From Zootoca vivipara (Eukaryota): a DNA stretch of 64,000 nt. This document shows, in pieces, positions 1 through 64,000 of this stretch. The stretch is from positions 48,422,001-48,486,000 of the forward strand of contig NC_083285.1 of the NCBI RefSeq assembly GCF_963506605.1, in the 5' to 3' direction. Positions within the stretch are counted from its first letter, which is position 1. Every line of letters begins with the position of its first letter. The notes beneath the pieces were generated by a model. That model ran no database searches and had not been told where the DNA came from. It worked only from the letters and a program-made list of their open reading frames with translations. Position numbers and translations under genes: made by a program.

Positions 1-219
1 CAATGAAATTTCATTCCATCAGACCTGCGTCAAATTTCTGTTCTTCAGTGTCTTTGAAGGACCCCAAATATCGGCCTTTCGTCCATTGTCCTAACAAGCA
101 TCCAGGTGTGATGCTTGTTAGCTGGGTGAGTCATATATATATATGCAGAGCCAAAAAGAACATGTGGAGTGTTGCTGAATTGCAAGGCCATAGGTTAAAG
201 CTGTAATTTGGGACATGAA

Positions 220-434
220 TAGGGTTGCCAGACTCAATAGAGGACAGGGCTTCTGTGCCTTTAATTGCCCTGCTCTCTTTTGAGTCTGGAAACCTTAAAG
301 AGAAACCAGCAGACCCTTTGTTTAATTTCCAAGCAAAGGGTCTGCTGGTTTCTCTTTAAGGTTTTCAGACTCAGAAGAGAGCAGGGCAATTAAAGGCACA
401 GAAGTCCTGTCCTCTATTGAGTCTGGCAACCCTA
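220..434. mobile_element. hAT-type foldback MITE (104-bp palindromic arms)
   Basis: Termini TAGGGTTGCCAG...CTGGCAACCCTA; arms 220-323 and 331-434; 8-bp TSD gacatgaa/ggcatgaa. Confidence 0.88.
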
Positions 435-504
435 GGCATGAATGTTCGCTTATAAAACTTTAATAGGACCAATTCCACCAAAGGGGCTCGGATCAGATTC
501 TCTA

Positions 505-742
505 CCGTGTTTCTCATATTATAAGACATGTCTTATATTTATTTTTTCCTCAAAAAAACACACTATGACTTATTTTCAAGGGATGTCTTATTTTTTTCCT
601 CCTCCTCCTCCTGCCGCAGCCGGCATTGCTGCTGCGCCTATCACTATGTCTTATTTTCGGGGTATGGCTTATATTCCTTGAATGCTTAAAAATCCTGCTA
701 TGGCTTATTTTATGGGTATGTCTTAAAATATGAGAAACAGGG
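505..742. mobile_element. Tc1/mariner (Tc2/pogo-like) MITE, short member of the family at 56208
   Basis: TA|CCGTGTTTCTC...GAGAAACAGGG|TA; repeated CTTATTTT subterminal motifs. Confidence 0.85.
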
Positions 743-1617
743 TATACTGTACTCATTTAGGAAAGGGCTGTGGCTCAGTGGTGTACCCTCCTAGTGGTGC
801 AGCAATGAAAACCACTGGCACCTTTGCAAAGCTAAGCAGGGTCTCGTATGGTTTCAAATTGCATGGGGGACTGTGTGTTGGAATTCCTACATTGCAGGGG
901 GTTGGACTAGATGACCCTTGGAGGGTGTCCCTTGCAACTCTGGTTCTGTGAATGGAGTATCTACCAGGGTCAATTCCCAGCTTCTCCGGGTATAGCTCAA
1001 AATATCCCTTGCTTGAAACCCTGCATAACTGCTCCCAGTCAAAGTGACAACACTGAGCCAGATGGATCAATGGCCTGACTCTGTATATGCTTGTTTCCTA
1101 TGTTCCTTTCCCTTTCCATTGCTGCTAGAAGGAAATCAGGCCTGGTTAGTGAATAAAACCACATCATCCTTTTTCTGCCCAGGAGCTAAACCACAATTTA
1201 CACAAGGCAGATCTTACCACACTAGATATATATAAAAATATCCCAATGTGAATTGTTAATTTCAAAGAACTTTGTATACCTGAAACATAACACTGGTTTT
1301 CCTGCTTCTGCCATCTCACTTAGAGTATTAAAATGTCAACAGTATTTTTGCAGGGGTAGAAAATGAATGTGTGTGTGTATTTACATATATATAATTTCTG
1401 TACTATACTTCATACAAGGATAACAGGGCAGTTTACAATATAAAAACACGAAAAAAGGTAACATATTACAAAACAATACCCCACCCACAGTTTAAAAGTA
1501 TGCAATTGAATGCATGTTTATTTGGATATAAGGCTCACTGTACTCCCTAACACAGAGCTTTCCAAACTTTTCGTGTTGGTGACACACACTATGCATGCAT
1601 AATATTGCGACACAGTA

Positions 1618-1847
1618 CAGTCGTACCTCGGAAGTCGAACAGAATCTGTTCCGGAAGTCCGTTCGACTTCTGAAAAGTTCGACTTCCAGAGTGTGGCTTC
1701 TGATTGGCTGCATAAGTCGCGGAAGCCCCGCCGGATGTTCGGCTTCCAAAAGAACGTTCGAAAACCAGAACTCTCACTTCTGGTTTTCAATTGTTCAGGA
1801 GCCGGAATATTTGACTCCCAAGGCGTTTGGGAGCCGAGGTACAACTG
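1618..1847. mobile_element. Tigger/pogo-like MITE
   Basis: TA|CAGTCGTACCTCGG...CCGAGGTACAACTG|TA; homologous to 38616-38866. Confidence 0.85.
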
Positions 1848-3325
1848 TAACTCAGTTTTACTAGCAAACCGGAGGTTAAACTAACCCCTTTCCAGCCCCA
1901 GGAGGAGCATGGGGAGCGTTTGCACGACACACCTACACACTGCAGCCAGCACACTAATGTTTTGCAGCACACAGTTTGGAAAGCTGTGCCCTACCAAGTA
2001 TGGTTAGGGTTGAAACCTTTGTGGTGTGATCCATTCAGATCTAAGCAGTTTAGGCTGCTGTCTTAAAAAAATACATTGGGTGCAATCCTGTGGTAGCTGG
2101 GCTGGTGGGGCAGGAGCTGTAATATTTTGTGCTTCTCCAACTCCATGGGTGATACAGAAGACCTGACCACAAATGGATGTCTTGTAGCTGTGGAAACCTT
2201 TTGGCTGCCCCTTCTCCACTAGAGAGGGCAAAAAAAGAGGTGTTTGGGGGGGTACATCAGCAGATACTTTGAATCCACTGGATCTAAAGCCTTCTTGTTC
2301 TCCTGGTATGCTTCTGGAATGGGGTGATGGAGGATATTATTATTATTATTCAATAAAAGCATTCGTGTATTGCCCTTCATTTTTTAAAATATGTCTGAGG
2401 CTTCTGTTGTGAACTGTCTTGGGACCTTCGGATGAAGGACAATATACAAATTGACTAAACAATAATTATAATAAACAAAGAAAATATCAAACCAAAAATG
2501 CACCATAGCCCTTGTCAGTTATATGGGTTTGATGCTTCAATGTTCTGTTGAAACTGAACATGAGGAAGGATTGCTGCTATTCCTTCTTGAATTTGAGTGG
2601 AATTACCCTGTTTGCGGGATTTTCACTTATCACCATGTAAACCTCTAGGAAGTATATATACCAGCTTGTGCTCAGTGGGGGAGGCCCAGTTGGAGTTCCT
2701 CCCTATGAGGGAGGAACATTTTGCAGCAATTCAGGACGGGGCTTTCTCTGCAGTGGCACCCCAACTGTGGAACACTTTCCTTTTGGCATTGTTACCACCC
2801 GTCTCATTGCTGACCTTTTGATCCCAGCTCATTCATTCATGCCTTGGTGGGGCAGTAATAACGGGAGCCATGCTGGACATCAAAATCATGTGGAGCTAAT
2901 GTTTTGTCTTTCAGGATATAATTTAATAATGATTTTAGAGTTGTTGTGATTTATGAAGTGTTGTATTTTATGAATTGGTCATTGTAACCTCCCTGTGGTC
3001 TGGTTAGATGAAAGTCAGGGTATAAATTTAGATGTCTTCACTGCTGAATGCTTCTGTTCATAATAGGGCAAGGCTGGGGAACCTATGACCCTCCATATAT
3101 TGTTGGACTCCAATCGCCATTATTCGTGACTTTTGGCTATCTGAAGGGCCACAGGTTTCCCACCTCTGTAGCAGGAATTTGAGGATCTACCGTATTACGT
3201 TTGTGTGTTTAGTGTCTTTATAACAAGAGAGATTACTAATGTCTGTCTCCATTTATGCTACCTCTTTGTTTGAAAATTGTAAATTTCCGTTGGTGAATAA
3301 ACTGCTACCCTTTCTCTTTTACCAG

Positions 3326-3424
3326 ACACGTTCTTTGCTGAGTGTGTTTGAAGAAGATGCAGGGACGCTCACAGAATATACCAACCAGTTGCTTCAAGCA
3401 ATGCAGCGAGTTTATGGGGCTCAG
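3326..3424 (+). CDS. APPL2: APPL2 exon 2
   Basis: cag|ACA..CAG|gt; TRSLLSVFEEDAGTLTEYTNQLLQAMQRVYGAQ. Confidence 0.95.
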
Positions 3425-6400
3425 GTAAATCACTTCAAATGTTTCCAGTTCCCTTTCTGCCCCTCAACTCTTTTAGAAACGACGTATTGTTTTATTTCAA
3501 TAGCATATTGAGCTTTCATAACGGGTAATATAGAAAACCATAAAAAGAAACCCGCCACTTCCCTGAAGAAAACACAAATAATCATGAGCAATTAAATAGT
3601 CCTGAGATGGTATGTTGGATGTTGTTGGGTCAGTAATGGTGTTGTCCGGGTGTATTTGGCAGCAAAGTTGGCATCTTGCTCATCTTCTAACATTGTGTAT
3701 GCCATCAAATGCCAACAGTGCCCTTCAGCTCTCTATATTGAACAAACAGGCCAAACCCTACGCCAAAGGATAAATGGACACAAATATGACATCAGGAACC
3801 ACAAGACAGAGAAACCAGTAGGAGAACACTTCAGTCTCCCAGGACATTCTATACAAGATCTCAAAGCAGCTGTTTTATTACAGAAAAATTTCAGAAACAG
3901 ACTGGAAAGAGAAGTTGCTGAATTGCAACTCATTAGCAAGCTTAAAACCAGGCATGTCAAACCTGCGGCCCTCCAGATGTTTTGGCCTACAACTCCCATG
4001 ATCCCTAGCTAGCAGGACCAGTGGTTGGGGAAGATGGGAATTGTAGTCCAAAACATCTGGAGGGCCGCAGGTTTGACATGCCTGCTTAAAACCATGGAGC
4101 CACCTGGAATGAACAAAGACATAGGATTCTTATCTCATTATACATGATCAAGCTTTCCTTAGCACCTCAGCCCTTGCTCCCCCCCCGCAAGACCAATTGC
4201 AGTCATTAACAGTCGTTAACAGTCATCAACAGGTTTAACCACTCCTATCAGCCCATCACCCATTCCCATCACCCTCACCCCCACCCTCTGAATATACATA
4301 AGGGTCCGGTGACTTCTGTTTCAGTGTATCTGATGAAGTGTGCATGCACACGAAAGCTCATACCAAAATAAAAACTTAGTTGGTCTTTAAGGTGCTACTG
4401 AAGGAATTTTTTTATTTTGTTTCGACTCAGACCAACACGGCTACCTACCTGCAACAAATAATTATGATTACACCCCCCCTTGATTATATTTTATTTTTGT
4501 TCACTTAAAAATAGGGGGATAAACATAGAAAGCAATATATACTGAGGCAATTCCTGCAAATATTGGCTTCTTAGTTTAGATATGTACAAATCTTTTGACC
4601 AGAGATGCAGCTTGTTCACTCCTGCTTTTGTTAGCAAACTGTTGTTGCAACAGGGAACCTCAAATTAATCATACAGTAGTTTCTTGTTTTGTCCAAACTA
4701 AGAAACTGTGGTTACCGGAACAAATCAGGATCTTAAACTAATTCCACACCATGGTTTAAGATCCTGATCTGCTCCGAACTTGATACCCATAGTTTTCTGG
4801 TTCTGGTAAATTGGGGAACTATGGCTAATTGGAGATTTCCTGGTCTAATTGCAGCTCCCCTCAAAGAAACCCTGTACGTGGCAAAAGGCTTGTGTATCTC
4901 TCTGCTTAAGAAGCCAAGCTTTGATCATTGGAACAAGGCCACAGTTTTGCATCCCAGCTCACAGGTTCATTTTTGATTACTGGCCATCAGTCTTCCACAA
5001 AACAAGTGGGGTTCTGTCTTCCACTTTCTGTCTTAATTTGCTATGGTAATTTGTCCTGTATTAATCAAATTGGCAGGCAAAGCTTTTAATAATTGGACGC
5101 AAGTTGGTTGGTTTGTAGCATGGAAAAACAATTTTGGGGGAGGAGGTTTGGAAGGTTTAACCCCCTTCTTCCAAGGTTGTGGTCCCAATCTGTTCTGTGC
5201 ATGCATACCCCACCCCCAGCACAACAAATACTAAGATGTGAAAAAGTGCTGTATATCCAATTCACATCAATTCTATACCTTTTCTTTTCCCACCCCTTTC
5301 TTCACTGTTGTAGATTACCTTGTGGGATCATCTCTGTGCATTCAAGAGATTATTGAGAAGGCCGGTGGGGTCATATGCATAATAGCATAATAATAATAAT
5401 AATTTATTATTTATACCCTGCCCACCTGGCTTCCAACCAAATATTAAAAACAACACAGCATCAACCATTAAAAACTTCCCTGAACAGGGAAGTTGTCTTT
5501 TAAAAGTAAAATAGTTGCTTATTTCCTTGACATCTGCTGGGAGGGCATTCCACAGGGCAGGCGCCACTACCGAGAAGGCCCTCTGCCTGGTTCCCTGTAA
5601 CCTCACTTCTTGCAGCGAGGGAACCACCAGAAGGCCCTCAGCACTGGATCTCAGTGTCCGGCTGAACGGTGGGGGTGGAGACGCTCCTTCAGGTATACAG
5701 AACTGAGGCCATTTAGGGCTTTAAAGTCAGCACCAACACTTTGAATTGTGCTCGGAAACGTATGCATGCATATTATAGATGGATATTTATGCGCCCATAA
5801 ACACAGGCAGTCTTGAAGGAGTTGCTACAGTCGGAATTTGTAGCCACGTCTTCAGGTAAAGGTAAAGGTAAAGGGACCCCTGACCATTAGGTCCAGTCGT
5901 GACCGACTCTGGGGTTGCGCGCTCATCTCGCATTATTGGCCGAGGGAGCCGGCGTATAGCTTCCAGGTCATGTGGCCAGCATGACAAAGCCGCTTCTGGC
6001 AAACCAGAGCAGCACATGGAAACGCCGTTTACCTTCCTGCTGTAGCGGTTCCTATTTATCTACTTGCATTTTGACGTGCTTTCGAACTGCTAGGTTGGCA
6101 GGAGCCTTTTAAATCAAGGTTGCCCTGTGGCCCTCCAGATGTTGCTGGACATCAGGGATGATGTGAGGGATAGGTCCCTAGAGATCCACATTCCCTGTTT
6201 TAAATGAACACAACCCCTCGAGTCTTTGGCATTATGCGCACAGAACTGCCAATGCACCAAGTCCCAGCCCATCCATGTTTGTATTTGGGCTGCTTAACTT
6301 GTAACTCAATGTTGCATCACCTCCTGTAAGTGTTGGATAAAATGTCTGGAGCTCAGAAGTTCCTGGGGTGCACCTCCCTGGCATTCTTGTTTGTTTGCAT

Positions 6401-9400
6401 GCTTTCCCCAAAATTCCGGGTGTGGCCTAGCCATTGGAAGTGCTGCCTATTTACATGCCAGAAATTATAGGTGTGGTTTGGCGACTTATTTCAATTCAGC
6501 ATGGTTTGCTCAATTTAATGGGTAACAGAGGAAAGCGGATAAGGAAGGCAACCTGCTATTTGCGTACGATCAGGTGGCCTGGTAGCTTTGCCGTTTATCA
6601 GAATTTTAGCGCGGAGAGAATTTAATTTGCCTTTCTGGTCAACTTTGTGTGCGTGTGGAATAAATATAGAGCTATGTTGAAATAGACATTGGGGGGAAAA
6701 TAGGCAATGAAATGACAGCATGGCTTTTTATAACTTTCTCTTATCAGGAATCTTGTATACTACATCAAAGTCTTCAGTTTAAAGACCAGTGTTTGCTAAG
6801 CTTGGTGCCCACACTAATGTGTTTGATCTTTTTGGAAATGGAGTTGATTCAATCAAAGTGGTGTTGAAAGATGGTGGGATACGATAGACAACGGAACAAG
6901 TAACTGAGCTGCTGGCAGCAAAAGCCTCTTTTATGCATTATAATCAGATTATGCTGCATAAGTCTGAATTTGAACACTGAACATGACATTTTGACTGTGT
7001 TTATTCTGTAGAATTTGATGTCAATCCAAAAATCAGACTGAATCGTGTTGATTATTGAGATCCAGTCCCTTAATATTGCCCTTGCTTTATATCAAGGTGT
7101 CCTCTGCTTTGAAGTGCATTGCAGGGCCGGCTCGCCCATTGGCCCTAGTGGCGCAGGGCGCCTGGGCGCTGAGGGGGCGCTGAGGGGCACCCCAGCAAGT
7201 GGGGGAGCTGCACGGCGACCTCTCTTTTCCCTCCTCCTGCAGGGAGGTAAGCGAGCAGAGCAGGGGCACTAGGACCCTGTTCCGCTCTGCAGCGCCAGGG
7301 TCATCCCTCACCCCGGCGCTGCGTTTCATTGGTAGAGGCGACGCCACATGGCAGCAGCTCTACCAATGAAAACGCAGCGCCAGGGTCATCTCTGTTGGCG
7401 GGAAGGCTCGGATGCCTTCCTGCAGTCTGGGACTCTCCCTGCTGGCTCCGTGGTGCTCCGCTGCTGGTGGGAGTGGCTGCCCATGGGGGACTTCTGCGAG
7501 GAGTGCAGAGACACAGCGGCCTCCCTCACACCCGCTCCGCTCGCTTCCCTCAGCCCCCCCACCACGTCGGGGTGGTTTCCGCCCAGCTCCTTGCCCCCTT
7601 GGCCCCAAGAAACTGCCACCCCGGGCCGCTGCGGAGAGGCTGCCGAGCGCTCCCAAGCCCCGTCTTCCACGCCTGCTGAATGGCCGGCGCAGCTGCTGCT
7701 CAGCCCAGGCCCCTTGCCACCTGCCAGCCCCCCACGGACTGCGGGGATGGTGGGACAGGCTGAGAGGGAGCCTTTGGAACTGAGGCGGCGGCGGCGCTGC
7801 TTGTGAGGGACGCCTGAGAGGCTTCGTTGAGGTGGAGGCCGCCCATCCTCCTCAGGTTTGGCTTAAGTTGTTTTTGGGGGGTGGGGGGTTTGGGAACCTC
7901 CCTTATTCCCTCTTTGGGGGGCGCCGGAGGGATCTTCGCACCACGGCGCCGAATATGCTTAAGACGGCCCGGTGCATTGTGTGTGTGAGGTAGAGAGCTA
8001 TAAGTTGTAAAGTTTGTGATGTCCAAATGCGGTCAATATGTATTTGCCCCAATTTGAGCTATAAGCATTGCATACAATTACTTCTTTTCTGTGTTTGTTG
8101 TGAAATCTACTTTGTAATCTGCTTAGGTGGTGAAAGAGTTGTGCGGCTGCATTCCAAGATCATGGTAAACCATTGCTAATGTTTGACTGCAAACATGCTG
8201 GTGTATCGTGGTTTGATTCTCCTTGATTGGGGATCACGGTTTATTTCTTTTGTTCCAAAGAAGCCACATTGTAGTCAGGATTTGTTCTTGGCTTTCCAAT
8301 TATTTTTTGTTTGAGTGAAACAAACCACAATCCCCAAGCTGGATGTAGCACTAAGCTAGTGTTTCTGAATTATTACTCCCATAGGGATGCAGTGAAGTGG
8401 GGACGATTTCTGCATTCACAGTTAACCGTTAACTATGGTTTACTATGATGGGTGAACGATGCCACTGATAGGCAGTGGAGGAAAAGAGAGACAAAACTGG
8501 TTGGGAGATCATAGTTCCCTACAATAGAATTTTATTTTCCTAAAGTCTGTGGTCTTTCCACACCTCTACAATACAAACATCAGTTGAGAAGTAAAACATT
8601 AAAGCAGTAAATATGGTTTTGGGGTTATGTATACAGTGGTACCTCGGTTTAAGTACACAATTGGTTCCGGAAGTCTGTACTTAACCTGAAGCGTACTTAA
8701 CCTGAAGCGAACTTTCCCATTGAAAGTAATGGAAAATGGGTCCAAATTCCAAATAGAGTTGCTAGGGGGCAGAATAAAACTGTTGTCCAAACTGTACAAT
8801 TTGCTGTTAGAATGGTATACTAAAGATGAATTGACGAAAGAGGTAATGATAAAATGGGCTAAGGATTTTGGGCATAATATTGAATACGATGCGTGGTTGA
8901 AACTATGGAACCAAACAATAAAATTTACAGCATGTACTGCTTTGAAAGAGAATGTTTGGAAGATGATGTATAGATGGCATTTAACCCCGGTGAAATTAGC
9001 AAAAATGTATAGAATGAGTAATAGAATGTGCTGGAAATGCAATGAAAAGGAAGGGGACTTTTATCATATGTGGTGGAAATGTGAAAAGGTTAAAGGCTAT
9101 TGGGAAATGATATATAATGAACTGAAAAAGATTCTTAAGTATACCTTTCCCAAGAGACCGGAAGCCTTTTTGTTAGGAATGATAGGTCAAGAGATAACCA
9201 AGGAGGATAATACCTTATTTTTGTATGCGACAACCACGGCAAGGACATTATTGGCCCAAAAATGGAAGACCCAGGACTTACCGACAATCGGAGACTGGCA
9301 GACAAAGATTATTGAATATGCAGAATTAGCGAGACTGACTAGCAGGATTCGAAACCAGAGGGAGACAAGGTTTCTAAGGGATTGGAGTAAATTTGTGGAT

Positions 9401-12400
9401 TATATGGAAAAGAATTGTAGAGGTTTAAAGACACTTGCAGGCTTGAAATAAATCCTACGAATTGACTTTAAAGACTAGATACAAAGGAACTGCGAGATAA
9501 GAGCGGATTAGAAAACCTATTGAGGGGAGGGAGGGAAGTCAAACTCGGCGGAGTATTTTGTAATGAGTAATAAGAATTGTTAAAAGAGTGATGTATGTAT
9601 TTTGAATGTTTGTTTGTTTGTTTGTTTTGTATATTGTTTTAAATGTGTTTAATTGGAAAATTTAATAAATAGTTATAAAAAAAAAGAAAGTAATGGAAAA
9701 TGGATTAATCCGTTCCAGGCGGGTCCGTGGAGTACTTAAACTGAAAGTACTCAAACCGAAGCGTACTTAAACCGAGGTATGACTGTATTTAGAAAGAAGG
9801 GAACTCTAGAAATGTCTATAGAGTACTGCTCAGGGATACAGTGGTACCTCTCCTTACGAATTTAATGCGTTCCGAACGCACATTCGTAAGTCGAAAAAAA
9901 TTGTAAGTCAAATCCCATAGGAATGCATTGGGAGAAAAAATCTGTAAGTCAAAGCAACCCTATCTAAGAATTCGTAAGTAGAAAAAATCCTATCTAAACT
10001 GCATCCAAGATGGCGGACGGAGCTCCGTTCGTAAGTAGAAACATTTGTAAGTAGAGTTATTCGTAAGTAGAGGTACCACTGTATATGCAAGTTTGAACTG
10101 TAGCAAGGTGGTGGTGATGATGATGATGATGATGATAATAATACCTTTATTGTCAATGTACAACCTGTGCACAATGAAATTAACCAAGCCTCCCCCCCAC
10201 AAACAATCTCATTGCACTCTGTGTGCTTGTCGCACAACACACCAACCCCAAAAGTCAGTTGCATTATTTTCTGTTCAGCAGCCTAACAGCCCACAGATAG
10301 AAACTGCTTTTTAGCCTGTTGATACGACTGATTATACTTCTATATCTCCTGCCCAGGGGTAGAAAATTAAAGAGGTGCTGGCCGGGGTATGAATCGTCCC
10401 TGAGAATTTTTCTCTCTCTCCTAAGGCAACGATCTCTTGCGATGTCATCTAGCGGGCTCAGGGGATAGCCCATGATACCATGCGCTGTGTTCACCACCCT
10501 CTGTAAAGACTTTCTGTCTGTGGCTGTCAAGCCAGCGTACCACGCTGTGATACAATATGAGGAGGACACTTTCTATTGTGGACCGGTAGAAGGAGGTCAT
10601 CAATTGTTGTTTAATATTGTTCTTTCGCAAGACCCTGAGAAAATGGAGTCCCTGTTAGGCCTTCCTAACCACCTGAGTTATATTGTTTTTCCAAGTGACG
10701 TCTTCACTAGGGTAAACTCCCAGGAATTTAAAGGAAGAGACTCTCTCCACACAACCCCCCCCCCCCCCCGATATACAACGGGGCTAGTTCCCCTCTCTTC
10801 CTCCGAATTGTCACATGGCCCTGCAGCCACCTGGTGTGTGGAATTTGCAGGCTGGTCCATAAATATTGGTGCTCCTGATGAATAATATGATCTGAAACGC
10901 AGAGGGTGGCAACTGTAGTGCCCGTTAAGATTACAAATGAGGCTTATGCTGCAGTATGACGCACAGTTCACATTGCAGTAAGTCCTACTGAACTCGGTGT
11001 GGCTTACATCTGAATGGACATGTATAAGATTGCACTGTTAATTCATTTGTTTGTTTATTAAATTTACAGGTGAAACTCGGAAAATTAGAATATCGTTGTA
11101 AAGTGCATTTATTTCAGTAATGCAACTTAAAAGGTGAAACCAATATATGAGATAGATGCATGACTTGCAAAGCAAGATATGTCAAGCCTTTATTTGTTGT
11201 AATTGTAATTATTTGTCGTTAGGCGGGTCAATTATAAATGGAATGGAATTAATGAAATGTAATAGCGATATTTATTTTTGTTTATTTTTGTGTTGTTGTA
11301 ACTATTTGTTTTATTACTGTGGAATTTCCAAAAGAAAGTTTTTGTAAAAATAAAAATAAAAAATAAGTTGCATTACTGAAATACAGTAAATGCACTTTTC
11401 GACAATATTCTAATTTTCTGAGATTCACTTGTATATCCTGATCTCCCTCTCAAAGGAGCCCAGGGTGGCAGACAACAAATGATAAAACAAACCAAACAAA
11501 AAACCTTTAAAACAATTCCAGTACAGATGCAGGCTTGGAGAGAGCTCAGCTTAAAACGCCTGGTTGAAAGAGGAAGGTGCTGGCAAGACAACAGAGACAG
11601 TGCCTGCCTAATATTCAAGAGGAGCCTTTTTAAGTTGGTGTGTGATCATTAGTAATGAAATACCTTTTCTCCTTGCAGAATGAAATGTGCCTGGCAACCC
11701 AGCAGCTCTCCAAGCAGCTTCTTGCGTACGAAAAACAGGTACGCCTGATTTACCCTACGCAACCTCCATGTTCAGCAGATTAGATGGTAGAGGTGAAAAG
11801 TTTCTAAGGGGTTTGCTTAGGTATATTGCTGGCGATGCCAAACTTGCCTCAGCATCTTGGAGTAAGAATGGGGGTGGGGCGAGGGGAGAGCATAAGAAGA
11901 ACCTGCTGGACCAGGTCAGTGGTCCTCCTAGTCTAGCATCCTGTTCTCACAGTGCCTGACCAGATGCCTGTGGGAAGACTGTGAGCAGGACCTGAGCACA
12001 GCAGCTCTCTCCCCTCCTGCAGTTTCCAGCAGCTGGGGCGCAGAAGCATCTTGCCAATGGCAAGAGGGAAGAAGGGTGCACACCTGTGTCCAATACCGCA
12101 GGTTGCTTTTAGTTTATCCCATAGAACTCCATGGGAGGCACTGGGAACCTAACATCTTGTTTTCATTTCCTTTGCAGAACTTTGCCCTGGGTAAAGGAGA
12201 TGAAGAAGTGATATCCACCCTTCAGTACTTTTCAAAAGTTGTGGACGAGGTAATCCAAATGGCCGGCAAGTTTTGTCTTAGGTTTTTTTTTTATGGTGTC
12301 TGTTTATCTCGTTGAAGCTGTGGCGACCTTGAGATTTACAAAGGGGGAGCGCGGTGAAGGGTGGCCTGTTTGTGCTTTATATAGTCTGTAGAAAAGGCCT

Positions 12401-14926
12401 CATCTTATTCTGCTCGTAAAATGATGGGGCGAAGGAGAAGCACAGAGAGAGAGAGAGAGAATCCTGAAGTTCCCTTTATCTTATTTAGCAGTTCTTGTTA
12501 AATTTATGCAAAGTGTTGTGGCACCCTAAAGATGGACCCACTTACTCTGGCTAGAGTCATTGTTATTGGCTGCATCTTTCTGCCTTTTGGCCCACCCTTT
12601 GCAACTTTTTCTCTCTTACACACCAGGGGTGGGGAGCAGGAGATGCCCTCCAGTTAGAGGTGGAGTCTTCACAGAGCCCAGTATTCATGGCTAGCAATCA
12701 GGAATGATGGGAATTGTATTTCCAGCAACATTTGTTGGGCCACAGGCTTCCCACCTCTGGTCTACGCACCTGTGTGTGTGTGTGTGAATCTATATGTGCT
12801 AGCCAGCTGATTGTTGCCATAATAAATTCAACTTCTCTTCTGTGTGTTTGCTGCAGCAGACTTAACATGCCAACCCATGTTAGCTTGCTGAAGTTCTGCT
12901 ATTTCTAGGCAGACTTAAAATAACAGCTCCCGAGTGCACAACAAACGTCGTTCAACGTTTCCAGTATTTAGAATTGGCTTTAAGGGGGAGGGGAGTTCTT
13001 TTTCTTTTTGGCTCAAATGCACTTTGTACTTCAAAATGACATTTTGGTCTGTGCACAAATGCAGTAAAAAGATAGTTCAAAATTCTTGGCCTACATTTGC
13101 CTTCAGGAGGCTTTTCTGGCGCCTCTCTTAAATTTATAACGCAATATTTCCAGCTCTGCAGAGACAGTCAGGGGGTGTCTTCCCTTTCCCTTTCTCCACC
13201 CATTGTCTAGAGACACAGAACATCTCTTCTGTTGGCTTGAACCCTGGGAATTCTAGTCCTCATTGGGCCAGGGTACAGTGTCTTCTTTCTTCCTAGGCTT
13301 CCACACCCTTTTCCAGCTGGTTTCCATTTCTTAACCACACACAGCCAAGATGCACAATTCAAGGGATGTTGGAGCATATCTACACTAGAAGTAAATATTG
13401 TTGCTTATACCAGTGCTAACTGTCCTGGCTTCGCCCAAAGGATCCTTGAATTTGATTTGTAGTTTGGTGAGAGTGCTGAGATAGCCGTACCCCCACAGCC
13501 TCTCACAGAAATTGAAGTTTCTGAGGAGAGGGAGTGGCCATTAAATTAGTTTACGTCTGTGACATGGACTTATAGTTCATTTGGTTAGAGCATGGTGCTG
13601 ATGCCACGCCAAGGTTGCAGGTTTGATCCCCATAGGGGACAGCTGCCTAGTCCTGTATTGCAGGGGTTGGACTAGATGATCCTCAGGGTCCCTTCCAGCT
13701 CTACCATTCTATGATTTCAAGCATACAATCCCATGGAAGTACTTATTTAGTCTTAGCTTTTTATATATAAAATAGCACCATCCTGTAGTGTTGAAACAAG
13801 ACCAATTAATTCACAACCCTGTTATTTCTCCAGTTTTTTTTCCAAATGTGCCTCTATTACCTGCATATTTTCTAACGGATCTACAATTGTTAGCAAGTTG
13901 TCATCTGCAAATAAGCTTATTTTCTCTTTTTGATCATTGATCATTCCTTTTATATTTCCATCTTCTCTGATTACATTGGCCAGAGTTTCAATAACCCTTG
14001 GGGCCCTTCCCAGGTGACACCCTTCCCTGGCCCTGGCCCACACCTTCCTTGAGGGCTTTGCCTGGCTGGAATGTGCCCTTGTACAATAATGATTAGAATG
14101 CCTTTTGCTTTCCTGGAAGGAGAGAGGTGTGGTGGGGAGACGGTGCGGAAACCTCTGGCTCCTATGTGTCTATATTGTGGCTGACTGCCCAAAGGTAAGA
14201 GTCACCTCAGTGGCTCTGCCCACTTTGGCCTTTGGCCTCGCCCACCGAGAGGGACTGTGGCCCTTAGGCTGAAGAAGGTTCTTCATGCCTGGTATTTGCT
14301 AACATGCCTCAGGTCTTCTGATCAAGTCCCCTTCTTAGAATCATAGAATCATAGAGTTGGAAGAAACCACAAGGGCCATCCAGTCCAACCCCCTGCCAAG
14401 CAGGAAACACCATCAAAGCATTCTTGACATATGGCTGTCAAGCCTCTGCTTAAAGACCTCCAAAGAAGGAGACTCCACCACACTCCTTGGTAGCAAATTC
14501 CACTGTCGAACAGCTCTTACTGTCAGGAAGTTCTTCCTAATGTTTAGGTGGAATCTTCTTTCTTGAAGTTTGAATCCATTGCTCCGTGTCCGCTTCTCTG
14601 GAGTAGCAGAAAACAATCTTTCTCCCTCCTCCATATGACATCCTTTCATATATTTGAACATGGCTATCATATCACCCCTTAACCTTCTCTTCTCCAGGCT
14701 AAACATACCCAGCTCCCTAAGCCTCCCTCATAAGGCATCGTTTCCAGGCCTTTGACCATTTTGGTTGCCCTCTTCTGGACACGTTCCAGTTCGTCAGTAT
14801 CCTTTTTGAACTTCTTCCTGTTTGGAGATCCGTCTTCATAAGCAACTACTTTCTAGGAATCTTGCCTTTTGATCTCCTTGTTTGTCTACAGGTCCAGCCA
14901 CACAGTTAAGAAAGCCAATACCAATA

Positions 14927-14973
<47 letters not shown>

Positions 14974-17900
14974 ATTGATACCCTCCACTGTGAAAATTGA
15001 AAATTGTGACGACAGCTGTTTTGTTTGAGTCATGTCTTTTGCCAGGGCATAAGCGAAGCAGTCCAGCCTGCAGGAAAAGGCTGCAGAGTAAATATAAAGT
15101 CTTGTTTCAAAGCCTCTCCTTAAGTAAACTCTTTAATCTTGAGAAATGGAGACATTTCTTCTCACCTGAAGCCGCGTGTATTTGGCAGCCCACAACTAAT
15201 TTCAGCAAGACTCACCCCGTGATCAAAGCTCACTGATGCATGGACAGATACTAATATTATTACTAATATCTATGTAAACAGACTTGTTTTCACCTATGGA
15301 CTGTTCTGAATTTTTAACATGTAATCTGGTAAAGCCAGATGGTGGATATTACAGTTCCCCGTAAGAATGTTTCATGGAAATCAATGTTTTTGATACCTTC
15401 TTATTGGAGTTGGTTTTTTGAGAGCGACATGGGATTATTTATTATGGAAAACCCTACTGAAGAATCAACATATTCCCCCCAAAAAAGGTTGGCTTTGAAA
15501 GCAAATGGCTTCAAACAATTTAAGAAAACACTCTTTAAATATATACGAATGTGTGTGGATTTAAAGAAAAACAAATAAATATATTGGCTCCTGCTTAATA
15601 AGCAGATGGTATTGATTTGGTCCACTGTTCTAATAGAGTACTGTACTGCTCCTCACTTCAGAGAAAGCTATTTGGGCAACTCACTTTGCTATAATGATTA
15701 CTAACTACACAGAGATAATAATAATAATATAATAATAATTTATTATTTTTACCCTGCCCATCTGGCTGAGTCTCCCCAGCCACTCTGGGTGGCTCCCAAT
15801 CGAATATTAAAACAATACAGCATTAAATATTAAAAAACTTCCCTAAACAGGGCTGCCTTCAGATGTCTTTTAAAATTAGGATAGCTGCTTATTTCCTTGA
15901 CATCTACTGGGAGGGCGTTCCGCAGGGCGGGTGCCACTACCGAGAAGGCCCTCTGTCTGGTTCCCTTTAACCTCACTTTTTGCAATGAGGGAACTGTACT
16001 TCAGAGTAGGGGTGAGTAACCTATGGGACCCTAACTCCCATCAGCCCTTATCCACCGTGGATGGTGGTCAGGCACAATGGGAATTGGAGTCCAGCAACAT
16101 TTGGAAGGCAACAATGTCCCCATTCTGGCTTTAAAGTTCCCACAGTCAAGCACAAATTTGAACTTTCCTGTCAGCCCTACTGAGCCACATTTGGTTTTCC
16201 ATGCAAGCACTTGACGGTGAATATAGGGTACCGGGGATGTTATTGCTGCCTTCTAAACGAAGGGGCTGCCCTCCTGTCTTTCAGCTTAACATTCTGCACA
16301 CCGAACTGGCCAAGCAGCTCGCAGACACCATGGTTCTCCCCATCATCCAGTTCCGTGAAAAAGACCTTACAGGTAAATCTTCTAGGTGGGACTAGGAGTG
16401 CTTAGTAAGAATCAAAGGAAGAGAGGGACACTTTTTCTTCTTGCACTCCAGACAACTTTCGTACCTTAAAGAAAATTAGTTAAGGTTACGCCCCTTTGTG
16501 GACTTCCGTGGGAGTTTAAAAACAGCCACCCCACACGCTGAACACAATGGGGCTTGCAAGTGCTAGCACATGCATGTTTATTTGGAAATAGGTTGGGTAA
16601 GCTTGGCAGACATGGCAAATTGAAAAGGACCGCTGTGCTCAGGTCCTGCTACTGGGCTTCCTGTGGGCATCTGAATGTCCACCTTGAGAACAGGATGCTG
16701 CCCTAGATGGGACAGTGTGCCCTGTATTTAGGGCTTAAGACCTGAGCGACGGCGACAGCTTCTAGACCCAGGAGTGGGAAACCGGTGGTCTTCCTGCTAG
16801 TGTTGTTGGGCTCCAGCCCCCAGTAGCCCCAGTCAGCATGGCTGGTGGTCAGAGATGATAGGAGTTGTAGTCCAGCAACAGCTGGAGGACCATTCTCCAT
16901 CCCTATTCATTGTGGTGTTTCTACTGTTCAGGGAGGATTGCTAGTCCAGTTAAATGTCTACAAAAGAAACAACCCCATTTCTGCCACTGTTCTGCTGCAT
17001 AATGTCAACATAGGACAATTGACTGAAGCAGTTCTGGGCCAATTAAGGAAATAAATACATTGCACGTTTCTTTGCATGAAGTCAAGTAGTTGCAGTGGAA
17101 TTTGTGAAGAAGGTCACTGTGAATGTTCAAAGTTTTAATTGGTCATTTCACTGAATCTTTGCACTAATGCGCAAGCCCTTTGTTTTTGCCTTCTGCTTTT
17201 TCCTAGAAGTAAGCACTTTGAAGGATCTCTTCAGCCTTGCCAGCAATGGTATGTTTTCACATTGGTCTTTCATTTGACTGCACTTTTGCTGACGGTGTGC
17301 ATGAGTGGTGATGCTAAACTGTGCCTTCGATGCTTGCAGAACATGACGTCTCCATGGCAAAGTACAGCAGGCTACCCAAAAAGAGAGAGAATGAAAAGGT
17401 AAGATACTCCAACATCTTGGCACATTTGATAAGATGAATTTTATGTAATGAAAAGTCCTCAACAAGGTACAGTTCTGTGAACATAAGAAGCTGCCTTATC
17501 TAGCTCCGTATTATTTACTCGGACTGGCAGCAGCTCTCCAAGATTTCAGACAAACCCTTAGCCTTCCCTGGAGATCACAAGGGCTCAGCCTGGAGTATTT
17601 TGTGTGTAGATACTTCACCATTGCCCTTTCCTAAATGCTTATATAGGATGTTTGAGATGGTTTTTGGAGTGGGGTGGGGGAAAAGAATGCTAAAGGGTTT
17701 TTTATGCATATGCAAATAACTCCAATGTGGTGAATGGTGTATATACGTCTTCCACATGATAAGTACAATTCTGAGAAGGGTGTGATGCACAGACTGTTAT
17801 TGACACCCAACCTTCATAATGAATCACTATAACACCAGTCCTGAAAGATCTACACTGGCTCCCAGTACGTTTCCGAGCACAATTCAGAGTGTTGTTGCTG

Positions 17901-18575
17901 ACCTTTAAAGCCTTAAATGGCCTCAGCCCAATATACCCCCATCGTTCAGCCTGGACACTGAGGTCCAGCACCGAGGGCCTTCTGGCATAGCTGCCAAGTA
18001 CCCCGTTTTCCCCGGGAAACCCCCATATTTTCTTACCGTTTCCCACAGGTGTCCCGAATAGCAAAATACCTCGTATTCCCCTGGATTACGGCGCTCCTGC
18101 CGGTGGCCATGTTATTCTGGTGCCGCGCCAGCACTGGAAGTCGCTTCTACACACTTCTGGACATGCGTAGAAGCGACTTCCGATGCCGCTGTGCCCATTT
18201 CCAAAATGTCTGCAGCGCCAGAAGTCGCTTCTACGCATGTCCAGAAGTGTGTAGAAGCGACTTCCGGTGCTGCGGCGCTGCTGATCCTGGATTTTTCAAT
18301 CCGGAACTTGGCACCTATGCCTTCTCATTTTGAGAAGTGAAGTGACAGGGGACCAGGCAGAGGGCCTTCTCGGTGGTGGCACCCGCCCTGTGGAATGCCC
18401 TCCCATCAGATGTAAAGGAAATAAACAACTATCTGACTTGTAGAAAACATCTGAAGGCAGCCCTGTTTAGGGAAGTTTTAAATGTTTGATGTTTAATCTT
18501 GTTTTTAATATTCTGTTGGGAGCCGCCCAGAGTGGCTGGGGAAACCGGGCCAGATGGGGAGGGTATAAGTAAGAA

Positions 18576-18620
<45 letters not shown>

Positions 18621-21600
18621 TACCTGCTTATTATTGGGCAGGATATAAATAATAAATTAGTAGTAGTAGTATAGTCACAGTGATTTCAGTGGCACTTGGG
18701 TGTCATTTAACTGGCTGCTCAATGCACTGCTGACCCCGTCCTGCAATGGCTCATCTGCTGTTCCTTTGCTAACCTTTTTTCGTTCAGCTGAAGGCGGAAG
18801 TTGCCAAAGAGGTAGCCAGCGCCCGGAGGAAGCAGCATCTCTCGTCGCTACAGTATTACTGTGCCCTTAATGCTTTGCAGTACCGCAAGAGAATCGCCAT
18901 GCTGGAGCCCATGCTGGGATACACGCGCTCCCAGGTACGTGTCCCTAGCTGCAGCATCTTGGGCCGCAAACCCTTCTTCGCTGCAGCTGAGCTTGTTTGG
19001 AAACCACTGAGCATTGTCTGGTTCAGTTAAAAACTGCTGGCAGGACAAACCCAGTGCTCCCTGACACATCGGACCAAGGCTGCATCCACATCATACATTT
19101 AAAGCACTCTCGTTCCATGTTCACAGAATGGACGATGGCAGGATCCCCAAGGATGTGCTGTTATGGGGAGCTGGCTTCAAGCACCAGGTCCGTTTCACAA
19201 AGTGTCAGGCTTTGGGGGAAATCAGTTCCCTCCCTTGGGGCAGCCCAAAACAAGAGCCATTTATTCAATAATTCACAGAGAACGACGAGGAAATGCAGCT
19301 TTCCTAAAAATGGTGTTGCTCCAACTGAGCTCCACGCTCCCTTCCTAGCAACAGCACTTTCCCTTACGGTGGCCGCCAGCGGCTAATTGTCTCTGAGTCC
19401 TTCGCTCTTCAACTTTCAATGCACGCCGAGTTCTGGGAGGAGGAGGGGTCAGATATGCTCTCCAGTGGTAACGTGTCAGCTGGCTGCTCTGTCTCTGCCT
19501 CCCCTTCTCTTCTCCCAACACCTCCCAACTCTTCTGTTCAGCAGTCTCTGAGCTGTGACCTTCCTCAAACCACTGCTGTAATTCATTACTGCCTTCCTCT
19601 TCTCTGGGAAGTTCAGGTGGAGCAGGGGGGACGGGGACGGACGGACGGTCTCCACCATTCCTCCTCAGTCTCGCCCCCCTCAGTCCAGTCCCTGACACTA
19701 AAGCTGTCTGCAAACATGACATGAAGGCTGACCACATCAACCGTGCCGTGTGGGAATCCCTTGCAGACGACTGCAGTGCCTGGAGACAGACAGTCAGGTT
19801 GTGTGTCCACAGCAGTGACCAGAGGAGAAATAAACACTGAGGGGGGCTCTGGCGCACCTCTAGCAGCAAAACCAGGCGCCTTCATCTGCCCCAGCTGCAA
19901 CAAAACATGTCTCTCACATCAGTCTCTACAGCCACAGCAGGCTCTGTGACTCTCCAACGGTTTGACTTTACCCCTGAAGGCGAACTCCTCCATTGTCTCC
20001 CGAGACAGACAGGTGCCAATAATAACTATAATCCTAGAATTATAATCCTGAATTCCAGTTCAGTTGACTGGAAATGACCCTAAGCAGAGTGTCCTATACC
20101 TAGCAACATTTTGTTGTGGGTTCACGTCTTGTTCTCTTTCTAAGACGTAGACCAGCGATGGGGAATCTTTGCTCTTCCAAATGCTGTTGAACTCCCACCA
20201 GTCCCAGAAAATACGGCCTGTGATTATGGGAGTTGGGAGTTCAGCAACATCTGGAGGGCCAAAGTTCTCCTTGCCCCTGATATACCCTGCTCCCTAGCCA
20301 GCAACTCCTTGACTCCCAGTATGAAAGACCAGTTTGTTGGATCATATAAACCCCAGTGTCCCATGTTACTGCAAGGAGTTTGCCAACAAAAAAATATTCA
20401 GGAGTAGTGTGTGCTCTCCCTCTTTTTATATTTTTCAGATTAAATTTTTTAAGAAGGGAGCCGAGATGTTCACCAAAAAGATGGACAGCTTTCTATCTTC
20501 AGTCTCAAGCATGGTTGAAAGGTAACGGATCGTTCCAGCTTGCTTTTGCCTGTTTGCTCTTTTTTGCCGTTTCTGAGAATGAGTTTGCTGTGACTGGCAG
20601 CTACCATGAGGTCTGACACCAGCAGTCATAACCGGGTGGGGCACTGGCAAGGGGCCCCCATGGCTTGGAAGGACCCCTCACCTGCCTGACCCAGATGTGA
20701 CGCCTTCCACAGCCTTCAGTGAATTTTGCAGCAGGGCTGCTTTTGAATGGGAGTCCAGCTTCGCTCCAGTTCAAAAGTACTGCTAACCGTACATGACTGA
20801 AGTGTTGCCTGGCGCCCAGTGGGGGACAGTGAGTGGTGCTGTGACTGTCAGAGCAATGGCAGAGAGAGCCTGTGGTGCCCAGGGCTGATCGCAGTCCTGG
20901 TTAGGGAGTAGGGGCCTTATCGTTGTCACCATGCCAAAGAGCCCCTATTCCGAGTCTCATAGAATCATAGAGTTGGAAGAGACCACAAGGGCCATCCAGT
21001 CCAACCCCCTGCCAAGCAGGAAACACCATCAAAGCACTCTTGACATATGTCTGTCAAGCCTCTGCTTAAAGACCTCCAAAGAAGGAGACTCCACCACACT
21101 TCTTGGCAGCAAATTCCACTGTCGAACAGCTCTTACTGTCAGGAAGTTCTTCCTAATGTCTCGCACCAGCCTGGCAGCCAGAGGATGCAAGTGTATCTAG
21201 AAAACCATGTTGCTGCTTCTAGGATTAAAAAACACACATGAAAGTGCCCTCTTACATTTCCGCTTGTCTCATTTTAAGTGCCTGGAGAAACATGTAAATT
21301 TTAGTTAATTGTTAATAAATTGTTTGTTTACATCATTTAATAAATATGAAAATTTTAATAAATTGTTACTACTTTTAAACAAAGTATTACTAATATATCT
21401 CCTCCTTTGGAGGTCTTTAAGCAGAGGCTTGGCAGGCATATGTCAAGAATGCTTTGATGGTGTTTCCTGCTTGGCAGGGGGTTGGACCAGATGGCCCTTG
21501 CGGTCTCTTCCAACTCTATGATTCTATTCTATGATATTGTGTATCTCTGATGAGATGGTGAGGGAAAGCTTGGGATCTGACTCTTTCTGAACTATTGAAA

Positions 21601-24600
21601 CGCAGAAGCGGTGTTGAGAAACCAAACACATTTTTGACAAGGTATGGTTCTCATATACAGTGGTACCTCGGTTTATGAACACAATTGGTTCTGGAAGTCT
21701 GTTCATAAACTGAAGCGTTCATAAACTGAAGCGAACTTTCCCATTGAAAGTAATGGAAAGTGGATTAATCCGTTCCAGACGGTCTGCGGAGTAACCGTTC
21801 ATAAACTGAAGCGAACTTTCCCATTGAAAGTAATGGAAAGTGGATTAATCCGTTCCAGACGGGTCCGCGGAGTACTTAAACTGAAGCGTTCATAAACTGA
21901 AACATGGGTGTAATTGGTTCCGGAAGTCTGTTCATAAACTGAAGCGTTCATAAACTGAAGCGAACTTTCCCATTAAAAGTAATGGAAAGTGAATTAATCC
22001 GTTCCAGATGGGTCCGCGGCGTTCATAAACTGAAAATTCATAAACCGAGGTGTTCATAAACCGAGGTTCCACTGTATCAGCTAGGTAAATAGAAGGGTCG
22101 TTCATGTCGGGCCTCCCGCCACTCATGCTTACGTATGGAGAAGATGTGTCACAGATAGTTGAAGCCTTTGTGGTGGTTCATTCAATGAGCCCATTATTTG
22201 ACCATGTTCCTGCTCAGTTCCTGGTGTGTGCGTGTAACGCTCTGCAGGTTTTGTGCAGTTCGTCTATGCCATTTTATTATAAAACCAATCAAATATTCTA
22301 AAGAAGAGAAAGGAAATGTATGCTCTGCATTTGTCGGGGACAGCCTAAGCAAGCAAGCTATGGCCATGAAGTGTTTTGATGTTTATTCTCTCCTGTAGTG
22401 TACAGGGAGAACTGGACACTGAGGCAGAAGCTATGCGGGTATCTCAGCAAGATCTGCTTTCGGTTGGCGAATCAGTGTACACGCCTGACTTCGACGCAGC
22501 GTCGCCTCTCATCAACAGAAACCTGATTCAGAAGGCTGGCTACCTTAACCTTAGAAAGTAAGGAAGATTCCTGGGAGGGAGTCATGTCCTAGCATGGTAG
22601 ACGGGCTAGTACTCTAGCTAGTTCGGTGGGTTTCCAAAATTGGGACCTAAGGTTCCTAAAAGTAGAATGCTACATCAAGGACCTCAGCTCTGAGGGGGGG
22701 GGGGTTATGTGGCCCTCCACGCCTCCCTTTCTGGACCTCGGAACTCTCGCCTGCCCTCTCCATGTCTTTCTCAAGTGCTGATGCTGAGAAATTTCCTGTT
22801 ACCCTGGAGATGTTGTCAAGGATTGAACCTGACTTCTGCATATGCAAATCACATGCCCCCTCCTCCCAAAATGTACGATGCAGCAGTGCCAGAAAACCAA
22901 GGAGCTAAAAGAGAGTCAAAGCAGCGACTAGTAGCCGTCATGATGTCCCTTGTACTGTGGGATAATGAAAAGTGCCTGCACATGCTTCTGCCACAATACA
23001 AAATTCAAGTCCCACAAGATGCCTTGTTGACATTACAAAAAGATAGCGGGAGTCTTAAAATGTGTGCGGTGAAGGTGGTGGGTGGGATTTGACCTTAGAA
23101 AACACACACTGCTCAGTTCCCTTTCCCAAAAGGATTGTTTTTTGGCCGTGAGGAGGGAGTGAATGCTGCTGCTTTGCTGCTGGTGTGATGGTGACATCGA
23201 AGCTCTGGTCTTTTCCTACAGCAAAACAGGCCTGGTGACTACAACTTGGGACAGGCTGTACTTCTTCACTCAAGGTGGGAACCTGATGTGCCAGCCCAGG
23301 GGAGCCGTCGCCGGGGGACTGATCCAGGATCTGGACAACTGCTCTGTGATGGCAGTCGACTGCGAAGACCGACGTTACTGCTTTCAGATCACCACTCCTA
23401 CAGGGAAAGCGTATGTGTCTTGGGGCTTCTGCTAGGGAACAACTACCCTACCCAAAAGGAAGGCTTGCATCCTTCAGTCTGGCTGCATTAACTGAGTTGC
23501 CTTGAGCATAAGCCTCACCTTTAGGGAGGTCTCCAGTTACCTAAGAAAATTTTGGGGGGGAAGCTCCGCTGAGCTTCTGGGAGTCCTTGCACTGCCTTCT
23601 GCTAGCTCCACCAAGGTAGCTGAATAGAAATGTAGGTGGCCTGTTAGTTGGCTATGTAGTTTCTGCTTAAAATCCTCTAATGGGGCAAAGAAAGAAAATG
23701 ATGGGGTGGTTTTTGTTTTCTTTTACAGAGGGATAACCCTTCAGGCAGAAAGCAAGAAAGAATATGAGGAGGTAAACACTTTGTTTCGCTTTGTTTCTAC
23801 TAAAGAAATTAAAATTCCAGAACTAAATTGAAATCTCTGGCGTTTCTCTTTCTCGTTTTCCTCTTCTAGTGGATATGTGCAATCAACAACATCTCTCGGC
23901 AGATCTATCTTACTGACAATCCTGAAGTGAGTAGGCTTTGAAATGAAATGCTTTGATAACTCAAACAAGCCCCCCACCCCAAATACAATAGGATCTCCCA
24001 TTCAATGTTTGCTTGGGCAATATCGCAGAACTTTCTTTAAGGCTGTGCCTCTGCTTTGCTTCAGGCCGTTGCCATCAGGCTGAATCAGACAGCGCAGCAA
24101 GCCGTGACGCCAATCACAAGCTTTGGGAAGAAGCAGGAAAATCAACCCCCCAGGTAACATTTTTGCCATCTTAGTCTGGAAATGTTTGGATGCTCCTTGC
24201 GCAAAGAAAATTAGCATGTCAGGAAGAAGCCCAGTCTTTTGACCTAATAGCATTCTGCAAGCATCGCGGTTTTGACAGAGGGAGCAAGTGTTCCCCCACT
24301 GTGTTCTGAAGTGGTCCATTACATGAAAGGCTGTACCATAAGTTTCCTGAATGGATAGCTCAGCTGTTGCATTCTAATCTACACATGGTAGCTAACTGCT
24401 ACCTGCACCATGCAGTTTCATGTGCAAACTGGATCTTAAGCAGTCCCAAGTTTGGGTAAACACCCTTATTACAGGTCTTAGATGAGTGCAGACAGTAACA
24501 ACATCCAGCACCTATTAAAGATGCATTGCCGGTGCCTTATTTCAGTGGGTTGTGTTCTTTCAATTCATCTTAGCCCAGGCAGAAGTATCGTTCGGATTCT

Positions 24601-27600
24601 CATCTTTTCCTTTCTTGTATGGTGATTATAATATTGATGTTGTTTATTTTGTTGTGCATTGCATCGAGGCAGTTGGTGGTAGGTTGCATAAATGCATTAG
24701 GTGGCTAGCTGGCTCTCTGTGCTCAGGAACCCCGCACAAGGGATTTTGACAGGTGGGCAGTACAATCCACATGTCCATCAAGAGATGACAGGTGGATTGT
24801 CTTGTAAAAGCTGACACACCCACCCCACCCTTGCATTCTGATTTAGTTCCTGATTATTACGTCTTATTTCCTTGTTTAAAACACATTTTAACTATCCAAA
24901 ATTGGAGGTTGGTGGCGAGGATGTTTAAATGTCAGCTCAGACCCTGACTGAATGCTCACTCACCCAGGTTTTCATTTCTAGGAATCCCCCCTCCCTTCCA
25001 GCTCTCACAGCACTCTCTTTCTCATATGGGGCCATCTTCTCTGTCTCTCTCCTTTTGCTTTAGCCAGGATGTGAAGAATGTGGAGATGCAGAATGACTGG
25101 GCAGCCCCAAACGAGCCGGCCAGCATTCCAGAACCCACTGAGTTAATTGCACCTGGAACGCCAATTCAGTTTGACATTGTGCTTCCCGCAACAGAGTTCC
25201 TGGATCAGAACAGGGGCGGCAGGTACAGCCAGTGAGATTTTGACAAAGTACTCCCTTTTGCATTTGCCTCATTTTCTCAGGTTGGCCATGTAGCCATTAA
25301 CTCCCGCCCTGTGTGTATTTTAACAGGCGCACGAACCCATTTGGAGAGTCAGAAGATGACAAGAAAGAGGATGAGGCAGGTGAGAATTTTCTGGGGATTG
25401 CTGTTCATAAACTTCAGTCTTGTTGAGCCCCAAAGCTGTCTAAAATTACAAGGTCTATTGTAAATTTGATCCATGGGGTAAACTCTCTTCAGTCACAAAT
25501 GGTGCCCCAAGCTCCACTTTTTAGGTCGGACCATGGTCTGTGTCAAAGAGGGGAGACCTTGTGGCCAGATACTGCTAGCCTACAACTTCCACCATCCTTG
25601 ACTATGCTGGCTGGGGCAACAACATCTGGAAGACCACAGGTTTCCCCATCCCTGGTTTGTCTTGTGAAGAATGCCCACCAACCCCCATTCCTGCAGATGG
25701 CCAAATGCTTCTGAATGCTCACAAGCAGGGGGCAAGGTGATAATGGAAACCTGTAGCACTCTTTGTTGTTGTTGGACTGCAATTCCCATCAGTGCCCTCC
25801 AGCTTGGCCAGTAGTTAGGGATGATGGGAGTTGGAGTCCAAGAATACACGGAAGGCCAGAAGTTCTGCATCTCTACCCTATGGGATTAGATCTGCGACCC
25901 ATTCATACTTTCCCATCACTGCTTGAAATCAAGAAGTGTGCATCCATAGCCACAACAGCAGCAAGAATTTTGATAGCAAAGAAGTGGAAGACACAAGAAA
26001 TGCCAACGGTGGAAGAATGGCAGATGAAAACGATGGACTATATGCGACTAGCTGAACTGACCGGGAGACTCCGTGACCAGGGAGAAAAGTCTGTGGAAGA
26101 AGATTGGAAGAAATTTAAAGATTATTTGAAGAAATATTGCAATATTAGTTAGTTTGAAATGGATTTGGAAATGCGTATAATGTTGTAGTCTTAGAGATTA
26201 TTTTAAGATTAAGGATAATATGAAATAATTATAGTTAATGGTTAGATTTAAAATAAGTATAGATAGATATAAAATATGTTTAAAAAGTTAGGAAATAGAA
26301 ATTGCTAAAGTTGAAATACAGTGAAACGCAGTATGGGGGGGATATGAGGAAGTCACCCCCAAAATGATTAGAAAGGATGAAAAATTGTGAAAGGTATATT
26401 TTCTTTTATATGCTCTTGTTTTTGTTTGTAATGTTGTGTTTTCTTTTTTGTTGTTGTGTTATTTGTTTTGTTTTCATAAAAGTAATTAAAAAAAATTGGG
26501 GGGGGGGGAAGAAGTGAGCATCCATAAACTGGAACCTGCCATGAGAACATTCATGTTGAAGAAGAGAAAGCAGCACACCGGGTGTGTGTGAGAGATCAGA
26601 TGTCCTATTAACTCGAGAAACAGGATAAACTAGGAGAAAGTTGCTCTGTCCTCTTTTTTTATTTCCTTTCCCCAGATTCGCTCTTGCAGCAGATGTTTGT
26701 AGTCCGCTTTCTAGGATCGATGGCGGTCAGATCCGACCACACGGTTGAGGTGATCTACGAAGCAATGAGGCAGGTGCTAGCAGCTCGGGCCATCCACAAC
26801 ATTTTCCGTACAACGGAATCCCACCTCTTGGTCACCAGCAACGACTTGAAGTAAGCAAAACTTCCTCGCTTGCTTTCTTCTTCTGCATGATCTGCGTTGA
26901 TGTTGAGGTCTGTGAGCTGATTCTGTGAGTGGGCTGGAACTCCTGAAAAGGGTACTCTTGGTACAGTCGTACCTCAGGTTACGACCACCTCGGTTTGCGA
27001 ACAATTCGGGTTACGAACTGCGCAAACCCGGAAGTGTTTTCGCCCCGCGCGCGTGCGCAGAAGCGGGGCGCGGTCTGCGCATGCGCAAAGCGCGAAAATC
27101 GCAAAAATAGCGCTTTATGCATGCGCAAAATGTCGCTTCAGGTCGCGTTCGGGTTACGAACAAGTATTACTGTACTTGCTAAGGGCAGTGGGAGGAGATA
27201 ACCTTTGCTGATGTCCTGCTCCCTTGTGTCCCTCCAGAGGCCTAGGTGTCCCTGACTGATGTGAGAAGGGATAGCTCCTCTTCCCTAGTTATTAGGGACC
27301 TTTGCTGGATCCAAGGATCTCTTAGAATTTTTAAGTGTCAGGTGTGACTGCAGCCTGAACACAGCAGAGTTTGCGCAGGTTTTTCCGGAAGCTTCTGGCA
27401 GTAACTGAAAATGACTAGACGTCTGGACGCAGAATAAACTATATACAGGATTTATTAAAATAAAAGAAAACAGAGTTTCTATATACAAAGCAAAGCAAAA
27501 TAAATCCTCTCCTCTCTGTCTCTCTCTCAACCTATACAGCAATTTCTCTCCTACACTCACCACACACATACTGAACTGGCTTTCACAGATAACAAGTCTC

Positions 27601-30559
27601 AGTGTTGAACCTCAACCAATAGAAACACTGTTGCTAAGGTAGAAGCAGACCTTGGCTTTCTGCCAAAAGTTATTAGTTTGACCTAGATTCGATTGACCTA
27701 GATTAGTTTGAGTGAAGAAGCAATCTGATGGTGTTTTATGCTACTGACTCAGCAAAAACCCAAACAGGATTTTAGGATTCAGCTCCTAGTTCTCACTGGC
27801 TACAGCACCTTTAATCCCTACCTCTTTTGGAAGTAACTCTCACTGAATCCAGCTTCAATTGTTAGCGATAACGCTAGTTTCTGAAATACTTGCTTCCAAG
27901 GAAGCATATCTAGGATGGAAGGGTCAATCAGAGAATCTCTCAACAGTGATACTGAACTGGTAACATTTCAAGTGCTGTTGGAGCGCTATCGGCCGTGGCT
28001 AGTGGTCAGGAATAACAAGCTGCCACCTAACATGTGGAGGGCTAAAGACCACAGGGAAGGGAAACTTTTTGTTGTAGGATGAGGCGTAGTGGCATGACAT
28101 AATAGTACATGACATAATAGATCACGTTGCTTTTTCATATTGCACTTTTAAGGTCTGGCGTGTGTGTGTGTGCTTTTGCATATACAGTCCAGGGAGTGGG
28201 TGGGAATAAATGCAGAGAAGAGGATAATGGCTACTATTCTTGCTGAAGGGTTAGAATAATTAAGGATTGGAGGGGAGACCTTAAAGGGGCAACCCTTAAA
28301 AACTAAAGAGATCAATGAAGACTGAGAATGTTTAGCAGCCACAGAATGATGAATGCTTGTTGGAGAGGAAAAATGGAAGAGGAACACTTCCTCCCCGCCC
28401 CTCCCCAGTTGTGGGAATGGAGTAATCTCAAAAAGGGCATAACTGGTTAAGGGCATCTAGCCATCTCTGCTCACTTTTCCTTTTCTCACAAGTAGCATGT
28501 GAAGATGTGTCAGCTTTAGGCCCAACTTTCTTGAGCCAGATTAGGGCTCCTGTACTTTCTCAGACGTTAAATCTTGTGAAGGGGATCTAATCTACTTTTT
28601 TTTTCCCCTTTACACTAACAACAGATTAATAGATCCGCAAACACAAGTTACGAGGACAAGTGTAAGTATATTCTTCCATTTCTCACACTACAGAATTGTC
28701 AGTTAAGGCTTTAAATGCTAAGTTGTTAAATGTTTACCTGCTTACTAAGTCTTTAAAATTGTGAAATCTGTTTTTCCAGTTTGAACTTGCCAGTGTGACA
28801 CAATTTGCTGCTCATCAAGAAAACAAGAGACTGATTGGGTTTGTGGTTCCCATCTCAGAGTCCCCAGGCGAAGAGTCCATGAGCGCTTATGTATTTGAGA
28901 GTAACACCGAAGGCGAAAAGGTCTGGAGATGCGTTTCGTTGCATGGTTTTTAGAATACATTTTGTTCTAATTGTAGTCATCCATAATAAGTCATAAGTGG
29001 GCATTTAGTGAGTAGAGTCCATTTGCTTTGCTTAGTTTGCAAACACACACACACACACACTCCCCCCAAATATTCCGTAGCAATTCCCTTGATCCATGCC
29101 CACTTGCTTAACCCTGTTGTGGCCACATTTATAGACAAATAAGATTCTGAAAGAGAAACACCAGAGTTTATTTGCTATTACCTTGTACTGCACTCTTTGC
29201 CATACATGTTTGGCAAGCAACTGGCTAAACTTCCACAACGCCTATGCCCTGGTCTCAGCTTACATGCTTCTGCTTTTCTGGTGCTCTAACCAGAATAGGA
29301 TAACAGAAAAATTTCCTAAGGCCGATCTCTGCTTCTTCTGCAGATCTGTTATGCAATAAACCTCGGGAAAGAAATCATTGAAGCTCGCAAGGTAATGTTT
29401 CACTCTTCCTATCTATTCAGTACTGAATCTTGCTTTCAAGCCTGAACTCTGGCATCTGATGGGTGCCTGGGTGCCAGCACTTTGCTTTCCAGCCAGTTCA
29501 GTACCAGCTGTGCTTTTAAAAAGAAAGGAAAGAGGGGCAGCATATCCATGGAAGTAAAAATTGTAAGGGGCAGGAGGCCATGTTGGGGATCCCAGAACAA
29601 TACAGTGAATGGGACAGATGCAGGAAGTGAATGTGGACGATGAAAAAAATCATGACAGAGGCAACGCAGGTAAATTAAGTATGGGCCTCCAGTTGTGTGT
29701 TAACCTGCCACCCAAACAGAAACCTTAACCGTCTGGGGTTTTTCTTCTACTGTTACTTGTTTGGATCCATTTCAGGTCTTCCTGTACATATTGAGAAATG
29801 CAAGTTTCTGCACCAACATTAAATAAAATGCATTTAAAATACTGTAAATTAAATGACAAAGGCCTTAACTATTAGTTTCTCTGCATTTTTCAAGTACACA
29901 TTGACTAGCAGAGCATGCTGTACCCATAATGTCACAGTATCAACTCAGTAGGGTAAAGAGTTTACAAATACCATTTTAGCTATAAATAGGTGTTGGGAGG
30001 TACATCGCCTTGCCCCTGTGATTGAGGGGGCCCAGAACTGTGCAATGTCACCATGCAATGCACACCTGTGCTGTGCAGCTGCCACAGAACTGGGGGGGGG
30101 CACAGCCCCACATAGATGGTGCGCCTGGGTGTCAGCACATTGAAAATGAGTTGCAATTTCAACTTTGTTTCTGCAGCATACTATATAGCCAATCGAAAGC
30201 ACACAAGGATCCTCACTGTGGAATGAAGCTTGCTTTAATCTAGTCTTGTCAATTCACTGTTTCTATCCTCTTGACTTAGAACTCATTTTAGCAGTGTGGT
30301 CTAGTGTTGTTTTAAAAGCAGGCAACGGATTAGGTTGCTGAGAACAACTGAGCCCCCCCCCCAATGACAGATAATTGCAGGCCGTTGGATAACTATTCCA
30401 CTGACTCTCGTCGTGTTTTCATTATAGGATCCGGAAGCACTAGCTCAGTTAATGTCATCTGTGCCACTAACCAATGATGGGAAGTTCGTGCTCTTGAATG
30501 AGCAGTCAGAAGAGGACAACACAGTACAGGGAGATGGGCAGGAGGAGTCCGAGGCATAA
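3326..30559 (+). CDS. APPL2: APPL2 (DCC-interacting protein 13-beta; BAR-PH-PTB endosomal adaptor), 5'-partial, coding exons 2-21
   Basis: join(3326..3424,11679..11738,12178..12249,16285..16372,17207..17248,17340..17398,18788..18934,20439..20521,22399..22557,23222..23410,23729..23771,23870..23926,24065..24153,25064..25222,25327..25379,26676..26850,28625..28661,28780..28920,29344..29391,30428..30559). 1932 nt = 643 aa + TAA, all GT-AG, phases consistent. Translation TRSLLSVFEEDAGTLTEYTNQLLQAMQRVYGAQ...GQEESEA* is recognisable as APPL2; adjacency to WASHC4 matches known synteny. Confidence 0.97.
3949..4084. mobile_element. hAT MITE nested in the Penelope ORF
   Basis: CAGGCATGTCAAACCTGCGGCCCTCCAGATG...CAGGTTTGACATGCCTG; perfect 8-bp TSD CTTAAAAC (3941-3948, 4085-4092). 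Confidence 0.93.
4326..4363 (+). ncRNA. Minimal type-I hammerhead ribozyme motif (Penelope-associated)
   Basis: GTAT-CTGATGA-A-GTGTGCATGCACAC-GAAA-GC-TC-ATAC: stem I GTAT/ATAC, core CUGAUGA and GAAA, palindromic stem II, AGCU in place of stem III. Confidence 0.75.
5387..5762 (-). mobile_element. L2-type LINE 3' fragment
   Basis: Minus-strand RQRAFSVVAPALWNALP motif; (TAT)n tail. Confidence 0.8.
5854..6105 (-). mobile_element. Sauria SINE (5'-truncated)
   Basis: (ACCTTT)n tail on minus; body shared with the 35046 and 47140 copies. Confidence 0.85.
7122..7971. mobile_element. Non-autonomous hAT element with GC/CpG-rich interior
   Basis: CAGGGCCG...CGGCCCG termini; perfect 8-bp TSD GTGCATTG (7114-7121, 7972-7979). 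Confidence 0.88.
8634..9785. mobile_element. Tigger-like MITE split by an L1 insertion
   Basis: TA|CAGTGGTACCTCGGTTTAAG...CTTAAACCGAGGTATGACTG|TA; same family as 21658. Confidence 0.88.
8740..9685 (+). mobile_element. L1-clade LINE, 5'-truncated (ORF2 C-terminus, 3'UTR, poly(A))
   Basis: Open frame to 9451 with zinc knuckle CWKC-x8-H-xxxx-C; AATAAA and A-tail; 18-bp TSD GAAAGTAATGGAAAATGG (8722-8739, 9686-9703). Confidence 0.92.
9839..10081. mobile_element. Tigger-like MITE
   Basis: TA|CAGTGGTACCTCT...AGAGGTACCACTG|TA; reverse copy at 35894. Confidence 0.88.
10125..10780 (-). mobile_element. Rex1/Babar-type LINE 3' fragment (frameshifted)
   Basis: FYRSTIESVL / YCITAWY..LQRVV..HLFNFLPLGRRYRSI..RLKSSFY..AVRLLN. 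Confidence 0.75.
11067..11431. mobile_element. Tc1-like non-autonomous element
   Basis: About 60-bp imperfect TIRs CAGGTGAAACTCGGAAAATTAGAATAT.../...ATATTCTAATTTTCTGAGATTCACTTG; TA flanks. Confidence 0.75.
11679..11738 (+). CDS. APPL2: APPL2 exon 3
   Basis: NEMCLATQQLSKQLLAYEKQ, AG/GT bounded. Confidence 0.95.
12178..12249 (+). CDS. APPL2: APPL2 exon 4
   Basis: NFALGKGDEEVISTLQYFSKVVDE. Confidence 0.95.
13566..13716 (+). mobile_element. tRNA-derived SINE with CR1-like tail
   Basis: A/B-box-like head (TAGTTCATTTGG; GGTTTGATCCC) and GGACTAGATGATCCTCAGGGTCCCTTCC..ATTCTATGATT tail. Confidence 0.7.
13820..13995 (-). mobile_element. L1/Tx1 reverse-transcriptase fragment
   Basis: IETLANVIRED..IKG..KISLFADD motif. 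Confidence 0.75.
14336..14810 (-). mobile_element. CR1 LINE 3' fragment
   Basis: FSLEKRRLRGDMIAMFKYMKG...NFLTVRAVRQWN; (ATTCTATG)n tail. Confidence 0.9.
14927..14971. repeat. (AAT)n microsatellite
   Basis: About 15 AAT units. Confidence 0.9.
15715..15995 (-). mobile_element. L2 3' fragment
   Basis: Homologous to the 5387 copy; (TAT)n tail. Confidence 0.8.
16285..16372 (+). CDS. APPL2: APPL2 exon 5
   Basis: LNILHTELAKQLADTMVLPIIQFREKDLT. Confidence 0.95.
17207..17248 (+). CDS. APPL2: APPL2 exon 6
   Basis: (E)VSTLKDLFSLASN. Confidence 0.93.
17340..17398 (+). CDS. APPL2: APPL2 exon 7
   Basis: (E)HDVSMAKYSRLPKKRENEK. Confidence 0.95.
17830..18660 (+). mobile_element. L2 3' fragment split by a hAT-like MITE
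   Basis: TPVLKDLHWLPVRFRAQFRVLLLTFKALNG ... RAFSVVAPALWNALP; (TAT)n tail at 18577-18620. Confidence 0.85.
17986..18319. mobile_element. hAT-like MITE nested in L2
   Basis: TIR CATAGCTGCCAAGT / ACTTGGCACCTATG; flanks ccttctgg / ccttctca. Confidence 0.75.
18788..18934 (+). CDS. APPL2: APPL2 exon 8
   Basis: LKAEVAKEVASARRKQHLSSLQYYCALNALQYRKRIAMLEPMLGYTRSQ. Confidence 0.95.
19112..20025 (+). mobile_element. RTE-clade LINE 3' fragment, interrupted by a solo LTR
   Basis: HVHRMDDGRIPKD..GELAS ... VCKHDMKA..WESLADD..AWR ... FICPSCNKTC..H; microsatellite tail. Confidence 0.7.
19203..19697 (-). mobile_element. Solo LTR (Gypsy/ERV-like)
   Basis: TGTCAGG...CCTGACA inverted termini; minus-strand AATAAA near 19260; flanks caaag / ctaaag; the RTE sequence resumes on the other side. 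Confidence 0.72.
20439..20521 (+). CDS. APPL2: APPL2 exon 9
   Basis: IKFFKKGAEMFTKKMDSFLSSVSSMVE. Confidence 0.95.
20958..21160 (-). mobile_element. CR1 3' fragment
   Basis: Near-identical to the 3' end of the 14336 copy. Confidence 0.88.
21398..21534 (+). mobile_element. CR1 3' fragment (inverted relative to 20958)
   Basis: ...CTCTTCCAACTCTATGATTCTATTCTATGAT tail. Confidence 0.85.
21658..22074. mobile_element. Tigger-like MITE with internal triplication
   Basis: TA|CAGTGGTACCTCGGTTTATG...CCGAGGTTCCACTG|TA; three copies of the GCGAACTTTCCCATTGAAAGTAATGGAAAG unit. Confidence 0.88.
22399..22557 (+). CDS. APPL2: APPL2 exon 10
   Basis: VQGELDTEAEAMRVSQQDLL...QKAGYLNLR (end of BAR, start of PH). 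Confidence 0.95.
23222..23410 (+). CDS. APPL2: APPL2 exon 11
   Basis: KTGLVTTTWDRLYFFTQGGNLMCQPRG...CFQITTPTGK (PH domain). Confidence 0.96.
23729..23771 (+). CDS. APPL2: APPL2 exon 12
   Basis: GITLQAESKKEYEE. Confidence 0.93.
23870..23926 (+). CDS. APPL2: APPL2 exon 13
   Basis: WICAINNISRQIYLTDNPE. Confidence 0.95.
24065..24153 (+). CDS. APPL2: APPL2 exon 14
   Basis: AVAIRLNQTAQQAVTPITSFGKKQENQPP. Confidence 0.94.
25064..25222 (+). CDS. APPL2: APPL2 exon 15
   Basis: QDVKNVEMQ...ELIAPGTPIQFDIVLPATEFLDQNRGG. Confidence 0.92.
25327..25379 (+). CDS. APPL2: APPL2 exon 16
   Basis: RTNPFGESEDDKKEDEA (NPF motif). Confidence 0.93.
25949..26508 (+). mobile_element. L1-clade LINE 3' fragment
   Basis: ATTAARILIAKKWKTQEMPT...WKKFKDYL, homologous to the end of the 8740 ORF; 18-bp TSD AAGAAGTG(T/A)GCATCCATA. 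Confidence 0.88.
26676..26850 (+). CDS. APPL2: APPL2 exon 17
   Basis: SLLQQMFVVRFLGSMAV...HNIFRTTESHLLVTSNDL (PTB domain). Confidence 0.96.
26964..27172. mobile_element. Tigger-like MITE (CpG-rich)
   Basis: TA|CAGTCGTACCT...AAGTATTACTG|TA. Confidence 0.75.
27361..27745 (-). mobile_element. LTR-like interspersed repeat (uninterrupted copy)
   Basis: Colinear homology with 56132-56207 + 57504-57872; minus-strand AATAAA; ends approximate. Confidence 0.6.
28625..28661 (+). CDS. APPL2: APPL2 exon 18
   Basis: LIDPQTQVTRTS. Confidence 0.93.
28780..28920 (+). CDS. APPL2: APPL2 exon 19
   Basis: FELASVTQFAAHQENKRLIGFVV...YVFESNTEGEK. Confidence 0.95.
29344..29391 (+). CDS. APPL2: APPL2 exon 20
   Basis: ICYAINLGKEIIEARK. 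Confidence 0.95.
30428..30559 (+). CDS. APPL2: APPL2 exon 21 (last coding exon)
   Basis: DPEALAQLMSSVPLTNDGKFVLLNEQSEEDNTVQGDGQEESEA* (C-terminal SEA). Confidence 0.95.
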   Translation, partial: DPEALAQLMSSVPLTNDGKFVLLNEQSEEDNTVQGDGQEESEA

Positions 30560-30861
30560 GCTTGGTCTGGATTTCTGGTGTGGTAAACTGACAACCTTTG
30601 AAATTATTTCCAAACAACGAGCATGGTCACTTACTGATGGCTACCAGTGATAGTTAAATGTGTTTGCTTCTGTGTGAAGTTTTTAGGCTCTGTTGTACTT
30701 CTAAGAGGGTTAACAGGAACACTATTTTGAGCTAGGCTGTTTACAGATCTATTTGATAAATCACTTTCCTATTATCTATTTTTATACTTTAATACTGAAA
30801 GCTTACTCTAGATAATATCTCAAGTGCCTACCATTTTTGCAGGGACCATACTTGTAGATTC

Positions 30862-30867
30862 AATAAA
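30862..30867 (+). terminator. Candidate proximal APPL2 poly(A) signal
   Basis: AATAAA about 300 nt after the APPL2 stop. Confidence 0.35.
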
Positions 30868-31658
30868 GCAGGCACTCTGCCCTAGAATGAGGTGGCAGGT
30901 AGACTAGCAGCTACATGCCTTAACCTCCTCATAAGTCTCAGCCGCTCACATGAGCCAACTAAACCTTTTCTTTTTCATGCTGATCTACAAGGTTGGGTTA
31001 GTGCCCTTCTAGGTTTAACACAAAGGAGGCTTGCTCAAGAGTTAGCCCAGTTCAGTGTGGGGGTGGTTGTTTATAACCTAGATGGAGGCAGCCTGAGATG
31101 CACTTGTGCGACTTAGAAAAGAAAGCCGGTGTCAAGGCTGCATGGCTCTCCAAACAAGGACCAATCTAAGCCTAATATTGTCTGTATGATCTTACCAGTG
31201 TGACATTGATGCTTCTGGGGTTAATAGTACTGTAGTGGGAGACGTTCTGGGTTTACTATCTTAAATCCAAGTAACATTCAAGAACAGAGCCAGATCTAAT
31301 GAAGTTCACCTGATTCCCTGACCGTGGTGGATATTTTTAATGTTAAAATATGTTTTAATGTTAACAAACAGGGTCCATATTTTGCAATGCAACTGTTTAG
31401 CAATAATGCTAGAGTAAAGTCTTATTTGAACTAAACTGAACGGTGTGAATGTTTGGAACTATGGTTGCTTAACTTGTCCTGGCTTCAAAAAAGAGGACAT
31501 AAACATTCTAACAACTCTTCCTAAGCATGAAACCATAGCGTTTGCACTATAAAATCTCAGACTCCTCTTCTGGTGTCAATATGCCATCTGAAAGATGAAA
31601 CTTTTTAGCTGCTTTATGAAAACTAAAACCAGTCTCAGACTAAGTACACATGAAGTAA

Positions 31659-31664
31659 AATAAA
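31659..31664 (+). terminator. Candidate distal APPL2 poly(A) signal
   Basis: AATAAA about 1.1 kb after the APPL2 stop. Confidence 0.4.
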
Positions 31665-31684
31665 TCCACTTTTCCAAAGTTACA

Positions 31685-31690
31685 TTTATT
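31685..31690 (-). terminator. Candidate WASHC4 poly(A) signal
   Basis: TTTATT on + (AATAAA on -) about 2.25 kb past the WASHC4 stop, followed on - by U/GU-rich sequence. Confidence 0.55.
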
Positions 31691-33930
31691 AACAGTATGT
31701 ACAGAATATCAAACAGAACAAAAGAAACCTGAGATAATGAAACAAAATGGTTTTGCAAAATGAATTAGAGCAAGACATGTTAATATTTGGTCCCCTTCCT
31801 TCCTGAGAATTTGAACTAACAGAATCAGATGGGACTGGTCAAATTTACATCAATGACAACATGTAGCACGACTCAAAACATACAAGTGCACAGTCAAAAA
31901 GTATTATGATAGCATTGTTGTATTGACCCATTTTACCACTCCTGCTAGGCTAGATAAGCGTATTAACAGTCATTTTAAGCCTACAAAATGTATGCTCCTG
32001 GGGTTTGTTCTTCACTTAAGACTTCTGTTAGAGGAAGAGGCTTACAGGTCCACATCCTGTTAATTCATGAAGAGGAAGATCCTGACAATTCAACCATGCA
32101 TAAGAATTTGAAAATACGACTTCCCTTTATTTCTGGCTTTTGCAAACTGAGCCTATGAAAAAGTGGCCATAGGTGTTGTTTTCATGTTTGAAAACAGCAT
32201 ATAAAGATGGGGAAGGGTAAAGGAAAAATAGTACCTCCATATCTTTTTAGTGCCGCTGTTTTTGCTTTTAACATAGCTGCAGGTATTCACAATTTTAACC
32301 CATCACATGTACATACTGTGTGATGAAGAATAAGATCCTATGCCATGGCACCAGAAGGAATGTATTACTACTTGCTCAAAAAAAATAAAATGTAAACTGG
32401 AAGTCACATTAAAGACTTAAAACTGTTCATCTATTAAATTGGTTTACATGATGTAAAATGTTCAGAGTGCAGTTAACTACCATTCTATATTCACAAAGAA
32501 AGCCATTGGACTGTACATATGTACATGCTCTGCTTCTGTGAATATATACATAAGTTTAGACCCCAATGAAGGCTACAGATGTTTGTTTTTATGAGTCACC
32601 AAGACCATGTTAGTTTGGTTAGCACTGCACAATTCAGGCACATGGGATGCCCTAAACTAAGGATTCCCAAATTAGAGGCCAAAAAAGCAGAAATGGCAAT
32701 GAATGTTTATTATAACAGAGAAGTGCCTTAAATTTACATGTTTGTACAGTGTCAGTCTCTGAAAGACAGAGACTGGCCCTCTAAGTTGGCATGTTCTTTG
32801 GATTCCAAAGGTCTATGAACTATGACAGATTTTTAAATGGGGACATTAGTGCTGAAGTGAATATAGACAGAATTAAGCAGCAACTGCAATGTCAAGGTTG
32901 TGGTTAAATCAAATGCAAAAGATTGAATCAAAATAAGACACGAAATCTCCCTGACAAAAATCATACATTAGGCTAAAGAACAGACTTCAGTGAAACGTCA
33001 ACAGAAAAGATGAATTGTATTTTTTTTTAGTTGTGAGAGTATGGATTACTCTACAGTTCATGGCACTTCTGGGTCACTATCAGATTCAGAAGGTGAAAAA
33101 TTCTATGCCAGTTTGGTCCCATCTGTTTCAACAAATCACCATTGCTCTATATGTCTATAAAACAGAAAGCAAAAAAGGAGTTGAAGATGCATTGCATATT
33201 TTGTTTGTATTTTAACAATTTAAACATGTTAAGCAGCTCCAACAATTCATATTAACTTCCTTTGCAATAAGAGATGGCAAATACAATAGTGATTCCTTAC
33301 AAACCAGGAAGGAAGCTATAGCAGGTAAACACTTCATTCTGTCTAACTAGAGCTGCACCAATTACCTGCTAGTTTTGCTGCTTTTCTTTTTGCTCAAACT
33401 AGCAATTTTGGTAGAGCAGAAGTTTATCTTAAAAGCCACCCTGATGATGATGATGATATATTTATTAATATACCACCTTATTCTCTGAGGAATACATAGT
33501 GGATTACAGACAGAATTGATTAAAAAGCAATGAAATATTAATGGAATTTAAGCTATATACATATATATAGTCTGTTTAAAATATCATGCCAATATCCACC
33601 AGTTTTCTTACTGTTCTGCACCATTCCCCCCCCCCTCAAAAAAAAATCTGCTCTGCCCAGCTAACACCACTTCCTCATATTAGTAATCAGGAATCACATC
33701 ATGGAGGGACCAATACCACAGTGCTAAATACCAGTGTGATATTATCCCTGGCAACATGAGAGCAATTTAAAGAAATGAACATTTTTTCCAAGACTGCCAA
33801 AAGATCTGCAGAACACAGGGAGTAATTTCAACTTAAGCGTAATTGTTATTCTTAGTGATCACCAGTACACTTTTACAAATTTGGGGCTGCACAATTACAT
33901 CATACAGAACCAAAAGGCATACCAAGGCTG

Positions 33931-62383
<28,453 letters not shown>

Positions 62384-62723
62384 CTTGAAAGGTAAAATGA
62401 AAGTTACAGGAATATTAGAAAACACATCGTTTACCTATTAATGACACTTAAGATGGCAAAGGGTGGGGGTTTTTTTAGTCATAATTTAAAATATACTACA
62501 ACAAATCCATGCATTACCAATGGATTCCAAATGAATGATTCATTAGAAAATGCTCACTTCATGTTTAAATGCTACTTAATCACCACCCCACGTAAAGATT
62601 ACCAATATTATCTATCAAAAAAGAAGAAACAGCAGAGATTTTTTACAAAAATCTTCAGAAGGTATTTTATATAGACAGGCATGAGCTGGTTCTATCTGAC
62701 TGGATGTTTGCCAAACGATCATA

Positions 62724-62986
62724 CAGAGTGGTCCCTCATGTTGTGAACGGGATCCGTTCCAGCGGCCCGTTCACAACATGAAAAGGCCACAACATGAAGC
62801 GCCGCATCTGTGCACGTGCGTGATGCAATGCGGTGCTTCTGCGCATATGCAAAGTGTGATTTACACATGTGCGCAGGTTACGGACGCGCCAAACCTGGAA
62901 GTAACCCGTTCCGGGACTTCCGGGTTCGGCGCGTCTGTAACCTGAAAAGACGCAACATGAAGCAGACATATCATGAGCTATGATTG
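62724..62986. mobile_element. Degenerate Tigger-like MITE
   Basis: Diverged TIRs, TA flanks, interior resembling 39932 and 26964. Confidence 0.65.
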
Positions 62987-64000
62987 TACTTTTTATGGCC
63001 CAAATCCCTAAGAATCATTTAGCAAATGACACATTTCTTAGTGGATATTATTTCTGTGTAGAAAAGTCCAAGCATCTTATGTGTACAACAGCAGGTGCAG
63101 CGAGTACATTCACTGGATTTTGTATATGTCATGTCAGATTCACTGTCCTGTACATCTTGTTTATGTGTTATGGGGAGCCACTGGCAATCAGGGCTTGCTG
63201 TTATATGCTCATATGGCAAAGTACATGTGGGAGCTTGTCACACATTGACTTTTCCCACCATTGCATCCCCATGGTGGAAGGAAACACACCTAACAAAGAT
63301 TCTTCCTGAGCACAAGTTACAGATGTACTCTGCCTGATACTAAATTTCCCAGCTCTATCTAAATGGCTTAGTCTGCAGGGGGGAGGGAATTACTGATAAA
63401 AATGTGAGTCTTGCAGCTGCTACAGCAATCTTTGCTTCCTGCCAGTGAGGAAGAAAATCAGAAGTGCCTTGTTTTAGTTTTGGCAGCACATCACTGTATC
63501 TTTCAAAAAGGATTTAAATACAAGCACAGCATATGAGATGCAGCATCTTCCAGGAATTCACAGTTTTAAGGTAAAGTTTATTTCCTGAAAGGTCATTAAC
63601 AGTTTTCATCCTTTGTGAATATTACTGCTAATGCATACTAGAAGTTTTCCTTTTACCATCTAAATTAGAAACAATTACTACACTTTAGTTCTATTGGAAC
63701 TTGTATCCTACAACATCAGAAGGCCACTTCCTCCTTCAAAGCATGAACGAGCCAATCTTCAAAGGATTCACATAGCAATGTGATCTCATTCATCACACTG
63801 ATGCAAGAAAGGAGACAGTGACTTTTCCATAAGCAGAAGAAACTATGCAAAACTGCCCAAAAGGTTGTGATCGGGTGACTGCCATTTCTGTGCTCAACAT
63901 CCTCTCCATTTTGGCAGTAACATTCTTTGAACACAAAGGCAGCATGGATCAAGGTCCCTCATGACTTCCTCTTCAAAGCACCCTCAGTATTTTAGCAAAA

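Follow-up and report, generated by a model that had tools for sequence, protein, structure and literature searches.

Minimal type-I hammerhead ribozymes (min-HHRs) have been described in the pseudo-LTRs (pLTRs) of metazoan Penelope-like elements (PLEs) from fish, Xenopus, turtle and snakes (Cervera and De la Pena 2014, PMC4209133), and those of reptile Penelopes are already in print (PMC4209133, PMC11167929). Cleavage by dimers was reported by Lunse et al., as cited in PMC6765202, and the function of the PLE hammerhead has been called unclear (PMC8557442). PAc, the Poseidon element of Anolis carolinensis, primes internally and uses uncleaved RNA as its main template; its hammerhead is cleaved only with protein, and insertion in vitro does not depend on the cut (Frangieh et al. 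2024, PMC11167929). A CX2-5CxxC linker between reverse transcriptase (RT) and endonuclease (EN) marks the Neptune and Nematis PLEs, and a TATA box with an initiator has been proposed in the pLTR of the rotifer element Adineta Pen2a (PMC8557442; PMC3846280). Type-I hammerheads derived from PLE pLTRs are also carried by the non-LTR retrozymes of animals, of which about 42-44% of the Xenopus copies lie in introns (bioRxiv 10.64898/2026.07.22.740005).

The window analysed here is a stretch of 64,000 nucleotides of the Zootoca vivipara genome. An initial annotation of its letters had described a minimal hammerhead in intron 2 of APPL2, sense to the pre-mRNA, and had proposed that a retroelement placed there a latent, dimerisation-dependent self-cleaving RNA. 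The host exon and the parts of the motif are as follows.

3326 to 3424, plus strand: APPL2 coding exon 2, 32 of 33 residues as in DIP13-beta/APPL2, with AG/GT borders.
4326 to 4363, plus strand: minimal type-I hammerhead with the traits described in PMC4209133.
4326-4329 (GTAT) with 4360-4363 (ATAC): helix I, 4 bp.
4330-4336: core CTGATGA, followed by the extra base A4337.
4338-4351: helix II, a perfect 14-nt palindrome.
4352-4355: GAAA; 4356-4359: GCTC; 4355-4358: the palindromic AGCU.
After C4359: predicted cut site.

The exon is closer to DIP13-beta (E 3e-15) than to DIP13-alpha (E 6e-8), and the host gene is therefore APPL2 and not APPL1. Since the window starts about 2.3 kb downstream of the first APPL2 coding exon and the exon after 3326-3424 begins at 11679, the stretch 3425-11678 is intron 2, counting coding exons. 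The motif lies about 900 bases from the donor of this intron, so that its placement by the initial annotation was borne out by the flanking exons, and every part that had been claimed for it was found where it had been put. A descriptor of the whole motif (helix I of 4 bp, CUGANGA, 4 bp or more in helix II, GAAA, UH) gave one match in the window and none in 200 Markov-shuffled sequences of 64 kb. The motif has the CUGANGA core, GAAA and NUH of min-HHRs, and shares with those of PMC4209133 a short helix I (4 bp, where 4-5 bp are expected), a long helix II, which as a hairpin has 5 bp and a 4-nt loop, an extra base between positions 9 and 10.1 (A4337), the pair G10.1-C11.1 (G4338-C4351) and palindromic bases at 15.2-16.2 (AGCU). 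The covariance-model check that had been proposed was negative: Rfam returned no hammerhead, either for the window at gathering score or for 3800-4900 at E<=10, where none of the 15 matches was one. Such a miss would be expected for a hammerhead lacking helix III. Folding of the 38-mer was no better than that of its own shuffles (z -0.08), with z-scores near zero at four lengths around the motif, which likewise would be unsurprising for a hammerhead of this shape.

The insertion carrying the motif, 3588-4453, is a Penelope-like copy of Neptune type whose 5' part is inverted and which a MITE interrupts. Its parts, with identities to the full-length relative L071, are these.

3574 to 3587, no strand: 5' copy of a 14-bp target-site duplication, 13 of 14 bases identical to 4454-4467, overlapping the first bases of the inverted piece.
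3584 to 3676, minus strand: 5' fragment of the Penelope ORF in inverted orientation, its frame broken, including the Cys-rich RT-EN linker, 95.7% identical to L071 2542-2635 on the opposite strand and recognised in translation.
3676 to 3948, plus strand: remnant of the GIY-YIG endonuclease of the Penelope ORF, 94.9% identical to L071.
3949 to 4084, no strand: 136-bp MITE inside the element, with 15-bp terminal inverted repeats.
4085 to 4453, plus strand: ORF end, 3' pseudo-LTR and tail.
4454 to 4467, no strand: 3' copy of the target-site duplication.

The endonuclease part is 98.2% identical to all four sister copies tested, and the Pfam GIY-YIG match on the window copy is weak (E 0.028). The MITE, presumably of hAT type, is flanked by an 8-bp duplication (3941-3948 and 4085-4092) and is missing from the sister copies. 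With this later insertion and a divergence of about 2%, the window copy looks like unselected decay. An apparent breakpoint at 3676 shared by the sister copies was rejected as an artefact, the window's own piece being inverted. Matches to miRNA models in Rfam were also set aside; they scored below gathering and came from the MITE hairpin and another inverted repeat. The motif thus sits in the 3' pLTR of a GIY-YIG-bearing element, and its class as a Penelope-type minimal type-I hammerhead holds both by this position and by its sequence traits. Contigs of two DNA runs, one of which may be the source of the assembly, extend across the host-element junctions, though at the 5' junction they enter the element by no more than about 14-30 letters; among the 15 joints listed from these contigs none was an empty site.

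Two of the 20 loci fetched with an RT query were full length. L071 has an uninterrupted ORF of 901 codons with RT and GIY-YIG domains and the motif in both pLTRs, at 117 and 3119, 3.0 kb apart. L067 likewise carries the motif in each pLTR, with a one-base insertion in the core of the 5' copy, and its ORF of about 900 codons is intact. A sister copy, L046, matched Pfam RVT_1 above the cut-off (E 4e-12) and GIY-YIG at 22.4 bits against a cut-off of 22.6 (E 1.5e-4). [quoted passage not shown] Neptune was preferred over Nematis because of the linker and because Neptune is the vertebrate clade, and judged by linker and vertebrate host the family would be of Neptune type. L067, L071 and most of L062-L080 form a very young subfamily with many truncated copies and near-identical protein, and this subfamily is probably still active.

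The family resembles PAc in being a lizard EN+ PLE with a pLTR hammerhead and in having two classes of 3' end, with and without the tail (PMC11167929), which among 100 copies here stood at 51 against 49. It differs in that its protein has the Cys-rich linker of Neptune and Nematis, and in that the ORF of PAc starts at helix II (PMC11167929), whereas here the start codon is at +138, 137 nt after G4326. In the Penelope of D. virilis the internal promoter lacks a TATA box and an intron comes 46 nt downstream of the start (PMC2377424); in contrast, a TATA-like box lies upstream here and no intron is indicated.

Copies are very numerous. The 34-mer 4330-4363, with T at N7, has 883 exact genomic copies, the 31-mer from G4326 with A, C or T at N7 has at least 16,013 (11,665 + 4,348), and the tail 25-mer 4376-4400 has 21,012. 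They are equally frequent on both strands, at one per 70-90 kb of genome, and a sense copy in some intron is therefore expected. Thousands of mostly solo copies per genome, a motif in both pLTRs about 3 kb apart and opposite-strand pairs were likewise described in PMC4209133. Loss of the core boxes among genomic copies had been named by the initial annotation as evidence against itself; the core is kept. In the 71 indel-free copies spanning the motif, N7 differs from the window in 70 (59 A, 11 C) and each other position of 4326-4363 in at most 4, so that with the core kept and only N7 free the master elements vary as a hammerhead should. This near-invariance apart from N7 is unlike the high variability within a genome stressed in PMC4209133. 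Helices I and II are invariant among subfamilies, which leaves covariation nil, and the downstream tail is conserved too. In the N7=T subfamily the AUG of the core opens an upstream frame of 12 codons (window 4333-4371); the commoner N7=A and N7=C forms are without it. A search for a second hammerhead family, of GAAAC type, with GAAACGTC gave 0 matches against 3 for the control. At one locus, L143 (G000:C1:2777100-2780400), four 598-bp units stand head to tail. Every unit comprises an intact hammerhead, the tail, roughly the first 28 ORF codons fused to the endonuclease end, and the pLTR. By this arrangement L143 would resemble a retrozyme tandem and might allow dimerisation in cis.

The 5' side of the motif is where the family is most informative, and two further features are needed here.

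4295 to 4302, plus strand: TATA-like box TACATAAG, a putative promoter element 31 bases before G4326.
G4326, plus strand: first base of helix I and candidate capped transcription start of the element.

The 5' ends were scored in the first 100 tail-anchored copies, with paired inverted copies, which are not independent, counted as two. They were spread across 4322-4346 and not confined to G4326: 27 of 87 copies at risk ended in 4322-4334 (0.024 per base) and 10 of 97 in 4335-4346 (0.009), against 8 of 60 in 4290-4321 (0.004) and 3 of 100 in 4347-4375 (0.001). The base before G4326 differs from the element's T in 4,348 of the 16,013 copies and is then G in 2,874 (66%), whereas before the control base A4328, where the preceding base is changed in 1,355 copies, G was found in 19 of the 100 listed (Fisher p 2e-21). 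Before T4325, A or T was found in about 19 of the 100 copies listed, the rest having C, mostly one subfamily's own base. At the cut site, the C preceding A4360 is absent in 342 copies, with T in about two thirds of the 100 listed, and one base before that C the expected T is absent in 131; 5' ends of the genomic copies thus do not accumulate where the cut is predicted. The TATA-like box lies 30-31 bases upstream of G4326 in all subfamilies, at 31 in 82, 30 in 23 and another distance in 5 of the 110 copies that keep it, and its spacing is maintained by compensating indels between subfamilies. The canonical distance from TATA box to start is about 30-31 bases. Between two subfamilies compared, 8 of 31 upstream bases differ, against 1 of 50 from G4326. 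In the DNA contigs, the equivalent of G4326 was entered in 6 of the 12 joint rows listed, five times through a single G and once through AG, and several of the listed joints start from L071 279-301, a part of the ORF found only after the upstream pLTR. An untemplated 5' G has been ascribed to copying of the cap in L1 and SVA (PMC3287187). Three RNA-seq runs, of which about 6% each was read and whose libraries are not end-capturing, did not show read starts accumulating at G4326.

Taken together, the edge, the excess of G, the TATA-like spacing and the lack of a pile-up at the cut site suggest that the capped RNA starts at G4326 and that the template is uncleaved. The same edge could arise without a cap if the RT stalled or folded back on the mirror helix in the cDNA, or if the RNA were trimmed at the base of helix I, the G then coming from microhomology or terminal addition. 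GTAT is complementary to ATAC and helix II is a perfect palindrome, inverted junctions are present in 16 of 57 copies, several G's before G4326 could instead be the final base of an inverted copy, the ends in 4335-4346 lie within the structure, and of six copies that are preceded by G, flanked by host sequence and bounded by a duplication of 7 bp or more, four have the G inside the duplication and two outside it. However, the cliff is on the 5' side of the structure, which the enzyme reaches last, the G excess is specific to 4326, the single G's between two element parts in the listed contig joints are supplied by neither side, and the TATA-like spacing is held across upstream bases that differ between subfamilies. 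We regard an origin of this edge without a cap as unlikely.

We consider it probable that the motif is the hammerhead of a truncated PLE copy, inert in APPL2, and that in the intact element it forms the first 38 bases of a capped mRNA. RNA polymerase II would start at G4326 of the upstream pLTR, and the element's RT would prime in the tail 85-130 bases downstream. When priming took place at the 5' copy of the tail, the enzyme would read through the uncleaved hammerhead to the cap, which may be copied as one extra base, and the run-off cDNA could then join the target, fold back or jump template, giving many solo and inverted stubs. Uncleaved RNA would then be the template here as in PAc (PMC11167929). 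Cleavage, if it occurs, whether in a dimer or with an element protein, would remove a capped piece of 34 nt at a point 103 nt before the start codon; the ribozyme would be a switch by which the element decaps its own RNA, and insertion would have no need of the cut. The APPL2 copy itself would be a longer, 5'-inverted copy primed at the 3' tail, which retains promoter-like bases, and not a run-off stub. The whole of this scheme, with the hammerhead as capped 5' end, solo min-HHRs as run-offs from the 5' tail, a template jump rebuilding the upstream pLTR, gated self-decapping, and read-through RNA such as that of APPL2 being spared because flanking sequence would sequester helix I, is offered tentatively, its chances standing slightly below even. 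In L192, L193, L194, L196 and L233, the first 6-12 bases of the motif are stacked repeatedly before G4326, as if the enzyme had re-primed at the end of its template.

The hammerhead class is already published. The start-site reading at the level of the family is the part worth keeping: the genomic copies would record where the element RNA begins and that inserted copies come from uncleaved RNA. The accessible text of PMC4209133 gives neither a placement of the start site nor an explanation of solo copies, and a search of the literature, conducted mainly outside the subscription journals, found no paper that places a PLE start at helix I or describes a cap-derived G. The supplements of PMC4209133 or the figures in PMC11167929 may hold material relevant to this novelty. 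The reading predicts a cap at G4326 and a 34-nt capped product, and near-identical intact full-length elements exist for tests.

At the APPL2 locus, the motif could in principle be a latent ribozyme that cuts the pre-mRNA at C4359 with a partner in trans or with an element protein. The core is intact and in sense, and RNA from other copies is abundant: depth over the motif, all copies taken together, reached thousands in one run. The anole PAc hammerhead cuts once protein is added (PMC11167929), and min-HHR dimers of S. mansoni cleave weakly (PMC4209133). The reads over the motif derive from other copies and run out into other loci, and with an RNA depth of zero over the unique intron flanks of the element they speak neither for nor against cleavage at APPL2. 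However, in PMC11167929 no RNA-seq reads were found to end at the cut site of PAc. At least 16,013 copies of the motif exist and, as noted above, the element around this one looks decayed. No second intact core was found in 94 kb (the 64-kb window and 30 kb upstream), so that a dimer partner in cis is missing. One other stub of the family lies in the window.

51649 to 51840, no strand: another stub of this family, past the last APPL2 exon that was located.

This stub has an inverted tail, is without the CUG of the core and carries helix II three times, and is therefore no partner for the motif; the triple helix II suggests repeated slips of the template at the palindrome. Formation of helix I is predicted with a probability of 0.12 when the RNA starts at G4326 and of 0.00-0.04 in the read-through context, where it is disfavoured because the 5' flank pairs with 4391-4403. 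This alternative helix (window 4320-4331 with 4391-4403) is complete only in read-through RNA, and no covariation was seen in it. In nearest-neighbour models that omit the tertiary core, the active dimer, whose helix has only 4 bp, came to -11.1 kcal/mol, against -13.6 for two monomers and -30.6 for an inactive duplex of the palindromes, by far the most stable of the three. Cutting of APPL2 pre-mRNA by this copy is accordingly rated as improbable, a regulatory role in APPL2 has no support, and the motif at this locus is likely inert. What the initial annotation had said of a retroelement placing a ribozyme here stands as regards the PLE class, the core and the sense orientation, and goes unsupported as regards a latent self-cleaving role in the intron: the copy number, the missing cis partner and a helix I probability of at most 0.04 lend no support to a meaningful self-cleaver there.

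The conserved intronic hammerheads of amniotes (RECK motif) and the HDV-like ribozyme of CPEB3 are single-copy, old and conserved. Like them the motif lies in a host intron on the sense strand, but it is young, it belongs to a very large family of repeats, and its copy number in the Zootoca vivipara genome is far from single. Tandem hammerhead units were not found at the APPL2 locus, which has a single truncated PLE, unlike the tandem arrays of retrozymes (bioRxiv 10.64898/2026.07.22.740005). Given the share of Xenopus retrozyme copies in introns, an intronic copy is ordinary, and as an intronic feature the APPL2 motif matters little.

A splice acceptor at G4324, by which the hammerhead would open a spliced exon, was rejected as highly improbable: although the window shows a pyrimidine tract and CAG just before 4325 and the intron of the D. 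virilis Penelope ends at helix I (PMC4209133), a large subfamily has TTTCAC there and no AG, the edges peak at G4326 and not at T4325, and no shared upstream exon precedes the short copies.

Two other repeats were noted in the window. An imperfect inverted repeat of about 70 bases at 4710-4780, with weak miRNA-model matches, is probably the remnant of a small DNA transposon. A very abundant and heavily transcribed short repeat lies at about 5856-6105, which we take to be a Sauria-type SINE. Several contigs join the Penelope tail or a T-run to the start of this repeat, which hints at a preference for nested insertion.
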